Part shown: in pieces, positions 1 to 64,000 of the stretch
How the letters are laid out: every line of letters starts with the position of its first letter
Numbering within the stretch: position 1 is the first letter of the stretch
Virus record (IMG/VR): IMGVR_UViG_3300011008_002687
Location: 32,001-96,000 of that record
Strand: one strand, 5' to 3'
Length of the DNA stretch: 64,000 nucleotides
Source: a virus
Lineage: Duplodnaviria > Caudoviricetes
The notes under the pieces: model-generated
The model's input: the letters and a program-made list of their open reading frames with translations, nothing else
Told to the model about the DNA's origin: nothing
Database searches by the model: none
Program-made: the position numbers and the translations under genes

Positions 1-2488
1 CCTGGAACATGGACGCAAACTCTTCCGCAGAAACTTCCGAATCGTTCATCGCTTGCGTCAGAGCCTCGTTTGAAAACCTCACCTTGTCAATATCCATTCC
101 GGTTGCCTGGAATACCTTTCGTGCCTTTTCTGCCTCTTCCTGCATTTTCTGCACATTTTCCTCGTACTCCTTCTTGACGCTGTTTCCCTTGATCCATCCG
201 GCTATACCTCCAACACCGGCACCAATTAAAGCACCGACTGCCGTACCAAGACCAGGAATAACACTACCAAGTGCGGCACCTGCCGCTGCTCCGGCTGCTA
301 CACCGCCAAATTTCCAAGCGGCTGATTCTCCGTATGCTGCAGATTCCTCTTTGCTGTCGGACTTGATCGCCTTGTAGGTATCAAGCGCACCGCTAATGAT
401 TGTTGCTCCTGCGGCAATAGCTCCACCGGCTGCACCCATACCAAGACCACTTAATGCCCCTGCACTGAGAGATGCACCGCCCGCAAGGTTTCCTGCCCCC
501 AGGTTGATTGCTAACATTGCCGAATTACCGAGAAGTCCGGTTCCTGCCGCCGCTGAACCCATTAGCGCACCCATTAAGGATGTGCCGGTTGCCGCATTGG
601 TTCCGAATAATGCCTTGCCCATGCCAAAAGCACCTTTGCCAAGACCGATAAACGGACTTGCAATCTTGCTGAGCAGGATAGCAGACATAATAGACGACAA
701 TCCTGCCGCCTGTCCTCCCGGAAGTAACTTTCCGGCATCTTTCAGCAGGTTTCCAAGCCCCTGCCATAGTTTTTCTGATACTACATCGAAGTCAAAACCC
801 TCTGAAAATCCTCTTGCAAAGGATGCTCCGATACTGGCTCCCTCGTCTACGGTTTCGCTGATGTCAATACCGAGTAAAGTCATGATCCCGACCTTTAAGC
901 CGGTACCGATTGCCTGGCCGATGTCCTCTGAGAAATGAGCAAACTTTGCTTTTCCTGTGGTCTGCCACCACTCCGAAAACGGCTCAACGATAAATTCATC
1001 CCAAAGGATATGAGCTTTTCCGAAGAAATCAGCATTTTGCCACTCGTCCGTATCGGTTATCTCGCTGAATTTCCTCTTCATGCGATCAACTTTTACATCA
1101 ACCCAGTCCATAAGTTCGTCAAGTCCCATCTCAACCGCCGGCATCTGATCCGTCAGCCAGTCAGCAAGGCTACGCACATACGGAGATAGTCTTTCGCCAA
1201 AGGAGATTTTCACTCCGTCAACCGCACTCTGTAACAAGGTAATCGAACCCTGCAGATTATCCATCATGGTATCCGCCATAGATGCGGCTGCTCCGTCAGC
1301 GTTCTCGATAGCATCCTGCAATTTCTTATAATCTGCCTCAGACGCATTTAAGACTGCAAGCAAGCCCTTCTGTGCCTGGGTGCCTGCTATCGTGTTAGCA
1401 AGACTGGATTTCTGCTCGTCGTTCATACCTGCCGTTGCTGTTCTCAATTCCTCGATTACATCCGACAGGTCTCTCGCTTTTCCTGCAGAATCAAAATACT
1501 CGATACCCAAATCAGATAACGCATCTCTCGCATTGCCTGTGTTCGTGGATAACCGAGTAAAAATCATATTCAAAGCGGTACCGGACATGGTTGCCTTGAT
1601 ACCGCTATTTGCCATAAGTCCGGTCATGAGGGCAACGTCCTCGATGGAATATCCGAGGGTGCCCGCCATGGCACCGGCATATTTGAAAGTCTCACCCATC
1701 ATTGAGACATTTGTATTCGCATTTGATGCTGCCGCCGCCATTACATCGGAGAAATGCCCTGCATCACTTGCCTGCATATTAAACGCTGTCAATGCGTCTG
1801 TCACAATGTCAGAAGTCGTCGCAAGGTCCGCTCCGGATGCGGCTGCAAGGCTCAGGATTCCTTCGATGCCGTTCAGCATATCGTCTGTTTTCCAACCGGC
1901 CATTGCCATGTAGTTAAACGCCTCTGCAGATTCCGTCGCCGTAAACTTCGTTGTTGAACCCATCTCTTTCGCCTTGGCTGTCAGCTTATCCAACTCACTT
2001 CCGGTTGCTCCGCTGATTGCCTGCACCTGTGACATAGCAGCCTCAAAGTTCTTGTACGTCTCTATCGTGTCCTTTAGACCGATACTCACTCCGAGGACTG
2101 CCCCTACTTGAAAGATAGGATTCTTCAACAGATTTATGATTCCCCGGACCGGGGAGGTTATGAGGTCAATAGCCCGCATTGTGACGCTCCAAGTCTTTCC
2201 GGCAAAACTCCGGAGGCCACCGCCTAAAGTCTGCAGGATAGGAGAAATCTTATCTTTGGCCTCAAGCATAATCTCATACTTCTCTTTGGCCCATTTTGAC
2301 AAGCTGCTCTCGGTTTTCTGTGCCTGCCTGTCAAACGCACTAACCGTCTGCCCCGCTTTCTTTGCGGAACTGTTCGCATTGTTCGCCGCTCTTTCCATGT
2401 TCTCGAATTTTCTCGTGACATTGGAAAGCTCCGGATCGGTGTTATCTATCGTCTCTATGGGTATCTCAATCCGAACTGTTTCAGCCAT
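1..2488 (-). CDS. Tail tape measure protein, phage A (3' end outside window)
   Basis: ATG at 2488 (MAETVRIEIPIETIDNTDPEL) behind an AAGGA RBS; TP901-type core motifs (FEAAMSQVQAISG, AFNYMAMAGW, MDNLQGSITLL); follows the tail chaperone. Confidence 0.9.
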   Translation of the reverse strand, partial: MAETVRIEIPIETIDNTDPELSNVTRKFENMERAANNANSSAKKAGQTVSAFDRQAQKTESSLSKWAKEKYEIMLEAKDKISPILQTLGGGLRSFAGKTWSVTMRAIDLITSPVRGIINLLKNPIFQVGAVLGVSIGLKDTIETYKNFEAAMSQVQAISGATGSELDKLTAKAKEMGSTTKFTATESAEAFNYMAMAGWKTDDMLNGIEGILSLAAASGADLATTSDIVTDALTAFNMQASDAGHFSDVMAAAASNANTNVSMMGETFKYAGAMAGTLGYSIEDVALMTGLMANSGIKATMSGTALNMIFTRLSTNTGNARDALSDLGIEYFDSAGKARDLSDVIEELRTATAGMNDEQKSSLANTIAGTQAQKGLLAVLNASEADYKKLQDAIENADGAAASMADTMMDNLQGSITLLQSAVDGVKISFGERLSPYVRSLADWLTDQMPAVEMGLDELMDWVDVKVDRMKRKFSEITDTDEWQNADFFGKAHILWDEFIVEPFSEWWQTTGKAKFAHFSEDIGQAIGTGLKVGIMTLLGIDISETVDEGASIGASFARGFSEGFDFDVVSEKLWQGLGNLLKDAGKLLPGGQAAGLSSIMSAILLSKIASPFIGLGKGAFGMGKALFGTNAATGTSLMGALMGSAAAGTGLLGNSAMLAINLGAGNLAGGASLSAGALSGLGMGAAGGAIAAGATIISGALDTYKAIKSDSKEESAAYGESAAWKFGGVAAGAAAGAALGSVIPGLGTAVGALIGAGVGGIAGWIKGNSVKKEYEENVQKMQEEAEKARKVFQATGMDIDKVRFSNEALTQAMNDSEVSAEEFASMFQ

Positions 2489-2644
2489 CTTCCTTTTCGC
2501 CTCCTTTCCTTGATTCCAGGGTTATGCGCATGGATGCAAGCATAAATGCCTGCACCCCGCGCGGTTTCATGTAAAATTCGTCCGGGGTAATTCCTGTTGT
2601 CTGAAAGATGTGGTGCAACAGGCAGAGCTTACCTCCGGCCTCGA

Positions 2645-3202
2645 TCAGTTTTTTGCTACTTCCTCGATGTTGGACTCATAGCCGCTGAGACGGTCAATCG
2701 CCTCAATGACCTTATCCTTCTCGCCTGCCTTTAACGCAAACTCGATTACATCCAGTCCGTTCATTACCTGGTATTCCTTGTTTCTGAGGGTTTCCCATAC
2801 CTTCTTGTTGTCCCACAGCTTTGCTCTATCCTCGTCGGTGGTTGCCGTATAGATGATTGCGGACTGATACTTCACACGATCCGTTTCATCCGGCATCTTC
2901 ATACCGAGCTGGCGGTTACGAACATACTTCGTATGCTTTTTACGGCACTTCTCGTATTCTTCAGCTCCAAGAGGACGGATATTGAAAGCAAAGAACAGCT
3001 TGCCTTCACGAACAATCTCAATCCTCTGCTTTTCGTCATTGGCAAACTCTACCGCATCGATTAAGCCCTGGATGAAATCCTCTTCATTCGTGCGGACCTG
3101 CTCCTTTGTTTCCTCTTCGGTAAAGTCCTTTTCCTCTACCTTTGCATCTTCCGTTACCTCAGCCTCACCAACTGCAACACCTTTTACAAAATCCTTAGAC
3201 AT
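2645..3202 (-). CDS. Tail assembly chaperone (XkdN-like); a -1 frameshift would extend it to 2481
   Basis: Lies between tube and TMP; ends GCA AAA AAC TGA; the -1 frame stays open (KLIEAGGKLCLLHHIFQ...EKEDG*) up to the TMP start. Confidence 0.85.
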   Translation of the reverse strand: MSKDFVKGVAVGEAEVTEDAKVEEKDFTEEETKEQVRTNEEDFIQGLIDAVEFANDEKQRIEIVREGKLFFAFNIRPLGAEEYEKCRKKHTKYVRNRQLGMKMPDETDRVKYQSAIIYTATTDEDRAKLWDNKKVWETLRNKEYQVMNGLDVIEFALKAGEKDKVIEAIDRLSGYESNIEEVAKN

Positions 3203-3235
3203 ATTGTTTTCCTCCTAAAATTTTTCTTGATAAAC

Positions 3236-3265
3236 TAAAAGAGGGAGACACGCTGCCTCCCTCTC
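3236..3265 (-). terminator. Rho-independent terminator-like hairpin after tail tube gene
   Basis: Minus strand GAGGGAGGCA-GCG-TGTCTCCCTC followed by TTTT. Confidence 0.65.
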
Positions 3266-3285
3266 AAACTCTGATGATCTGTCTC

Positions 3286-3747
3286 TTATGAATCAATGCC
3301 AAGCAAAGACTGCAGCTTAGGCGGTCTGTTGACAAAGAAGTTCCACTGGCGCTTAATAACATCACCGACAGCGATATTCTGAATGTCAACCTGGCCGGAA
3401 GGGATACAATCTCTGTAAACAACTCTTTCCTCGGAACCATTTCTGCCAAGCAAGGAACCCTGGAAATCCCATCTCGGCATTTCCTGTGTTTCCAAAGCAG
3501 TCATAAGCTCCTGGATAAAAGCGTCGTCCTCGACCACAATCTGCGACATCGTAAGGTTGACCGCAAAAGTGTTGGCCGTCTCATGCTCCTGTGCGTCGCC
3601 CAGTACGCTATACTTCGCATTGTTGTAATTCACATTGGACTGGAAAGACTCTACCGTTGCAAGCAGTACGCCGTCTGCATTGTAAAATGCTCCGTCTTTA
3701 CCGGTTCTTGCGTGTCGGGAGTCGCCCGCTGCTCTCACATTTCTCAT
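3286..3747 (-). CDS. Tail tube protein (XkdM-like)
   Basis: 153 aa directly after sheath gene; C-terminal pattern ERVVYRDCIPSGQVDI...IKRQWNF. Confidence 0.8.
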   Translation of the reverse strand: MRNVRAAGDSRHARTGKDGAFYNADGVLLATVESFQSNVNYNNAKYSVLGDAQEHETANTFAVNLTMSQIVVEDDAFIQELMTALETQEMPRWDFQGSLLGRNGSEERVVYRDCIPSGQVDIQNIAVGDVIKRQWNFFVNRPPKLQSLLGIDS

Positions 3748-3764
3748 TGCCTATTTCCTCCTTC

Positions 3765-5180
3765 TTACTCTTCGTTGGTGCTAAAACGGAACAGGAAGGT
3801 CAGATAGATATGCTCCATCGAATCCTTGTCGATCACGTCAATATCGAACCATGCGCTGTCTCCGTCTGCGGTATAAACGCTGCTCTCCGTTACGTTGCAG
3901 GCTACCAGTTTGCTCTCAGCGATCATTGCATCACCTACGCCCTGGATTTGGCTGATAACCGTCAAGCGTCCGTTCTTGTCGTTATCCACCTTGCCTACAA
4001 GGTTGTCGGTAGTGGTATTGACACGACGGATCAGCTCGAAACGAGTCTTTACCCTGCGGATTTTCTTCCATCCATCGTCCTGGTTGTCTGCCGGAGTAAT
4101 AAGCGTATTGATGGCATTGTCGATCCATACCTGCTTTTCCTTGTTGTAGGTCAGCACGATACAGCCCTTCTTCTCTGCATTGATTACCTCGGTGTTTGTC
4201 AACTTCTCCAAAATCTCGGTAAAGCCGTTTACTACCGTATGGGTAAGCGAAGATGCTGAGGAAACAGCACCGATCATACCGGCAATTCTCGCCGCAGTCT
4301 TATATCCGTCAATCGTGGTACCCTGCTCATTGATCTTTGCGTTCAGCACGTAATGCATCTTCTCGTCATTGAAAGCCGCAGCGTGTGCCATTCTCGTTTC
4401 AAGCTCCACAGTCTGCGCCTCTGCAACAACAGCCTGCGCAAGAGATGCTGCATCAAAAATACGGTTCACGAAGGACTGCAGGAGCAGATGAATCGTCGTA
4501 TCTTCCGTATCAACGCAGATCGTGTTGAACTCATAAGGCTCTACCTGTGCAAAAGCGTTGGAATAATCGCTGTTCGTTGCCGTCGGATTGGTTCCTGCGG
4601 TAAATGCACTCTGAGATACGATTGCCAGGGTTGCGTTCTCCTTTCCGGTTGCTACCTCTGCCGAGAACTTCTTGGAAGATGCCAGGGCATTTTTGAGGGC
4701 GGTTGCCTCTCCGGTACCTGCCGCAAACTCCACCTTCTCAAATTCAGTCGTTCCGGAATAGATGATGCACTCCTTCAAAGTAGCGTCTGAAAGTTTGGTG
4801 CGGATCGTCACCGTAAAGTTCTTTGCTCCCGGATACTTGCAGGTAATGGTTACTGCGGTTGCAGGAGTTTCCGCTGTGTCTTTCAGCGTTACATTTCCTG
4901 CGGTACCGCCACTTCCTACTCTGCAGGCGATGATCGTCTTTGCTCCACCCGCAAACGCCTCTTTCAGAGCGTCGGTTGTGAGAGCGTCACCAAAGGTTGA
5001 CTCATACCCGTCCTCTGCACTTAACTCCACTGCCTCATTCAGAGGACCGAAATCAGACTTGAAGATAACCGCCGTTACGCCATTCATAACGCTTGCGGCA
5101 GCATTTCCGCCCTTTTTCTGAATGTTGAAGTAGGAGCCAGGGCGCACCTTAGTTTCTCCTAAAATAAATGTTCCTGCCAT
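3765..5180 (-). CDS. Contractile tail sheath protein
   Basis: N-terminal KVRPGSYFN, DFGP, C-terminal KKIRRVKTR...GKVDND...DSMEHIY typical of sheaths. Confidence 0.92.
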   Translation of the reverse strand: MAGTFILGETKVRPGSYFNIQKKGGNAAASVMNGVTAVIFKSDFGPLNEAVELSAEDGYESTFGDALTTDALKEAFAGGAKTIIACRVGSGGTAGNVTLKDTAETPATAVTITCKYPGAKNFTVTIRTKLSDATLKECIIYSGTTEFEKVEFAAGTGEATALKNALASSKKFSAEVATGKENATLAIVSQSAFTAGTNPTATNSDYSNAFAQVEPYEFNTICVDTEDTTIHLLLQSFVNRIFDAASLAQAVVAEAQTVELETRMAHAAAFNDEKMHYVLNAKINEQGTTIDGYKTAARIAGMIGAVSSASSLTHTVVNGFTEILEKLTNTEVINAEKKGCIVLTYNKEKQVWIDNAINTLITPADNQDDGWKKIRRVKTRFELIRRVNTTTDNLVGKVDNDKNGRLTVISQIQGVGDAMIAESKLVACNVTESSVYTADGDSAWFDIDVIDKDSMEHIYLTFLFRFSTNEE

Positions 5181-5182
5181 TG

Positions 5183-5431
5183 TTACTTAACCTCCTTTTT
5201 CAAGAATTTATCCACAATCTCCTTGGCCTCGGAGAGTGTGCAGGTTTCCTTTTCAGCGGCTCTCAATGCTGCCACTACGCACTCAGGTCTCGTCTTAAAC
5301 AGCGTGCTTGCGTTCTGTGCGAACTCTGCGGCTGTGTACTCCGATTCCTGTTGTTCTGCCTTTACCACCGGCTTTACCTCCTGCTTAGTCGCAGTCTCGG
5401 CGGTATTGGTGTCTTTCTGCTCTTTCGCCAT
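5183..5431 (-). CDS. Small hypothetical protein upstream of sheath
   Basis: ORF with RBS; position conserved in Xkd-like tail operons. Confidence 0.6.
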   Translation of the reverse strand: MAKEQKDTNTAETATKQEVKPVVKAEQQESEYTAAEFAQNASTLFKTRPECVVAALRAAEKETCTLSEAKEIVDKFLKKEVK

Positions 5432-5444
5432 CTCTATGACCTCC

Positions 5445-6326
5445 TTATCCAAATTCCACATGAGCCTGCTGCATGGTGTGAGGCTTTGCCTTGTATCTCA
5501 GCAGTCCATAGTGACCTGTTACAAAAATCTGACCGCTTTTCAGATAGTCAGACTTGTAGTTTGCCTGCAGACGGCGTATGAACATCGGGGAATAGTCCAA
5601 CATGATGATCTCTCCATCGAGGGACATCTGATTTGCTATTGCTGCCGCAATCTTTACCCTCGTGGTCGAATCCGGACATAAAATATGGACGGCAATTCTG
5701 CCATCCATCCATGCCACATTATTCGTTTCCTCGGACTTCTCCACCGACAACAGCCTGCAGTACGCTACTGGCCTTTCGGCGCTTATTTCTGTGATTTCCT
5801 CCATCCTGTCATATCCCATAACCAGGCACTCCGGGAACAACTCCTTTATGTACCTGTTGGTAGCAACCACCGGGTCCGGATCAGTCGTTTCGAGCGACGG
5901 ATATTCCATGATGTCAAACCGGACTTCACACCCGATTGTCATGTACGGATTTTCCGTCTTGTCGTTTTCTGTAAAGCTGTCTGTCCTCGCCCATGCAAAA
6001 CAGTATGGTGTGCCGCCTTCCGGCAGCAAGATTACATCTCGCAGGCATTTTCTCACTTCCGGCTCAATAGCCTCCGGCATGATTTCCTCTGTATTCTGAC
6101 AAAGCAGAGACACAGACAGGGTGCCGACGCTGTTTCTCTCTTCATTCGCCTGCATATCGTAGTTATAAACTACTCGTGGGTAATGCGTATTGCCTCCCCA
6201 CTCTTCTTGATTATCCTCCGGCGGTTCCGGACTGAACACAGCGGGATTTCCGGCAAAGGTTGTCAGATGCTTAGTCAGCCCTTCCGATGCGGTAAACCGC
6301 TTATAGATCAGCTCGCTAAGGTTCAT
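5445..6326 (-). CDS. Probable tail terminator/neck protein
   Basis: Synteny between gp10-like and sheath genes; YPRVVY motif. Confidence 0.55.
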   Translation of the reverse strand: MNLSELIYKRFTASEGLTKHLTTFAGNPAVFSPEPPEDNQEEWGGNTHYPRVVYNYDMQANEERNSVGTLSVSLLCQNTEEIMPEAIEPEVRKCLRDVILLPEGGTPYCFAWARTDSFTENDKTENPYMTIGCEVRFDIMEYPSLETTDPDPVVATNRYIKELFPECLVMGYDRMEEITEISAERPVAYCRLLSVEKSEETNNVAWMDGRIAVHILCPDSTTRVKIAAAIANQMSLDGEIIMLDYSPMFIRRLQANYKSDYLKSGQIFVTGHYGLLRYKAKPHTMQQAHVEFG

Positions 6327-6621
6327 CGTTGCCCTCTCCTTCCGTCTCAATGTTGTATTCGTGGACCTCTGCCATATCTTCGGACCACCGGATTTCCCAC
6401 TCTTTGGCTACTGCCTCCGAGACAGGAATAATAAAATGATTCGTTACATTACCGATGCCGGGGTGGTACTGCGCTATGAGCTGATCGCTCTTTGCAGATG
6501 TCACGAACCCCGCTTTGCCTTCGTCCCAGGTCCTGTGCTTAGCCCATATCAAATCGCCTCGCTTGATCTGAGACAAATCGAAGGTAGCAACCGGCTCTGT
6601 GATTACCAATGCCATATCCAC
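6316..6621 (-). CDS. Hypothetical virion protein
   Basis: 101 aa ORF, coupled to its neighbours. Confidence 0.55.
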   Translation of the reverse strand: MDMALVITEPVATFDLSQIKRGDLIWAKHRTWDEGKAGFVTSAKSDQLIAQYHPGIGNVTNHFIIPVSEAVAKEWEIRWSEDMAEVHEYNIETEGEGNDEP

Positions 6622-6629
6622 TTACCTCC

Positions 6630-7085
6630 CTATGTGTATGGTTCCTTATAAATCTTCTCGATTTCCGGAGCAGCCTTTTCCTTGATCCTTTCCACAAAAG
6701 GTCTTGCCGCCATGTGTGAGGTTCCGTTTTCGAGATACCCGGCATATTGCTCCTGGCTTTCCAGTTCCGCAATTACTTGAACACCGTTTCCGGTGCCTCC
6801 TTCGGTTCTTACCTGTCCGTTCCAGTGCATACGGAGATTTCCTGTCCTTCGTGCCGGCGGTTCGCCCGGTGCTGATGCGGTATATGTCGCTTTGCTAAAC
6901 GGCTTTCTGTACTGTCTGCCGCTCCTTTGCCCTTTCAGCACTTCAAGCTCAGCGTTCCGGATAGCGTTGACCGCCCGAACACCTCTTGACAATACCTGTC
7001 TGTTGACATTCGCTACCTGGTCTTTCACTTTTGCCCGGATTGCTGCACCTGCGCTCCCCTGTTGGCCATCTACCCATAGTTTCAT
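6630..7085 (-). CDS. HK97 gp10-like tail completion protein
   Basis: SAPGEPPARRTGNLR and YAGYLENGTSHMAARPF motifs. Confidence 0.85.
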   Translation of the reverse strand: MKLWVDGQQGSAGAAIRAKVKDQVANVNRQVLSRGVRAVNAIRNAELEVLKGQRSGRQYRKPFSKATYTASAPGEPPARRTGNLRMHWNGQVRTEGGTGNGVQVIAELESQEQYAGYLENGTSHMAARPFVERIKEKAAPEIEKIYKEPYT

Positions 7086-7438
7086 TTGACATCCCTTCTT
7101 TCCTCTGCATAGTAAAGCGTCGAAACGCCAAGACTTCCGGTGTCGTCAATATCCACGATGTAGAAAACCCGATCTCCGAGTATCAATTTATCTGTCCTCT
7201 TCGCTTTCGGCGGTCCCTGTTGCACAATCGTATGAGTGACAGTATGCTCCTGCGTGCTGTGGCTCTTCTTTTCCTCGTCTGTGGAATCTGCAAGGCAGCC
7301 CCGCAATGTGACGGAGCCATCGCCCTTATGAGTAGTCGCCACTCTTCCTGTGCTTGTGACCTTCTGTGTGTTGCTCTCAACGATAAAGTCCTTGAAAAGA
7401 TTGCCCGGCCTAAGATACATGAATCTCGCATTTATCAT
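7082..7438 (-). CDS. Head closure/head-tail joining protein
   Basis: THTI...DKLILGDRVFYIVDIDD pattern; synteny. Confidence 0.65.
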   Translation of the reverse strand: MINARFMYLRPGNLFKDFIVESNTQKVTSTGRVATTHKGDGSVTLRGCLADSTDEEKKSHSTQEHTVTHTIVQQGPPKAKRTDKLILGDRVFYIVDIDDTGSLGVSTLYYAEERRDVK

Positions 7439-7439
7439 C

Positions 7440-7847
7440 CTATTTCGCCCTTTCGTTCTCCTGCATACCCGTATAGAAGTATGGAGGCTTAGGACCGCTT
7501 TCATCATCGAACAGGGGCGGTACAGAAACGGACTCGACAGCAACTTCTTTCTTCAAGTCGTCGTAGTCTTTCTTCCACTGCTTTGCCCTTTCCTGCAGTT
7601 CCAATGTCAGAGGACCGGTCTTTGTATCAACTTCATAAGCAAAACGGCGATACAGACTTTCCAGTAAAAAGAGCTTTGCCCTTTTCCACTTCGGATGTGT
7701 CGTAATCGCCGCCTCAATCTCTTCATCGGTCAATGCTGATGTATCAGCTCCGCCCTCTACCATCGTGTCGCCCAGTTCAAAGCGCATACGGTCTTTGCCA
7801 TTCTCAGGTATCTTGGCAGGATCATATGTGTATGCACCTTTCGCCAT
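7440..7847 (-). CDS. Head-tail adaptor protein
   Basis: YTYDP...DRMRFELGDT...LTDEEI motif; synteny. Confidence 0.65.
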   Translation of the reverse strand: MAKGAYTYDPAKIPENGKDRMRFELGDTMVEGGADTSALTDEEIEAAITTHPKWKRAKLFLLESLYRRFAYEVDTKTGPLTLELQERAKQWKKDYDDLKKEVAVESVSVPPLFDDESGPKPPYFYTGMQENERAK

Positions 7848-8428
7848 TAGGTTTCACCTTCCTTATTGCCTTCTGTGGTGTCGTTACCGTTGCCTGCAGC
7901 GTTGTTTTCGCCTTCGGTTAAGGATAAGTTGTCTAACCTGCTTTTAGCCGCCTTTTTGACCGTACTTCTACTGTCAACAAACAAAAGCATTGTCAAAACA
8001 TTCTCGTCCGTAACATCGGCAATCGCTCCGGATGCCTTGTCAGCGTTCAACTGCATAATCTCAAAAGTCTGCTGAATCTGTTCCGGTGTTGCGGGAATCG
8101 CCATAATCTGATCGTTGTTGCCATCGCTCCCTGTCTTAATTGCGATCTGTACCGTTCCCTCGTAGGTTCCCAGTTCAGTCTCTTCCAGTTTCGCAACAGT
8201 CTCTTCGAGTTTGGCTCTTACTTCTGCAACAGCCTCGTCAAACTGCTCCTGCGTGTAAAGAGTGCCGGACTGTTCGCCCGACACCCCTGCACCTTCATTG
8301 TTGGCAATGGCAATGACTCCTAATCTCTCCTGTGCCTTCGGTTCCGCTACCAATTCTGCCGGGATTTCATCACCGATGTAGAATCTCTGCCCGCCAAAGC
8401 TGCAAGGTTTCTTAGCAATCAATTTCAT
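7847..8428 (-). CDS. Hypothetical head-associated protein
   Basis: 193 aa ORF directly after major capsid gene. Confidence 0.55.
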   Translation of the reverse strand: MKLIAKKPCSFGGQRFYIGDEIPAELVAEPKAQERLGVIAIANNEGAGVSGEQSGTLYTQEQFDEAVAEVRAKLEETVAKLEETELGTYEGTVQIAIKTGSDGNNDQIMAIPATPEQIQQTFEIMQLNADKASGAIADVTDENVLTMLLFVDSRSTVKKAAKSRLDNLSLTEGENNAAGNGNDTTEGNKEGET

Positions 8429-8440
8429 ACCTGCCCCTCC

Positions 8441-9472
8441 TTATACTGCGTCGCCAAACCACATACCGAGATCGTCAGCGGTTTTCTTCATATCGCTTGC
8501 CATAAGGCCCTCGATATACTCCGAATGGGTACCGTTCTCGCCGTCGTAGTTGAGGATCGGCATAATGTTTCCGTCGCCAAGCATATCCCAGGTAAAGATG
8601 TAACCCGCAGAAGGCTCGTCGATGGAAGGATTGTCGGTTGCATACGCAAGCAGGAAACCGTTAGGATCACCGATGAACTGCATATTTGCAGTCTGCCCGA
8701 ACTCTGCCTTATTCATGATCGAACGCTGTACGGAAAGTCTCTCCATACCAAAGAGCTGAGCCAGTACATTCTCGGTAATCTGTGCAGGATTCAGAGTGGT
8801 ACCGCCGTACTTCACCCTCTCCAGGATGCCCTCGTGGTTCTGCAGAGCATTGAATACGTTCACGCCAAGCGCCAGTCTGTTAGGTCTGCGTCCTGTTTTC
8901 TGCTCCATCTCGGTAGCCTTCTCATTCATGAGTGCCACAGGATCGGAATTGCCGTTGCTGAACTTGATAAACTGGCCAGTCGTAGGAGTGGTCGTATCTA
9001 CGCCGGTAAAGGAATTGCTCCACACACCGCTCTTGAAAAAGTGGTCTGCGAAAATTCTGTCCTGGTGGATGTTTGCCTGCCCTGCCATAGTCCTGGTTCT
9101 CTGCGCACGAGGATCTCTCGCTGCAGTAGGTCCCTGTCTGCGGTTGAGGTCGGTCTGTCTGATGCGGTCAATACCCATAATCATCTGATCTACGGTACAA
9201 GCGTAGCTCTCAGTATGCTCGGAGATTACTGCAGGATCAACCTTGCCGTATGCAGGCTTTCTCTGCCAGTTGTCACGCAGTAAATCTTCCTTGTCAAAAA
9301 CATAATAATTGTCAGAGGACAGGGACACCGGACAAATCGGGAAAATCGTCTTTGCAAATGCCTTTGCGTCACTCTGATAATATGCAAGCGCCATATTGGA
9401 AAGCGCCGTATGAGGTCTGAAAGCACCCTTCGCAATATCTGCCTGGATGCTTGCTGCTGTTCTCTTTGCCAT
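8441..9472 (-). CDS. Major capsid protein, phage A
   Basis: 343 aa; TGRRPNRLALG, PSAGYIF motifs; follows decoration and scaffold genes. Confidence 0.85.
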   Translation of the reverse strand: MAKRTAASIQADIAKGAFRPHTALSNMALAYYQSDAKAFAKTIFPICPVSLSSDNYYVFDKEDLLRDNWQRKPAYGKVDPAVISEHTESYACTVDQMIMGIDRIRQTDLNRRQGPTAARDPRAQRTRTMAGQANIHQDRIFADHFFKSGVWSNSFTGVDTTTPTTGQFIKFSNGNSDPVALMNEKATEMEQKTGRRPNRLALGVNVFNALQNHEGILERVKYGGTTLNPAQITENVLAQLFGMERLSVQRSIMNKAEFGQTANMQFIGDPNGFLLAYATDNPSIDEPSAGYIFTWDMLGDGNIMPILNYDGENGTHSEYIEGLMASDMKKTADDLGMWFGDAV

Positions 9473-9493
9473 TTCTAATTATCCTCCTTATCT

Positions 9494-10051
9494 TTACTCG
9501 ATTGCGTCGTTGCCGGCTTTCCATTTGGTAGCCGTACCATCATACTTCAATACCTGGCCATCGGTTGCCGGGGTGCTGAGGTCAACATCCGCAAGGTCGC
9601 TGAGTTTCACTCCGGATGAGTCTCCATCTGCCTTCTGATACTTGCTGATCTGAACTCTCACATAGTCATTCGCTGCAGTTGCCGCACTGAGGGCTACACC
9701 TACAACATACTCGCCTGCGGTTGCGGTCTTTACAAGACCTCCGGTAGTAGCTGTTACCTCTGCGCCCTTTGCGATAGCTGCACTTGCGATAGCATATCCG
9801 ATGTCCTTGATCTGAATGTCCACATCATCGCCTACAGCAACCTTTCCGGATTCTGCGCCGGAGATGTCGTTGATACCTGCCTCGATGATTGCAATACCTA
9901 CGATGGGCTTTGTTCCATCTGTCGCAAGTACCACATTGCCGTCACTGTCATAAGCTAAGAGCTTGTTTCTGCAATCTGTGATTGCCGCACCTGCCTTCTC
10001 TGCGATAGTGACGCTCTGATTGATCTGTACGCCGTTATAATTCTTTGCCAT
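9494..10051 (-). CDS. Capsid decoration/cement protein (DUF2190-like) with C-terminal fibre-like motif
   Basis: AIAKGAEVTA...VGVALSAATAAND; tail LSDLADVD...GQVLKYDG..KW. Confidence 0.7.
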   Translation of the reverse strand: MAKNYNGVQINQSVTIAEKAGAAITDCRNKLLAYDSDGNVVLATDGTKPIVGIAIIEAGINDISGAESGKVAVGDDVDIQIKDIGYAIASAAIAKGAEVTATTGGLVKTATAGEYVVGVALSAATAANDYVRVQISKYQKADGDSSGVKLSDLADVDLSTPATDGQVLKYDGTATKWKAGNDAIE

Positions 10052-10070
10052 GATTCGTTATCCTCCTTCC

Positions 10071-11300
10071 TTAGAATCCTTCCTGCTCGTCATACTCTGC
10101 CATAAGCTCCGGGTGGTCCTCCCATGCCTTCGCTATTGCCTGGTTGTAGGACAGGGTTGCATCCTTCTCCATCATGCCCTTAGCGATAGCACCGATCTTT
10201 GCCTCAGCGGAATTTTCACCCGCGCTATGACCTGCCTTGCCGATTTCAGAGAACGCACCGGACTTCTCAACAGTCTCTAAGGTCTGATCGAGAACTGCGA
10301 TCATGTCATTGTAAGCGGTGCCGCCTGCAGCTTTGAGAGACTTCAAAACAGGTGCAAGCTCGTCGGCTTTCTTGCCGATGATCTCATACTTCTTGGCTAC
10401 TTCCTTCATCTCTCTAAGCTCTGCCTCTTCTCTGAACTTTTTGAGGGATTCAAGCTCTGCCTTTACTGCAGGGTGCATACCCTTGTAGATGTCGTCCGTT
10501 CCTTCCTCTGTTGCAGGAGTTTCGACCTGTGCAGGGGTTGCGGACTTGGTAACAGGTGCCTCCGATGTTGCTGCAGGAGTACCCTCTGCCTGTGCCGGTG
10601 CCTCTTCCTCAGTACCATACTTTTTCTCAATGGACTCCAGGAAAGCACGCTCTGCGTCTGTGAGTTTGCTCTTGTCGATCTTCATTTCTGTTTCTTCTCC
10701 TTTCGATTGCTCATTATTGTTTGGTTGCGGTCCTTCTGATGTTGCCGGAGCAGATGCCTTCTCGATGGACTCATTCAGCCTTGCTACTGCAGACTTCATA
10801 AGCTCAATGTCGGCCTCTGTTACCTCCATTTCTTTCTTCGCAATGCTTGCCACCTTGCCATCGGACCACTGCGTAATGCACTCCGTCACTACCGACTGGA
10901 ATTCATTAAGGCTCTGTTGCATTGCTGCTGATGCGCTGATGCTATCCAAATCTTCGTCATTCAGAATGGAACAAAGGGAAGATTGCAGCGCATAGCATAT
11001 ATCCCAAATCTCGTCAGCGATCTTCCGGTTCTTTGCCTCGTTGTACTTCTCGCTGAAACTTACGGAATCGCTTTTTCGGATTTCATCCATTGCACTGTCG
11101 ATTTCGTCCTGGTTCATTCCTGCCGCTTTCCCGAAAAACGTAAAAAACTTTCGGATAAAACCAGTACCCTTCTCGCTGTTCTCTCCTGCAGACTGCTCAC
11201 CGTCCTTATTCTTTTTCAGACGGATGTGAGCATCCGGATTAGCACCCTCATCTACAAAGTCCACCTTCTTGACTTTGAGATTTTTGAGTTTCGTTGCCAC
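10071..11300 (-). CDS. Scaffold protein with N-terminal protease-strand motif
   Basis: Starts KLKNLKVKKVDFVDEGANPDA; acidic/coiled-coil body; precedes capsid genes. Confidence 0.65.
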   Translation of the reverse strand: MATKLKNLKVKKVDFVDEGANPDAHIRLKKNKDGEQSAGENSEKGTGFIRKFFTFFGKAAGMNQDEIDSAMDEIRKSDSVSFSEKYNEAKNRKIADEIWDICYALQSSLCSILNDEDLDSISASAAMQQSLNEFQSVVTECITQWSDGKVASIAKKEMEVTEADIELMKSAVARLNESIEKASAPATSEGPQPNNNEQSKGEETEMKIDKSKLTDAERAFLESIEKKYGTEEEAPAQAEGTPAATSEAPVTKSATPAQVETPATEEGTDDIYKGMHPAVKAELESLKKFREEAELREMKEVAKKYEIIGKKADELAPVLKSLKAAGGTAYNDMIAVLDQTLETVEKSGAFSEIGKAGHSAGENSAEAKIGAIAKGMMEKDATLSYNQAIAKAWEDHPELMAEYDEQEGF

Positions 11301-11332
11301 TTTGCATCCTCCTTTCTGTGGATTTATAACAC

Positions 11333-11357
11333 AAAAAGCACCCGTTTCCGGATGCCT
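11333..11357 (-). terminator. Terminator-like hairpin between protease and scaffold genes
   Basis: Minus strand GCATCCG-GAAA-CGGGTGC then TTTTT. Confidence 0.65.
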
Positions 11358-11458
11358 CTTGAATTACCGTAAAAATATGTCTTACCTACGCCCTTTTTTG
11401 ACCTTCGTATGTGGAATTATAGGGTTAAAGTCTCTGAAAATCGCAATACACCCCACTT

Positions 11459-11932
11459 TTACAAGGTGTTTTTATCTTCTACTTCTACCCTTTCAGCCTC
11501 TCCTTCTATGGAGAACATCGGATATGTGCCATCCTTGACCTTTTCCCACACATCATCGTCCAGGACCTTGAAACCAATCCACCACCCTATCGGCAATGTG
11601 CCTTCGGGGATTCCGATTGCCTTCATCTTTTCCTCAGTGAACACCACCGACTCGATCAGAATAGCAACACCGCCTCTTTCGTGCATCTCTCCACCTTCCC
11701 GGTAAAGCTCCACAAAATTGTAGGCTGCGTTTTCCAGTTCTTCCGGTTCAACAATGTCTGATTGCCAGTCCTCGATTACTTCTCCGTCAACTCTCATTGA
11801 TACACTCGCCCAACCAAAGGCAAGGCGTTTGTCGTCGTCGGATTTCGTGATCTTGAATCTGCCTTTTATTACAGAGTCCTCTTTCTGCTGAGGAACAGCG
11901 GACTTCTGTATCAAATCCGAAAACCTCTTCAC
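11459..11932 (-). CDS. XkdF-like prohead serine protease domain
   Basis: FGWASV, DWQSD, EMH, GWWIGFKV, VWEKVKDG..PMFSIEG motifs. Confidence 0.8.
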   Translation of the reverse strand: MKRFSDLIQKSAVPQQKEDSVIKGRFKITKSDDDKRLAFGWASVSMRVDGEVIEDWQSDIVEPEELENAAYNFVELYREGGEMHERGGVAILIESVVFTEEKMKAIGIPEGTLPIGWWIGFKVLDDDVWEKVKDGTYPMFSIEGEAERVEVEDKNTL

Positions 11933-11933
11933 T

Positions 11934-12899
11934 TTATCCTCCTTTCCCCGAGAATACCGGCGGACTTTCTTCGATGTACTCTATGGCACAGGCACATCTT
12001 GGGTGTGCAGGCGGTAACATCTTGTGGCCGCTGAATAGCACTCTCCCTTTGAAATCGAAACTTTCATCCATTCCGATCTCCATGCCTTCCAATGATGCGC
12101 ATATCTCACACACAGCATCATCACCGGATGTACTCCACCGTTTCTTGCACTTTCCGAGCAGGTTTTCTTCCTGTGCCTGCCTTATTCCTTCATCTGCTCC
12201 CCGGTTATACGCAAAGGCACTCTCGGTCTGAGCTATTGTCAATGCTCTTTCCCGGTGCTGTCTCTCTGCGTATTTCCTCGATGCGTCCAACGCTTTCTTC
12301 CGGATGCTTTCTTTACTCATTCTCGGATGGTCTTTTGTGAGGGTGGCTACGATAGTGTCATAATACTTCGCATTTGCGGATGCCTGCCCTTCTGTCAAGC
12401 CTATACATGGTCGGATCAGCCTCGCCAGTTCATCAACCGTATGGCTGTCTCGCATCTTCTTTGTCAGCAAAGAGGCTATTGCGTCCCTCTGCTCCTGGGT
12501 GCAGGAAGTTACAAACTCGGCACCACGCTCATTTATCCAGGCAATGATGCCCGGCCTCTGCATATTCAACTCAAAAGCAAGACCGTCCATAATGGGCTGT
12601 CCTGCCGGTCCTGCGGATATAGCGTCGGTCCAAAGACTCGATAACCTGTCTCTCACAAGTATGGAGTAGTCCTGTTGCCATAATCTCAGCGTTTCATCGC
12701 TGATTGCACCTTCTCTTACCGCCTGTCTAAGCTCCTGGTATGTGATAGCGTTCTGCTGATCCTCCCAAAAGCCACACAGAATCCGGATAGGCTCGTCGCA
12801 ATTCTCGTCAAGATACTCCTTTAATCTCCGGAGGACTTCCTGGCTGTTGTACGACTTCGCTTTTTTCAACCTCTTCGGCGGTATTATCCGGAATCCCAT
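11934..12899 (-). CDS. Head morphogenesis protein (MuF/SPP1 gp7-like), short form
   Basis: RALTIAQTE, CEIC, PPAHPRCAC motifs; follows portal. Confidence 0.85.
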   Translation of the reverse strand: MGFRIIPPKRLKKAKSYNSQEVLRRLKEYLDENCDEPIRILCGFWEDQQNAITYQELRQAVREGAISDETLRLWQQDYSILVRDRLSSLWTDAISAGPAGQPIMDGLAFELNMQRPGIIAWINERGAEFVTSCTQEQRDAIASLLTKKMRDSHTVDELARLIRPCIGLTEGQASANAKYYDTIVATLTKDHPRMSKESIRKKALDASRKYAERQHRERALTIAQTESAFAYNRGADEGIRQAQEENLLGKCKKRWSTSGDDAVCEICASLEGMEIGMDESFDFKGRVLFSGHKMLPPAHPRCACAIEYIEESPPVFSGKGG

Positions 12900-14305
12900 G
12901 TTTCAACCTCCCTTCCTAATCGCCTTTTGGCAGCTTTCCTTTTCTCTTCGGGGATTTCGTCCTCTTCCTCGATTTCGCCGGTGCCTGCGGCTGTCTCAGG
13001 CTCAGGCGGTTGGTTCTGCTCCTGCTGTTGCTGTCTGCGTTCGTCCATTGTCCTGGTGTCAGAAGTACGCTCCGGCAGGTGTCCCACCTGTCTGATGTAA
13101 TCTTCTAATCCATCGTCCGGTACCAGTACGCCGATGCCTGTCATATCCTTTATGAAGGTTGCTACCTTCGTGATGTCTGCGTCCTCGATGTCTCCATGCG
13201 TCATTTGCGGATATTCTGTTATTCCTTTGAAATGATCTCCGTTAATATCAATCAGAGCAGGTATGCCCTGGCTGTTGAACGTCTCGCAGATGATGTCAAG
13301 GAAAGCGCCTATCGCAACCGCAAAAAGCTCCGTCTTGTCAGAACTCAAAGCCCAGCTACCAGTCTCAGAGTGTCCGAGGAAAATAAAATCGGCAAGCACC
13401 GTCATAGCAATTCGGGTGTCGTACCGGTTTATGATGGCGTTCGTGTCAAATTGTCTCGATCCTCCGGAACTCAAAAGCTCCAACTTATATCCTGCAGGAA
13501 GTACAATACCCTCTCTCTCGTCTCGTCTGATCTGCCGCACCATTCTTTCCAGTCCGGCTCTCGCCTTGACATTCGTATCAATGGTATCGTCCCACAAATC
13601 CAATCCTTCCGGACCGTAAATTACCGGGAGTCCTGCAAGGTCTCTCTCAATACCGATGCCTTCAATCTCCTGGATTCTTCTCTTGAAGTACCAAGAGCGG
13701 TAAGCATTTCTCAGTACGCTCCTTCCTTCCGGATTGTTTTTTCTGCTCTTCGTGCGGAATAGCAAAGCCTTTTCAATCGGGATCGTGTACGTCCCAAAGT
13801 ACGGAGGCGGCTGCTGAGTCATACCCAACAGATTGTCCTCGTCGTCGTATTCCCACTGATAAAGCGTTTCCTGCGCTCTGATAGGCAATTTCTGCCATCC
13901 GATCAAACCGTCGTTATACTTGGACTTGGTTCTCTTGTCTTTCGTATTTCCCATACGGCGCTTATACACTATCTCGTGATAGCTCCAACCGTAAGTGAGG
14001 AAAGACAGGATTTCCGAGATTGTGTCAATCCATGTGTCCTGCATATCGTCCATACAGCTTTCAACGAACTCAGCCGCCTCTCTGTCTTTGGCTGTGTCGC
14101 CGCCCGGCTCGATATTCCAGTCGCATTGTCTCACAAGCATCTCTATCGCAAAAAGGATAGCACCTATCACATCGTCATTCTCAGACATTTCACGATAGAC
14201 CTCTACCCCTTTCTTGCCTCTCAGCTCATGCAGGAACTCTTCGTAGATTACGCCGCCGTATCGCCTTTGGCCTACTCGCCCGATTTCCTTGCTGCCGTTT
14301 GCCAT
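12884..14305 (-). CDS. Portal protein, phage A
   Basis: NPEGRSVLRNAY, GIERDLAGLP, GSWALS motifs; follows terminase. Confidence 0.85.
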   Translation of the reverse strand: MANGSKEIGRVGQRRYGGVIYEEFLHELRGKKGVEVYREMSENDDVIGAILFAIEMLVRQCDWNIEPGGDTAKDREAAEFVESCMDDMQDTWIDTISEILSFLTYGWSYHEIVYKRRMGNTKDKRTKSKYNDGLIGWQKLPIRAQETLYQWEYDDEDNLLGMTQQPPPYFGTYTIPIEKALLFRTKSRKNNPEGRSVLRNAYRSWYFKRRIQEIEGIGIERDLAGLPVIYGPEGLDLWDDTIDTNVKARAGLERMVRQIRRDEREGIVLPAGYKLELLSSGGSRQFDTNAIINRYDTRIAMTVLADFIFLGHSETGSWALSSDKTELFAVAIGAFLDIICETFNSQGIPALIDINGDHFKGITEYPQMTHGDIEDADITKVATFIKDMTGIGVLVPDDGLEDYIRQVGHLPERTSDTRTMDERRQQQQEQNQPPEPETAAGTGEIEEEDEIPEEKRKAAKRRLGREVETWDSG

Positions 14306-14334
14306 CCGTTCTCACCTCACTTTCTTCTGAAATT

Positions 14335-15783
14335 CTAACTTCTCCAATAACTGTCTTTGCTCAAACTATCTGTCGGCGGTGCGGAGTATGTCATGCCGCT
14401 TTCAATCGTATTAAAGGCATTTGCTCCTGCGTCCACCATATCCTTGAAATCAGACTGAGGAAAGCTCTCATACTGGTTAAAGAACATTCCGTTCCAGTCT
14501 GCTACCAAAACATCTACAAAGCCGACATCCATTGTCTCGGTACCTTGCCACATTGCCGAAAACGGCTCTGCTCTCGTTACCTTGTCGCCGGATTCCGGCA
14601 TGATCTTTACTATAAATCCGGACAGGAGTTTCATATAACTTTGAGCCTGCTCCTTTCCTGCCTGGCCGGGATCTTGCGGAAGTCTCTGACATACCCTGCC
14701 GTATGTCGCCCTGTCTGACTGCGCCGTCATGAGAATTAGTTTTCTCACATCGGATGCTGCCAACCTTCTATTGATTACATCTGCCACAATGTACCGACCA
14801 TTTCTTCGCTTTCCGATAAGCACTCCTGCTGTATATGCCGGGTTTCCCTCTTCGTCCTCGGATGTGGCTGCAAGGTCCCAACCTCTGCACCATAGGATCA
14901 CATCGTTCGGGATTTCCTCGACCATGTTCACCTGTGTACGCTTGAACATAAGACCTGCCGCCGCCTTGATCTTCCAGTTACCATAAAGCAGACGCTCTCT
15001 GTCAACCAATGGCAAAGCCTGCAGGTTCGCCAAATAGCTCGGATCATTCTTCATGAGGATTTTATTATCCTGCAGCGTACTCGCTATGAATGTCACGCTC
15101 TTTGGCATTGTTTCGGCCTGCTCCTGTCCTATGCCGTTTTCGACTGCTACCGCAACAGCCTCTTTTCTGCTGTCCGTCCAATGGATAACCTCGTTTACTC
15201 TTACCATCCACCTGACTTTTCCGGACCTTTCCGGTATCGGGTATCCTGTTTTCTGATCTATCCACCATGAGATAAACTCTGCCACCCAACTGTCTGCGTC
15301 GGGGTTGCAGGTGGCTCTCACATATGGAGTAACACCGGAGTCTGTTCTATTTCGGGACAGCATATAAAAAAACTGATGCTCCGTAAAGTGCGTCAGCTCG
15401 TCGAAACCGATCATTGCTATCTGTGAACCTTGCCATGATTCGCAATCATCGTCATTATTCAGATGTGCGAAATTGACCGTAGCGCCTTTTGTGAAACACC
15501 AATGTAGTTTAGGTGTCTTTAGCGGATAGGCACCTTGCACGTAGCTGTAAACTTTTCTTGCACTATCCCATAAACCACCGGGGGCGGTTATCTGAGTGTA
15601 CTCCTTTCGGAATATTACCGCATTGAAGTTTGAATTGTTCATGTGCCGCATTGGTTCCAGGAGTAAGCCGTAGGTCTTTCCTCCACCTGCCGCTCCTCCA
15701 TAAATACAAATATCTGCAGGAGTAGCCAGGAACCTTTCCTGTGGTCCTTTCTGTGGTGCCAGGATAATCTTATTCTTCGCCAT
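14335..15783 (-). CDS. Terminase large subunit, phage A
   Basis: Walker A GGAAGGGKT, Walker B IGFDEL, ATCNP, nuclease WDLAA/QDPGQAGK/DMVDA; start set to MAKNK. Confidence 0.93.
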   Translation of the reverse strand: MAKNKIILAPQKGPQERFLATPADICIYGGAAGGGKTYGLLLEPMRHMNNSNFNAVIFRKEYTQITAPGGLWDSARKVYSYVQGAYPLKTPKLHWCFTKGATVNFAHLNNDDDCESWQGSQIAMIGFDELTHFTEHQFFYMLSRNRTDSGVTPYVRATCNPDADSWVAEFISWWIDQKTGYPIPERSGKVRWMVRVNEVIHWTDSRKEAVAVAVENGIGQEQAETMPKSVTFIASTLQDNKILMKNDPSYLANLQALPLVDRERLLYGNWKIKAAAGLMFKRTQVNMVEEIPNDVILWCRGWDLAATSEDEEGNPAYTAGVLIGKRRNGRYIVADVINRRLAASDVRKLILMTAQSDRATYGRVCQRLPQDPGQAGKEQAQSYMKLLSGFIVKIMPESGDKVTRAEPFSAMWQGTETMDVGFVDVLVADWNGMFFNQYESFPQSDFKDMVDAGANAFNTIESGMTYSAPPTDSLSKDSYWRS

Positions 15784-16240
15784 CGTTATCCCTCCCATTA
15801 TCCGGAAGATAAATCTGCACTTCCGTATCATCACTGCCACTGTCCGGAAGTTCCATAGGACGGTCTTGCCAACGGTCACGCTGTCTGTTTTTAAGCCAAA
15901 AGCACATAGCACCGACATCTGGAGGAACGTGCTTTTTCGTGTTCTCAACTCTGACAGGTTTTACACTTCCGTCTTTGTCATACTCCACGATTTTCTTCTC
16001 TTCCACGTAATCATAACCCGTAGCTCTCTCATAGAGACTGCGGATCACCTTCGCATCTGATACGCCTTTTCCCTTTGACAATGCCTCCGCAAATGTCGGA
16101 TGATCTTTCTTCCAACGGCCTATGGTTCGTTTCGATACACCCATTGCTTCGGCTATCTCTTCCTCGGTGGCACCCATAGCGGCCAAAGACCACGCCCAAT
16201 CATCATGGTAGTCGGCATTGTACTTTGGTTGTGCCGCCAT
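15770..16240 (-). CDS. Terminase small subunit, phage A
   Basis: N-terminal HTH, LYERATGY, PPDVGAMCFWLKNR. Confidence 0.85.
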   Translation of the reverse strand: MAAQPKYNADYHDDWAWSLAAMGATEEEIAEAMGVSKRTIGRWKKDHPTFAEALSKGKGVSDAKVIRSLYERATGYDYVEEKKIVEYDKDGSVKPVRVENTKKHVPPDVGAMCFWLKNRQRDRWQDRPMELPDSGSDDTEVQIYLPDNGRDNDGEE

Positions 16241-16246
16241 ACGCTA

Positions 16247-17152
16247 TTAACTCCCGGCTATATAGTCAGCGCAAAGGTACTCAATAAGCTGCCACCGGTT
16301 TTTGCTTGTTATGGTGCCTTCTTTCTCCGCTTTCTTGATTGCCTGCTGTATTACCTTAGCCGCCTCGCCTGGTACTGCGTTGCTGCCAAAGAGCTTTGTC
16401 AAGTAGGTCCAATCCTCTTCCTCATTGTACCCTGCGTCGTCCATCTTCTCGTTGACCGACTGCACCATAGAGTGAACTGCTGCTCCGACATTTCGGATGT
16501 CCGTAAATTTCTGATACTTCGCAAGTGCCTCTACGAACTCCTGGCACTGATCGTATGCCGCTACTCCGATGATGTCCGGAGAAGTGATTTCCAGGTTCTT
16601 CACAAGTGCATCCATATCTTTGACCTGGTGCGGCAGAAACGAAAAGGTCACATTCTTAAAATCAAAAGAAACCGCAGGGCTGAGCATTTTGTCATACTCA
16701 GATAGCGGCTCTTCCAATATGTCCTTGCCTATGAAACTCTCGATCATATCATCAACATCGGTTATCATCTTCACGATTTCCCGGAGCGTCGAATCATCAT
16801 CGAATCCGGAGATCGCATTGTGTGCCAACTGCTTTGCGGCAATTTGACTTCGAGATAACCCGCTTTCATCCACAAGAGCGATAATCTCTTTCAAACCCGC
16901 CGCCCTTGCGCTTTTTATTCGGTGGTGGCCGGATATGATCTCGATTACTCCGTCCACATTCACCAGGAGAGGCAGGCTTTCAAGCTGTCCTCTCTTCGCT
17001 ATGTTGGCCGTCAACTGATCCTGCATCTCATTCTTCATAATGCGGGCGTTGATGTCCTGCTCTTTCAATTTGTCAATGGGTACCTTCGCTATTACTAAGC
17101 CGGAACCCATATCATAAATCACTTCGTAGTTTTTGCTCTGCTCTCCTGCCAT
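16247..17152 (-). CDS. ParB/Sulfiredoxin N-terminal domain protein
   Basis: INARIM...LPLL...EIISGHHR motif; overlaps the upstream MTase gene. Confidence 0.85.
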   Translation of the reverse strand: MAGEQSKNYEVIYDMGSGLVIAKVPIDKLKEQDINARIMKNEMQDQLTANIAKRGQLESLPLLVNVDGVIEIISGHHRIKSARAAGLKEIIALVDESGLSRSQIAAKQLAHNAISGFDDDSTLREIVKMITDVDDMIESFIGKDILEEPLSEYDKMLSPAVSFDFKNVTFSFLPHQVKDMDALVKNLEITSPDIIGVAAYDQCQEFVEALAKYQKFTDIRNVGAAVHSMVQSVNEKMDDAGYNEEEDWTYLTKLFGSNAVPGEAAKVIQQAIKKAEKEGTITSKNRWQLIEYLCADYIAGS

Positions 17153-18519
17153 TTGATTTCCCTCCTTAGCCATTCAATCATTGTCTGATGTTCGTTTCTT
17201 CCCTCAACCAGTTCAGCCTCATATGTCAGCTTATAGCCGTTCTGCTTATCCTCTGCCCTATTTACCAGTTTCATGATGCCCCGTACCTCTTTGTTTTCCG
17301 GGTACTTGGTAAGCATAGCAGTCCGCATTTTTACGACCTTTTCCCGGTCTATGGTGTCAAGGAGCGTATCAACAAAGCCTCTGTTCTGTGCAAGCATATA
17401 GCATAACCGCCCCAAGCGGTATTTCTCGTGTGGTACCTTCATCACATACCACACAAATACGGAATCAGCCGCCATCTTCGATATGCCGAAAACTCCGGCC
17501 ACATATCCGTCTATCAGCAACGCCCTGTTCCAAGTAGCTGAGGAACCGACAAAGTTATGCGTCCATAGCACTCTGTAATACTGGGCTGTTGCCGCCTTAA
17601 TCGGTATGATCTGCACCTTGCTTTCCTCGGTTATCACATGGTCCCTGGGTAGCATACTGCAGTCAAGCGGTTCCAGTTTACTCTCTGCAGGACGCTTGAT
17701 CTTCTTTCCATTCGCAAGGGCCGTTGCCTCTTCCTCCCGGTTCGTAGTGATGTAAGCATTGAGGTCTGCCCTGGTACCGGACCGGGCGTATATCGTATAG
17801 CCTACTGCCTCGCCTACTTTCTTTTCCTGGTAGCAAAGCACCAATGCCTTTGCGTCCATGCACATATCATAGAACTGCTTATGTCCTGTCTCCGGATCAA
17901 ACAACTGGTACTCCGGTTCCTTCCAGGTCATTTTCCCCTGGGTGTCGTAGAACTTCTCATATCCGGAGAAGTATGTCGGCGGATTCGCTATCACGATAGC
18001 GTGGGGATCATCCAGTACCTCTTCCAAGTGTTTCCACATATCAAGCGGTCTGTAACTCATGCCATGCAGGAGATTTCTCACAACCTCAATCTGCCGATTG
18101 ATGCTCTCAATATGTTCTGCTCTTCGCTCTCTGAGGTCAACAAGCATATTGTGAAAATACTCGTTGCCCGCACTCTTCGATGTTCTGAGGTACAACTGTG
18201 CGTACAATGCCGTTGCAGGATCAAGCAGCTCTTCATCACTAAAGCCTTGTGCATGAATTTCCAAAGGCTCCAATGACTGCCCTGTTATCGCATACCCAAG
18301 CACCGTAGGCATCATAGACACATCACTCGTCTCGATCTGCTCCGGCTTAAATCCATTCTGCACTGCAAGATTGCTCATTGCGAATGTTCCGGCACAAGGC
18401 TCAACGAACCTCGTATAGCCCGACTTCGCTGCTGTCTCAATCAATTTCACGAGAAAACGCTGCTCGGATGTTCCCAGGCACCCAAGAAACATTGCTCCCG
18501 GATTCATAAAAAATGCCAT
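17119..18519 (-). CDS. N6-adenine MTase-fold protein fused to a putative GNAT (Mom-like) domain; DNA modification/antirestriction
   Basis: Motif I FVEPCAGT, motif IV IANPPTY; C-terminal ~170 aa with GNAT-like order (VQIIPI, AQYYRVLWTH, LLIDGYVAGVFG, KYRLGRL). Confidence 0.7.
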   Translation of the reverse strand: MAFFMNPGAMFLGCLGTSEQRFLVKLIETAAKSGYTRFVEPCAGTFAMSNLAVQNGFKPEQIETSDVSMMPTVLGYAITGQSLEPLEIHAQGFSDEELLDPATALYAQLYLRTSKSAGNEYFHNMLVDLRERRAEHIESINRQIEVVRNLLHGMSYRPLDMWKHLEEVLDDPHAIVIANPPTYFSGYEKFYDTQGKMTWKEPEYQLFDPETGHKQFYDMCMDAKALVLCYQEKKVGEAVGYTIYARSGTRADLNAYITTNREEEATALANGKKIKRPAESKLEPLDCSMLPRDHVITEESKVQIIPIKAATAQYYRVLWTHNFVGSSATWNRALLIDGYVAGVFGISKMAADSVFVWYVMKVPHEKYRLGRLCYMLAQNRGFVDTLLDTIDREKVVKMRTAMLTKYPENKEVRGIMKLVNRAEDKQNGYKLTYEAELVEGRNEHQTMIEWLRREIKWQESRAKTTK

Positions 18520-18557
18520 TGCCCTCTGTCACTCCTTTCTTTTTGTTCAAAATATAC

Positions 18558-18613
18558 AAAAAGCTGAGGTCAGCCAAAGTATCAACCCCGTAATTTTTGA
18601 TACCCACCTCAGC
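18558..18613 (-). promoter_or_regulatory. Long bulged hairpin plus U-tract in the MTase 5' UTR
   Basis: GCTGAGGT/ACCTCAGC outer stem, GTATCAA/TTGATAC inner stem, then TTTTT on minus strand. Confidence 0.55.
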
Positions 18614-18622
18614 ACATTGCAC

Positions 18623-18656
18623 AAAAAAGGCACCGTACCCTGCCGGATGCGATGCC
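18623..18656 (-). terminator. Terminator after tRNA-like gene
   Basis: GGCATCGCATCC-GGCA-GGGTACGGTGCC then TTTTTT. Confidence 0.7.
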
Positions 18657-18664
18657 GTTGTTTT

Positions 18665-18736
18665 TGGACCGGAACCCCACAATGAAGTGGAATCTCTCTG
18701 ATGGAATCAGAACGTGCTACTTTACACCAGTTCCGG
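18665..18736 (-). tRNA. Atypical tRNA-Gly (anticodon TCC), 72 nt, encoded CCA
   Basis: Hand fold: CCGGAAC TG GTGT-AAAGTA-GCAC G TTCTG-ATTCCAT-CAGAG AGAT TCCAC-TTCATT-GTGGG GTTCCGG T CCA; perfect 7-bp acceptor stem, U33, U73; degenerate D and T loops. Confidence 0.85.
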
Positions 18737-18741
18737 ATATA

Positions 18742-19257
18742 TTAAATCCCTGCCCCTACCAAATCGAAGATGCTCATTTGCTTTGCCTCTTCCTGTGCAG
18801 GTTTCTTATTGTCAACCTTACTCTCTGCCTTTTTCTCCGCAGGCTTAGGTTTCTTTACCTTCGGCTCCGACGGATCGGGCAGCTCTTCAATCAACTCGCC
18901 TGTGTTCTCAGCCCACCATTCTGCGAATACCGTTCTGTGACACCAATCTTCCGGGATTCTCACATCCTCATAACAGAGCAGGACTAACTCTTTTCCTTCG
19001 TCCTGGGCTTTCTTATCGAGCCTCTCGACCATGTTTATGATCTTCTCTGTGCCGATGTCCTCTAACTTTCCGTAGTATGCAGGCTTGAAATCTTCAAGGC
19101 TCATGTTCAGCATATATCCCTTCGGTGCCAGGGAGAAACACTGCTCTCTCAGCTCGTAGCCAAGCGGCCACTTTGGTTTCCCTATACTGATCCCTACCGG
19201 ATAATACTTACCACTCTGCAATTCTTTGTTGCTGTACCGACTAACCCAAATAGCCAT
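18742..19257 (-). CDS. DUF488-family protein
   Basis: GISIG.P, LAP, LVLLCYE, WCHR motifs. Confidence 0.75.
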   Translation of the reverse strand: MAIWVSRYSNKELQSGKYYPVGISIGKPKWPLGYELREQCFSLAPKGYMLNMSLEDFKPAYYGKLEDIGTEKIINMVERLDKKAQDEGKELVLLCYEDVRIPEDWCHRTVFAEWWAENTGELIEELPDPSEPKVKKPKPAEKKAESKVDNKKPAQEEAKQMSIFDLVGAGI

Positions 19258-19294
19258 TTCAAATCACTCCTTTAACCAGTTATTCTTTGATAAT

Positions 19295-19323
19295 ATTATA
19301 CCACAATTTTTCCCGTTCTTAAA
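19295..19323 (-). promoter_or_regulatory. Sigma-A-type promoter (extended -10) for the DUF488/tRNA operon
   Basis: Minus strand TGGTATAAT (TGnTATAAT) with weak -35 TTTAAG at 17 bp. Confidence 0.55.
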
Positions 19324-19396
19324 GTCTGCAATATGCTGAATTTTCGCCATTTGTTCAGTATTTCAGACGGCAGAAAACGATATAAAACGGTGGTAT

Positions 19397-19417
19397 TTAG
19401 TAACAAATTAGAAACAC
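19397..19417. repeat. Tandem TTAGWAACA repeat, possible integrase arm-type sites at phage B end
   Basis: TTAGTAACA (19397) and TTAGAAACA (19408), just past the endolysin stop. Confidence 0.4.
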
Positions 19418-19433
19418 GGTTCCGACATCCGGA

Positions 19434-20318
19434 TCAGACCTTCTTCAGGTACAGACTGGACGTGAAACCAGTGTACTTGGTGCCGTTGTAGGTCACCTGA
19501 ATGTACAGCCACTTTCGGCCATTGGACTTGTCCACACTGTAGTAGCCGTAGTTCATGACCTTCAGACCAACAGGCAGGACAACCATGGCCTTGTTTCCGG
19601 TACCGGCACCGTGCCGCATATAAACGGCAGCAGTGGTGACGTACTGTCCGGCCAGCTTCTTGTCAAAGCCCGTGGCATAGCCGGTTGCCCTGACTTCCTT
19701 CACCTTGCCGCTGGTGCTTCCGGATCCTGAACCGGATCCGCTGCCGGAACCAGTTCCGGAACCGCTGCTGGATCCACCAGCCTTGGCACCATCATCAAGT
19801 GCCATGACGGTATGACCGGAACTGACAAGCACGTCACCACGCTTCAGGTAGTCAGAAGATCCGGTGTACTTCTTATCCGTCAGGATTTCATACTTGCCGG
19901 TCTTCTGATAGGCATTCTTCATGGTGCTGCACACCAGGGCATTTCCGGTATATTCCAGTTCCTTGACACCGGCCAGGATAGCCAGCACGGTCTGGAAAGA
20001 ACTGCAATCCGCTTCCGTGGCCACCTTGGACTTGATGTACTTGTCCACGTCATAGCCGTTTGCCTTCAGCTGATCATGCAGCGTGTTCCGCTGGGACTGG
20101 TCATAGCCTACCAGGTTGCTGTTGCACAGCTTTTCACATGCAGCGGCAGACTTTTCTGCCACAGCCGGATCCTTCGGTCTAATGACAACCAGCCAGTCCT
20201 TGTTGTACCAGTAGGAAATCTTCACTTCAAGGCCGGTCTGGTCACCAGCCTTGGCACGTCCGTCCCATCCGGCATTGCCGTTTTCAGAAATGGACGCATG
20301 TCCGATTCTCACAGCCAT
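19434..20318 (-). CDS. Endolysin (CHAP/NlpC-P60-like catalytic domain, GS linker, SH3b-like binding domain)
   Basis: GYDQSQR, ADCSS, GHT catalytic pattern; GSGSG linker; follows holins. Confidence 0.8.
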   Translation of the reverse strand: MAVRIGHASISENGNAGWDGRAKAGDQTGLEVKISYWYNKDWLVVIRPKDPAVAEKSAAACEKLCNSNLVGYDQSQRNTLHDQLKANGYDVDKYIKSKVATEADCSSFQTVLAILAGVKELEYTGNALVCSTMKNAYQKTGKYEILTDKKYTGSSDYLKRGDVLVSSGHTVMALDDGAKAGGSSSGSGTGSGSGSGSGSGSTSGKVKEVRATGYATGFDKKLAGQYVTTAAVYMRHGAGTGNKAMVVLPVGLKVMNYGYYSVDKSNGRKWLYIQVTYNGTKYTGFTSSLYLKKV

Positions 20319-20328
20319 TGTGTTCACC

Positions 20329-20634
20329 TCACTTCTTTTCAAAATAAGCCATCAGCTTGTCAAAGCCGAACATTGCAGCATAGGCCACCATGATGCCCAC
20401 AATGACGAATGCAGCAACCAGATACCATGTCAGCATCATGCCATTCATCTGCCAGTAGGCAATGAACACACCCACCGTCAGAACAATGGACAGGCACAGC
20501 ACAAAGATGTTGATCACCTTGGACGTACTAAGCCAGCTGAAGGATTTCTTCATCACTTCAGTGATGATGTTGACAAAAATGGTCAGAATTCCGACAATGA
20601 TCAGAACCTGACTGATGATAGTTGAATAGTCCAT
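20329..20634 (-). CDS. Holin
   Basis: 101 aa, three hydrophobic segments, AMFGFDK C-terminus, upstream of lysin. Confidence 0.75.
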   Translation of the reverse strand: MDYSTIISQVLIIVGILTIFVNIITEVMKKSFSWLSTSKVINIFVLCLSIVLTVGVFIAYWQMNGMMLTWYLVAAFVIVGIMVAYAAMFGFDKLMAYFEKK

Positions 20635-20652
20635 ATAGACGCACTTCCTTTC

Positions 20653-20976
20653 TTATCCCTTGGGTTCTTCTTCAGATGCAGAAAGATCAGGATCCGGCTG
20701 ATCACCGGATCCCGTCTTCCTGATTTTGAACACGTTTTCAGCGCCTGCCTTGATGAAGTACCCAAAGACACAGGTGATCAGCACGTTGGTGGACAGTTCC
20801 ATGAACGTCCCCAGATTGCTGTAATCACCGGAAACCATCATCACGATTGCAGAATAAAAGAAGGCTATGACGTACAGCACAAAGCACGTGGCCACAACCT
20901 TCTTTGAAAATTCCCACAACCATGACAGCTTGGTCTGTTTCTTCTTTGAATGCTTATCCTTCATCCACAGCGCCAC
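20653..20976 (-). CDS. Two-TM membrane protein (holin-like)
   Basis: Two TM helices; lysis cassette. Confidence 0.55.
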   Translation of the reverse strand: MALWMKDKHSKKKQTKLSWLWEFSKKVVATCFVLYVIAFFYSAIVMMVSGDYSNLGTFMELSTNVLITCVFGYFIKAGAENVFKIRKTGSGDQPDPDLSASEEEPKG

Positions 20977-21277
20977 TTGTTCCTTTCCCTTCCAAGAAGT
21001 TGATCCGTTTCCATGCAGATTTCAGGGATTCATCCAGACGGATGATCTTTTCAGTGTTTCCCTTCACGTCTTCTTTCAGGCTTTTCAGATCATTCTTGAT
21101 TTCAGCAGTGTCACGGCCTATGCCTTCCAGCTTGACAATGACGGTGGTCAGGTCACTGGCTTCCCGTTTGTCATCAGAAGACTTGTTCCTTTTCAGATTG
21201 GCAATACCTGTGTAGATGCTGAAGGCAAGGGAAACAGCGGAAATCAGCAGTGCAATTTCAATAGTCATGTTGTTCAC
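20954..21277 (-). CDS. XhlA/BhlA-like lysis-associated protein
   Basis: N-terminal TM plus coiled coil ending SAWKRINFLE. Confidence 0.55.
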   Translation of the reverse strand: MNNMTIEIALLISAVSLAFSIYTGIANLKRNKSSDDKREASDLTTVIVKLEGIGRDTAEIKNDLKSLKEDVKGNTEKIIRLDESLKSAWKRINFLEGKGTSGAVDEG

Positions 21278-21358
21278 CTTTCCCTTCCGTCAGAAAGTGC
21301 CGTCAGACCTTATATAACGGTCATATACGGCACTTTCCAGCGTACTTGATATTTTCCC

Positions 21359-21493
21359 TTATCCTTCATCAGGAACCTTGTCAGGATAGCCAGCATCAAT
21401 GACAGCCTGTCTGACAGCAGGCTTCAGGGCAGCAGGCACCTGTTCAAAGGTCATCCGGTCATGAATGATCAGGTTGGCATACACTTTTACCAT
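21359..21493 (-). CDS. Small 44-aa CD1375/XkdX-like protein (not in ORF track)
   Basis: MVKVYANLIIHDRMTFEQVPAALKPAVRQAVIDAGY..., RBS GAAGGTG. Confidence 0.7.
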   Translation of the reverse strand: MVKVYANLIIHDRMTFEQVPAALKPAVRQAVIDAGYPDKVPDEG

Positions 21494-21511
21494 GGTTCAC
21501 ACCTTCCTTTC

Positions 21512-21781
21512 TTACACCGTCAGAAGTCCGTAGACTTCCACCAGGCCTTCCTGGGTGTCCAGGATCTGACTTTCAAGATCAGCCTGCTTGTCAGACTGCA
21601 TCTTGATGTATTCATCCTTGTCATACTGCACCAGGTCATATTCATAACCGGTGAAGCCAGGTTCATCATCCGTGCCTTCGGTGTTGATTGCCGTCACGTT
21701 GCTGGCAATCCAAACACTGAATTCATCCACCACAAGGGGTTCAGGCTGCACGGTTGCCTGTACACGTCCATGATTGATCAT
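21512..21781 (-). CDS. Tail-fibre-associated small acidic protein (XkdW-like position)
   Basis: 89 aa from MINHG; YEYDLVQYDKDEYI plus coiled coil; overlaps the RT 3' end. Confidence 0.6.
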   Translation of the reverse strand: MINHGRVQATVQPEPLVVDEFSVWIASNVTAINTEGTDDEPGFTGYEYDLVQYDKDEYIKMQSDKQADLESQILDTQEGLVEVYGLLTV

Positions 21782-22931
21782 TTTCCTTACTTCCTTTCTT
21801 GATGTGTTTGAAATAGTATGCATCAGCGTATGGCTGAAGCGGATCCAGATACTTTTCAGTCAGACGGTGACTGTCACAGTGGATCAGCCAGCCCTTATAG
21901 GAAGCAATGCTGCACCACTCTGAATAGTTCATTTCCTTGCCGGATTCCACCTTCTTCAGCAATCTGGTCATCTTGTCCTTCATCTGATTGCAAGTGGACT
22001 TTCTAAGAAGGGTGTATTCCTTGAAGATCCGGTATCCAACAAAATCCACACCACGCTGATACGTGGGGAAGATCTGATAATTCCCTTTGATCCTCAAATT
22101 CAGTTCAGACTTCAGGTAGTCACCCATAGCTGCCAGGATCCTGTGAAGTTCTTCCTTGGTACTGGCAAACACACAGATGTCATCCATGTATCTGTAGTAG
22201 TGCTTCACGTGAAGCACTTCCTTCATGAAGTGATCAAAGTCCGACAGGTAGAAGTTGCCGTCATATTGTGAAAAGTAGTTGCCTATGGGAATGCCAATAC
22301 CATCAATGAACTGTTCATCCTTTCGCTGAACAATGGCAACGGTCTTTCCCAGTGACCTGTAAAACGCTATGTTTTCATCCGTGGCCGGACAGGTGCTGAT
22401 ACTGTCAATGATTTCATCAATGACCTGAAGCAGTTCAGGATCCTTGTATTTCTTCCGGTACTTTGCCTTCAGGATGTCATGGTCAATGCTTGGATAGAAC
22501 TTCTGACAGTCAATCTTGCAGCAGAACCGCAATTCATCAGGCACGGTGTCCACAGCGTTCCGAAGTTTCTTGAAGGCTGCATGTATTCCTTTATTTGGTA
22601 TGGCTGAATAGGTATCATCCGTAAAGTGTGCCAACAGCTGTGGTTCAATCACCTGAATGATTGCCCATTGTGCTATCCTGTCAGGGAAGAACGGCAGCTT
22701 GTAGATTTCACGGACTTTGTTTCCCTCTTTCCGAAGGAACATTTCATAGCTGGAAGTGTGATAATCATGGTTGATCATCATTTCCTGAAGCAGCCCTAAG
22801 TAGTACCAGATATTCTTTTCAATTTCCCTTACTTCTTGATACCAGCCTTTTCCTTTCTTGGCATTCTTATATGCCCGGTACAGATTGTCCATTGAAACAA
22901 TCTTTTCAAATAAATAACCATAACGCTTCAC
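21741..22931 (-). CDS. DGR reverse transcriptase
   Basis: GTG start after AAAGGA; KRYG N-terminus, PFFPDRI, KIDCQKFYPSI, GIPIGNYFSQ (DGR GxxxSQ), YRYMDD, DFVGY. Confidence 0.95.
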   Translation of the reverse strand: MKRYGYLFEKIVSMDNLYRAYKNAKKGKGWYQEVREIEKNIWYYLGLLQEMMINHDYHTSSYEMFLRKEGNKVREIYKLPFFPDRIAQWAIIQVIEPQLLAHFTDDTYSAIPNKGIHAAFKKLRNAVDTVPDELRFCCKIDCQKFYPSIDHDILKAKYRKKYKDPELLQVIDEIIDSISTCPATDENIAFYRSLGKTVAIVQRKDEQFIDGIGIPIGNYFSQYDGNFYLSDFDHFMKEVLHVKHYYRYMDDICVFASTKEELHRILAAMGDYLKSELNLRIKGNYQIFPTYQRGVDFVGYRIFKEYTLLRKSTCNQMKDKMTRLLKKVESGKEMNYSEWCSIASYKGWLIHCDSHRLTEKYLDPLQPYADAYYFKHIKKGSKENDQSWTCTGNRAA

Positions 22932-23141
22932 AGTGTTTCCTTTGTATGCACTAAGCCGAACCTTCGACACGCACCGGAACCGGTGCATCCTACCAGTACA
23001 GCCTGTTTAGAATTTTGTCAGTGTTTTGCCAAGCGGCACGGTGACACGGTTGCAGTTCAAACTGGATGCAGAACACGCTGCATCACTTATTTATTGAAAC
23101 ACCCACCCGGTGTTGACCGGATGGGTGCTTTTTAGTGCATG
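22932..23141 (-). ncRNA. Structured DGR spacer RNA between TR and RT
   Basis: Closing stem ATGCACTAA/TTAGTGCAT (22946-22954 with 23132-23140); hairpins at 23100-23127, 23065-23084, 22971-22986. Confidence 0.65.
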
Positions 23142-23274
23142 TACTGACTGCCTGGAGATATTCCGATTACGATTAGAAGACGAATTATTCAGATTCCGAT
23201 TGAAGATCCTGGCTTTCAAGGCATTATTCCATTTACCACTGGATTTAGCTACATGCCAACTGGTGTTACCATTT
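23142..23274 (-). repeat. DGR template repeat (TR)
   Basis: 133-bp ungapped match to 23422-23554; 25 mismatches, all at TR adenines on the coding strand. Confidence 0.96.
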
Positions 23275-23382
23275 AGACTTTTTTGCTTTTTTCCAGTAGC
23301 CATGTGTGGTCTTCCACCTATCTTGCAAATAATCCGACTGTATAACCACGTCACCTATAGTTCTATGTTTCAGGCTATTGCC

Positions 23383-25218
23383 TTACGCAGCGTCAAGTTC
23401 CGCCTTCCTGCTGGGAATGAACACCGACCGCCCGGAGACATTCCGACCACGATAAGAAGACGAATAATGCAGATTCCGATAGAAGATCCCGGCCGCCAAG
23501 GCATTAGTCCACATACCACCGGATATAGCCACAAGCCAACCGGCGTTACCATTCCAGGTGTAATCACCAACAGGCAGGGCACTGGTGCCGGAGAATTCCA
23601 CACCAACAAAGATCCAGTCATAGTCTTCACTATAACCAAAAGCGCTGATGTAGTTGCCGCTGGTGTACGGAATACGGATGCCGGTGTCTTCATAGGGTGT
23701 AGCACCGGTGTCATCAGTAAAGCCGTGATCAGCCACATAAACAGTGCCGAACATGCCAGCCGCAAAACCGGAAGGATTCTGGATGTTGAAGCCGTCTTCC
23801 CACTTCCAGATGTTGCCCAACAGGTTTTCCTCACCACGATAGGACACAGCCTTCTGATGGTTGGCATTCTCTGCTTCACCGGAAGCGTTGCCAAGGTTCA
23901 CCGTGGCACCGGTCAGTTCAGCCATGTTGGTGCTGCCGTCATCGGTCTTGTCCACAATGCCCTTGCCAATGACGGTCTGACTGTTGAAGCTGCCGTACTC
24001 AATCAGCATCAGCAGCTGGGTACCGGCCAGCATGACAGCGTTCTGCTGTTCCCAGCCGTTGCCCATGTTGTGTGCCAGCTTTCTGGTGTTCGCCCTGGTC
24101 AGATTCTGTGTCAGGCCGGAAATGGGCTTGGCATTGGCAATGGAAGCCAGCTTGTCACCCGTGCTGACCGTGAAGTCAGCAACCTGATCATCATCCAAGA
24201 TGTAGGCAGAAGCAGACACGTCATACAGGCAGCCTTCAAAGGCAGACTTGTAGATGAAGTCATCAACGGTTTTCCCCTCATTCATAGTGAACTGGGGATG
24301 GATCTTGAAGCCCTTCTTCGGCACGTCAGACACGTAGTATCTGATCTTCTTGGTCTTCCAGCCCTGGCTGACACCGTTGGCATCAAAGACTTCTTCAATG
24401 GACAGCGGCACAACCTTGTAGTAGAACTTCGGCTGTTCCACCATGACCTGAACCATGGTGCCGATAGGATAGGTGACACCGCCTTTTTCCACGGCCTGAA
24501 GCAGTGCACCACCGGTGGTGTATGCAGTGTCACCCTGGTATGCCAGGACAACACCGTCAGCCGTCATGATGCAGCGCTTTCTGCCGCCGAAGGCATTGAT
24601 GCTGTCAAAACCAGCACCACCGGACTTGTTGACTGCACCGGCCAGACGGGTGAACTTCTTGTTGGCAAAGTCCACTTCAACACCATAGATGTCATTGTCA
24701 GAATATCCGACAAAACCCTTCAGGTCAGCAATTTCATCTTCCAGGGCATCAATGTCTTCAACCGTTGCATAGGCACCGGAATAGACGCTGATGTCCACAT
24801 CATCAGAATTGCCAACCGTGGTGTAGATCTGAATATAGGCAGAAGACACGGTGACACCTTTGTATGCAGGCATGTAGCAGAAACCGGAAGTTTCCACACA
24901 CACGGCATACAGGATTTCACCAATGTCAGGATCCGTGGCATACAGGCCAAGGGAACGGAGATAGTACCCGGCAGCCAGTGCTTCATTGGTGAAGGCCGTT
25001 TCAACCTTCACAGAAGTGTGATTGGTGATGGTCACCCTGGTCACGCTGTTGGTCTGCTTGATCTGTTCCAGTGCAGTCAGACTTTCCAGCTGACTTTCTG
25101 CATAGGTCTTGGAAGACGTGCAGACCTTAGTGAAGACCAGGCTTGCCTGACCAGCAATGATCTTGGCAACAAGTGCCTGACCTCTTGTGGTCAAATAAAG
25201 TTTGCTAAATTCAGCCAT
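23383..25218 (-). CDS. Tail fibre/receptor-binding protein, DGR target (tail-collar N-terminus, C-type-lectin-fold C-terminus)
   Basis: N-terminal LTTRGQAL...GLYATDPDIGEILYA; YRGEENLLGNIWKWEDG; VR at 3' end. Confidence 0.9.
   Translation of the reverse strand: MAEFSKLYLTTRGQALVAKIIAGQASLVFTKVCTSSKTYAESQLESLTALEQIKQTNSVTRVTITNHTSVKVETAFTNEALAAGYYLRSLGLYATDPDIGEILYAVCVETSGFCYMPAYKGVTVSSAYIQIYTTVGNSDDVDISVYSGAYATVEDIDALEDEIADLKGFVGYSDNDIYGVEVDFANKKFTRLAGAVNKSGGAGFDSINAFGGRKRCIMTADGVVLAYQGDTAYTTGGALLQAVEKGGVTYPIGTMVQVMVEQPKFYYKVVPLSIEEVFDANGVSQGWKTKKIRYYVSDVPKKGFKIHPQFTMNEGKTVDDFIYKSAFEGCLYDVSASAYILDDDQVADFTVSTGDKLASIANAKPISGLTQNLTRANTRKLAHNMGNGWEQQNAVMLAGTQLLMLIEYGSFNSQTVIGKGIVDKTDDGSTNMAELTGATVNLGNASGEAENANHQKAVSYRGEENLLGNIWKWEDGFNIQNPSGFAAGMFGTVYVADHGFTDDTGATPYEDTGIRIPYTSGNYISAFGYSEDYDWIFVGVEFSGTSALPVGDYTWNGNAGWLVAISGGMWTNALAAGIFYRNLHYSSSYRGRNVSGRSVFIPSRKAELDAA
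23422..23554 (-). repeat. DGR variable repeat (VR)
   Basis: Encodes NGNAGWLVAISGGMWTN...VSGRSV; differs from TR only at TR adenines. Confidence 0.96.
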
Positions 25219-25273
25219 AACATTTCTTCCTTTCTTGAAAACTATGATAGTGTATTATTTCAATGACCATCAT

Positions 25274-25343
25274 CAGGGACACCGTATGCCTTCCCATAAC
25301 CACCTGCAAGCAGGGACACCGTATGGTCTGACATAACCACCTG
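25274..25343. repeat. Two 33-bp direct repeats with a variable 6-nt core in the 5' UTR of the DGR target
   Basis: CAGGGACACCGTATG-N6-CATAACCACCTG at 25274 and 25311. Confidence 0.85.
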
Positions 25344-25362
25344 GATCCGGATCACGGAAACC

Positions 25363-25992
25363 TTAGTGATTATCAGATGTGATCTGATACATTTCTGTGC
25401 TGCTGATGACACCGGCAGACACACCGCCACTTGGCCGGAAGGTTTCACACCAGTCCTGTGTCAAGGTGATCTGTGCATGGGTGGTCAGCCTTGCAGCAAA
25501 GGTATTGTTGCTGATTATGGTGCACATGATCTGATTGATGGAATACACCACGATGTTGCACGGCAGCACTTCATTGAACAGTTCATTCAGTTCATCCACC
25601 TGGCCAAGGTTTTCCAGGTATGTTGTGATGGACAGCAGATATTCTTCAGTGAAACTGCCGCTGACAATGTAGTGATTGGCACCACACAGCACGTTCAGTT
25701 TCTGAAGAAATGTCTTCATGGTGTACGGCAGCAGATTCACCCAGTTCACCTGCACCCTGGATCTTCTGGATTCCAGGTTGTCATGTTCATCTGGGATGAT
25801 ACCCATGATCTTTTCATATCTGCTGATGCCATATTCATCTGCCGTGCTGATGAAATGATTATACAGGCAGTGATCCACGGCATCCCATATCAGGATGAAT
25901 TCCGGATTTTCTGCTTCCAGGGCAGCAACCTGTTCTTTGTATATCTGCAAATATGGGGGAAGGTATGAAACCAGATCAACCTGTCTAACCAT
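25363..25992 (-). CDS. Baseplate protein (XkdU/DUF2313-like)
   Basis: YLPPYL, TADEYGISRYEK, LESRR, LPCN motifs; follows baseplate J. Confidence 0.8.
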   Translation of the reverse strand: MVRQVDLVSYLPPYLQIYKEQVAALEAENPEFILIWDAVDHCLYNHFISTADEYGISRYEKIMGIIPDEHDNLESRRSRVQVNWVNLLPYTMKTFLQKLNVLCGANHYIVSGSFTEEYLLSITTYLENLGQVDELNELFNEVLPCNIVVYSINQIMCTIISNNTFAARLTTHAQITLTQDWCETFRPSGGVSAGVISSTEMYQITSDNH

Positions 25993-27208
25993 TGATCACA
26001 CCCCCAAACGTAGGAATCTGATACTTGGTCAAGGTGATGTTGTTTTCAGATCCGTTCAGCAGGACGCTTTCAATATCCAGCACACCTTCCACGGCCAGCA
26101 CCCTGGATTCAATCTGGGAAACACGGACAACCAGATAGTCACTGTCTTCCCAGTCTTCACGCAAAGACTGAAGGTATTCATCAACAGTGCCTTCAATAGC
26201 ATCCTTGCAAGCTGACCAGCTGTAGCCGGTATTAAACTGAAGACCTGTCAGCTTGACACTGATGGTCACCGGTGAAGCAGATCTGACATTCACAACATGG
26301 CCGATTGGTGACAGGCCATAACCTTCACCAGTCATGGCATCCGGATCCAACGTGTTCTTCACAGAACTGATCAGTGCAGGACTGGCTTCACCATAGTCAT
26401 CACTGTCAATGATAGTGATCAGCACTGTGCCGCCAACAGTCAGCTTTCTGGATGCAGCTGCCGTATAAACAGCAGTCAGCCATGTAGCCACTTCATCAGA
26501 CAGGCCGCTGATCACCGATTCATACCAGGTATCCACATCTTCAGAAGGTACCAGGTCAGCAGGCTTGATGTCACCATTCCAGACACGTTCAACTTTCACG
26601 GCACCAACACCGTTGATGCTTTTGACCTTATCAATATAGTCAGCACGGTTGCCGCCGAAGGCAAAGGTACCAAAAGAATTGAAATACCGTGTCCGTAGGA
26701 CTTCAGTGTCTTCTTCATCTTCACCAGGTATCAGCACTTCATCCAGTGTGGCCGTTTCCAGTCCCTGAATGTATTCCATTGGAATCAGGTTGCCAAAATG
26801 CTGATTGCCGGTGATTCCAGCCGTTTCACACTGCACCTGATAGGTTCCGGCAGCGGCATTGATTGCAGACAACACCACGTAGTTCAGACTGTCCAGGTTG
26901 AAACGCTGACCGATCAGTGCAGCGGATCCAACACTGGCCGGTGTGAATGTGGCCTTCAGCACCGCCTTGGTTGCCGGTTCAGGTTCTATGCCACGGTCTT
27001 TGCACAGAAGGATCAGGAAGTCACGTGATGCAGTGTCACCATAGCCGTCCTTGATCATCTGATCCAGTTCAATGTACAGCGTCTTCAGTTCAATGGCCGT
27101 AGGTGAATGTGTATCATAGATGACGGATCCTTCACGCTTGTCCAGGGAAGACGGCACCCGTGCCAGCATTCTGTCCCTGATTTCTTCATAGGTCACATCT
27201 TCATACAT
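25985..27208 (-). CDS. Baseplate J/gp47 protein (XkdT-like)
   Basis: DKREGSVIYD, GEDEEDTE.LR.RY, FGGNRADY, PIGH. Confidence 0.9.
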   Translation of the reverse strand: MYEDVTYEEIRDRMLARVPSSLDKREGSVIYDTHSPTAIELKTLYIELDQMIKDGYGDTASRDFLILLCKDRGIEPEPATKAVLKATFTPASVGSAALIGQRFNLDSLNYVVLSAINAAAGTYQVQCETAGITGNQHFGNLIPMEYIQGLETATLDEVLIPGEDEEDTEVLRTRYFNSFGTFAFGGNRADYIDKVKSINGVGAVKVERVWNGDIKPADLVPSEDVDTWYESVISGLSDEVATWLTAVYTAAASRKLTVGGTVLITIIDSDDYGEASPALISSVKNTLDPDAMTGEGYGLSPIGHVVNVRSASPVTISVKLTGLQFNTGYSWSACKDAIEGTVDEYLQSLREDWEDSDYLVVRVSQIESRVLAVEGVLDIESVLLNGSENNITLTKYQIPTFGGVING

Positions 27209-27612
27209 CAGAAATTCACCGTCCTTTCTTCTTTTATGTCACCAAAGACGGTGTGAACAGTGAATTTCACGGCCACAACACCCTTCCTGGACAGATCAAA
27301 TTCAAAGTCCGTCACGGACAGGATCCGTTCATCCCATGTCAACGCTTCAGTGATTCTTCTTTGCAGTTCAGGGCACACCCATGAAACAGGTTCCCCAAAC
27401 AGATCCATCAGTTCAACACCGTAGTTCCATGAATACATTGGATACTTGTACCGCTCTGTGTTCAGTATCTTGAAGACAGCCTGTTTCATGGCATCAAGGC
27501 CGTCAACATATCCCCTGGTGGTGTTTCCTTCAAGATTCATCTTGTATGTTTTGCTTGGCTGTTCAGTGATTTCAAAATCACTGGCTAAAAATCCGGAATT
27601 GGAAGGTATCAT
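27208..27612 (-). CDS. Baseplate wedge protein (XkdS/DUF2634-like)
   Basis: LNTERY..YSWNYG, RITEAL..DERI. Confidence 0.85.
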   Translation of the reverse strand: MIPSNSGFLASDFEITEQPSKTYKMNLEGNTTRGYVDGLDAMKQAVFKILNTERYKYPMYSWNYGVELMDLFGEPVSWVCPELQRRITEALTWDERILSVTDFEFDLSRKGVVAVKFTVHTVFGDIKEERTVNF

Positions 27613-28010
27613 GATTTCTTACCTATCCTGTCTATGATCACGAATTTCTGACCACCAAACTTCCGTATCAAGACCACTTCATCACCGACAGCCAAGCCAT
27701 TGTGCACGGTGATCTGTTTCTTTCCGGAAATTCCGTGGTTATGGGATGCAAAGGACGCTTCCCCTGATCCACCTGATCTGTATCCGGTTGCCCAGTCAAC
27801 AGTGACGTTTGTTGTGAAGTCCATCACGTTTCTGGTCAGCACTAACTGCTTTTCACCAAGGATGAACTGCTGTTCAACATTGATCTGAAGGGGTGATACT
27901 GAAATCACCTTGCCAAACAGCACGTCCGTTGGTTTTTCAGCCATCAGTGCATCAAGTGCAGCCTTCTTCAGTGTTTTCAATAATTCCGTTGCATCAGGCA
28001 ATGAATTCAC
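27609..28010 (-). CDS. Baseplate spike-like protein (XkdR/DUF2577-like)
   Basis: GKVISVSPL, HNH, GLAVGDEV...GGQKF. Confidence 0.8.
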   Translation of the reverse strand: MNSLPDATELLKTLKKAALDALMAEKPTDVLFGKVISVSPLQINVEQQFILGEKQLVLTRNVMDFTTNVTVDWATGYRSGGSGEASFASHNHGISGKKQITVHNGLAVGDEVVLIRKFGGQKFVIIDRIGKKS

Positions 28011-28974
28011 CCCCTCTTAAAGTCAAGTCCATCCAATGTTCTGATTCATTGAAGGTATGGACGCATTTTTCCACCAGCATGAAGTTCTTCACGTTGATGT
28101 CACCAAGGCCAAGGTTGATGACCACCATGGATCCGGCACGGACACGGCAGTCACCGAAGGCCTTTTTTACCACCAGTTTTCTGGTCTTCTGATTGTACAG
28201 CTTCAGCAGGGCATCAGCCTTGGCCTGACCGTTTTCACCCTTCTGAAGGGTGTCAAAGTATTGCAGGATGCCCCATTTGTTGATGTTTTCACCGGACTGT
28301 GCCACATAGACTTCACGGATACCGGTTTCATCATTGTCATAGGTCAGCTTTATCCTGTTGAATGTCGCATCATCAATGCTGCTGGTATAGTCAAAGTTCT
28401 GGCCTGTTTCTTCATCAATCATCAGGTATTGGCCATTGCTGCCCACACGCATCTGATCAAGGCTTTTCAGCGTTAGACTGCCGAAGTCATCATAAAGGAT
28501 GAACATGTTGCCTGTGTTGGTCAGTGTCAGATCCAGTGCATTGCCGATCATGTCAAATAGGGAAGTGTTTTCTTCCACCCTTGATTCAATGACATAACCT
28601 GTATCAGCAATGGATCCAAGGTTCAGCGTATAGTCATTTGCCAGCATCCGGATGAATTCTGATGCCTTCTTGCCTTCATAGGTCTTTGTGTCCTTGTTCT
28701 GAAGATACCGCATCTGGTCATAGGCAGTCACGCTTATGATCTGATCACGGTTCCTGGATTTCTTGAACACCCAGCCATAGAAGATTTTCTGGCCATCAAC
28801 TGTCATCCGGACTGGTGATCCTTCCTGAAAACTGATGATTTCATCCTTCAGGACTTTGAATTCCAGCTTTCCAGGTGTACCAAACCGCTGTGTTGTCCAC
28901 TTTATACCGTCTTCCACAGCAGGCTGGTACACCGTATTTCCATTTGCAATCAAAAGTTCAACCATGTTCACCAT
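27994..28974 (-). CDS. Baseplate hub protein (XkdQ-like)
   Basis: AYDQMRYL.NKD, YDDFG, WGILQY, HTF...H.MDL. Confidence 0.85.
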   Translation of the reverse strand: MVNMVELLIANGNTVYQPAVEDGIKWTTQRFGTPGKLEFKVLKDEIISFQEGSPVRMTVDGQKIFYGWVFKKSRNRDQIISVTAYDQMRYLQNKDTKTYEGKKASEFIRMLANDYTLNLGSIADTGYVIESRVEENTSLFDMIGNALDLTLTNTGNMFILYDDFGSLTLKSLDQMRVGSNGQYLMIDEETGQNFDYTSSIDDATFNRIKLTYDNDETGIREVYVAQSGENINKWGILQYFDTLQKGENGQAKADALLKLYNQKTRKLVVKKAFGDCRVRAGSMVVINLGLGDINVKNFMLVEKCVHTFNESEHWMDLTLRGGEFIA

Positions 28975-28979
28975 CCTTT

Positions 28980-29666
28980 CTATGCTGGGGGAATGACCAG
29001 CACATCACCGGCATAGATCAGATTGGGACTTCTGCCCTTGAACACGTTTGGGTTTGCATCATAGATCTTCGGATACAGGGCACCATTGCCGTAGAACTTC
29101 CGTGCTATTGCCCACAGGCAATCACCCCTGACCACCGTGTATGTGGTCTGTTGTGGTGGTGCAGGGGATGATTCCACAGGTCTTGGTGCAGGTTCCGGTG
29201 ATGCAACAACCTTCTTCTGCTGAATGGTCATTGCCACTGTTTTGGTTCCGTAGTCCTTCCACTGTTTCAGGCTGATCTTGACCTTCACATCAAAGCCAAT
29301 GTCTGCACCTTCCTGGATCTGATAGTCTTCCAGGGACACCTTGATGTTGGTGTTGTACAGCGCCCTGCCATTAGGAAAAGCCCTGGTGATGATGAACTGG
29401 AATGGTTCCTGTGTGACCTTCAGTTCTTCAAAGTAGTCCAGGAAGTAGGACGCATTCTGAAAGCCGCTGTTGTACACGGCAAAAGGATACCGCACGTTTG
29501 GCAGCAGACATTCAAATTCAATGTCCGTCAGTCCAGGCTTCTTCAGGATGTTGATTTCACCTTCATTGATCAGTGTGACCTTCTTGTTTTTCCCATTGAT
29601 CTTTATCTTGCAATCCTTGGGGGTGACAGGAAGAAGGCCCTTTTTCAGGTAAAACATATATGCCAT
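28980..29666 (-). CDS. LysM-domain tail tube initiator (XkdP-like)
   Basis: C-terminal LysM YTVVRGDCLWAIARKFYG...NLIYAG. Confidence 0.88.
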   Translation of the reverse strand: MAYMFYLKKGLLPVTPKDCKIKINGKNKKVTLINEGEINILKKPGLTDIEFECLLPNVRYPFAVYNSGFQNASYFLDYFEELKVTQEPFQFIITRAFPNGRALYNTNIKVSLEDYQIQEGADIGFDVKVKISLKQWKDYGTKTVAMTIQQKKVVASPEPAPRPVESSPAPPQQTTYTVVRGDCLWAIARKFYGNGALYPKIYDANPNVFKGRSPNLIYAGDVLVIPPA

Positions 29667-32600
29667 TAGTCATGCACCCCCTCTGTTAGTTCATCCACCG
29701 CTTCATTCACCGCATCAGTCAGACCGCTTACAACACCATCAAGATCCATGTCATTGTTGATATTGTTCTGCATACCGGACATGTCAACGTGAATTTCTGC
29801 TGTGGTATATCTGTTTATAGCTTCTTGTTCAGCAATGTCACGTAAATACTTCAGTTCTTCCTTGGTAACGTCCAAGGATCCTGCAATAGCTGCCGTATTT
29901 CCGGCTATGTCACCAACACCGGATCCAATGTCACCAACACCGTTGGCCAGCTGTGTGGCAAGATCACCACGGTCAGACAGACCTTCAACGTCAGTGGAAA
30001 ACATGTCAGTGAATCCATCAAAGAAGCCGGACACGCTTTCAGAAACACCGTCACCCCATTCAGCACCAGCGGCAAAGGCATCTGAAGCCCATCCTTCCTG
30101 GAATGTGTCAAAGGTGTCCATGCCTGCATCAAAGGCAGCACCGGTGTCCATGTAATTTTCATTCAGCTGATAGGTTGACATGCCTTCCTGGAAGGCAGAC
30201 AGCAGGCTTTTATAGTCTTCTTTTCCTTCATAGGCAGCAGCACTTTTGGCAGCATATTCAGAAGCAGCGTTTGCAATCCCTGAATAGTCAAATTCCACGA
30301 ATGGCAGCTTGTTCAGGGCAGCTGCAATTCCGGCAACCACCGTCAGAACATCCGATAACAGTCCATACCACCATCCGGTGACGTTTGCAATGACATTGTG
30401 AAATGCTATGCCGATGTTATCACACACGGCACCAAGGGCATTCCAGATGCCAAGTGCAATGTTTGCTATGGACAGTCCCAGGTTGGAAAATGCTATGCCA
30501 ATGTTGGTCACCACAGCCTTGATCCAGTTCCAGACACCAATGGCAATATTGGCAATGGACAGGCCAAGGTTCTTGAAGAATGCGCCCACCGTTGCAATAC
30601 CACCACAGATGACACCAAAAGCAGAATTGGCAGCGCCTGTAGTGTTGGCAATCCACTGGCAGACGGCAATCAATGCCGCAATCAGTGCAATGACGGCCAG
30701 TACAATCCAGGTGATAGGACATGCAGCCAATGCAGCATTCAAGCCATACTGTGCAGCCGTTTCAGCAAAAGTGGCACCAGTAGCCATCATCTGTGCAGCA
30801 GCCTTGGCAGCTTCGGAAGCGGCATGAATGCCGTTTGCCACAGCCACAATGCCGGAAATAACGGCATATGCAGACAGGGCAGCCACAATTCCAAGCACTA
30901 TAGGTTCAATCCAAGACCAGTTATCCTGGATGACCTGTGCAAACTCTATGGCACCTTCCAGCATGTTCCCCAGGATGCCAAGCACCATGGCCAGCGCATC
31001 TGTAAAGCCTGCAACCAGTTCAGTGATCTGTGGCCAGTTATCGTTTATGATCTGGACAAAACGGACAATGTACGGATACAGCTGCTGTCCAATCATTTCT
31101 TTCATATCACCCCATGCATTGGTCATCTGGATAATCTGACCTTCAGGGGTGTTGCTCATTGTTTCATACAGATTGCCCCAGGATTCATCAATGACCTGGC
31201 TGATCACCAAGGCCGCCTGCATTTCATCAGACAGGGATGCATAATCATCACCAAGCACTGCCGTCAGCTGATCCTGTGTGGCCGTGCCTTCAATAATGGC
31301 CTTCTGGGCTTCCGTAAATTCAAAACCCTTCTTGGTCATGGCATCATAGGATCCTGTCATGATCTTGCCAAGGTTGGTGGCATAATCGGTCATCTGGGTG
31401 GTATCCAGTGCACCACCGCCAGACATACCCATGGCATAGTTGGACAGGGTGTCCATCATGGTTGTGATTGCATCAGTATCTGTGAAGTAGGTGGCAAATT
31501 CAGCACCAGCGGCAATCATGGCTTCATCACCATAAATACCCTTGGACTGAATTTCACTGGCCTTGTTTGCAACGGCATCAAACTGACCAAGCAGATAGTC
31601 AGTTCTCATTTCCGGTGTCACGTCAACCGTGGTGCCGTCAATGGTGCTGACCAGATTGCCAAATTCATCAAGTGCCAGTGTGTCATCAATGCCCACAATG
31701 AATTCAGGCACTTCAGACCAGTCAGCCATGTTTGCCAGAACCGTCATCAGCTGATTTTCTGCATTCAGCTGTGTATCATACAGTTCAGTGGCTTCCTGGA
31801 TGAAACCAATGGTCTTCTTGATGCCAGCAACACCAAGGAAGCCAGCAAAGGCCGTCCGGATCATGTTGTTCAGACCGGAAGCCGCCTGTGTGCCCTGGTT
31901 GATTGCATTGTTGAATGCACCCTGTTCACTGACGTTATCCCTGATGTAGCCTTCGGTTCCCCTGATGGTTCCGGACAGCTGAAGGTATGCAGCATTGATC
32001 CGTTCAGGATCAGCGCTGTCAATGGCAGCATTCAGTTCTTCCTGTGCCTGCACCATTCCATGCAACTGTGTCCGTAACTGTTCCAGTTCAGCATTGGCTT
32101 CATCAGTGTCCATGTTCAGCTTATTGCTGCTGATCTGCTGGATCCGCTGCTGAATGCCCTGAAGCCGCTGTCCAAGATTGGTGATGTCCTGCAAGGCAGC
32201 ATCCGGTAGAATATCCAGTCCTGAAGCAGTCTGTGCTATATTCTGTTGTGTGGTGTTCAATGTGTTCAGCATCTGCTGTGCAGACTGAACTTCTGCATTG
32301 AACCGTTCAATGCCGGTATTCTGGAAGATCTGGAAGTCCTGCTGCCATTCCACCGGCACGGACATATCCTTCAGCTGATCACTAAGCTGTGCCTGTGTCT
32401 GAAGGGTGTCAGCAATGGACTTATTCAAGGCTTCAATCTGAAGCCTGGTAGTTTCAGAATCCACTTCAAGTGGATTCTGTTCAATCTGGTTCAATGCCTG
32501 CTGCATCTGTTCAATTTGAACAGTGGTGGCATTGATTTCACTTCTGGTTTCATCGGACAGAATATCCATCTGCTGACCGGCAGCAATGATTTCATTCTGT

Positions 32601-33169
32601 CTTTCTCTTACCTGCTGAAGTGCAGCGGATGCCAACTGGATCTGCTGCTGATACTGTTCCACACCTGAAAGATCAGGTTCTGTCACTTCTATTTCAGGCT
32701 GTTCCGTCACAACTGGTGTGACAGGTACCGTCATTTCTTCAGGAATGTCAATGACAGGCTGATCTGTTACAGAAGCAGTAACAGGTACAATTATTTCATC
32801 TGGTACATTTATAACCGGCTGATCTGTTACAGCCGGTGTGACCGGCATTGTCACAGGGGGTGGATTGGCAAGCTGATCATTGGACAGTCTTGGCTGATTA
32901 GGCATGACCGTTTCCGGCATGACCGGCTGATCCATGTTGATCACCGGTGCACTGATTCCGGCCAGTGCTTCAGCCAGTTCCCTGGCAGAAGCGGCAGCAG
33001 CATCAATGTCTGCCCTTGCACCGTCCATGTTGCCCGTATCCACACCGGCATTCATGACCTGCTGCATCTGTTCCATGCTGTGCACGGCATCAGACACAGT
33101 GCTGACCATGCTTTCCAGGACAGGGGAAAAGCTGTCCTGAAGTTCAATACCTGTTCTGATACTGGACAT
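29666..33169 (-). CDS. Tail tape measure protein, phage B
   Basis: 1167 aa helical, amphipathic repeats, ELKYLRDIAEQEAINRYT C-terminus; synteny. Confidence 0.88.
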   Translation of the reverse strand: MSSIRTGIELQDSFSPVLESMVSTVSDAVHSMEQMQQVMNAGVDTGNMDGARADIDAAAASARELAEALAGISAPVINMDQPVMPETVMPNQPRLSNDQLANPPPVTMPVTPAVTDQPVINVPDEIIVPVTASVTDQPVIDIPEEMTVPVTPVVTEQPEIEVTEPDLSGVEQYQQQIQLASAALQQVRERQNEIIAAGQQMDILSDETRSEINATTVQIEQMQQALNQIEQNPLEVDSETTRLQIEALNKSIADTLQTQAQLSDQLKDMSVPVEWQQDFQIFQNTGIERFNAEVQSAQQMLNTLNTTQQNIAQTASGLDILPDAALQDITNLGQRLQGIQQRIQQISSNKLNMDTDEANAELEQLRTQLHGMVQAQEELNAAIDSADPERINAAYLQLSGTIRGTEGYIRDNVSEQGAFNNAINQGTQAASGLNNMIRTAFAGFLGVAGIKKTIGFIQEATELYDTQLNAENQLMTVLANMADWSEVPEFIVGIDDTLALDEFGNLVSTIDGTTVDVTPEMRTDYLLGQFDAVANKASEIQSKGIYGDEAMIAAGAEFATYFTDTDAITTMMDTLSNYAMGMSGGGALDTTQMTDYATNLGKIMTGSYDAMTKKGFEFTEAQKAIIEGTATQDQLTAVLGDDYASLSDEMQAALVISQVIDESWGNLYETMSNTPEGQIIQMTNAWGDMKEMIGQQLYPYIVRFVQIINDNWPQITELVAGFTDALAMVLGILGNMLEGAIEFAQVIQDNWSWIEPIVLGIVAALSAYAVISGIVAVANGIHAASEAAKAAAQMMATGATFAETAAQYGLNAALAACPITWIVLAVIALIAALIAVCQWIANTTGAANSAFGVICGGIATVGAFFKNLGLSIANIAIGVWNWIKAVVTNIGIAFSNLGLSIANIALGIWNALGAVCDNIGIAFHNVIANVTGWWYGLLSDVLTVVAGIAAALNKLPFVEFDYSGIANAASEYAAKSAAAYEGKEDYKSLLSAFQEGMSTYQLNENYMDTGAAFDAGMDTFDTFQEGWASDAFAAGAEWGDGVSESVSGFFDGFTDMFSTDVEGLSDRGDLATQLANGVGDIGSGVGDIAGNTAAIAGSLDVTKEELKYLRDIAEQEAINRYTTAEIHVDMSGMQNNINNDMDLDGVVSGLTDAVNEAVDELTEGVHD

Positions 33170-33375
33170 GACGTTTTATCCTTTCTTTCTTTTTCCTTTT
33201 GAAGCCTTCCGCTTCAGTTCACGTTCTTCCTTCTTGTCATTTTCGGCCTTGATGTCAATGGCCGCTATAATGAAGGCCTTTTCCGGTTCATCCAAGGCAA
33301 GAAACTGTGAAGGCAAAATGTGAAGTTTATGCAGACAGTAGTATGCATAATTGGCTTCAGCATCACCTTCATTTA

Positions 33376-33807
33376 TCAGTTTTTTGCTTCATCCACCTTT
33401 TCATCAAGGGTTTTGGTGAATCCCTGGAACTTCTGAAGCCAGACACACAGATCCTGGTATTCACCGGCATCATCCACCATGGCATACAGAAGATCTTCCG
33501 GTGTCTTCACACCATAGCTGTCCTGAAGTTCTGCATCATACAGATCAGGGGTGACCATGGACTTCACGATCAGTTTGGCCAGATACTTGGAAGTGTTCAG
33601 CTTCGGTCTGAACAGGTTAGGCTTGCCGGTGATGGGAACATCAATGGTGCAGTCTTCCCTGATCTGTTCATTGTCCTTGGAAGAAATGGGCTTGAATTCA
33701 AACTGAAGCGGATCACCGTTTTCATCACACAGGGAAGCAGTAGGGGCATAGAAGCCGTTTTCCTTCTGCTTCTTATTGGCCTTCATGAATCTGCTGAAAT
33801 TGGACAT
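33376..33807 (-). CDS. Tail assembly chaperone (XkdN-like); a -1 frameshift would extend it to 33176
   Basis: PDLYDAELQDSYGV; ends GCA AAA AAC TGA; -1 frame open KLINEGDAEANYAYYCLHKLHILPSQF... Confidence 0.88.
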   Translation of the reverse strand: MSNFSRFMKANKKQKENGFYAPTASLCDENGDPLQFEFKPISSKDNEQIREDCTIDVPITGKPNLFRPKLNTSKYLAKLIVKSMVTPDLYDAELQDSYGVKTPEDLLYAMVDDAGEYQDLCVWLQKFQGFTKTLDEKVDEAKN

Positions 33808-33847
33808 ATCTTTTTCCTTCCTTTCCGGTTGTTGATATAACAGAAAT

Positions 33848-33886
33848 ACCCGTCATATGAAGCCCATATAAGCCCATATGACGGGT
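33848..33886. terminator. Inverted repeat between tube and chaperone genes
   Basis: ACCCGTCATATG...CATATGACGGGT 12-bp arms. Confidence 0.55.
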
Positions 33887-33911
33887 TTTCCGTATTCCTT
33901 GGTATTTCTTA

Positions 33912-34400
33912 TCAGCCAGCTACGAAACCAGCCAGTTCCGTGAAACTTTCAGGGATGCTGAAGTCATCAAAAGTGCCTTCAATGGATTCATCCAGGGATT
34001 CACTGTCAGAACCGGCATCAAACTTGGCCAGCACACCACCGTCAGTCAGGCAGTCATAGAAAATGACGGTCTGACGCTCTGCATCAGATGCAGGATCATC
34101 ATTGGTGATCTGGATCTCAAAGTAGGTGTCTTCACCCGTCTTCTTGAAGTCGGCCATCAGTTCACGCATGACGGAAGTGTTGTAGTGCATGGTACCGCTG
34201 AAGGTACCTTCCATGCCATAGGACTTATGACCGGCCATGATAGCACCAAGACGGGAAATAGTCCCCTTGGTCTTCTCAATTTTGAATTCCACGTCAATCA
34301 TCTGCATGAAGTTGTACCTTCTGCCGTTGATGGTGACATAGCATTCAGCCAGCCTTGCGGAAATCGCATCCTTGGCCTTCATAACAGTAATGTTAGGCAT
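33912..34400 (-). CDS. Tail tube protein (XkdM-like)
   Basis: TMHYNTS, YFEIQITNDDP.S..RQT, LAKFDA. Confidence 0.88.
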   Translation of the reverse strand: MPNITVMKAKDAISARLAECYVTINGRRYNFMQMIDVEFKIEKTKGTISRLGAIMAGHKSYGMEGTFSGTMHYNTSVMRELMADFKKTGEDTYFEIQITNDDPASDAERQTVIFYDCLTDGGVLAKFDAGSDSESLDESIEGTFDDFSIPESFTELAGFVAG

Positions 34401-34421
34401 TCTTGTTCACCTTCCTTTCCC

Positions 34422-35732
34422 TTACGCAACCACGGTGGTCATGTACAGCTTGGACATGGCACCAACAGTGGTGACGGCATCAGTGACCACAACGGCCTTC
34501 TTGGTGTCACCCTGTTCCACCGTGACATCAGACGGATCAAAGTCTTCAATGGCACGGATTTCCTGAAGCTGTTCATGATGCTTCACGATGTCAGACCACA
34601 GGCTGATCCGTCCGGCCTTGTCATTGGGCACCACACCAAGGTACTTGGTGGCAAACAGCACGGCAATGTCATTGCCAATCTGGTCAATGACACGGATGCA
34701 CTGATTGTCCTTGAAGATGTCACCACATTCATCCGTGGTGGTCAGCATGGTGTTGATGTCATCCAGGACACGGACATCACCGTTCACGTTGTGGAACACG
34801 AACTTGCCAGCCAGAATTGCAGCAGCCAGGTCAGACTGGGTGTAGTCCACGTCAACCGTGAATTCACCGTCATACTTCTTGTTCTGGCAGGACTTGTTGA
34901 CAGCACAGGCAGCTTCAGCGCCGGACACCCAGTACACCAGGGAAGCAGCAGACCAGCCGCTGTCAGTGGTGTCATTGTCCACGCTGATCACACCCATGTA
35001 GTCAGCACCGGCATAGTCATGAAGCACGGCCTGGAACTTCATGCCGACATCTTCACGCATACGCTTCTGGAAGGCCTTGACCAGACCTTTGATGGTGGTG
35101 TCAGTGGTGACAACACCCATGATGTTGTAACGGTAGGATTCAGCAGCATCCAGGTAGGACTGGTATGCAGTACCGGAAACACTGCCGTTGGTGCCGCCCG
35201 TCAACGGGGTGGCAGCAGTCACCAGAAGGGTAGCCGTCTGATCAAAGTCCACATAGTCATTATCTACCAGACCGGAAGCGGAAGCCACAGTCTGCATGTC
35301 AACTGCCGTGTCACCAAAGTAGGTGTAGCAGTCAAACATGGTAGGATCATCCACGTTGGCCTGGATCACGATCTTCAGGCTGTTGCCACGGGTGCCAGCA
35401 TGTTTTGCAGTTGCAAAGGTGCAGGAAGCCTTGACACCGCCACTGTTCAGACGGTAGGCATAAAGCACCTTGGCATTCATAAACAGGTCACGAAGACCTT
35501 TCATCTTCGGATCACCATACGGATAGCCGAAGAACTTCATGGAATTCTTCAGGAAGTCTTCCTGGGTAACCATGAATATCTTGCCTTCAGCACCCCAGTC
35601 CAGTTCCAGCGGCATGGTAACCACACCACGATCAGACAGGGTGGCACTGGCAGCAGCCACAGACACGAAGTTGATGTAGCTGCCAGGAAGGACTTTATTC
35701 TGTGTGATAAAAGAACCACCGCCTAATGCCAT
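34422..35732 (-). CDS. Tail sheath protein (XkdK-like)
   Basis: MALGGG, KVLPGSYINF, LDWG, IRVIDQIGND. Confidence 0.92.
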   Translation of the reverse strand: MALGGGSFITQNKVLPGSYINFVSVAAASATLSDRGVVTMPLELDWGAEGKIFMVTQEDFLKNSMKFFGYPYGDPKMKGLRDLFMNAKVLYAYRLNSGGVKASCTFATAKHAGTRGNSLKIVIQANVDDPTMFDCYTYFGDTAVDMQTVASASGLVDNDYVDFDQTATLLVTAATPLTGGTNGSVSGTAYQSYLDAAESYRYNIMGVVTTDTTIKGLVKAFQKRMREDVGMKFQAVLHDYAGADYMGVISVDNDTTDSGWSAASLVYWVSGAEAACAVNKSCQNKKYDGEFTVDVDYTQSDLAAAILAGKFVFHNVNGDVRVLDDINTMLTTTDECGDIFKDNQCIRVIDQIGNDIAVLFATKYLGVVPNDKAGRISLWSDIVKHHEQLQEIRAIEDFDPSDVTVEQGDTKKAVVVTDAVTTVGAMSKLYMTTVVA

Positions 35733-35734
35733 TC

Positions 35735-35998
35735 TTAGTCACCTTTCCTTTCTTTGTTTTCGCTGAAATCACTGCCAAGGAAGTCACTGATCATTCTGTC
35801 CACCATGCTGAAGGTGTACTTTCTTCCATCTTCAAGCAAGGCATAGATCAGATCCCTTCTGGCAGCATACTTGGCACTGCCCAAAAGCTGTGCCTTATCA
35901 TATGCCACTTCCGTGACTGTTTCTGCAACTACGGCTTCAGCATTGGCATCAGCCACAGCTTCAGTAACATCCACAGAAGGATTCTTTTTCTGTGCCAT
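35735..35998 (-). CDS. Small hypothetical protein upstream of sheath
   Basis: KAQLL.S.KY..RDL..ALL motif; synteny. Confidence 0.6.
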   Translation of the reverse strand: MAQKKNPSVDVTEAVADANAEAVVAETVTEVAYDKAQLLGSAKYAARRDLIYALLEDGRKYTFSMVDRMISDFLGSDFSENKERKGD

Positions 35999-36014
35999 AG
36001 TTTCATTCCTTTCT

Positions 36015-36458
36015 TCAATTTGCTGTCTGCTGCAATTCCATGGTTTCCATCTTGTCCTTTTCTTCCACCTTCCGGATGAAGAATTCATAGTCCACAAAGA
36101 AGTTCAGGATGCCGTTAACCACTTCAAAGTGCATGTTGGATCCACGGATAGGCCTGTCATCACCGGCACACGTGATCCATTCAAGGATCCACATCAGCCG
36201 TTCACCAATGGCATTGCATTCTTCCTGGTAGTCCGTTTCAGATTCCGGGAAATACTGCACCACCATATGGTTATGTGCCAGGTACCGCTTTCCAAGGAAC
36301 AGGTTGGTGTCAGGATTGATGGACTGAATGTAGAATGCAGGTGCATTCAGATCCTGGGGGATCTCTTTGTCATAGATTTCATAGGCATCATCTTCAGCAT
36401 TAAATTCAGTATCCATAGCCACTGACATTGCCTGAATGATTTCATTGATCATAGTCAC
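36015..36458 (-). CDS. Tail terminator-like protein
   Basis: PAFYI, VQYFP, GILNFFVDY; synteny. Confidence 0.7.
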   Translation of the reverse strand: MTMINEIIQAMSVAMDTEFNAEDDAYEIYDKEIPQDLNAPAFYIQSINPDTNLFLGKRYLAHNHMVVQYFPESETDYQEECNAIGERLMWILEWITCAGDDRPIRGSNMHFEVVNGILNFFVDYEFFIRKVEEKDKMETMELQQTAN

Positions 36459-36913
36459 ACCATCCTTTCCATGTATTTCTTGATCTTCGCTTCCAGCACC
36501 TGTGGCGCTATCTGCTGGATCTCCTGTTCAGAAATCGTCATCATGAACCGTCCAGGCACCCAGCCTTTATGGTTGGCCGTTCTGTGACCATATTCCACAT
36601 AGCTGGCATATTCCACGGGGTTCACAATTTCAATCACGTACTTGGTGCCAATGTGCTGCACGTCCATGGCCGCCGCATAAGCGGCAGCGCCTTCACGCTT
36701 TCCGGCAGTCCACCCACGTCTAAGTGTTCCACCCTTCTTTCCGGATGACTTCGGATACTGGCCAACCGGTGTCCTTTTGATAACCTGTCTAAGCAGCCTT
36801 GCCGCCAGTTCTTTTGCACAGGATTCCAGGAAGGCATCCGGATCCGGCAGGGTTTTCAGTTTCCTTTCAAACTCTTTCAGTTCACGGATGTCCAACCTTC
36901 CGAACTTTGCCAT
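36455..36913 (-). CDS. HK97 gp10-family protein
   Basis: RTPVG, GGTLRRGW, YASYVEYGHR. Confidence 0.88.
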   Translation of the reverse strand: MAKFGRLDIRELKEFERKLKTLPDPDAFLESCAKELAARLLRQVIKRTPVGQYPKSSGKKGGTLRRGWTAGKREGAAAYAAAMDVQHIGTKYVIEIVNPVEYASYVEYGHRTANHKGWVPGRFMMTISEQEIQQIAPQVLEAKIKKYMERMV

Positions 36914-37303
36914 TTATGCCCACTTTTCAAACAGATCCAGCACTATTTCCTGATGTGTGTCATAGACAGCTGATTTTCCGCTGTGGGTGTACACGTTGGT
37001 CACACCTGCCTGTGTCACAGTGATCTTGGATCCAGGCTTGATCTGAAGATCAGGGCTGATGAACAGTTTTGTGGTCTGTACAATACTGGCAGCTGATGCT
37101 GACTGTTCACCAGCTGCTTTTCCCTCAATGGACAGATGACACGGCTGATCCGTCAGAACGACAACTTCACCGTGTCCTGTCAACTTGGTTTCTGCATTCT
37201 TTGTCTTCTGCCACTCTGACACTGTTGCCAGCCCGTCATAGTGGTATTCCTCATAAGCTGCCCTGGCTGCCGCTCTTGCAGCCGTCACGTTGGCATTCAC
37301 CAC
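36914..37303 (-). CDS. Head closure protein
   Basis: PCHLS, KLFISP...IKPGSKITV, YDTHQEI. Confidence 0.7.
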   Translation of the reverse strand: MVNANVTAARAAARAAYEEYHYDGLATVSEWQKTKNAETKLTGHGEVVVLTDQPCHLSIEGKAAGEQSASAASIVQTTKLFISPDLQIKPGSKITVTQAGVTNVYTHSGKSAVYDTHQEIVLDLFEKWA

Positions 37304-37722
37304 TTCACCTTCCTGTGATTGTACAGTTCATGCTTTCCGTAGGACAGCAGATAGCGGATAAATGCATCAAGCCGCTGTTCATCAGTCTGGGATCCTTCCC
37401 CGGTGCCAAACACCGTGGTAGTGTCACCAGTTGTTACCTGCTTCACAGCGGCATCCAAGTTCAGACCAGTCAGATCATTGGGGGCAAAGGTTTTCTTCTG
37501 CTGAAGGAATTCACCGGCAGCCATGTCAGCAACAATGTACTTCAGGGCTTCAGGGATGTCTTCAGGATTATTCCGGAAATTGCAGAAATTGCAGACGTAT
37601 TCAGTTGTTTTTCCGATCAGGTAGGACAGCAGGCTGTTGTCTGCTTCCGTCACTGTGTATCCAAAAGTCAACAACCGCATGGTCACCAGTGTATTCAGTT
37701 CTGTTTGTGTCATACGGTTCAC
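37297..37722 (-). CDS. Head-tail connector protein
   Basis: NFCN..DIPEAL, GDTTTVF; follows capsid gene. Confidence 0.72.
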   Translation of the reverse strand: MNRMTQTELNTLVTMRLLTFGYTVTEADNSLLSYLIGKTTEYVCNFCNFRNNPEDIPEALKYIVADMAAGEFLQQKKTFAPNDLTGLNLDAAVKQVTTGDTTTVFGTGEGSQTDEQRLDAFIRYLLSYGKHELYNHRKVKW

Positions 37723-37735
37723 CGCCTTTCAGATA

Positions 37736-38734
37736 TTAAGCAATCTTATGCTTGAATGCCACAATCCTGATCTGCTTCGGCTCATAGACACGAAGCCAGT
37801 TTTCAGCGTTGGCCAGTTCAGATTCCAACGGGGTTTCCACGTTAGTTCTGACAGCATCCGTCCACTTGATTCCACGGGGATGCATGATGAAGGTCTTCCT
37901 GTTGATCAGGTAGTCAATGCCGGATCCCATCTTCTTGTCACGGTCAATTTCAGTAGGCACGAAACCAACCGGGGAACCTTCACCAAAGGCAAGGGCACCC
38001 TGACCGAACAGGAAGGTGGTATAGACACCACCAACGGTGACCGGACAACCGTCATCAACAATGACACGTCTGTCCTGATAGGTTTCAAACTCAACGGAAT
38101 TGCTGTCCCGTTCAGTCTGAATCAGGTTCTGCTTCTTCAGGTAGGACTTGGTGGCGCTGTGCATAGCAACGGCAGTCAGATCCTGCTGGGCATCACCCAG
38201 AAGCTGAAGCGCATCAATGAAGGCAGAAGCGCTGATCTTGGCAGCCGCACCGGATCCACCGGAAATGTCCAGGATGTGGTCAGACAGGGGTGTAACCTGC
38301 TGGGACTGGGAATTCGTGTAGGTGCCGAAGACACCGCCAAGGATCTTGATCAGGATCCGCTGATACTCACGTGCCCAGTATGCAGCCACCTTGTCACCGA
38401 TTTCCTTCATGGGATCAGCACCGGCCAGGGCGGCAGCCAGGTCAGTGGCAGCCCACATGTTGGCCTTGCGGATGGTGGTGGACACGTCCTTGTTGGACGT
38501 GATCTTCTTGGCCGTCAGGGACTGACCTTCCAGGACATCTTCAGATGCACCGGTCAGATCCTCAAAGAACGGCATGTTGTGGATGGGTGCCGCTTCGGAA
38601 GCCAGGGAATCAAATTCCGGACTGGAAGTGATGATCCCGGACTGGAACAAAGCGGACAGTTCCTTGGTTCTGTTGCTCACGTAGGGATTGAACAGAGCAG
38701 GAACAATGACATCAGATAAAGTTGTTACAGCCAT
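37736..38734 (-). CDS. Major capsid protein, phage B
   Basis: TTLSDVIVP..FNPY, MPFFEDL, AMHS, RVIVDDG, HPRG. Confidence 0.9.
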   Translation of the reverse strand: MAVTTLSDVIVPALFNPYVSNRTKELSALFQSGIITSSPEFDSLASEAAPIHNMPFFEDLTGASEDVLEGQSLTAKKITSNKDVSTTIRKANMWAATDLAAALAGADPMKEIGDKVAAYWAREYQRILIKILGGVFGTYTNSQSQQVTPLSDHILDISGGSGAAAKISASAFIDALQLLGDAQQDLTAVAMHSATKSYLKKQNLIQTERDSNSVEFETYQDRRVIVDDGCPVTVGGVYTTFLFGQGALAFGEGSPVGFVPTEIDRDKKMGSGIDYLINRKTFIMHPRGIKWTDAVRTNVETPLESELANAENWLRVYEPKQIRIVAFKHKIA

Positions 38735-38758
38735 TTTTATTCCTTCCTTTCATGTTGT

Positions 38759-39376
38759 TTAGATGTTCAGTGTGACACCGGCAGCAGAAGCAAGCTGTTT
38801 GGCCTGCACCGGGTTTTCCTTCAGAATTCTTCCCTGTTCAGTCAGGTTGTAGGTTTCCTTCTTCCAGGGATTGGTGGTTCCACCACCAGCGCCTGCACCA
38901 CCGGCAGGGTTGTAGTCAGCACCTTCCTTCTGCTTGAAAAGGTGTGGTGCAGATTCTTTCAGGGGTTTGACCACATCATCAATGCCAATGGGCTTCCCGT
39001 CAGCATCAAAGGTGAACTTTTCCAGACCGCCCTGCTTGTAAATCAGGTAGTCCGGATCCAGGGCACCGGCTTCAGTCAGCTTGGCCTTCAGCGCATAGGT
39101 CTTGGCCGTGTCAGCTGCATCCTTCTGAAGTTTCTTCACCTGGTCTTCATACTCTTTGATCTTGGCCTGAAGGTCAGCATTGTCCTTGGCATCCTTCTTC
39201 AGCTGGGTGATGGTGTCATTGGCCGTCTTCAACTCATTGATCTTGCTGTTGAAGTCATCCTTCGGCACCGCAAACTTGGGAAATTCCGTTTTGACAGCGT
39301 TCATGACCGCTGCCACATCCAGCTTTCCATCCGTGATCTTTGCACCTTCCAAAATCGTCTGTAACCATTCCAACAT
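38759..39376 (-). CDS. Capsid scaffolding protein (GP20-like)
   Basis: VPKDDFN, coiled coil, NPWKKETYNLTEQG. Confidence 0.82.
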   Translation of the reverse strand: MLEWLQTILEGAKITDGKLDVAAVMNAVKTEFPKFAVPKDDFNSKINELKTANDTITQLKKDAKDNADLQAKIKEYEDQVKKLQKDAADTAKTYALKAKLTEAGALDPDYLIYKQGGLEKFTFDADGKPIGIDDVVKPLKESAPHLFKQKEGADYNPAGGAGAGGGTTNPWKKETYNLTEQGRILKENPVQAKQLASAAGVTLNI

Positions 39377-39502
39377 AACTTTTACCTTTCCTTTCTTCCT
39401 GTTTTATTCCGGTTGGTTCCGGTAGATAGGTTTTTCTGCCAGTTTATTCACATAGCAAGGTGTGATGGTGGATGAACGGTTTCATGCCATGTTCAGGGCA
39501 AT

Positions 39503-39530
39503 TAAAAAGGCACCTGTTTCCAGGTGCCTT
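39503..39530 (-). terminator. Terminator after toxin-immunity pair
   Basis: AAGGCACCTG-GAAA-CAGGTGCCTT then T-run. Confidence 0.75.
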
Positions 39531-39545
39531 GATAATCAAGGATGT

Positions 39546-39764
39546 TTATTCTTCAATTTCCTTGGCATTCAGGAATGCTTCCATGTGATCCGGTGGAAAG
39601 TAGTCATCAACTTCACCGGTTTCCTTGTTCACACAGATAGGTGATTCATCCACTTCTTCATCATACGAAAAAATGAAGTATTCACCGTCATCCAGTGCTT
39701 TTCCCAGCTTCACACCTGAAGCATATTCTTCAGCCTTTTTTCTTGCCTTTTCAATGGTTATCAT
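39546..39764 (-). CDS. Probable immunity protein (Imm35/YrhB-like)
   Basis: 72 aa acidic, MITIEKARKKA...PICVNKETGEV; overlaps the MuF-toxin stop. Confidence 0.6.
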   Translation of the reverse strand: MITIEKARKKAEEYASGVKLGKALDDGEYFIFSYDEEVDESPICVNKETGEVDDYFPPDHMEAFLNAKEIEE

Positions 39765-41548
39765 TTCTGTCCCCCTAACTTATAGAAGCAGCAGTCCTGA
39801 ATCAAGGTGGTGAATTCTTTGTCATCAATTCTAAGCAGATGGGTTTTATTCACCTTGGCCAGGTCAAAATAGTTCAGGCAGTCCATGCTGCCAGTTTGCG
39901 GATCCATGAACAGGATGTCATCACCGTGAACTTCAGAAATGAAGACATGACCACCAGTGCCGCCTTTCCACTGGACACGGACAATAGACCTGGCACCGTC
40001 ACCCCATGCTTTCATCTGTTCAATGACTTTCTTTCTGACACCATCCGCTGAATTGCTGAAGCACTGAACCAGTTGATCACGGCCATTTTCATAGACATTT
40101 GCCCACCCTTTGTCATTCATCATGACAGCCAGCGGATCATTGCTGATTATTCTGGCACCGGCTTCAACGTCATATCCACGTCTTCTGGCTTCATAGGCAT
40201 TCACACAACGCTGACAGTTGTTTGTGTACTGCTTGTTCCGCTTTTTCTTGGATTCAGCATAGTGTGGGTTGACTGCCTTGATGTCCTGTTCATAGGTATG
40301 TTCACCATGAATGACCGGATACCTGTCAAGGATCTTCTGGACATCCGGATCAGCTGCTTTCTGTGCCTTGCTTCTGTCAACAGACGGATCAGGTTCTATT
40401 ATACCACCGGACTGAACCTGTTGAACAGGCTGAACTTGTTGAAGTCCTGTTTTATTGCCCTGAACAAAAGCCTTTTCCCACTGCTTATAGGTCATATTGG
40501 CAGGCACATAGTATGTCTTGCCTTTTTCATCCTTGGCAGCACGTTCACCAACCAGGCCAAAGTCATCATCAAAGGCCGGAACAGTAGTAGTCCGGCACCA
40601 TGGGTGGAAGGGTGGTGCAGTGACACCAATTTCCCATTCAGACATCTTGAACACCTTGCCATCCATGGAACGGCAGATGTCAGAAGTGATGCTGTCCAGC
40701 GTGGCCACAATTTCATACTTGTCCACGTCCAGATCCTTGAAGCAGTCATTCTGTGCCATGCTGCTGAAGTATGCTTCTTCAGTCATGACCAGCCTGCCTG
40801 CCTGTGACTTGGACACGTTCAGTCTGGTTGCTATGGCATCAATGGCCTTCTGTGGATCCTTACCCAGAATGATGTTCTGTGTCAGCGTCTGATCTATTTC
40901 ACCAATCAGCTTTTCCTTGCTGTCCCAGATCCGGGTGGAAAAGTTTCTGCCATCCACAGTCCACGGGGTGTTGATCACCCGGTCAATGTGCTTCGGATCC
41001 AGTGCAGAAAAGTCCCATCCAACACCAATGCCCTTCTGAAGTTCAAAGGCATTGTGATAGTACCCGGACTTGTAGATGTCACGCATGGCCTGATCAAAAA
41101 TGTCAGCCTGTGCACCAAACAGGACTTCCACATCCTGCTGGCACTGAACCTTCAATGCTTCCAGCCTACTGATGTGAAATCTGGCTGAAGCGTTTTCCAG
41201 TTCCTTTGCCCATTGGCCGGAAATGGCATTTTCCTGACCATAGCGGATATAGTCATTAACATCCCACTTGAATTCAGCCAGCTGCTTGGCATCCAGCATC
41301 TTTCTGGCTTCCTGAAGTGTGATTCCCTCATTGTCAGCAAAGCGCCGGTACCAGGCATCAATCTTGGCTTCAATGTCCTTCTGTGCCTGACGGTACTGTG
41401 CATCAATCTTCTGGAAGGCCTGCACACCACGGTCATGCTGTGCCTGTTCCACCTGGCCAAAACGGATCTTCCAATACTGACCATTCCGGGACAGTCTTGC
41501 AGCCTGTTCAGGTGTCAGTCCCAGCTTGATCAGATCAGAAGTCTTCAT
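39761..41548 (-). CDS. MuF minor capsid protein with C-terminal papain-fold toxin domain
   Basis: MuF motifs RLVMTE, PPFHPWCR; C-terminus NNCQRC...GHVF...DPQTG (Cys-His-Asp). Confidence 0.82.
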   Translation of the reverse strand: MKTSDLIKLGLTPEQAARLSRNGQYWKIRFGQVEQAQHDRGVQAFQKIDAQYRQAQKDIEAKIDAWYRRFADNEGITLQEARKMLDAKQLAEFKWDVNDYIRYGQENAISGQWAKELENASARFHISRLEALKVQCQQDVEVLFGAQADIFDQAMRDIYKSGYYHNAFELQKGIGVGWDFSALDPKHIDRVINTPWTVDGRNFSTRIWDSKEKLIGEIDQTLTQNIILGKDPQKAIDAIATRLNVSKSQAGRLVMTEEAYFSSMAQNDCFKDLDVDKYEIVATLDSITSDICRSMDGKVFKMSEWEIGVTAPPFHPWCRTTTVPAFDDDFGLVGERAAKDEKGKTYYVPANMTYKQWEKAFVQGNKTGLQQVQPVQQVQSGGIIEPDPSVDRSKAQKAADPDVQKILDRYPVIHGEHTYEQDIKAVNPHYAESKKKRNKQYTNNCQRCVNAYEARRRGYDVEAGARIISNDPLAVMMNDKGWANVYENGRDQLVQCFSNSADGVRKKVIEQMKAWGDGARSIVRVQWKGGTGGHVFISEVHGDDILFMDPQTGSMDCLNYFDLAKVNKTHLLRIDDKEFTTLIQDCCFYKLGGQK

Positions 41549-43053
41549 TCGGCCTTACCTTCCTTTCCTTCAGGATCCTTGCCGTCATCATCATCACCTT
41601 CACCAGGCTGTTTCTTGGTCATATTCCCAAAAGGATCATACTGCTGATTGAAGGCTTCCTGCGCTTCCTTCATCTTTTCGGCCTTTTCTTCCTTCAGCCT
41701 GTCCATTTCATCCTGGGGATTTTCCACCCACGGATGATTCCGGATGATGGTTTCATCACTGATCACACCGGCAGATACCTGTGCAATCTGTGCAAGTTCC
41801 TGATCATTCTGCACCATGGTTCTTGTCCAGGTCTGAATGATTGCATCATCCTTGATCTGAATGTTATTCACACGGCAGATACAGCGGATCAGCCGTCCGA
41901 AGGAAGGCCGGAATTCCGTTTCCATCAGGCCGGACTTCAGTTCCAGAAGGGAATACAGGAATTTCAGCGCAACACCGGAACTGTTGCCAAAATTCTGTGG
42001 ATCCGGGTCAATACCCATACCCTGTTCAAAGATGCAGCGCCGGGTGATGGTCAGCAGCTTTTCCCTGGCTTCCACCGGCAGATCAATGGTCAGGGTGGAA
42101 ACACCGGACTTGTCACCATCACCGTCAGATTCTACTTTAATGGTCTTGTAGTATTTCAGATCTGACAGGAATTCATTCAGATCTGCGCCACCATAGTTAG
42201 TCAGCACAAAGATGACTTCCTGGATGTCTTCCAGATCATTCACAAAACCAGAAAAGACCTTGGCATACACGTCAATCAGCGGTTTGATGTTCTTCAGGTC
42301 ATCCGTGTGGATGTTGTTATTGTCAAAGGCAAAGAACGGTGTTTCACCAATGTCATGCTTGAACTGATTCACCTGGCTGGACTGACCGTACACGTCAATG
42401 AACGTGAAGCAGTTATAGGGAAGCAGACCTTCTTCCAGTGTTTCACCAGCAGGCAGATAGTAGGCTTCACATTCTGTATCATTCCACAGTTCATAGACAT
42501 CAAATTCCTTGCCGGTGTCATCATCAATTTCATGGTATGTCCGAAGGACACCCATCAGATGCCGGTCAAGGGATTTTGTCCAGATGGGAAAGACCTGTTC
42601 AGAAGGAACCACGGCATACTTATAGCTGTTGTCATCCCTACTGAACCAGACGTGGATCCAGCCGGTCTTCTTATTGGATGCTTCCACACACAGATCCTTG
42701 CACACCTTCGGATACTTGTCACCCAGGAAGGCAGTCAAGGCCTTATTTGCCTGTTCAGCACCAATGTCAAAGACGGGTGGTGCCGTGAACATATAGCTGG
42801 CCTTTTGGTTGACCAGCAGTCCATGGAAGTTGAAGGGGATCCGGTTGTCAGCGTTCCGCATTGGTGCAGCCACGTCCCTGGTGACCAGATTGCCTTCATT
42901 ATCCTTCACGGTTTCTTCTTTGACCTTCTTCGGTTCAAACAGGATGTCCGTTTCATTCCGGTAGTACCGTTCAGCTATCATGGATTCATGCACATAGCTT
43001 TCACGTCTTCCGGAATACTTCTGTATGATCTTTTTTACAATTTCCAATTCCAT
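41545..43053 (-). CDS. Portal protein (SPP1 family)
   Basis: NFHGLLVNQKASY, LIDVY, GNSSGVALKFLY, HPWV. Confidence 0.9.
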   Translation of the reverse strand: MELEIVKKIIQKYSGRRESYVHESMIAERYYRNETDILFEPKKVKEETVKDNEGNLVTRDVAAPMRNADNRIPFNFHGLLVNQKASYMFTAPPVFDIGAEQANKALTAFLGDKYPKVCKDLCVEASNKKTGWIHVWFSRDDNSYKYAVVPSEQVFPIWTKSLDRHLMGVLRTYHEIDDDTGKEFDVYELWNDTECEAYYLPAGETLEEGLLPYNCFTFIDVYGQSSQVNQFKHDIGETPFFAFDNNNIHTDDLKNIKPLIDVYAKVFSGFVNDLEDIQEVIFVLTNYGGADLNEFLSDLKYYKTIKVESDGDGDKSGVSTLTIDLPVEAREKLLTITRRCIFEQGMGIDPDPQNFGNSSGVALKFLYSLLELKSGLMETEFRPSFGRLIRCICRVNNIQIKDDAIIQTWTRTMVQNDQELAQIAQVSAGVISDETIIRNHPWVENPQDEMDRLKEEKAEKMKEAQEAFNQQYDPFGNMTKKQPGEGDDDDGKDPEGKEGKAE

Positions 43054-43063
43054 ATTGAATCAC

Positions 43064-44341
43064 CTACTTCATGACGGATAACCCTGAAGGCTTCCGGATT
43101 ATTGTGTATGCAAAGTATCTGCTGCTGTCCATGGCATGGTCAAATTTCTTGACCGGCTTGTCTTCACCACGTTCAGCGGCCTTTTCATCCCAAACATAGG
43201 ATGCAAATTCCTGAATGGTCATTTTGCAGTCTGAACTGAACTTCACTGAACCGTTCAGCAGCAGTGAAGCAAGGAACCGGATACCGTCAAGCACGTCATT
43301 CCTGGCCTTCTTGATGCTGTACCCACGTTTCTTCAGTTCCGCAATAAAAGAAGCAGCTGACGGATCCACCACTATTTTCTGTGGTTTGATGCCGTCCAGC
43401 CACTTCTGAAGGTCATTGGCATATTCAGTATCAGTTTTCTGCTGTTCAGTGTCCCTGCCGGAATAGTAGTATTCACGGCAGCAGTACCATTTCTTGTCCT
43501 GGCCTTGTCCCCACAGAAGGAATACCGTGGCATTCTGTGTGCCGTAGTCACAGGACACGTGCCAGGTGTTTGGAATGATTGCCGGTATCTGATCAGGCTG
43601 CACCACGTGCTTGGCCGGATCAAACATGTCATAGATCAGACCTTCAGCCATCACCCACAGACCAAGGATGTACCGCTTGAAGAACACACCACGGTACATG
43701 TTCCTGTACCGTTCCTTGATCTTTTCGGACAGTGACAGGTTGTCATCCATGGTGAAGTGCAGGTATATGACGTTCTTTTCCTTGCGCTGGTCAATCCATT
43801 CCTGCTTGAACCAGTGATATGGTGATCCAGGGTTGCAGTTGAACCAATACTTGGATCCGTCCACGGAACAGCGACCTGTGGCCTGTTCCACAAAGGACTT
43901 CGGCATCAGTGCCACTTCATCAAAGAATGCACCTGCTGCCGTAATACCCTGAACCAGATCCTGTGAACCTTCATCCTTGCCGCCGAAGATGTAAAATTCA
44001 TTGGTGATCTTCCCACGGTGGATCACCAGCACATTGTCAGTCCTTCGGTCTTCAAACGTATAGCCACGGCTTGTCAGCATCTGCTTCAGCGGCTTAATGA
44101 CGTTTCTTCGGCAGGATCCCACGGTCTTGCCTGCAATGATGAAGTTTTCCCCATTGAACGTGGACATTGCCCACATCACGTAGGACAGGGACATGCAGAC
44201 GGTCTTGCCGGATCTGATAGCACCGTCTGCTATAATGCCATCATAATCCTTGACGGGGGATGAAAGACACCACCAGTTCAGGATCTGACGCTGTTTCCTG
44301 CTGAATGGTTTGAACTTGAATGAACTAATCTTCATAGTCAT
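43064..44341 (-). CDS. Terminase large subunit (PBSX family)
   Basis: DGAIRSGKT, FFDEVAL, NCNP, DYGTQN, DHAMD. Confidence 0.94.
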   Translation of the reverse strand: MTMKISSFKFKPFSRKQRQILNWWCLSSPVKDYDGIIADGAIRSGKTVCMSLSYVMWAMSTFNGENFIIAGKTVGSCRRNVIKPLKQMLTSRGYTFEDRRTDNVLVIHRGKITNEFYIFGGKDEGSQDLVQGITAAGAFFDEVALMPKSFVEQATGRCSVDGSKYWFNCNPGSPYHWFKQEWIDQRKEKNVIYLHFTMDDNLSLSEKIKERYRNMYRGVFFKRYILGLWVMAEGLIYDMFDPAKHVVQPDQIPAIIPNTWHVSCDYGTQNATVFLLWGQGQDKKWYCCREYYYSGRDTEQQKTDTEYANDLQKWLDGIKPQKIVVDPSAASFIAELKKRGYSIKKARNDVLDGIRFLASLLLNGSVKFSSDCKMTIQEFASYVWDEKAAERGEDKPVKKFDHAMDSSRYFAYTIIRKPSGLSVMK

Positions 44342-45146
44342 CCCAGTCTGAAGCTGTTGACCTGTTCAGGGCATCCAGGAAACCATCATCTTCCGGTTCA
44401 GCAGGATCACCGGAAGACTTCTGCTTCAATGCCTGGATCCGTGCCTTCTGTTCTTCAGTGGCCAGATCCATGTGGTCAGCCAGCCAGTCAAGTGCCTTCT
44501 GTCTATCTGGCAACTTGATCTTGTAACCATACTGTGTTGGTGCTATCTCATTGATCAGGGTGCCGTCTACTTCATCCAGGTCACGGATCCGGATGACCTG
44601 TCCTTCATCATCTTGGATGACATCCAGATAATCAGTGATATCATTGAAGGCAATGTCCAGGTACTTCTGGAAGATGTCTTCTTCCTTCAGCAGTTCCCTG
44701 GTCATCTTGGCTTGTTTCAGTTCATTGATGGTCTGAACTATTTCAGCTTTTTTCAGCAGACGGCCAGCGTTTGTGGCTGCCGTCCAATAATCACAGCCAT
44801 ATGCCTTCATATATGACTTTGTTGCATTGAATGACCTGACGTAATAAGTGCAGAAAAGCCTTTGTTTTTCAGTCAATTCAGGGTTTTCACATACAACTTG
44901 GACTTCAACGGCAACAGATTCCTTCTTCTGTCTTTCCCTTCTGGGTTTTCTGTTTGCAACATTTGCAACGGTCTTTTCCGTTGCATTTGTTCCGTTGCAT
45001 TCGTTGCATTCCCACTTACCACGGTTTTTCCATGACCGGACTGTGCTTTCCGGAACCTGAAGCAGGTCAGCAATGTCTTTCAGGGAATGCCCTTGCCTAT
45101 ATAACTGAAGGGCATCCGCTGTTTTTGCGTTCTTTGCCCTTGGCAA
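44325..45146 (-). CDS. Terminase small subunit, phage B
   Basis: HTH (TVRSWKNR), LTEKQRLFC..Y...NATKSY, KLPDRQKAL; TTG start inferred. Confidence 0.85.
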   Translation of the reverse strand: MPRAKNAKTADALQLYRQGHSLKDIADLLQVPESTVRSWKNRGKWECNECNGTNATEKTVANVANRKPRRERQKKESVAVEVQVVCENPELTEKQRLFCTYYVRSFNATKSYMKAYGCDYWTAATNAGRLLKKAEIVQTINELKQAKMTRELLKEEDIFQKYLDIAFNDITDYLDVIQDDEGQVIRIRDLDEVDGTLINEIAPTQYGYKIKLPDRQKALDWLADHMDLATEEQKARIQALKQKSSGDPAEPEDDGFLDALNRSTASDWDDYED

Positions 45147-45292
45147 GAGATCACCCACTTTCTTATCTCCACAAACAAAGTAGCTGCCGAAGGCAGGAGA
45201 TTTTAGCACCCTTCGGCAGCCCGGTCAGTCTATTTTGCAGTGTGCAAATTTGCACGGTATCAGTATAACACAGGTGAATGTGGCATTGTGTG

Positions 45293-45748
45293 TCAACTTT
45301 TCAGATCACCCTTCAGATCATCATGGTATGTCCGTTCAAAATCAAGCAGGGCATAACCGTGAAGCCTTCTGGTGTGGTCATAGCTGAAGTTCATTTCCAC
45401 GCTGATGACTTCAAGCCGCTTGAATTCAACATACCTTTTGTAAAGCAGCTTCATGTGGTTCACGTTCTTGATGCCGTGGATCTGATTGATGATCCTGTTC
45501 TTCAGGTCAACGTACCTGTCAATGTCAGCATTTACTTCATTTTCAAGGTCAATGTACTTGATGATCTTGTTGGTTCCTGCATCAGCTGACACGGAAGTCT
45601 GAACTGGATCCTTGTCATAGCGGATCCCCATTCCCCCACCCATTGCCATTTCCCTTAATTCATCAACCTGTGACACCTTCTGATTGATCATTTCATTCAG
45701 CAGTTCAAGCTGCTTCAAATACTCTTTTGCAGTCATTTCTTCACCCAT
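45293..45748 (-). CDS. Late transcriptional activator (ArpU/RinA-like)
   Basis: MTAKEYL, LLYKRY...ISVEMNFSY...LHGYAL; position upstream of terS. Confidence 0.75.
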   Translation of the reverse strand: MGEEMTAKEYLKQLELLNEMINQKVSQVDELREMAMGGGMGIRYDKDPVQTSVSADAGTNKIIKYIDLENEVNADIDRYVDLKNRIINQIHGIKNVNHMKLLYKRYVEFKRLEVISVEMNFSYDHTRRLHGYALLDFERTYHDDLKGDLKS

Positions 45749-45762
45749 TATCTTTCCTTTCC

Positions 45763-46084
45763 GGTACCGGTTCAGGTACCACTTAACTTTTTTATCCGTT
45801 ACCGCCTTCAGGCCTTATGTATCAACGGTTTTCAGAAAAGGTAACGGTTGGTTACGGTTAAAGTGCCCACTCTACTATATATTTTCTTTTTTATTTTTTC
45901 TTTCAGACGGTTTAGATTGATAATTTTTTTAATTTCAGATAAAAAGATGATTTAACCGTTACCAACCGTTACCGCCTTATATTTCAAGGGTTTTAACCGT
46001 TACCTTCAACTGTTACCAACTATGTCCGCAACCGTTACCAAGTCCATTTTTCAGTCAACTACCAGTCAACTACCAGTCAACTAT
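45763..46084. repeat. Iteron array 1, probable replication origin
   Basis: GGTWACGGTT x2, AT-rich core, AACCGTTACC x4 plus one variant, CAGTCAACTA x3. Confidence 0.75.
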
Positions 46085-46099
46085 TCCGAAAAACCACCA

Positions 46100-46411
46100 T
46101 CAACCACCACGGGTTTTCTTTCCGAAGATCAGGTCATTGGTTTCCTGAAGTGATACCTGCCGGATCCGTTCCAGTTCACCTGCATCCATGCACAGCAGAT
46201 ACTTCAGTTCGTCAATCATGATGCCGACATCCACCAGTTCCTTCTTCAGCATGGCCATGGCATCTTCATATGTACAGGCAGGGCGCTTGCCACGGCCACC
46301 GGCACGAAGAACCTTGTTGCAGGCCTGAATCAGTTCACCGCATTCTTCCATGGTCTGTGTCAGGCAGTTTTCAGTGCCAAACAGCTTGGCATTCTGTTCA
46401 AGTATGCTCAT
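46100..46411 (-). CDS. MazG-like NTP pyrophosphohydrolase
   Basis: QTMEECGELIQA..K, KELVDV motifs. Confidence 0.7.
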   Translation of the reverse strand: MSILEQNAKLFGTENCLTQTMEECGELIQACNKVLRAGGRGKRPACTYEDAMAMLKKELVDVGIMIDELKYLLCMDAGELERIRQVSLQETNDLIFGKKTRGG

Positions 46412-46615
46412 TTCCTCTATCCTTTCTATCCATAGAAACATTCCATTTCTGAAAATACAGACATCAGCCATTTTTCCATTCCCTTCTGAAGTATTTTCTG
46501 ATCCAGTCCACCATGGCATTCCAGTGATAGTGAATCATGGTCTTGTAGAACTGCTTTTCCTTCTGCTGACTTCGCCACTGTGTCAGCCATTCAAGCTGAT
46601 CTTCATCATCCTGTT

Positions 46616-46834
46616 TCATTTGTATTCCCTTCCTGACTTCACGTCCCTGATCTGGATCCGGGTGATCAGTTCACAGCCAGACTGCCGGATGATGAACTTC
46701 AGCACCTTGATCAGTTCATTCACACGCTTGTCCGCTTCGGATTCTTCCCGGATGATTTCCCTTGTCCCATAGTAGGCTGTAGGATCCGCATATCCTTCAG
46801 CGTTCTTCCTTGGATCCTTGTTCATAGTTTTCAT
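46616..46834 (-). CDS. Conserved phage hypothetical protein
   Basis: KNAEGYADPTA motif. Confidence 0.6.
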   Translation of the reverse strand: MKTMNKDPRKNAEGYADPTAYYGTREIIREESEADKRVNELIKVLKFIIRQSGCELITRIQIRDVKSGREYK

Positions 46835-47066
46835 TCTCCATAGTCATGGTGAAGGTGCCGTCACCGTTGTCATTCATCTTTGCCTTTCCAGACAGAATCA
46901 GTGGATAATAAGAAACTACAACCACTATCTTTCTGTGAATCAGCAGTTTCAGAATGCCCTTCCAGCCAAGTTTGATGGTTGCCCTATCCAGGTTCCGTTT
47001 TGTGTTTCTCTGTGCCTTGACCACAATGACCGGCACGGCCATGATTTTAGTCCACCACTTTTTCAT
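46797..47066 (-). CDS. Hypothetical protein
   Basis: ORF overlapping both neighbours. Confidence 0.45.
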   Translation of the reverse strand: MKKWWTKIMAVPVIVVKAQRNTKRNLDRATIKLGWKGILKLLIHRKIVVVVSYYPLILSGKAKMNDNGDGTFTMTMENENYEQGSKEER

Positions 47067-48951
47067 CTTCTTTCCACCTTACAAAAATTTTGATGACCTT
47101 ACCATTGATCTTCCTGCATTTCACTTCAAAGTTCAGCCGTTTGTTCACCTGTTTACTGAACACAATGTTGGACATGGGTGTCAGGGCATTGTCTGCACAG
47201 AAGACCTGATAACGCTTGTACACTTCGGCTGTGGGCTGGTTTTCAATCATTTCCACACCCTGGTCTTCAATGAATGCAGCAATGGGATTGTTTTCTTCCT
47301 CATAGTCCCTGATTTCTTTTTCCACCTTTTCAGACTTGGTGAACTTATTGTGGGCAATGACACGCTTCAGGCCTTCAATGCCGATCCGGATCAGGTATTC
47401 CACTGATTCCTGTTCACACAGCCTGTACTTGATGAACGGATCATAGTCAGGATCCTGGTCACTGAAGGTTGCATTGAAGGGAATAATGACCAAGCGCCGA
47501 AGAACGGCACCTGTCTTGTCCTTCATCCTGGGGATGTCATTGGCAGAGAACAGCATCTTGATGTACGGATTAAATTCAAACGGTGTCAGGCCTTTGTATT
47601 CACCCTTGATCCGGTTGCCGGTGACAATCTTCTTGAATATGGCCACCTGACTGCCCTGAAGGAAGTCATCACCAATGTCATCACCAATGTTGGCCATCTT
47701 GCCAAACATCATGGCAGTGTTGAAACGGTCACCAAGTTCCTTCAGATCCAACGCTGATATGTTCTGTTCACCCAGTATGGCCTTGACCACTTCCAGGAAG
47801 GTTGACTTGCCGTTGGACTTATCCCCGGTCAGAATGAATGCCTTTCCAAGTTCATTCCTTCTGAAGAAACAGTATCCAATGCATTCTTCCAGCAGCGCAC
47901 GGATGGAAGCATCATCACAGGCCAGCTTGTTCAGCGTTTTATCTGCCAGTTCATTGACGGCATCCGGATTGTAGTTCCACGGTATTTTGTTGGTGATCAC
48001 GTATTCAGGATTGAACGGAAGCAAGTGATCATCAACAATGTCATATATGCCATTCTGGAAGGCAATGAATCTGGCATCTGCCGGTTGAAGCTGTTCTGCA
48101 ATCAGTTCCATGTAGTCCAGGACTTCACGGCGCTGTGTCTTCTTCAGGTTTGGGATCAGCTCTATCATGCTGTGTTCAATCTGCCTGTAGCCTGGTGCAT
48201 AGGTGCCATCCTGATAGATGTGCAGCTGGCCATTGATGTTCACCACGTGGTTATTGCTGACCATGTAATGGGCAAATCTATCAAACAGGAAGCTGGCACC
48301 AATGAAGAACACCGGCTTCTGAAACGCTTCATCCCTTAGAATGACTTCCAGTTCATCATCCGGCAGCGGTTCATGCAGCACAAAGCGATTCAGGATCCGG
48401 ATGCATTCCCGGCATTCGTCCACGCTGTAGTCACTGCCCTGAAGTGTCAGGATGTAGTTGAACAGTGCCTGATTCCTTCCGTCACCAGCTGACATGTCAA
48501 GAAAGTCTGCCGAAGATCTGACCGGTGTCAGCCATTTTGGAAGTTCCTGATATTCCACACCCGGTTCCACGTCCCATTCCACAAAACGGTCTTGACCGTC
48601 TATCCTGATGACTTCCGTGGACAGCTTGGATCCAACCTTGATGTCTGCCGTCAGGCCTATTCCAAGTGGCACGTGTGTCCGGTTCCTTGTTACCTGGTGG
48701 TTCTTGAACAGAAAGTGCTTTCCCCTGGTTGTGCAGATCACCTTGCAGTTCAGCTGCCGATCTTCCACGATCTTCATCAGAATTTCAGCCTGATCCCCAT
48801 CATCAATGTCAATCAGGATGACATCATCAGCCAGAACACCTGCATAGCCATTGCAGTCCTTCACTTCAGCAAGGGTTTTCCAGGTCTTCCTGTTCTTCAG
48901 TTGTTCAATGGGGCGCTTGCCCTTGGTTTCCACATAACCCTTGTAAAGCAC
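47047..48951 (-). CDS. Primase-helicase (prim-pol N-terminus, D5/P4-family SF3 helicase)
   Basis: LIDID, TTRGKHF, GRNQALF, Walker A GDKSNGKS, FSAN, RRLVIIPF. Confidence 0.9.
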   Translation of the reverse strand: MLYKGYVETKGKRPIEQLKNRKTWKTLAEVKDCNGYAGVLADDVILIDIDDGDQAEILMKIVEDRQLNCKVICTTRGKHFLFKNHQVTRNRTHVPLGIGLTADIKVGSKLSTEVIRIDGQDRFVEWDVEPGVEYQELPKWLTPVRSSADFLDMSAGDGRNQALFNYILTLQGSDYSVDECRECIRILNRFVLHEPLPDDELEVILRDEAFQKPVFFIGASFLFDRFAHYMVSNNHVVNINGQLHIYQDGTYAPGYRQIEHSMIELIPNLKKTQRREVLDYMELIAEQLQPADARFIAFQNGIYDIVDDHLLPFNPEYVITNKIPWNYNPDAVNELADKTLNKLACDDASIRALLEECIGYCFFRRNELGKAFILTGDKSNGKSTFLEVVKAILGEQNISALDLKELGDRFNTAMMFGKMANIGDDIGDDFLQGSQVAIFKKIVTGNRIKGEYKGLTPFEFNPYIKMLFSANDIPRMKDKTGAVLRRLVIIPFNATFSDQDPDYDPFIKYRLCEQESVEYLIRIGIEGLKRVIAHNKFTKSEKVEKEIRDYEEENNPIAAFIEDQGVEMIENQPTAEVYKRYQVFCADNALTPMSNIVFSKQVNKRLNFEVKCRKINGKVIKIFVRWKEDEKVVD

Positions 48952-48963
48952 ACTATCACCACC

Positions 48964-49470
48964 TTATCCCAGAAGACCGGAAACTTCCTGAAGGAATGCC
49001 TTGTCCTTATCCAGCTTGTCCAGGATCCGCTTATTGGCAGCCAGATCCTTCTTCAGTGATTTCCATTCTTCATCACGTTGTTTCACAATGTCATTCAGCT
49101 TTTCCCATGCCGGATTGACCTTGCCTTTACCTGCAAAACGCTTCACACGGTTCCTGTTCTGCCGGTCTGCATCCAGCATCTTTTCAGCCAGCCTGACCTT
49201 GCTTTCCAGACTGATCACCATGTTGCTGGTGTGCTTCTTTGTTTCTGTAAATTCTTCATTGAACTGTTCAATGAACTGCTGAACCTGCCCCATGATGATG
49301 TCCACGGATGGATTGATGCATTCCACTGTCCTGGTGATCTTCAGTAGCTTCTTCACCTTTCCCATTCCACGGCCTTCACCAAGCAGGAACTGGAACAACA
49401 CTATGGTCATTTCACCATGTGACCTGAAACTTCCATATGTGAAATGAATTGTCTGATCTTTCAATTCCAT
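48964..49470 (-). CDS. Hypothetical coiled-coil protein
   Basis: 168 aa ORF with RBS. Confidence 0.55.
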   Translation of the reverse strand: MELKDQTIHFTYGSFRSHGEMTIVLFQFLLGEGRGMGKVKKLLKITRTVECINPSVDIIMGQVQQFIEQFNEEFTETKKHTSNMVISLESKVRLAEKMLDADRQNRNRVKRFAGKGKVNPAWEKLNDIVKQRDEEWKSLKKDLAANKRILDKLDKDKAFLQEVSGLLG

Positions 49471-49486
49471 TGATGTCCTGTCCTTT

Positions 49487-51451
49487 CTATACGGTGATTC
49501 CGAAGGCCTTCAATCGTTCCTTTGCCTTCTGTATGTACCATTCCCTGTCCAGCTTGGCCGGAATGGTGGATGCTGTCATGTCGCTGTTGTCCACAAAGCA
49601 ATGATCAGGCGTGCCGCCAAACTTTTCAGGCTTCCCACGGCTGCCGCCGCATTTCATCAGCCTGCCATCTTCACGGATCCGGCTGGCAAACACCCTGTAG
49701 CACTTGAACTGATACCGTTCACTGGAAGGATAGGACAGCACTTCCGTTCTGGATCCGTCACGGTGATTGGTCACCTTCAGGACTGTTGGCACACCGGTTT
49801 CATGTTCCACGTGCTTATATTTTCCGGACAGCTTCACTATCTTCTGGAACATCAGAAGATCCGTGCATTCACTGATGGTCTTTTCCACCGGAACCTTCTT
49901 CACCATGAAGTCAACCACGGCCTTGTTCAGAATGGGAAGGTCATTGTCTATCCTGGACAATTCCTTCAGATAGGCACCGATCCTTTCCACACTGCCGTCC
50001 TGACCTATCCACAGATAGTTGTTCACGTCCTTCTGGAAGATCTCACTGATGTTATCCAAGGCCAGCAGGATTTCACATTTTTCAGTGCTGCACCGCTGTT
50101 CCCATTCCCAGCAGATGTCATCCACCATGTTAAAGGCTTCATCCGTGTCAGGCACCAGGATGATTAGGCCATCCGTGTTGGACTGGATCAGCTGGAATCC
50201 AGGAATCACTTCAAGGTGTTCAATCAGATCCAGCAGCATCAGCTGACCATTGATGCACATGGAATTGTTGTTCCTGGGATCAAAGGCCGGATTGGTCTTG
50301 TCCTTCATGGCACCTGACAGGGCATTCAGCATTTTCTTATACGGCAGTTGCTGCTTCTTGTAGTGCTTGGCCATTGCCTTGTCACCGGCAGCAGCCGCTT
50401 CCTGCTGTTTGACCTTCAGCGCCTTCCTGGTCTTATAGACCACGGTGTAATTGTCATTTGTGGCCGTCCTGGTGACCAGATCCCACGCAATCAGCATGGA
50501 AGGGTAGTAGTTGTTCACGTCAACATGTAGCAGCTGTCCCTTCACGTGAATGGGCTGATCAGGTGCACCGTGCAGGCCGCCAAAACCAAAGGTGTGTGGA
50601 ATGCCTGCCACAGTGGTTGTCAGTGATCTGGAATAGAAATACTTTGACCACCAGTACAGATCCTTCACGTCATATTTATGCCGTTCTGAAGGCTTGGTCT
50701 TCGGATCATTGAACAGCTGCTGCATTTCCCGTGAACAGTCAATGATTGCATTCCTGAACCAGTCCTGCACATACTTGTATTTCTTCAGCCGAAGACAGGG
50801 AAGGAAGGTATATGCAAATTCATCATCCCATGCCGTCTTTACGCATCCAAGCACCTTGGAAGTGATTCTGGCTTCCGTGTCACCAATGTCCCTGATGCTG
50901 ACCTGATGGGGGAATGCCTTCACAATGCCATACATGGCATTGAACTGGTCAATCTGTTCCATGAATACCTTGATGGTTTCATGAACGTCATGGCGGCAAT
51001 AGAAGACAGTCCGTTCAATCTCTGCCGGTGTCAGCTTCCTGTCAATGTCAAAGGGAACTTCCGTTTCCTGAATGTCTGATCCCATGAAACCTTCCAGCGT
51101 CTTCAGACCAACAGTTGCCATTTCTTCATTGTTGGAAGGCATCACATCATAGTTGATCATCTGGATTTTGTTAAATGCACTGCTGATCTGCCAGCCTTCT
51201 TCATGGTTGATGATGATCCGGTCATTGATGTCCTTCGGATCCATGCCAAGCATGATGCCCTTCATGATGTACTGGTCATAATGCTTATTGTTATATCCAC
51301 CCCAGATGTCCTTGCAGTTGGCTTCATACAGGATCTTCAGTGCTTCCGGATCATTGATGATCACATGTTCTTTTCTGGCGGTCATGTCCACAAACACTGC
51401 CAGCCAGTCATACTTGAAGACCTCAAAGTCATAGAAGATCATGCCGTTCAC
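49487..51451 (-). CDS. DNA polymerase, family B-like
   Basis: Exonuclease YDFEV, GYNNKHYD, YCRHDV; polymerase DVNNYYPS, KKMLNALSG, NTDG. Confidence 0.85.
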   Translation of the reverse strand: MNGMIFYDFEVFKYDWLAVFVDMTARKEHVIINDPEALKILYEANCKDIWGGYNNKHYDQYIMKGIMLGMDPKDINDRIIINHEEGWQISSAFNKIQMINYDVMPSNNEEMATVGLKTLEGFMGSDIQETEVPFDIDRKLTPAEIERTVFYCRHDVHETIKVFMEQIDQFNAMYGIVKAFPHQVSIRDIGDTEARITSKVLGCVKTAWDDEFAYTFLPCLRLKKYKYVQDWFRNAIIDCSREMQQLFNDPKTKPSERHKYDVKDLYWWSKYFYSRSLTTTVAGIPHTFGFGGLHGAPDQPIHVKGQLLHVDVNNYYPSMLIAWDLVTRTATNDNYTVVYKTRKALKVKQQEAAAAGDKAMAKHYKKQQLPYKKMLNALSGAMKDKTNPAFDPRNNNSMCINGQLMLLDLIEHLEVIPGFQLIQSNTDGLIILVPDTDEAFNMVDDICWEWEQRCSTEKCEILLALDNISEIFQKDVNNYLWIGQDGSVERIGAYLKELSRIDNDLPILNKAVVDFMVKKVPVEKTISECTDLLMFQKIVKLSGKYKHVEHETGVPTVLKVTNHRDGSRTEVLSYPSSERYQFKCYRVFASRIREDGRLMKCGGSRGKPEKFGGTPDHCFVDNSDMTASTIPAKLDREWYIQKAKERLKAFGITV

Positions 51452-51509
51452 CGCCTTTCTGCATCAGATGCAGGTGTCAGTTTTCACCGACACCTGCACC
51501 GCTTATAGT

Positions 51510-51983
51510 TTAGATGTCAAACGCTTCATTGATGGTGATGGGATTGAAGTCATCAGCCTTATAGGTGACATCCAGTTCCACCGTGCCTTGAACTTCCTGG
51601 AAGATGTCCAGAACCTGTTCAGCAAAGTCTGAATAGTTCACAAAGACCAGATCATCAATGCCCATCTTGCTGATCCAGGTGATGACGGACTTGATTGCAC
51701 GGCCATCATTCCAGTTTTCACTGGTCTTGTTGCCGCTGATCACACGGTTGAAGAAGATCTTTCTGCCCTTCTGGGTGCAGGTGCTGCCGTCACTGTTTTC
51801 CTTGATGGACAGCTGTGCAGAAAACATCAGCTTGTCCTTGGCCTTGGTCAGCTTCACTTCCATCCGGTCAATGCCAACGATATAGTCACCGTTGGGTACG
51901 TCTGCAAATTCTTTTGCGTTCTTCACGTCTTCCTGAAGATTGGGATCCATCATTGCATCAAAAGCACTGAAATCAACTGCCAT
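51510..51983 (-). CDS. ssDNA-binding protein (DUF669-like)
   Basis: VPNGDY.V.I..ME, GRKIF.N; follows Sak4-like ATPase. Confidence 0.6.
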   Translation of the reverse strand: MAVDFSAFDAMMDPNLQEDVKNAKEFADVPNGDYIVGIDRMEVKLTKAKDKLMFSAQLSIKENSDGSTCTQKGRKIFFNRVISGNKTSENWNDGRAIKSVITWISKMGIDDLVFVNYSDFAEQVLDIFQEVQGTVELDVTYKADDFNPITINEAFDI

Positions 51984-52013
51984 TTTTATATACCTCACTT
52001 TCTTTGTTGTCCC

Positions 52014-53177
52014 TTAGAAGGGAATGTCTTCATCATCAAGGGCTTCAGCATTGGCTGCCGCCTGTGTACGGGATCTTCTGGTTCTTCTCTGTCTGCCGGA
52101 TGTAGCAGGTGCCGGTTCCGGATCAGCAGGGGGATTCATGGCACCGGCCAGCTGATCTTCAGCTTCCAGCGCCTTCATTTCTTCAGCAGTGGCACCAACA
52201 ATGGTTCCGGTGCCGGTGTCCACGCTGGCAACTTCGGCCTTACGTTCCTTCCTGGTTCTTCTGGGAACCTTTTCAAGTTCCGGTGCAGGAACCGTGGCAG
52301 CAGCTGCCGCTGCTTCTTCAAAAGGAATTTCTTCACGGCCATCAGCAATGGCATCCACGGCAGCCTGCTGTGCATCCATATAGGCGGCAACTTTTTCCTG
52401 ATTGGACTTAACCACTTCATCATGGGTTTTCGGCTGTTCACCAGTGGATGCATTCTTTCCAGTTCTTGCCCTTCTGCCAGATCCGTCAGGCTTCTGGATG
52501 TCAGCGGCAACAGCAGCATCAGCGGCAGCCATTTCAGCATCAGACACGGCACCGTCCAGTTCATAGTAGTTTCTGATCTTGTCCACCACATAGGCCAGAT
52601 CATTGTCAATGGCATAGGTGGGGAACATGCCCATGGGGGACTTCACCGTGTCCTTGCCGCTGTTCTGGGTGTAGAAGTAGTATTTTGCTTCATAGCAGCC
52701 AGTCCGAAGAACGATAGTGAACAGGCCTTCAATGGTGATCTTCTCACGAAGCATCTTTCCGATCAGCTTCACGGTGGTCAGGCCGGTGTCCAGGGTTTCC
52801 AGGTGTGTCATGTACACCACAATCACGTCATCCGGAAGTTCCTTGCAGACTTCAATGATGTCATAGTAATTAGCACCAAAATCATTCCACTTGTCCCAGC
52901 CGGATTCCTTGATCCTGTTCATATAGGGGACTGCCAGCATATACTGGAAGTCATCCACCACAATCAGCTTCTTTCCGGCTGCTGCCTGTTCCTTCATCCA
53001 TCTGGTGATCTTCCTGGCATCCGTCACGCTGTTCAGCATTTCAAACTTGCCGGATCCCTTGAAGGGAAGGGGCTTGCCAACAGGATTGACCACAGCGGTT
53101 GTGGCCGGATCACAGTTCCGAAGGGAAGCGGATTTTCCGGTGCCGCTTTCACCCATGATCAAAACTTTCTGTGCCAT
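52014..53177 (-). CDS. Sak4-like AAA ATPase/recombinase
   Basis: GESGTGKS, VVDDFQY, KSPMGMF. Confidence 0.8.
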   Translation of the reverse strand: MAQKVLIMGESGTGKSASLRNCDPATTAVVNPVGKPLPFKGSGKFEMLNSVTDARKITRWMKEQAAAGKKLIVVDDFQYMLAVPYMNRIKESGWDKWNDFGANYYDIIEVCKELPDDVIVVYMTHLETLDTGLTTVKLIGKMLREKITIEGLFTIVLRTGCYEAKYYFYTQNSGKDTVKSPMGMFPTYAIDNDLAYVVDKIRNYYELDGAVSDAEMAAADAAVAADIQKPDGSGRRARTGKNASTGEQPKTHDEVVKSNQEKVAAYMDAQQAAVDAIADGREEIPFEEAAAAAATVPAPELEKVPRRTRKERKAEVASVDTGTGTIVGATAEEMKALEAEDQLAGAMNPPADPEPAPATSGRQRRTRRSRTQAAANAEALDDEDIPF

Positions 53178-53195
53178 TCTTTTATCCTCTCTTTC

Positions 53196-53999
53196 TTAAT
53201 CTTCAATGTCATTTGCAGTGCCTTCCTGAACGTGTGATGCCCACATGTCAGCCCAGTGAATGATCATCAACAGCTGGGTTTCATGTCCAGGAATGACAGC
53301 CCTGTTTGACGGTTCATACATGCCATCATGAAAGCAGATAGCATATTCTTCATCTTCGGTCAGTTCAAACCACCTATTGGCAATGATTGCTGACCGGATG
53401 CCGTGTGGAATGTTGGTCAGATCCGTGTTCCGCTTGTACGGCTTCTTTTCTGACTGTTTGTAGTGCTGAATGGGATCTGCCTTGGTAGGCCGTCCATCCT
53501 GCACCATGTTGGGAACATAGAACTGTTTCCCATAGTCGCCAACCTTACCAAGGTCATGCAGAATGGCTGCAATGATCACGCTGTTCTGGATCAGGTTGTA
53601 TCCGGCACCGCCAAGCAGGGCAACACCGATTTTTTCAGCATTGTGCATGACATTCAGCGTGTGTTCAGCCAGTCCACCAGGCTGATTGCTGTGGTATCCA
53701 CCGGATGCCGGTGCACGGAAGAATCCGTCATCATCCATTTCTTCAATCAGAATGTCAATTCTGTCCCTGCCGGTCTTCTTCAGCAGGTCAACAATCATCT
53801 GACGGTTGTCCTGGATCTTCTTTTCAGCTTCAGCCTTTTTCTTTTCTTCCAGATTGGCAAGGTATTCTTCTGTGATTGCCCTGCCGTCCTTCTTTTCCGG
53901 TTCCGGCTGCTGTTCAACAGGTTCAACCTGCTGAACGTCCACCGTCATTGTGCCTTCTGCTACAGGCACGGCTTCTTTTTTCTTTGCCATGTTCTTCAT
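53196..53999 (-). CDS. HD-domain phosphohydrolase
   Basis: APAS..YH...GGLAEH, LHDLGK, HDG, HWAD. Confidence 0.88.
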   Translation of the reverse strand: MKNMAKKKEAVPVAEGTMTVDVQQVEPVEQQPEPEKKDGRAITEEYLANLEEKKKAEAEKKIQDNRQMIVDLLKKTGRDRIDILIEEMDDDGFFRAPASGGYHSNQPGGLAEHTLNVMHNAEKIGVALLGGAGYNLIQNSVIIAAILHDLGKVGDYGKQFYVPNMVQDGRPTKADPIQHYKQSEKKPYKRNTDLTNIPHGIRSAIIANRWFELTEDEEYAICFHDGMYEPSNRAVIPGHETQLLMIIHWADMWASHVQEGTANDIED

Positions 54000-54010
54000 T
54001 CCTTTCTTGG

Positions 54011-54415
54011 TTATCCTTTATTCCAACCATTTTCCAGACCGGCCTGTCTGACCAGATCAGGGAAATGGTTTGGTACTGATTTGATTGACAGTATCAGCCT
54101 TTTGAAATTCTCAAAATCATGTGGGAAGACAACCACCGCAATGCACCCGGACTTGTCCACCTGATTCAGCTTCTGCTTCTGAAGGTCTGAAGGCCTTCCG
54201 GTTTCAGACTTCAGTTCAGCTTCAATGCTGATACCGTTCACTACAATGTGCATGTCAGGCATTCCTGACTTGATGTACTTGCCACCACCCCAGCGCTTTT
54301 CCCAGTAACCGCACGGGGGAACCGTGATTTTCTGCTGTTCTTCTCCAAGCGGATAGATCCCTTCAGACACCAGCCAGTTCTTCAGACGGGTTTCAAACTG
54401 CTTTTCTGCTGCCAT
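54011..54415 (-). CDS. VRR-NUC-like PD-(D/E)xK nuclease
   Basis: GMPD...EAELK...GRPSDLQ. Confidence 0.8.
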   Translation of the reverse strand: MAAEKQFETRLKNWLVSEGIYPLGEEQQKITVPPCGYWEKRWGGGKYIKSGMPDMHIVVNGISIEAELKSETGRPSDLQKQKLNQVDKSGCIAVVVFPHDFENFKRLILSIKSVPNHFPDLVRQAGLENGWNKG

Positions 54416-54767
54416 AGCGCTTCACCGTCTTCTTTTTCCTGCACAGACCTGTGTCATATGCATGTTGCGTGTTCTCTGACATGGTGCACCATTCCAGCTG
54501 GGATGCACGGCAGTCATGCTTCTTGCCATGCTTATGGTTCACAATGGTCTTGTTTTCCGGATCATCATTGACCACAAAGGCCATGGCCACCAGAATATGC
54601 ACACGGCAGTTGTCCCTGTCCAGTTTCACACGCAGGTATCCGGATCCGTCATCATATGGCTTCAGCGGTTTGCCTGTTTTGGCATTCCTGACGTTTCCCA
54701 TGTTGCTGACTTCATATCCAGGATGATTTTCAATCACCTTCCACGATTCACGCATTTTCTTCACCAC
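54393..54767 (-). CDS. NUMOD4-HNH homing endonuclease
   Basis: YEVSNMGNVR, GYLRV, VHILVAMAF, VNH...LEWCT..EN..HA. Confidence 0.85.
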   Translation of the reverse strand: MVKKMRESWKVIENHPGYEVSNMGNVRNAKTGKPLKPYDDGSGYLRVKLDRDNCRVHILVAMAFVVNDDPENKTIVNHKHGKKHDCRASQLEWCTMSENTQHAYDTGLCRKKKTVKRYGSRKAV

Positions 54768-55488
54768 CTTCCTTCATCATTTCAATGATCTGCCGCTGAT
54801 GATACAGCACGTTTTCCACATAACTGGTGGAATAAATATCTTGTTTCCACAGCCTTCCGGCACCGCTTTCACCCATGTTGTAGGCCATCAGCACCATGGA
54901 CGGATCCTGGTACTTTTCAAACAGCTTCCGAAGGATGAAGGTGCCTGCACGGATGTTCTGATAGGGATCCAGAAAGTCAGTCACACCAATGGTCTGTGTC
55001 AGCCATTCATGATTGCACTTGTTGATCTGCATCAGGCCATAGTCATTGGATCCGCTGATCACGTCAGTTCTGAACGTGCTTTCCTGCCATATCATTCCCA
55101 TGACCAGGCTGAAGTCCAGATTGTATCCTTTGCATAACCACCAGATGAACTGCTGAATGTCAGGATCAAGGTCAACCGGAAGGACAGTGAATTCAGGATC
55201 ATTGGCTTCCCAGTCCATTGACACTTCATGGGTGAAGATCCGGTCATCATATGCACCGAAGACTTCCCATTCAGTAGCCGCTGACGTGGCTTCTGGTGAA
55301 GGTTCCGTTGCAGGTGGTACATTTTCCTGTCCTTCGACAGAAACCTTGTCAGATGGGCTTATATGACCTGTCACGGCATACGTGACGGCACTTCCGGCAA
55401 CTGCTGAAGCCAGCATCAGCATTGCAATGAAGATGATGAAGCGTCTGTTCAGCCGGTATGCCTTTCTGTTCCTTTCGTATGTACTCAT
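54748..55488 (-). CDS. Membrane-anchored SLT lytic transglycosylase
   Basis: N-terminal TM; ES..., GLMQIN, NIRAG, AYNMG motifs. Confidence 0.85.
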   Translation of the reverse strand: MSTYERNRKAYRLNRRFIIFIAMLMLASAVAGSAVTYAVTGHISPSDKVSVEGQENVPPATEPSPEATSAATEWEVFGAYDDRIFTHEVSMDWEANDPEFTVLPVDLDPDIQQFIWWLCKGYNLDFSLVMGMIWQESTFRTDVISGSNDYGLMQINKCNHEWLTQTIGVTDFLDPYQNIRAGTFILRKLFEKYQDPSMVLMAYNMGESGAGRLWKQDIYSTSYVENVLYHQRQIIEMMKEGGEENA

Positions 55489-55624
55489 TTCTTTTTCCTC
55501 TTTTCTATCCAAGCCCGGATGATTCCATATGGGTAGTGTGTCCAGGCTATTGCCAGCATGATGATCCCTGAACCGGCCAGGAAGATCACCACCAAGATTC
55601 CCAGAATGATCAGCATTGTCTTCA

Positions 55625-55840
55625 TCACCTGTACCTGTACCTGTCTTTCGCAACTACATAGATGCCACCAGGAAGAAACATGACCATTCCCGGAATCATG
55701 GACTTCACCAGGTCTTCAAACGGCTGATACTGACCAATTTCCGTCAAGTAGTCAGATGTTCCGACAGCACCCAGCATCAGGATGAAGCCAATGAAGGCCA
55801 GAATGCCAAGCACCGTTTCAAGGATTTTCAAACAATTCAT
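55625..55840 (-). CDS. Small membrane protein
   Basis: Two hydrophobic segments. Confidence 0.5.
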   Translation of the reverse strand: MNCLKILETVLGILAFIGFILMLGAVGTSDYLTEIGQYQPFEDLVKSMIPGMVMFLPGGIYVVAKDRYRYR

Positions 55841-57176
55841 CTGTCAGTTCCTTTCCAACCTTCAGCATCTGAAGGTTTCTTTCCTCTATGGATCCAGACA
55901 CCAGCAGATAGTAGTAAAAGCACGTTCTGTCCTGACCTATCCGGTGGATCCGTTTCTTTGACTGTTCCCACAGGTCACAGCTGCCTTTTCCAAGCGGAAG
56001 GGTGAAGTATATGATCCTGTTGGCCTTCTGGAAGTTGCCGCCCATGGCACCAGCCTGGTACTGAATGAAGGTGATGGAATCGCTGCATTTCTCATAGGCC
56101 ATCAGATCCTTTGTGGATCCATTCAGCACTGAATACGGTCTTTCCAGTTCATTCAGATGGTTCTTCATCTGCCGCAATTCCTCATTGAAATTGTAGAAGA
56201 TGATGATCCGGTCTTCCGTGGACTGTACCAAGTCCCGAAGGGCTTGCAGCTTTTCCTTGTGATACTGACCACACAGCTGTCTGGCATGAAGGATCTTTGT
56301 CAGTTGGTTGTCACCAATCAGTTCAATGCAGTCACCTTCATTGGTTCCATAGAAATCAGAATCCAGTTGAAATTCATTCAGACTTGCCTTGCTGATCTGC
56401 ACGTATCCGGTTTTCATAAACTGGACATAGGTCTTGGTCTTTCTGACCTTGACCACTTGTTCAATCTGTTCAGGCAAGTTCATCACTTCTGAAGTCTTCA
56501 TGAACACTGCACCGTACTGTGCCAGCCGTTTCTTCAGGTGTGGCACGTTTTTATAACCGGTGATGACTTCCTGCATGAATCCGTCACTGTTTTCCACCCA
56601 TTCCGTGTCAACATAGGATTTCCAGAAGGCCTGTTTGGTGATGTTCCATCCAAGCAACTTCAGCTGTGACCACAGCTTTTCATATTTTCCTGCCGTTGGT
56701 GTTCCGGACAGAAGGATCACTGCTGCCGGATCCAGCTTCAGGATGAACTTTGACCTTTTGGCATTCTCATTGCTGATCAGGGAAGATTCATCCAGCATCA
56801 GGGTGAAGCCGTGCATCTTCAGGTAGGCTGACCGTCTGAAGATCAGGTCATAGTTGATGATGCCAACAATCATGTCATCATCCTTGATGCCTGCCTGCTG
56901 AAGATTCTTGAAGTTGATGGAAGAAGTCTTCTTTGTCAGGTCAAACACCCTGATGTCCGGATAGTAGGTCTGAAAGTGCTGGATCCAGTCATCAATCTTG
57001 GATTTCTGACAGACCACAATGTTCACAGGCCTGTTCAGTTCCCACATCTTTTCAGATCCAACAAAGGTCTTGCCAAGTCCCATGTCCAGATAGTAGGCCA
57101 CTCGGATAAAGTCTTCAGTGATTTCAAGCACCTTGTTTTGGTGGGGCATCAGTACCAGATCAGGCATTGATGTCAA
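55818..57176 (-). CDS. SNF2-like SF2 helicase
   Basis: DMGLGKT, LDES, LSGTP, QSKKRIHRIGQ. Confidence 0.9.
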   Translation of the reverse strand: MTSMPDLVLMPHQNKVLEITEDFIRVAYYLDMGLGKTFVGSEKMWELNRPVNIVVCQKSKIDDWIQHFQTYYPDIRVFDLTKKTSSINFKNLQQAGIKDDDMIVGIINYDLIFRRSAYLKMHGFTLMLDESSLISNENAKRSKFILKLDPAAVILLSGTPTAGKYEKLWSQLKLLGWNITKQAFWKSYVDTEWVENSDGFMQEVITGYKNVPHLKKRLAQYGAVFMKTSEVMNLPEQIEQVVKVRKTKTYVQFMKTGYVQISKASLNEFQLDSDFYGTNEGDCIELIGDNQLTKILHARQLCGQYHKEKLQALRDLVQSTEDRIIIFYNFNEELRQMKNHLNELERPYSVLNGSTKDLMAYEKCSDSITFIQYQAGAMGGNFQKANRIIYFTLPLGKGSCDLWEQSKKRIHRIGQDRTCFYYYLLVSGSIEERNLQMLKVGKELTDELFENP

Positions 57177-57927
57177 TTCCAGTGCATTCCTTGAAGATCA
57201 CGGGATCAAAGTTAGGCAAGGCAAGGATGATGTCCCTGTATTCCTGGCACAGTCCGTCCCACCAAAGCTGTGCACAGTCACTTTCATCCAGTACCTTCAG
57301 ATAACCACCCGTTGTCTTATATTCCGGATACTGCTGCTTTTCTTCATCCGTCATGTCACAGGCATATACCCATTCCACAACATTCTTCGGAATCTGGTTC
57401 AGCAGATGGTATGCCTTGCTGTTCCACCAGTCACGCAGCGTCCAGTCAGACGGTTTGTTGAACATGGTGATCTTCGGTTCAATCGTCATGAAACATCCGT
57501 TATTGAAAGAAGATTTGTTCCAGTCCCCGGTGTTCCAGTCCCCGGTGTTGCAGTCCCCGGTGTTCCTGTTCCCGGTGTTCCTGTTCCCGGTGTTCCTGTT
57601 CCCGGTGTTCCTGTTCCCGGTGTTCCTGTTCCCGGTGTTGCAGCCTTTCTGGACTTCATCCCAGGACAGTTCACGGATGATCAGCAGCTTGTTGGTGCAG
57701 AACTTGATGTCATCATCAGTCTTCACGTCACCAATGGCTTCCACTTCGGCCACAACCGTCTGATCAGGATCAAAGGTGTAGAAGTTGAACACGTCCGGCA
57801 GCCGTTCACAGAAACGCATTCCGGATTCACACGGGATCAGCTGCACATCTTCTTCAAAGGTTTCACCAACCTTGTACTGCTTGCCACGGCAAGTCCAGTC
57901 TTTATTAAATGCCTTGAATCCTTTCAT
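57160..57927 (-). CDS. Phage protein with NTGxx pentapeptide repeats
   Basis: GFKAF...CRGKQY N-terminus; (NTGNR)5-NTGDC-(NTGDW)2. Confidence 0.75.
   Translation of the reverse strand: MKGFKAFNKDWTCRGKQYKVGETFEEDVQLIPCESGMRFCERLPDVFNFYTFDPDQTVVAEVEAIGDVKTDDDIKFCTNKLLIIRELSWDEVQKGCNTGNRNTGNRNTGNRNTGNRNTGNRNTGDCNTGDWNTGDWNKSSFNNGCFMTIEPKITMFNKPSDWTLRDWWNSKAYHLLNQIPKNVVEWVYACDMTDEEKQQYPEYKTTGGYLKVLDESDCAQLWWDGLCQEYRDIILALPNFDPVIFKECTGIDINA
57517..57642. repeat. 15-bp tandem repeat, 8 units
   Basis: Unit TTCCCGGTGTTCCTG and variants, in frame within the CDS. Confidence 0.9.
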
Positions 57928-57930
57928 GGC

Positions 57931-59256
57931 TTATTTCTCCTTTACGTTTACTTCAGCAATTTTCATGGCCATAATGGGCACCACGCTGTTTCCGATCTTG
58001 GCCACCTGTTCCTTCACCGGATACCTGTGACCGTCAATGTCACGGTCAATCACATATTCCTTCGGGAATCCCTGTGCCAGCTTCAGTTCTTCAGGTTTCA
58101 GCATCCGGAACCAGATGTCTGCAATCACGTAGTGATCACCTTTTCTGGTCATAATGGTGCTGACCATTCCAAACCTGTCCTTGGTGGTGATGGTTGCCAG
58201 CGGTTCATCCACCGTCTGACCGCATCCCTGTCCGTAGTATTTCAGCAGGAACACCGACACCAAACCGAAGTGACCAGGGGAAGTGGTGATGGTGTGAAGC
58301 GGTTCCGTGACTTCCTGACCGGTTCCGGTCTTGTAGAACTTGGTAATGAACACGGACACCAGACCATACCTGTTGGAAGTGTCAATGGTCTGAATCGGTT
58401 CATTCACGGTCTGTCCACGGCTGTCACCTTCCTTGGTTTCACTGTGATACTGGATCAGGAATGGCATGGCAGTCTGATCTGGCAGGAAATATGGATCAGG
58501 ATTTTCAATCACATACTTCCGGATCCCGTTTGCAATTCGCTTCAACGTGGCATCTGCCAGTGGTTTCTTCCGTTCAAAGATAGAAGATCCCAGGTCAGTG
58601 AAGTCCAGCTTTTCAGCGACAGGTACCCACGGAAGCAGGCCGCCTTCACCGTTCTTGCTGTGTGTAGGCACCGGCCAGCGGATTTCCTTACCGTCAGATC
58701 TGAATACTGCATACCAGCGTTTCCTGGTAGTTGGTGCACCGAAGTCAGCAGCCACCAGTGTCCGGCATTCAAAGCTGAAACCAAGATCCTTCATGGAAGT
58801 GATAAAGCGCTGATATTCCAGACCTTTCTTTTCCGGAATCGGATGTCCTTTGTCATCCAGGTCACCCCATTCCTGGATTTCTTCCACGTTTTCCATGAAC
58901 AGAACGGTGGGAAGATGTCCGGTGATGGTCAGGATCTGTTTGCATAGCCTGTGCACTGCCCACGGAAGAATCCGAAGACCGGCTTCACGTGGCTGGCCAC
59001 CCTTGGCCTTGCTGTGGCTGGTGCAGTCAGGACTTGCCCACATCACATCCACCGTGTCATCCGGATCCAGATAGTTGGCCAGATCAACCTGGAAGATGTC
59101 TTCAGTCAGGTGCAGTGTTCTGGGATGGTTCACTGTGTGCATCCGGATAGCGGCAGGATCATGGTTGATTGCTATGTTCACTTCAATGCCTGCCATCCGT
59201 AGGCCTTCAGAAGCACCGCCGCCACCGGCAAAGCCGTCTATTGATACATGCTTCAT
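57931..59256 (-). CDS. DNA cytosine-C5 methyltransferase
   Basis: FAGGGG, SPDC, ENV, R.R, IGNSV motifs. Confidence 0.9.
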   Translation of the reverse strand: MKHVSIDGFAGGGGASEGLRMAGIEVNIAINHDPAAIRMHTVNHPRTLHLTEDIFQVDLANYLDPDDTVDVMWASPDCTSHSKAKGGQPREAGLRILPWAVHRLCKQILTITGHLPTVLFMENVEEIQEWGDLDDKGHPIPEKKGLEYQRFITSMKDLGFSFECRTLVAADFGAPTTRKRWYAVFRSDGKEIRWPVPTHSKNGEGGLLPWVPVAEKLDFTDLGSSIFERKKPLADATLKRIANGIRKYVIENPDPYFLPDQTAMPFLIQYHSETKEGDSRGQTVNEPIQTIDTSNRYGLVSVFITKFYKTGTGQEVTEPLHTITTSPGHFGLVSVFLLKYYGQGCGQTVDEPLATITTKDRFGMVSTIMTRKGDHYVIADIWFRMLKPEELKLAQGFPKEYVIDRDIDGHRYPVKEQVAKIGNSVVPIMAMKIAEVNVKEK

Positions 59257-59258
59257 AA

Positions 59259-60164
59259 TCAGCACCATCCTTTCAGCCATTCAATGGTTTCATGGTAGTT
59301 ATCTTCCACCATCCGAAGTTCAGCCTTTTCCTGCTTTTCTCTGTCACAGATCTGCTGATACAGGTCATCATCACGATAGGCAGTCACTTCATCACGGATC
59401 AGCTGTGTCAGCATTTGCGGTTCCAGTGCATCCAGTTCCCATGATTCTTCACCATATTCCTGGATGTACTTATCACACCTGCTGTCAGTGATCTTTGCAG
59501 GATTGGGTGGTGGGTTGTATGTATCAACCTGATCCATGGTTAAAGCCACACGCTTCACATATACGTCTGCACCAAACATGTTCAGCCTGTCCTGAATATC
59601 CCTGGTCATATCAATTCCGGAAGGATCATGATCACCAAGATGAATGATGATCCGCTGTTCCCGGTGTTGCTGACTGATGAAGCGCTGTGCAGCTGACCAC
59701 ATTTCAGACTGGGAAGTATAACCACGGCAGCTGAAGTGTGGTGTGTCTATAGGTCTGCAAGCCTGACTTACAATGTCAATCAGGGCATCCTTTTCCACCC
59801 AGACTTCCACATAGTTTGGTTGACCTTTCCACTTATCCAGCAGGTAGGAATACCTTGCCGAAGCAATCACGTCTTCAGGACGTTCCCAGTGACTGTTCCC
59901 ACGGATATATCTGGTTCTGTCAGTGATGCTGTTCCAATCAATCAGACCGGCCAATCTGCCATCATTGATCAGATTGCCAATGTTCTTGTATGACCGTTCA
60001 TTGTTTGGAATGTAACCACGTGCAACCAGTTGATAATAGGCCTGACGCAATGTCAGTTCATATCCTTGATTGCTGTATTCGCTGACAACACCATTGATCA
60101 GTTTGATCAGATCCAGGCTGGACTTTCTGAAGTTGATTTCCCTGTACTGGATCTTAGGCATCAA
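59259..60164 (-). CDS. Topoisomerase VI-A/Spo11-like WHD+TOPRIM protein
   Basis: TLRQAYYQLV, VWVEKDA, GDHDPSG, ELDAL. Confidence 0.75.
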   Translation of the reverse strand: MMPKIQYREINFRKSSLDLIKLINGVVSEYSNQGYELTLRQAYYQLVARGYIPNNERSYKNIGNLINDGRLAGLIDWNSITDRTRYIRGNSHWERPEDVIASARYSYLLDKWKGQPNYVEVWVEKDALIDIVSQACRPIDTPHFSCRGYTSQSEMWSAAQRFISQQHREQRIIIHLGDHDPSGIDMTRDIQDRLNMFGADVYVKRVALTMDQVDTYNPPPNPAKITDSRCDKYIQEYGEESWELDALEPQMLTQLIRDEVTAYRDDDLYQQICDREKQEKAELRMVEDNYHETIEWLKGWC

Positions 60165-60582
60165 CTTTCACCCCCTCTATCTGTTCCAGCCGGTCACCAT
60201 TGATCACGTATGTCCAACTGTGATCCGTGGTCTTGATGCCATACCCCCAAGGGAAAACACCCTGCTGAAGTCCCTTAGACACCGTGTCCTTGTCAATGCC
60301 CATGGCCTTGGCTGCCTGTTTTACTGTCAGCCTTCTGATGGATCCTGCCTTCTTGGTCACCGGCATCACACCGAAGGCCGGAAGTTGATCATCTTCCTTG
60401 GTGAAGTAGTCCGGATCCAGTCCAAGTGACACTGCCATATCACGCTGAACGTCTTCCGGGGGAATCTGCTTGCCAGACAGGTACTGACTGATTGATCCCT
60501 TGGACTTTCCAGTCAGACCACAAACCTGTGTCTGCTTCAGATTCAGATCCTGCATAGCCTTTTTCAGTCTTTCATTGAACAT
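60154..60582 (-). CDS. XRE HTH protein with C-terminal excisionase-like HTH
   Basis: SISQYLSGK; LTVKQAAKAMG...GLQQGVFPWG. Confidence 0.75.
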   Translation of the reverse strand: MFNERLKKAMQDLNLKQTQVCGLTGKSKGSISQYLSGKQIPPEDVQRDMAVSLGLDPDYFTKEDDQLPAFGVMPVTKKAGSIRRLTVKQAAKAMGIDKDTVSKGLQQGVFPWGYGIKTTDHSWTYVINGDRLEQIEGVKVDA

Positions 60583-60615
60583 TCCTTGATACCTTCCTTT
60601 CTTTGCGGTTGATTA

Positions 60616-60840
60616 TTATTCCACCTTGTTGGCAAAAAAAATGGCTTCAAATTCTTCAGAAGTCATGTTCAGAAGATCCCGGAGAATGCAGGCTTCAGAC
60701 ATGGTGAATTCTGTCTTGTTGTTCAGCTTGTTCAGGAATCCCTGATGTGTCAGGCCACACTTTTCAGCAATGAATGCAATCTTGTAGCCAGAATCATCAA
60801 TCTTCTTCCGAAGAAGTTCAGTGTTGGTCATTGTTGCCAC
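60616..60840 (-). CDS. Cro-like HTH protein
   Basis: IAEKCGLT...KLNNKTEF...IFF. Confidence 0.75.
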   Translation of the reverse strand: MATMTNTELLRKKIDDSGYKIAFIAEKCGLTHQGFLNKLNNKTEFTMSEACILRDLLNMTSEEFEAIFFANKVE

Positions 60841-60849
60841 CTTCCTTTC

Positions 60850-61050
60850 TTAAATATCACAGTTGCCGTCTTCCGGAAACTGGTTCTTGTTGTACTGCTT
60901 CCTGATCTGGACAAAGACCTTGCCTTCAGTGTCAGTCCGTTCAGACATTATGCTAAACTTTCCAGTCAGGCTTTTCTTGTAGTCCTGATATTCAGCCTGA
61001 TTGTCAAACTGGATCACCTGTTCAATCCAGGCCAGTAGAATCTTTTTCAT
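60850..61050 (-). CDS. Hypothetical protein
   Basis: 66 aa coupled ORF. Confidence 0.5.
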   Translation of the reverse strand: MKKILLAWIEQVIQFDNQAEYQDYKKSLTGKFSIMSERTDTEGKVFVQIRKQYNKNQFPEDGNCDI

Positions 61051-61222
61051 GCTTCACCTGCTTTCCATTACTTATGTAAAACCCTATGGGATTCTGCTTG
61101 TCTTTCTCATAAATCAGATCCGTTCCATCCTTCAAATTGATTTCAATTTTCAGATGCCGGTATGGTAACCGTTCAACCCATTGTTCAATTTTGTTCAGTA
61201 TTTTCCATTCTTCCTGCTTCAC
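61022..61222 (-). CDS. Hypothetical protein
   Basis: 66 aa coupled ORF. Confidence 0.5.
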   Translation of the reverse strand: MKQEEWKILNKIEQWVERLPYRHLKIEINLKDGTDLIYEKDKQNPIGFYISNGKQVKHEKDSTGLD

Positions 61223-61663
61223 TTTACGCTTGCACCCCTAAAGATGACCACCATGGAAGGAAATGGTGCTGCATTCTTCTGACTTCCAAACTTCAACCTT
61301 CCCTTCACAAACCGGATTTCAGACCGGTGCATGATGTAATTGTGGAAGTACCTGGTGTCAGTTCTGGAAGGAATCAGCAGCACAACCACCGTGTTGTCCT
61401 TCCTGGTTTCATAGAATGCCTTGGCCACCCACTTTTCAATCTCTGAATACGGTGGATTGCAGAAAACGACATCCCCCCCCCCAGTCAGCTTTCAGGCCGT
61501 CATCTTCTTTGCTGAAATACCTGTTGCATTTATGGTTTTCTGCCGTTGCACACGGATCCAGGGTGAAATGAAATTCTGCATCCAGTTCATTGAAGAAGTC
61601 CTGTGGTGTTGACCATTCATCAGATTTCTTGCTGAACATCACTTCAGTGTTCATAAGCATCAC
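61219..61663 (-). pseudogene. Phage N6-adenine MTase (Dam family), frameshifted at a G10 tract (possibly phase-variable)
   Basis: 5' half DEWSTPQ..FTLDPCA..DGLKADW; 3' frame VFCNPPY..VLLIPSRTDTRYFH..RLKF..APFPS; G9 would join them. Confidence 0.85.
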
Positions 61664-61917
61664 CCCTTTTCACGCCACCGGAAGAAGTCATCTGCACGGT
61701 ACAGCATGACAAAATCACCTTCCAGATCATCCAGATCATAATACTGACCAACTTCACGATCCATGGCCACGATCACCAGCATGTAGAAGTCCTGTTCATA
61801 TTCCATGCAGGCATCCCTGATTTCATCCAGTGTCAGCCGTCCACGGCTTTTCTTGATGTTCAGGATCCACTGGCCGGTCTTGTCATAGTCAGACCAGACT
61901 TCAATTCCTTTCTTCAT
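61660..61917 (-). CDS. Hypothetical protein
   Basis: 85 aa coupled ORF. Confidence 0.55.
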   Translation of the reverse strand: MKKGIEVWSDYDKTGQWILNIKKSRGRLTLDEIRDACMEYEQDFYMLVIVAMDREVGQYYDLDDLEGDFVMLYRADDFFRWREKG

Positions 61918-62186
61918 GCCTGTGCTTCCTCTAAGCTGCTGGACACGTCATCAATCTGACCTTTCAGATCATCCAAGGTGTTCCATGCATCATCCATGTT
62001 GCTGACGGCATCTTCTGCCATGCTGTACTTTTCCGATCCCTGAAGGTTTTCAGGCATGTTGTCCAGATATTCCTGTTCTTCATCCTTAATAGATTCAATG
62101 TCATCCAAGATGGATTCCATTTCAGACTGAACTTCGGCCAACCTTTTGATCACGTCATCAATGGCTTTTCTTCTGATCTTGTTCAT
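61914..62186 (-). CDS. Conserved phage coiled-coil protein
   Basis: MNK.RRK...EEQEYLDNMPENLQGSE motif. Confidence 0.65.
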   Translation of the reverse strand: MNKIRRKAIDDVIKRLAEVQSEMESILDDIESIKDEEQEYLDNMPENLQGSEKYSMAEDAVSNMDDAWNTLDDLKGQIDDVSSSLEEAQA

Positions 62187-62257
62187 AGTTCACATTCCTT
62201 TCTTTATAGTGTGAAGGGTGGTCTGTTATCCACCCTTCACGGTGCCTGCATTGGTTA

Positions 62258-62737
62258 TCACTTAATAGTGTAGAGGGTGTCAACTGCTTCCTTCCGGATC
62301 AAAAACATCACGTTTTCAACAGTCTGATCTTCACTGTGCTTCACAATGTCCTGTGCAATTTCATAGATCCAGTGAACTGTAGGATCCTGCACACCAACAG
62401 TGTTCAGCATGAAGTTGTAGTCAGACACGCTGCCACAGGTGTACAGGTTGTGCTTGATGCACATGCAGCGGATGCTGTCCGGATCCCACTTGGTTTCTTC
62501 AATGATTTCCGGTTCCTGTTCAATGTAGATCCGGATGGTCTTGATCCCTTTGCCTTCCTGGATGTTCAGTTCCAGGGAAGTGTTCAGGTCACTGATCCAG
62601 CTGTTGTTTCCTTCGGCAGCGCTCATGAAGATAGGGTATCCTGCATTTTCACTGGCCTTATAGTCCTTTTCCCAGTCTGTGGGGAAAAGTCTTTCAGCTT
62701 CCTTCCAAGCTGCTTCACGGTTCCTGACTTTAATCAT
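62258..62737 (-). CDS. Hypothetical early protein
   Basis: 159 aa; first gene of leftward operon, strong RBS. Confidence 0.6.
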   Translation of the reverse strand: MIKVRNREAAWKEAERLFPTDWEKDYKASENAGYPIFMSAAEGNNSWISDLNTSLELNIQEGKGIKTIRIYIEQEPEIIEETKWDPDSIRCMCIKHNLYTCGSVSDYNFMLNTVGVQDPTVHWIYEIAQDIVKHSEDQTVENVMFLIRKEAVDTLYTIK

Positions 62738-62798
62738 GATTCACATTCCTTTCATTGGTTATCACTTGGACTTTTTCTGGATGCTGCTACATCCGGAA

Positions 62799-62910
62799 GG
62801 TTGATTATTGTTCCACCTGCTGCTATCTTACCACCACGGGGAATGCCTGTCAACTATTTTTTCAGGAAATTGAAAAAATTATTGAACATAGGGCAACCAC
62901 GTGGTAAAAT
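62799..62910. promoter_or_regulatory. Divergent lytic/lysogenic promoters with operator-like sites
   Basis: Leftward TTGACA-17-TAAGAT (62853-62825); rightward TTGAAC-17-TAAAAT (62882-62910); GGTTGA-N7-TCCACC at 62799. Confidence 0.75.
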
Positions 62911-62935
62911 GGTACCTATGAAAGGGGGTGATCAT

Positions 62936-63361
62936 ATGGGTGCCAGCAAAGATCCTTATCTTCAGACGCTTGGCCAAAACATCAAATACCTTCGGATTCA
63001 ACATGGCTGGTCACAGGAAGAACTGGCTGAAAAATGTGGATATACTTCTGACACCAGAAAGTCAACCATCAGCAAAATTGAAAACGGTCAATCAGACCTT
63101 CCCATTTCAAAACTGAAGATCTTTGCCAAGGTTCTTGGTGTGACATGTTCAGATCTTTGTGACAGCGTTCAGGACAAAGAACAAAAGATCATCTGTGATC
63201 TGATGGAAAAATGCTATGGCCAGGATGCATACAGAATGGTGCAGACGTTTCTGAAGCTGGATCAGGATGACCGGCTGATCATCTATGGTGAAATGCTGGG
63301 AATGATGAAGGCTGACAAGTATGCTGTGAAAAAAGAATCATCAGAACAGAAGGCAATGTGA
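62936..63361 (+). CDS. CI-like XRE repressor
   Basis: LGQNIKYLR...SQEELAEKCGY...STISKIENG; divergent from early operon; RBS GGGGGTGA. Confidence 0.88.
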   Translation: MGASKDPYLQTLGQNIKYLRIQHGWSQEELAEKCGYTSDTRKSTISKIENGQSDLPISKLKIFAKVLGVTCSDLCDSVQDKEQKIICDLMEKCYGQDAYRMVQTFLKLDQDDRLIIYGEMLGMMKADKYAVKKESSEQKAM

Positions 63362-63385
63362 TCTATGTTGACTTTTCACATGACA

Positions 63386-63578
63386 GGTAACGGTTGGTAA
63401 CGGGTAACGGTTGCTTTTTCTACTCTTATATTTTCACTTTTTTCAAAATTATTCTAAGTACACTTATAGTAATTTACTGCAAAAATGAAAACAGCCGTAA
63501 CCAAGCGTTACCACCTGTAAAATCAACGCTTTTCAACCGTTACCTGAACCGTTACCAAGTAGTGATTCAACCGTAACC
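63386..63578. repeat. Iteron array 2 (same motif as array 1)
   Basis: GGTAACGG(TT) x3, AT-rich core, AACCGTTACC-like x5. Confidence 0.75.
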
Positions 63579-63601
63579 AATGCCAAGAAAGGGGTGTTTT
63601 T

Positions 63602-64000
63602 ATGTTTGGGAAGAAGAAAAATGACAAGCCGGATGCAGTTGGCAATCATGTTTCCGGTCTTGATCTGCCTGAAGGCCAGCTTGTATCCGTTACCTTGACA
63701 GATGAACAGGTAATCATCAAGGCACCTGCCGCAAAAAAGGAATACAGCATCACGCTGGACAGGGTGACAGGGGTTTCACAGTATGATGATGTGGAAATTC
63801 AAAGCCACATGAAGTCATCATTGGCCAGGGGAATTGCCGGTGCTGTCGCCTTCGGTCTTGCCGGTGCTGTTATTGGCAGTCAGCCAAAGGAAAAGAAGAA
63901 ACGTGTGATCCACATGTTCCTGGTGATTGACTATGTTGACGGTCAGATCATTATCACGTCTGATGTATGCTACAGGTTTTCAGATGTAGTGAAAAAGTTC
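63602..64000 (+). CDS. Lysogeny-module protein with glycine-zipper segment (partial)
   Basis: MFGKKK...SSLARGIAGAVAFGLAGAVIGS; open to window edge. Confidence 0.6.
   Translation, partial: MFGKKKNDKPDAVGNHVSGLDLPEGQLVSVTLTDEQVIIKAPAAKKEYSITLDRVTGVSQYDDVEIQSHMKSSLARGIAGAVAFGLAGAVIGSQPKEKKKRVIHMFLVIDYVDGQIIITSDVCYRFSDVVKKF

Follow-up and report, generated by a model that had tools for sequence, protein, structure and literature searches.

This locus raises the question of why a phage should keep a lone, unusual tRNA gene directly ahead of a gene for a putative DNA-modifying enzyme, at the very start of its packaging operon. The window (the whole stretch of DNA analyzed, 64 kb of a provirus record of 111,269 nt) belongs to a prophage of gut Lachnospiraceae, and the genes in question form a kit that lies immediately ahead of the packaging genes. 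All are on the minus strand, in the order DUF488-like gene, tRNA-Gly(UCC)-like gene, fusion enzyme, ParB-like gene, terS and terL. The initial annotation had described this order, including the overlap between the fusion and ParB-like genes, and every part was found where it had been placed. The features, in the direction of transcription, are as follows:

18742..19257, minus strand: DUF488(-N3a)-like gene, 171 aa, first gene of the kit (Pfam PF22751, E 7.5e-4, below the cut-off)
18665..18736, minus strand: private tRNA-Gly(UCC)-like gene, 72 nt (ARAGORN at relaxed thresholds and covariance model)
18622..18656, minus strand: terminator-like hairpin and U run, directly after the CCA of the tRNA (minimum-free-energy fold)
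18562..18575, minus strand: second terminator-like site, between the tRNA and the fusion gene (match in a consensus scan only)
17119..18519, minus strand: fusion enzyme, 466 aa, Dam-family and GNAT-fold domains (PF22555, E 7e-72; PF22559, E 2e-34)
16247..17173, minus strand: ParB-like protein (ParB/Srx N-terminal fold), 308 aa (ParB_N, E 1.4e-4, below the cut-off)
15770..16240, minus strand: small HTH protein, candidate terminase small subunit, terS (HTH_23, E 1.5e-5)
14335..15948, minus strand: TerL, terminase large subunit (Terminase_6N, E 3e-31; Terminase_6C, E 1.6e-9)

The stop codon of the DUF488-like gene is located 5 nt ahead of the tRNA, the 3' end of which (18665) and the start codon of the fusion gene (ATG, 18519) are 145 nt apart, as had been estimated. 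The fusion and ParB-like ORFs overlap by 55 nt. The candidate terS, between the ParB-like and TerL genes, occupies the same place as the annotated terS of FP_Brigit. Against PF22751, the DUF488-like ORF of the window scored 20.2 bits (cut-off 27 bits); the syntenic DUF488-like genes of other loci scored above or near the cut-off, and a DUF488 or DUF488-N3a-like ORF was present at the equivalent position in L064, L068 and L069 and in seven of ten further diverse loci.

No tRNA was called in the window by ARAGORN at default thresholds, and Rfam RF00005 gave no match with E<=10, whether the region or the complete provirus was searched. With relaxed thresholds, ARAGORN returned a 72-nt tRNA-Gly(tcc). 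Its acceptor top is C1-G72/C2-G71/G3-C70, followed by U73 and an encoded CCA. GG is missing from the D loop (AAAGUA), and so G18-G19 is absent; the T stem has 5 bp and carries a loop of 6 nt, UUCAUU (UUCAUUG in relatives). The elbow of a canonical elongator tRNA, with G18-G19 and a 7-nt T loop that includes A58, is thus missing from the window tRNA. The initial annotation had called this tRNA atypical and the only one present; both descriptions are borne out, the latter for the entire provirus.

The fold z-score of this tRNA was -3.9. A covariance model built from relatives (R1) matched it with 77.5 bits (E 5e-17), the sole match in 64 kb. Among 27 distinct clade members, 99.5% of cells were paired, with changes on both sides in 14 of the 21 pairs; none of 500 shuffles was as good, and slid controls reached 25-47%. 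In the nearest relative (L199), the T stem is fully compensated. The cloverleaf is therefore real and under selection, far beyond what chance would produce.

Of ca. 190 homologous loci, down to 24% protein identity, all except two have a tRNA immediately ahead of the fusion gene; the exceptions are L177, which has no tRNA, and L087, which has the 3' half only. The proposed check, co-occurrence of the tRNA with homologues of 17119-18519, was thus strongly positive. The linked loci comprise diverse metagenomic loci, the cultured phages FP_Brigit and ValentiniPuff, cultured Cluster W mycobacteriophages, and phage Jeon; in FP_Brigit, ValentiniPuff and Jeon, this is the only tRNA found. For the Cluster W phage Taptic, the literature reports the same (PMC5356062). 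A literature search found no publication that notes the tRNA as part of the kit. The kit is widespread among phages at the head of the packaging operon, and the window holds one copy of it.

In the clade of the window, the anticodon is NCC (C35 and C36 invariant), and U73, C2-G71 and G3-C70 are also invariant; position 34 (U, C, G or A) and the stems vary. The identity set of glycyl-tRNA synthetase is U73, C35, C36, C2-G71, G3-C70 and G1-C72, and all of it is kept except that pair 1-72 is C-G instead of G-C. In a host Blautia genome, tRNAGly has G1-C72, and C1 is confined to tRNAPro and the initiator. The expectation of a conserved TCC with U73 was upheld for U73 and the last two anticodon letters, the first letter being variable. 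Other clades carry tRNAs of the Lys(CUU), Arg(UCG/GCG/UCU) or Pro(UGG/CGG) type, or have stop-type anticodons or odd loops; the discriminator is A in the Lys and Pro types and U in the Gly, Arg and stop types. On the enzyme tree, tRNAs of one class group together, with 15 changes of class compared to a shuffled mean of 27 (0 of 200 shuffles were as low). Identity is thus stable inside enzyme clades and different between them, rather than the anticodon varying freely, which the initial annotation had named as contrary evidence. Since position 34 varies while C35 and C36 do not, and since discriminator and class track the enzyme clade, selection acts on the identity of the tRNA rather than on decoding. 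Because other clades carry non-Gly tRNAs, the suggestion of a glycyl donor has to be widened for the family as a whole: the tRNA is private, and its identity is specific to the clade. Only four of the 68 distinct system tRNAs scored depart from the acceptor top CCG/CGG (three of those four have GCG/CGC), and the occurrence of this top across classes suggests a shared partner for the acceptor end.

These data bear on whether the tRNA simply assists translation, or is a spare or decoy against anticodon nucleases, and merely occupies a favored insertion spot at the start of the late/packaging operon beside an enzyme that works without it. Lys, Arg and Gly tRNAs are plausible nuclease targets, odd anticodon loops (C33, A33 or G33) could stop nuclease recognition, and in several clades the tRNA is otherwise canonical and is detected at default thresholds. 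Phages are known to bring tRNAs of their own against tRNA-cleaving defenses, e.g. PARIS, which targets tRNA-Lys (PMC12409363). However, the slot between the DUF488 and fusion genes is kept across phages of Actinobacteria and Firmicutes that have different terminase types, the tRNA is the sole one in each whole genome checked, and the common C1-G72/C2-G71/G3-C70 top in four amino-acid classes would be unexpected for independent spares. Close relatives swap UCC, CCC, GCC and ACC, which correspond to different codons (GGG makes up just 8% of the Gly codons here), and anticodon loops of 6 or 8 nt cannot decode. We consider a helper or spare unlikely.

It is similarly improbable that the cloverleaf serves as a signal for RNA processing or regulation (RNase P/Z punctuation, stabilization of a transcript end, or control of the start of the next gene) that carries no amino acid. 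The spacing is compatible with such a function: in L067 the tRNA ends right at the ATG of the fusion gene, and in several clades the two are 13-29 nt apart. In the clade of the window, the tRNA closes the preceding transcription unit just ahead of a conserved terminator; the minimum-free-energy fold of 18620-18745(-) contains a GC-rich hairpin followed by UUUUUU, and the trailing sequence behind the tRNA, which begins AAAACAACGGCA, is kept across the clade. A signal of this kind would need the shape alone, yet positions 35, 36 and 73 are kept in a class-consistent manner while neighboring positions of the loop and stems drift, the sequence of the acceptor top is conserved family-wide, and CCA is encoded in most tRNAs of the Gly, Lys and Pro types. 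In addition, one subclade has two to three tandem copies of a Gly-type tRNA, and triplication is unnecessary for a cut site.

The fusion protein scored 242.3 bits against PF22555 (DAM-like-phage1) and 119.5 bits against PF22559 (GNAT-phage-like), with cut-offs of 27. Both domains also occur in one polypeptide in FP_Brigit, ValentiniPuff and Jeon, and the family comprises 819 clusters at 50% identity. The N-terminal Dam-family domain (ca. residues 11-281) contains EPCAG, S65-D66 and N179-P-P-T-Y183, and the C-terminal GNAT-fold domain (ca. residues 300-454) contains an invariant R413-G414. The predicted structures had pLDDT values of 90.9 (full protein) and 96.6 (C-terminal domain). The best structural matches of the modeled N-terminal domain were Mcbe1 (Z 13.7), EcoDam (13.4), DpnM (12.4) and T4 Dam (11.8), above other class I methylases; the RNA methylases RlmJ (Z 10.5) and METTL16 (Z 9.6) were lower. 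By comparison of the model, this domain thus has the Dam (alpha-class) fold. G44, S65 and D66, in an EPCxG context, are shared by 90% or more of the representatives and correspond to a putative SAM-binding motif I loop and an acidic motif II residue. In motif IV, P181 alone is invariant among 40 representatives, and the first residue varies.

The initial annotation had termed the C-terminal domain a Mom-like GNAT. A GNAT fold is borne out, and Mom (8bv8) is among the top three structural matches (Z 11.0, rank 3 of 999; Z 10.6 in a wide search; 137 residues aligned), but both scores are tied, within 1 Z, with those of generic GNATs. Membership in the Mom family is not supported: the Mom profile PF25680 had no match in the window fusion protein (Mu Mom itself: 2.4e-75), BLASTP against Mom gave E 0.78, and hhalign gave a probability of 11.6% over 47 columns. 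In addition to the invariant R413, the family has a near-invariant T400; no hhalign alignment reached the positions of the catalytic residues R111 and S124 of Mom. When the GNAT pocket was compared to amino-acid class, no residue tracked convincingly; the sole candidate was column 415 (Ile/Cys vs. Leu/Val).

The ParB-like ORF scored 22.3 bits against ParB_N (cut-off 26.3) and 25.5 bits against NCBIfam parB_part (E 9e-6; cut-off 58.45). Next after the fusion gene, each locus examined has a homologue of this ORF; in the S-G-H-(H)-R motif of these proteins, S81, G82, H83 and R85 are invariant, with H84 kept in at least 90%. Phage T-dioxygenases are known to require a ParB-like protein (PMC13229309).

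With the proteins described, a reading in which the tRNA is the substrate rather than the donor can be weighed: one or both domains of the enzyme would methylate or acylate the phage tRNA or the aminoacyl group on it, in the manner of GNAT toxins that acetylate charged tRNA, or would join the tRNA to DNA ends or protein during packaging. The kit adjoins the terminase genes, and Burroughs and Aravind reportedly proposed in 2023 that DUF488 relatives act on nucleic-acid termini; both points are in keeping with this reading. GNATs that modify charged tRNA exist, TacT and AtaT among them (PMC13219725; PMC9241777). On the other hand, the N-terminal domain most resembles Dam enzymes that act on DNA, with RNA methylases ranking below them; ParB-like partners go with DNA-modifying enzymes; and class-consistent synthetase identity elements would be superfluous unless charging matters. 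Little credence is therefore given to a substrate role. That the enzyme is essentially a Dam-type m6A methylase, with a GNAT domain that uses acetyl-CoA or is structural/regulatory and a tRNA irrelevant to the chemistry, is very unlikely: the motifs of the window copy, the SAM synthetase gene near the kit in FP_Brigit, the MTA/SAH-nucleosidase-like gene inside the kit in L113 (i.e. SAM supply and SAH clearance), and the CoA-dependent acetyltransferases that are the top GNAT structural matches speak for it, but about one family member in three has C, G, W, L or A as the opening residue of motif IV, and the GNAT domain and the tRNA are both kept in nearly all members.

The explanation that we favor, with modest confidence, is that the kit provides its own aminoacyl-tRNA as the donor for a modification of adenines after replication, with help from ParB. 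The Mom enzyme of phage Mu takes glycine from Gly-tRNAGly and places it on N6 of adenine in double-stranded DNA (Silva et al. 2026, PMC13219725), so the report to which the initial annotation had referred is real; Mom probably reads the acceptor end of the tRNA and works late in infection (PMC13219725). By analogy, the kit of the window most likely attaches tRNA-carried glycine to adenines of the phage DNA. Host glycyl-tRNA synthetase would charge the phage tRNA, which keeps C35, C36, U73, C2-G71 and G3-C70 despite its C1-G72 pair and non-canonical elbow, and the GNAT domain would accept the glycyl group from the 3' end. The Dam-like domain would bind DNA and flip the target adenine, the N6 of which would be aminoacylated after replication and before or during packaging, with the chemistry of Mu Mom. 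The ParB-like partner may activate the enzyme or load it on DNA, and the Dam-like domain probably binds or uses SAM as well, in line with the SAM-related genes near or inside the kit in FP_Brigit and L113. The tandem Gly-type tRNA copies of one subclade would raise the dosage of such a donor. We infer as well a part for the DUF488-like protein and protection of the modified DNA from restriction. Several observations count against this explanation: Arg-type tRNAs carry U73 and C33; some lineages have stop-type anticodons or 6-/8-nt anticodon loops for which no synthetase can be named; two terminator-like hairpins lie between the tRNA and the enzyme gene in the window; and, as described above, PF22559 is distinct from the Mom family, no pocket residue convincingly follows the amino-acid class, motif IV is degenerate across the family, and a complete tRNA is missing in L177 and L087.

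Kits of other clades, with Lys-, Arg- or Pro-type tRNAs, would attach those residues instead. A broader proposal, offered tentatively and as a possibility only, is that the kit is a programmable aminoacyl-DNA system in which private tRNAs, charged by different host synthetases and orthogonal to the host pool by virtue of their acceptor top, supply one conserved Dam-like/GNAT enzyme with Gly, Lys, Arg or Pro for transfer to N6 of adenine. If this were true, related phages would bear chemically different, partly cationic adenine adducts, switched via the anticodon and discriminator of the tRNA.

Like Mom (PF25680; 8bv8), the kit features a phage GNAT-fold enzyme, and, with Gly-tRNAGly as the donor for Mom, the window tRNA keeps the tRNAGly-like elements C2-G71, G3-C70, U73, C35 and C36. 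Unlike Mom, the GNAT of the kit belongs to another Pfam family (PF22559). Mom consists of one domain, draws on the three Gly isoacceptors of the host, and lacks a private tRNA, a Dam-like domain and a ParB or DUF488 partner, none of which appears in the Mom paper (PMC13219725). The ParB-dependent thymine dioxygenases of phages resemble the kit in that a DNA-modifying enzyme is encoded beside a ParB-like protein and terminase genes (PMC13229309); their chemistry, in contrast, is Fe/2OG oxidation of T without a tRNA, and ParB dependence of the fusion enzyme is a prediction. With the Dam-family methyltransferases EcoDam (2ore), DpnM (2dpm) and T4 Dam (1q0s), the N-terminal domain has its fold in common (Z 11.8-13.4), and it conserves an EPCxG resembling motif I and an S-D, possibly a ribose-binding pair. 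At the place of DPPY, the window copy has NPP-T-Y. The domain differs from these enzymes in that motif IV is one residue longer with a first residue that is unconserved across the family, a GNAT domain is always fused to it, and methyl transfer is putative. FemXAB are GNAT-fold aminoacyl-tRNA transferases served by dedicated staphylococcal tRNAGly species that have altered D/T loops and are poor for translation, a pairing of enzyme and dedicated tRNAGly like that proposed for the kit. Their acceptor, however, is a peptidoglycan precursor rather than DNA, and their tRNAs are chromosomal and keep G1-C72; we know of no adjacency of enzyme and tRNA genes and no switching of amino-acid class in that system. 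Finally, the genes of the window match, below the cut-off for PF22751 and ParB_N, the models of the Pfam neighborhood PF22751 / PF22555 + PF22559 / ParB, presumably first described in the 2023 paper of Burroughs and Aravind, and have the same gene order as all related loci. PF22751, PF22555 and PF22559 are named families with putative functions.

Read along the minus strand, with the endolysin-like gene first, the features around the private tRNA of the window were ordered as follows:

19434-20342 (-), endolysin-like gene (ELLD, E 7.5e-52)
18742-19257 (-), DUF488-N3a-like gene, 171 aa (Pfam E 7.5e-4, under the cut-off)
(-), 222-nt gap between the DUF488-N3a-like gene and the fusion gene
17119-18519 (-), fusion gene, 466 aa (PF22555 DAM-like-phage1, E 7e-72; PF22559 GNAT-phage-like, E 2e-34)
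16247-17173 (-), ParB_N-like gene, overlapping the fusion gene
15770-16240 (-), small HTH protein
14335-15948 (-), TerL, then Mu-type portal and MuF

The tRNA and the DUF488-N3a-like, fusion and ParB-like genes are together termed the kit. No tRNA was found in the window by ARAGORN at default settings or by Rfam at the gathering threshold, and none was returned for the 222-nt gap by Rfam at E<=10. Detection required relaxed ARAGORN thresholds, at which a tRNA-Gly(tcc) was called at 18665-18736 (-), and a clade-specific covariance model. The acceptor stem is CCGGAAC/GUUCCGG, followed by U73 and an encoded CCA; the D loop lacks GG, and the T arm has a 5-bp stem and a 6-nt loop (UUCAUU). From the 3' end of the tRNA to the ATG of the fusion gene is 145 nt, in agreement with the spacing given in the initial annotation. 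A hairpin and U run lie directly 3' of the tRNA, and a second terminator-like site is located between the tRNA and the fusion gene, closer to the gene. The fold of the tRNA stretch beat 200 of 200 shuffles (z -3.9).

Fifty-seven IMG/VR loci encode enzymes 76-91% identical to the window fusion, and the same RNA is present upstream in nearly all of them, with the anticodon UCC, CCC, GCC or ACC. In an alignment of 27 distinct copies (that of the window included), there was no variation at C35, C36, U73 or acceptor pairs 1 to 4, while position 34 and the stems varied. Pairing was retained in 99.5% of cells, and 14 of the 21 pairs had changes on both sides; none of 500 shuffles was as good, and slid controls were 25-47% paired. 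When a covariance model was derived from these 27 copies, its sole match in 64 kb was that of the window (77.5 bits, E 5e-17), and it located the RNA in all members of the window clade (close relatives with a Gly-type tRNA) that had been missed by ARAGORN. The 111,269-nt IMG/VR provirus containing the window, rated 100% complete, has no other tRNA. The RNA was also present in 17 prophage copies within bacterial genomes, the hosts being Lachnospiraceae (e.g. Blautia, Acetatifactor, Hungatella) and Oscillospiraceae. Kit-bearing prophages of Blautia include those of Blautia fusiformis CLA-AA-H217 (L205) and Blautia sp. Sow4_E7 (L204). The best of these matches (96% identical) was in a Lachnospiraceae MAG from goat omasum; its T stem differs from that of the window, and the changes are fully compensated. 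One subclade of the window clade carries two to three tandem Gly-type private tRNAs, all NCC (L113, also L115-L130; L-numbers denote loci with fusion homologues).

An attP or integration remnant was rejected because the tRNA is complete, an adjacent integrase is absent, and cultured phages of Microbacterium and Mycobacterium, which are far from the provirus, carry the kit as well. A role as primer for the nearby reverse transcriptase was likewise rejected, as the latter is missing from other lineages. That gene is part of a diversity-generating retroelement at 21741-25218 (-), in which all 23 differences between the two repeats fall at adenines of the template copy:

21741-22988 (-), reverse transcriptase (RVT_1)
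22942-23043 (-), RT-17 RNA (Rfam)
23143-23273 (-), template repeat, 131 nt
23423-23553 (-), variable repeat, at the 3' end of a 611-aa ORF adjoining baseplate genes

Clustering at 50% identity divided the fusion family into 819 clusters, almost all of them full-length fusions; the family occurs in Firmicutes and Actinobacteria phages. Members are carried by the cultured phages FP_Brigit, ValentiniPuff and the Cluster W mycobacteriophage Jeon (58%, 30% and 24% identity to the window fusion, respectively). Whole-genome Rfam searches found one tRNA each in FP_Brigit and ValentiniPuff, directly upstream of the fusion gene; in ValentiniPuff this adjacency runs across the genome ends. The sole annotated tRNA of Jeon is a Gly(UCC) abutting the fusion gene, and a single tRNA-Gly is described for Cluster W phages (PMC5356062). 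On contigs of diverse metagenomic representatives, the order was DUF488, tRNA, fusion, ParB, terS, terL. Among the ca. 190 loci with enough upstream sequence, the exceptions were L177, which has no tRNA, and L087, which has a 3' half only. In the latter (L087:960-1040), a recombination or assembly breakpoint lies inside a Lys-type tRNA, and the homology of L088 to L087 begins at nt 990. In L071, whose upstream sequence is limited to 224 nt, a kit-type tRNA (CCGCC... acceptor, U73, CCA, short loop containing CUA) was located on the opposite strand, downstream of ParB (L071:2355-2428, locus minus strand), rather than ahead of the fusion gene. In L067, the tRNA is of the Arg(UCU) type (L067:360-435) and ends right at the fusion ATG, such that tRNA 3'-end cleavage would yield a leaderless mRNA.

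The tRNAs were sorted by identity.

Identity classes of kit tRNAs
Window clade, Jeon, L069: Gly; U73
Brigit-like clade, L184/L186, L188: Lys(CUU); A73, mostly CCA
45-locus clade, L198, L067: Arg(UCG, once GCG; UCU); U73, no CCA, C33
L064, L065, L187, L189-192: Pro(UGG/CGG); A73
L068, L070, L197, L071: odd loops containing UUA or CUA; U73 where scored (L068, L070, L197)
ValentiniPuff: Arg-like 6-nt loop; U73

Mapped onto a tree of 45 thinned enzymes, tRNA class required 15 changes, with about three origins per class; shuffling gave 27 changes on average, and none of 200 shuffles reached so low a number. The identity of the tRNA is clade-specific, not free. Within clades, the wobble base varies, positions 35-36 are fixed, and the discriminator tracks class, a pattern that would be expected for recognition by a synthetase, not for codon reading. 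The acceptor top was C1-G72/C2-G71/G3-C70 in 64 of the 68 distinct tRNA sequences scored, and three of the four exceptions have G1-C72. The tRNAGly of a host Blautia genome has G1-C72 and canonical loops, and C1 is confined there to tRNAPro and the initiator. The simplest explanation of the common acceptor top would be a shared partner that reads the acceptor end. Mom, the GNAT-fold enzyme of phage Mu, uses Gly-tRNAGly, rejects Gly-tRNAAla, and probably reads the acceptor end (PMC13219725).

The explanation that we favor, and regard as somewhat probable from the combined analyses, is that the window tRNA serves as a dedicated glycyl donor. The GNAT domain would receive glycyl from the tRNA, its transfer would be directed to adenine in DNA by the Dam-like domain, and the ParB-like protein would assist the fusion enzyme; kits of other clades would transfer other amino acids. 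A decoding or counter-defense tRNA is an unlikely alternative, opposed by the class-consistent identity nucleotides, the common acceptor top and the non-decodable loops; nor does codon usage provide a motive for a Gly(UCC) helper, since GGA accounts for 27% and GGG for 8% of Gly codons and close relatives carry a CCC anticodon. The same three features oppose a cloverleaf acting as an RNA-processing signal, which we hold to be improbable. There is also little likelihood that the tRNA is a substrate of the enzyme instead of a donor, and a fusion acting as a plain methylase is very unlikely.

When the full model of the fusion was submitted to Foldseek, only GNATs were returned and the Dam-like domain was missed; an exhaustive aligner revealed the latter, the nearest structures to the N-domain being Mcbe1, EcoDam, DpnM and T4 Dam (Z 11.8-13.7). 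This domain retains EPCxG and S-D. Motif IV is N-P-P-T-Y in the window; family-wide, the last proline is its sole invariant residue. Some members (P0037, P0061, P0066, P0083, P0086, P0091, P0121 and P0149) are 670-790 aa long, with ca. 270 residues added after the equivalent of residue 183, at motif IV; an intein or an additional domain could account for this insertion. The C-terminal domain was modeled with a pLDDT of 96.6 and has a GNAT fold. Mom (PDB 8bv8) ranked third of 999 chains against it (Z 11.0 over 137 aligned residues) and, when the structural search was exhaustive, third among GNATs (Z 10.6), both scores being tied with those of generic acetyltransferases. Comparison of Mom with the window fusion by BLASTP or hhalign gave no significant match, and phmmer of PDB sequences gave none; the C-domain is therefore Mom-like in fold only. 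The closest viral structural relative of the GNAT domain forms the C-terminal portion of a fusion named "amidoligase enzyme" (695 aa; BFVD A0A8S5SJK3; TM 0.80, 22% identity), itself a variant architecture of the kit. No viral relative turned up in scans with the family members P0027, P0079 and P0124. Column 415 alone among GNAT residues co-varied with tRNA class (Ile/Cys in Gly and stop types, Leu/Val elsewhere), a signal too weak to carry weight.

Neighboring genes point to the use of SAM. FP_Brigit gp17 (L058:1993-3171) is a SAM synthetase ca. 2 kb upstream of the kit, a hint of SAM consumption by the Dam-like domain. In the L113 subclade, the tandem tRNAs are separated from the fusion gene by a gene resembling MTA/SAH nucleosidases (tRNAs and gene at L113:57-385 and L113:447-1118; PNP_UDP_1, E 2.5e-23; NCBIfam NF004079, E 1.3e-25, under the cut-off). 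ParB-like proteins are known to activate phage T-dioxygenases encoded beside terminases (PMC13229309).

If the donor explanation is correct, DNA chemistry in phages can draw on a phage-encoded cofactor, a tRNA that is dedicated to this task and does not decode; recruitment of a Dam-like domain has given this chemistry its target, and the amino acid may change through retuned tRNA identity. The kit would offer a concrete function for orphan single phage tRNAs and for DUF488-N3a and ParB-like genes beside terminases, and it predicts new adenine adducts, with a bearing on restriction evasion, sequencing artifacts in the gut virome, and enzyme tools. Because the kit is present in three cultured phage groups, the idea is directly testable.

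The Pfam families of the kit are already defined by name; their source is presumably Burroughs and Aravind (2023). A literature search, which did not extend to that publication, found no paper that counts the tRNA among the kit components. The report on Mom makes no mention of a phage tRNA, a methylase fusion or ParB (PMC13219725). We rate the kit as real, widespread, and akin to Mom-type tRNA-dependent DNA modification. To our knowledge, Mom is the sole enzyme known so far to use a charged tRNA for DNA modification. Whereas Mom draws on a host tRNA, the kit encodes its own, and its family, at 819 clusters, is much larger than that of Mom.

Follow-up and report, generated by a model that had tools for sequence, protein, structure and literature searches.

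A conserved, stripped-down glycine tRNA-like RNA next to a Dam-GNAT gene in gut phages: a candidate aminoacyl donor for DNA hypermodification

Introduction

A tRNA gene that seems to keep what a synthetase reads while giving up what the ribosome needs raises the question of what a phage would use it for. Such a gene is found in the stretch of viral DNA analysed here (64,000 nucleotides, called the window), and its source is a prophage of gut Lachnospiraceae. Related prophage copies are present in Lachnospiraceae genomes, e.g. those of Blautia, Acetatifactor and Hungatella. An initial annotation, made from the letters of the window, had described a complete cloverleaf with glycine identity and a lost elbow, and had predicted an RNA that can be charged, is poor for use by EF-Tu and the ribosome, and is missed by standard scanners.

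Structure and detection of the tRNA-like RNA

Read from 18736 to 18665 on the minus strand, the element begins with the acceptor stem CCGGAAC/GUUCCGG, followed by UG. The D stem GUGU/GCAC encloses the 6-nt loop AAAGUA, which has no GG, and is followed by G26. The anticodon stem UUCUG/CAGAG carries the 7-nt loop AUUCCAU with U33, the anticodon UCC and A37, and the variable region AGAU leads to the T stem UCCAC/GUGGG, in which 49:65 is U.G and 53:61 is C:G. The T-loop UUCAUU has 6 nt, and the 3' end consists of U73 and an encoded CCA. All stem pairs (21/21) are formed, and the cloverleaf is the minimum-free-energy fold of the element (-26.2 kcal/mol, z -2.8). When the sequence was read again, the structural description in the initial annotation proved exact in every listed detail. 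The window copy is a four-arm cloverleaf with a 7-bp acceptor stem, a 7-nt anticodon loop and U33; it has no canonical elbow, with neither G18G19 nor a 7-nt T-loop of the T-Psi-C-R-A type.

Standard scanners do miss the element, as had been predicted. With ARAGORN at its defaults, neither the window nor the entire 111-kb provirus record yields a tRNA, and the Rfam tRNA model RF00005 gives no match in an 801-base slice, neither at the gathering score nor at E<=10. The element is picked up by ARAGORN only in mitochondrial mode or at a relaxed threshold. With its threshold lowered to 80% ARAGORN makes 73 calls in 111 kb, the element among them, and the scanner score alone therefore cannot tell it from noise. 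Comparative evidence, unlike the scanner score, does separate the two. A custom scan for perfect cloverleaves (21 pairs, flexible loops, both strands) found exactly one in the window, the element itself, versus none in 60 Markov-1 random 64-kb sequences.

Conservation and covariation

Relatives of the DUF488-like gene on 80 IMG/VR contigs were used as the set of related loci; these share ancestry, and raw locus counts therefore overstate their independence. The element is found a few bases past the DUF488-like stop codon in 77 of the 80 loci with one sequence pattern. The 78th locus, L068, has a divergent copy that was detected by a covariance model, and the remaining two contigs stop short of the element position. 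The covariance model, R1, gives the window element 75 bits (E 2e-18). In the genome of Blautia fusiformis, which holds a related prophage, R1 finds the prophage copy only, and the Rfam model finds 59 tRNAs, the prophage element not among them. R1 was too specific for its own clade to detect tRNAs in distant clades. Those were identified by ARAGORN and a custom cloverleaf parser, and the spurious parses that the latter gave for L084, L204 and L240 were disregarded.

The alignment comprised 30 distinct variants from related phages in 72 columns. Standard pairs make up 99.5% of the pair cells, against about 43% when the partners are slid 1-3 columns. Compensatory, both-sided changes are found in 10 of the 21 pairs, including all five pairs of the anticodon stem, and covariation as high as that observed was not reached in any of 500 shuffles. 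The argument that intact stems speak against decay, for which compensatory changes among homologues had been named as the test, is strongly supported by this covariation. There are many G.U pairs among the variants, which shows that selection acts on the minus-strand RNA. The element is therefore a genuine tRNA-like RNA of the expressed strand, a conserved and stripped-down glycine tRNA.

Two other readings were rejected. A DNA cruciform or a pac or cos role does not agree with the conserved G.U pairs, which are strand-specific. An attP site or a tRNA fragment was rejected because the element is a full cloverleaf, is unlike the host tRNA-Gly and lies inside a late-gene module beside terminase genes.

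The positions that are invariant in the 30 variants are C1, C2, G4, A5, the 3' strand of the acceptor stem, U73, CCA, C35, C36 and A37, and the pairs C2:G71 and G3:C70 are kept while the stems around them vary. Position 34 is U or C, giving the anticodon UCC or CCC. U33 is replaced by G in L003-L005 and by A in L148. The D-loops in the clade of the window have 4-6 nt without a conserved GG, and the T-loops have 5-6 nt. The T stem of the window copy is shifted one register relative to most relatives. The closest relative, L140, in which the enzyme encoded nearby is 96% identical, shares the UUCAUU loop but carries it on a wholly different stem, CUCUC/GAGAG.

Glycine identity and decoding

According to a review (PMC9976931), bacterial tRNA-Gly identity consists of U73, C2:G71, C35 and C36, with G3:C70 in some systems, and G1:C72 is reported to be important for the GlyRS of E. 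coli and T. thermophilus. The element carries the whole set of U73, C2:G71, C35, C36 and G3:C70, invariant in the 30 variants, and every variant in the clade of the window has C1:G72 in place of G1:C72. Charging with glycine is supported only indirectly, by the identity positions, and the replacement of G1:C72 counts against it. GlyRS is dimeric in Blautia fusiformis (no glyQ) and in other Lachnospiraceae hosts. In the same review ArgRS is described as reading, in addition, A20 in the D-loop. For glycine, identity depends on the acceptor end and the anticodon alone, which may explain why erosion of the elbow has gone furthest in the clade of the window.

The element is predicted to be poor for EF-Tu and ribosome use, as in the initial annotation, because of its reduced D- and T-loops, the loss of U33 in some variants, the free choice of U or C at position 34 and the isoacceptors present in the host. 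The last point bears directly on the reading as an ordinary, if odd, phage tRNA that decodes GGA/GGG in late expression, its place beside the enzyme gene being an accident of layout. Phages often carry tRNAs, and the window copy has the 7-nt anticodon loop, U33, A37 and encoded CCA that such a tRNA would have. Blautia fusiformis, however, has canonical tRNA-Gly with GCC, UCC and CCC, and with all three isoacceptors at hand an extra decoder of GGA/GGG is not needed. The loss of G18G19 and of the 7-nt T-loop, the G33 and A33 variants and the lack of any score with the Rfam tRNA model point the same way.

Gene neighbourhood

The features of the locus are listed in Table 1. The order DUF488-like gene, tRNA-like RNA, Dam-GNAT gene and ParB-like gene is found in every related locus that is long enough, and among the 80 loci the element is present in 78, the Dam-GNAT gene in 76 and the ParB-like gene in 68. 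An endolysin-like gene upstream in the window is outside this conserved order. A blastn search of the region against 50,697 phage records gave no match. The names DUF488-N3a, DAM-like-phage1 and GNAT-phage-like presumably come from Burroughs & Aravind 2023.

Table 1. Position of the tRNA-like RNA and of neighbouring features in the window
Feature	Position	Strand	Basis	Remarks
ParB-like gene	16247..17173	-	Pfam, PHROGs	downstream member of module; terminase next
Dam-like + GNAT fusion protein, 466 aa	17119..18519	-	Pfam PF22555 + PF22559	
Second long hairpin with U-run	18558..18613	-	fold	directly before the ribosome-binding site of the Dam-GNAT gene
Hairpin GGCAUCG...CGGUGCC + U6	18623..18656	-	fold	8 nt past CCA; likely intrinsic terminator of the tRNA-like transcript
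tRNA-Gly-like RNA	18665..18736	-		72 nt, anticodon UCC, U73, encoded CCA, reduced D- and T-loops
DUF488-like gene	18742..19257	-	Pfam PF22751, weak	stop codon 5 nt before the tRNA-like RNA
Sigma-70-like promoter match, TTAAGA-16-TATAAT with TG	19295..19322	-	consensus scan	not above shuffled expectation

The terminator hairpin after the element recurs in the sequences of related loci. It was missed by a simple terminator scan, the allowed loop length of which it exceeds, and a terminator-like call at 18575-18562 lies within the second hairpin. The transcript with the tRNA-like RNA may start at the promoter match upstream of the DUF488-like gene. Among Logan contigs from animal-gut metatranscriptomes, one of 151 nt (18667-18817) bridges the DUF488-like gene and the element, with DNA carry-over as a possible source; these contigs cover small parts of the window and show neither transcription, ends nor strand.

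The DUF488-like gene is kept upstream in most lineages, with the conserved pattern LLCxE...WCHR...AEW and a C-terminal QxSLF motif. This C-terminal motif resembles a sliding-clamp-binding peptide. The fold search gave weak matches (best Z 5.6), and many Cys-phosphatase-like folds were found at Z 4-5. The gene is as closely linked to the tRNA-like RNA as the Dam-GNAT gene is, and could be its true partner.

The Dam-GNAT enzyme

The fusion protein matches DAM-like-phage1 (PF22555, E 7e-72) and GNAT-phage-like (PF22559, E 2e-34), and its AF2 model has a pLDDT of 95. In this model the N-terminal part (residues 9-264) aligns structurally with E. coli Dam (Z 14.1), DpnM and T4 Dam, and the Dam-like motifs conserved in it are EPxxG, SD and NPP(T/S)Y. 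The part from residue 297 to 440 aligns with GNAT enzymes, the highest Z being 11.6. Among the GNAT matches Mu Mom (8bv8_A) ranks third, with Z 10.8 and an rmsd of 3.3 A over 137 residues, within the range of generic acetyltransferases (Z 10-11.6); it was not listed by Foldseek alone and came up on VIA re-alignment. The Q/RxxGxG/A loop of GNATs binds the pyrophosphate of acyl-CoA. The helix at this site in the fusion protein reads R-L-x-R-L, without glycines.

Sequence comparison places the GNAT domain outside the Mom family. It is assigned to PF22559, and the fusion protein has no Pfam match to the Mom family PF25680. BLASTP of the fusion protein against Mom gave no similarity (E 0.88), and hhalign gave a probability of 30% (E 5.5e-4) over 55 columns. 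A phmmer search of PDB sequences returned nothing at E<=1. Among 1.8 billion representative proteins, a search identified 819 that are related to the fusion protein, with full-length matches at identities as low as about 29%. As single-protein queries, P0133 and P0184 retrieved no viral loci and P0222 one locus only.

In another reading the tRNA-like RNA would be a substrate of the enzyme, methylated by the Dam-like domain or acylated at its aminoacyl end by the GNAT domain and then serving some other role as a modified RNA. GNAT toxins acetylate aminoacyl-tRNAs, and the fold matches include Dam-related Rossmann-fold adenine methyltransferases that act on RNA. The N-terminal domain, however, has its best matches in DNA adenine methyltransferases bound to DNA (Z 13-14). 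The module is also located by ParB-like and terminase genes, which is the usual place of phage DNA-modifying enzymes, and the DUF488-like partner ends in a motif like a sliding-clamp-binding peptide. A role as substrate is the least probable of the explanations considered here.

tRNAs beside Dam-GNAT homologues in other clades

DNA of representatives from four Dam-GNAT clades was examined. Beside homologues of 30-60% identity a tRNA is located 0-200 nt upstream on the same strand. It is a tRNA-Pro (UGG) with A73 in L083 and L135, a canonical tRNA-Gly (CCC) in L136 and an Arg-type tRNA in L137 (UCG) and L139 (CCU), and the forms found in L084, L087, L138 and L192 are degenerate. In the L090 clade, which consists of phages of about 30 kb, an Arg-type tRNA (UCG) is present in 43 of 45 loci and its 3' end is 2 nt from the ATG of the enzyme gene. 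A scan with alignment A3 gave 81 loci, 73 of which have an Arg- or Lys-type tRNA; of the remaining eight, three are truncated on the upstream side. The cultured Faecalibacterium phage FP_Brigit has an unannotated Lys-type (CUU) tRNA between gp20, which ends 4 nt before it, and gp21, which follows after 160 nt and is a Dam-GNAT homologue with 58% identity to the enzyme of the window. The enzyme occurs with no detectable tRNA nearby in a few, mostly high-GC lineages (L086, L088, L128, L191 and L197/198).

The pairs C1:G72, C2:G71 and G3:C70 are common to nearly all of the neighbouring tRNAs; L136 and L084 have G1:C72. Among bacterial tRNAs, C1:G72 is characteristic of tRNA-Pro and is not usual in tRNAs for Arg, Lys or Gly, and its presence in nearly all of the neighbouring tRNAs suggests a single lineage in which the anticodon was switched. 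The discriminator follows the anticodon: U73 is found with NCC and with the Arg-type anticodons, and A73 with UGG and CUU, except in the degenerate L138. For bacterial tRNA-Arg, U73 is listed beside A/G73 (PMC9976931). The anticodon loop is constant within each clade while the anticodon stem covaries. That the discriminator tracks the anticodon class and that the loop is constant on a covarying stem points to selection for charging, with several amino acids.

Features that are needed in translation are lost in several of these clades. Position 33 is C throughout the L090 clade and A in L139, the anticodon loop has 6 nt in L087 and L192, U37 is found in L137, and the GG of the D-loop is lost in the Lys-type tRNAs, L135 and L138. 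Several of the other tRNAs at the same spot are canonical enough for default ARAGORN, as decoding tRNAs would be. Against this, decoding does not account for C33 in a whole Arg-type clade or for 6-nt anticodon loops, nor for a position that is kept through the depth of the enzyme family while the anticodon switches among four amino acids. Taken with the host isoacceptors, this makes a decoding tRNA an unlikely explanation.

The short distances raise the possibility of a cis-acting element for processing or regulation, at which a cut by RNase P or Z frees the upstream mRNA and sets the 5' end of the Dam-GNAT message, or its stability or translation, aminoacylation being irrelevant. The element begins 5 nt past a stop codon, and the ribosome-binding region of the L090-clade enzyme genes shares bases with the acceptor strand. 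Translation of Mu mom is, by its annotation, controlled via an RNA hairpin bound by Com. In the clade of the window, however, the enzyme gene lies about 145 nt beyond the element, with a terminator in between. Processing would not need the invariant C35-C36-A37, the encoded CCA or a discriminator that tracks the anticodon, and we consider a purely cis-acting role quite unlikely.

tRNA genes at mom loci

Mu Mom is the enzyme with which a tRNA-dependent DNA modification can be compared. Silva et al., Nat Commun 2026 (preprint 2023), PMC13219725, showed that Mom moves glycine from Gly-tRNAGly to the N6 of adenine in dsDNA, and the product then rearranges to N6-carbamoylmethyl-adenine. Every host tRNA-Gly isoacceptor serves Mom, and the authors think that mainly the acceptor end is read; phage-encoded tRNAs are not mentioned in the passages searched. 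In 80 true Mom-family loci (183 kb) ARAGORN finds four tRNAs. Three of the four are canonical tRNA-Gly(UCC) located directly upstream of mom on the same strand, in at least two sequence contexts (L322 and L323 are alike, L327 is different). In some phages a matching tRNA gene thus adjoins mom, the sole enzyme with proven tRNA dependence.

This observation also bears on a role as decoy or resistant spare against host immune effectors that read tRNAs, such as GNAT toxins of the TacT type, the toxSAS FaRel2 and anticodon nucleases. The acceptor end with C2:G71 and G3:C70, mostly with U73, is the one feature retained in nearly all clades, and TacT identity consists of U73 and G71 (PMC9976931). Phage tRNAs that neutralise PARIS are cited in the literature. 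A decoy would nevertheless leave unexplained both the strict adjacency to Dam-GNAT genes and the tRNA-Gly upstream of true mom genes, and a spare able to restore translation could not do without U33 and a functional elbow. It is a very unlikely explanation.

Proposed role of the element

In our judgement the element is probably a dedicated, non-translational aminoacyl-donor tRNA for DNA hypermodification by the neighbouring Dam-GNAT enzyme. The initial annotation of the element gave no user of the charged tRNA, for which the adjacent genes offer a candidate. The element would descend from a phage tRNA lineage marked by C1:G72, C2:G71 and G3:C70. It has kept the features that GlyRS reads (C35, C36, U73, C2:G71, G3:C70 and CCA) and lost those needed for the ribosome and the elbow (G18G19 and the 7-nt T-loop). 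Transcription would take place with or right after the DUF488-like gene and end at the hairpin terminator, and the transcript would be processed and then glycylated by the dimeric GlyRS of the host. The charged RNA would act as a private aminoacyl donor to the adjacent enzyme, the Dam-like domain of which would flip out a DNA adenine, and the GNAT domain would pass the aminoacyl group to the adenine N6, as Mu Mom does with host Gly-tRNAGly. The outcome would be phage DNA shielded from restriction, with no drain on the translational tRNA pool.

We infer the use of the tRNA by the enzyme from linkage alone, because the GNAT domain is outside the Mom family and Mom ties with ordinary acetyltransferases among the fold matches. 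The Lys-type tRNA of FP_Brigit beside an enzyme 58% identical to that of the window, which has a Gly-type tRNA, agrees poorly with an enzyme that has to match the amino acid.

More tentatively, and rather doubtfully at this stage, the Dam-like + GNAT enzymes of gut-Firmicute phages may form a large and so far undescribed family of DNA aminoacyl transferases that depend on tRNA, each enzyme with its own semi-orthogonal tRNA marked by C1:G72, C2:G71 and G3:C70. Switches of anticodon and discriminator would alter the amino acid (glycine, arginine, lysine or proline) that is placed on DNA adenine, giving programmable hypermodifications in an arms race with restriction systems.

A full-text literature search found no paper that couples tRNA genes to Dam-GNAT enzymes. 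If the proposed role is true, the element would be the first virus-encoded tRNA that serves DNA modification instead of protein synthesis, and tRNA-dependent DNA modification, of which Mu Mom is the single known case, would extend to a widespread enzyme family of gut phages. Adenine adducts that have not yet been reported, e.g. arginyl, lysyl and prolyl, would be predicted. The element would also be an example of how a tRNA decays once it is free of the ribosome and still held by a synthetase, which would inform minimal identity sets and the design of orthogonal tRNAs. Standard scanners do not see such tRNA genes, which lack annotation even in the cultured FP_Brigit, a phage in which the hypermodification idea is directly testable.

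Comparison with known systems

Elbow-reduced tRNAs are known from animal mitochondria, where short D- and T-loops without the G18G19/T-loop interaction are found on an intact cloverleaf, and the element resembles them in its short loops and intact cloverleaf. Mitochondrial tRNAs decode on specialised ribosomes, whereas there is no sign of specialised ribosome machinery here. With phage decoding and anti-defence tRNAs, such as the T5 tRNAs active against PARIS, the element has in common that the tRNA gene is carried by a phage. The T5-type tRNAs are canonical and must work in translation, whereas the family of the element tolerates the loss of U33, of GG and of loop length, and is tied to one enzyme gene.

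Like Mu Mom, the Dam-GNAT protein is a phage enzyme with a GNAT fold encoded next to packaging or late genes, its associated tRNA in the window has glycine identity, and an adenine-directed chemistry is implied, here by the Dam-like domain. It differs from Mom in belonging to PF22559 and not to PF25680 and in its fusion to a Dam-like domain, which Mom does not have; Mom has a helix-turn-helix-like insertion of its own. Mu carries no tRNA and uses the host tRNA-Gly, whereas the tRNA described here is phage-encoded and non-canonical and the activity is inferred from the genes.

The non-proteinogenic tRNA-Gly of Staphylococcus is thought to escape EF-Tu and feeds the GNAT-fold FemXAB enzymes (PMC9976931; also cited in PMC13219725). 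The element is like it in the UCC anticodon, in the retained synthetase identity and in altered elements of the D- and T-arms. The Staphylococcus tRNA is chromosomal and full-size, has G1:C72 and serves cell-wall synthesis, whereas the element is phage-borne with C1:G72 and short loops. No Fem gene adjoins the element, the neighbours of which are the Dam-GNAT, DUF488-like and ParB-like genes. By analogy we claim that the element works like the Staphylococcus class and is not a member of it by descent. The element and its enzyme are thus proposed to combine chemistry of the Mom type with a non-proteinogenic tRNA, both of kinds that are already known.

Boundaries of the module

None of the 80 related loci, the contigs with DUF488-like relatives, carries an equivalent of the endolysin-like gene found upstream of the module. 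This places the upstream boundary of the module near 19258-19433, a position compatible with two phages joined end to end. The reverse transcriptase gene, the Rfam RT-17 RNA and the tail-fibre-like gene adjoin one another at 21741-25218 in the window, and this region looks like a diversity-generating retroelement belonging to the neighbouring phage.

Features in the window and in other loci (L)
Feature	Location	Strand	Remark
Hairpin, long, with U-run	window 18558-18613	-	
Endolysin-like gene	window 19258-20342		upstream of module
Reverse transcriptase	window 21741-22988		
RT-17 RNA	window 22942-23043		Rfam, 50.9 bits
Tail protein, tail-fibre-like gene	window 23383-25218		
Lys-type (CUU) tRNA	L272:1262-1338 = record 13917-13993		Faecalibacterium phage FP_Brigit NC_047909
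Canonical tRNA-Gly(UCC) gene	L322:806-879		
Canonical tRNA-Gly(UCC) gene	L323:800-873		
Canonical tRNA-Gly(UCC) gene	L327:724-797		

C-terminus of the DUF488-like protein

The DUF488-like proteins of the module (window 18742-19257; protein alignment A6) share a conserved C-terminal peptide, QxSLF, found in the variants QMSLF, QLSLF, QGTLF and QLCLF. This ending resembles the bacterial sliding-clamp-binding motif, QL[SD]LF, and on the strength of that likeness the DUF488-like protein would be sited at the replisome, on DNA.

tRNA genes beside Dam-GNAT and mom genes

An Arg-type tRNA ends 2 nt before the ATG of the Dam-GNAT fusion gene in L090-L134 and L199-L244, which form one clade of gut phages of about 30 kb. 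The tRNA has the anticodon UCG and C33 and is without an encoded CCA. Because it abuts the start codon, the 3' strand of its acceptor stem, which is rich in G, coincides in part with the position of the ribosome-binding site, an arrangement which hints that folding or processing of the tRNA may be coupled to translation in this clade. In the cultured phage FP_Brigit the Lys-type tRNA, absent from the annotation of the record, sits between gp20 and gp21, the latter a Dam-GNAT homologue with 58% identity. Its D-loop is AGAAAGUA, without GG.

The canonical tRNA-Gly(UCC) genes are found directly upstream of true Mom-family genes with 67-68% identity to Mu Mom, and the arrangement occurs in two different contexts (L322, L323 and L327).

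In some relatives, L072-L077, L145 and L146, about 650-750 extra bases separate the tRNA-like gene from the enzyme gene. The spacer in the window contains the long hairpin, which lies downstream of the tRNA terminator and upstream of the Dam-GNAT ribosome-binding site. This hairpin may serve as a second terminator, or it may control translation in the way that an element in Mu mom does.
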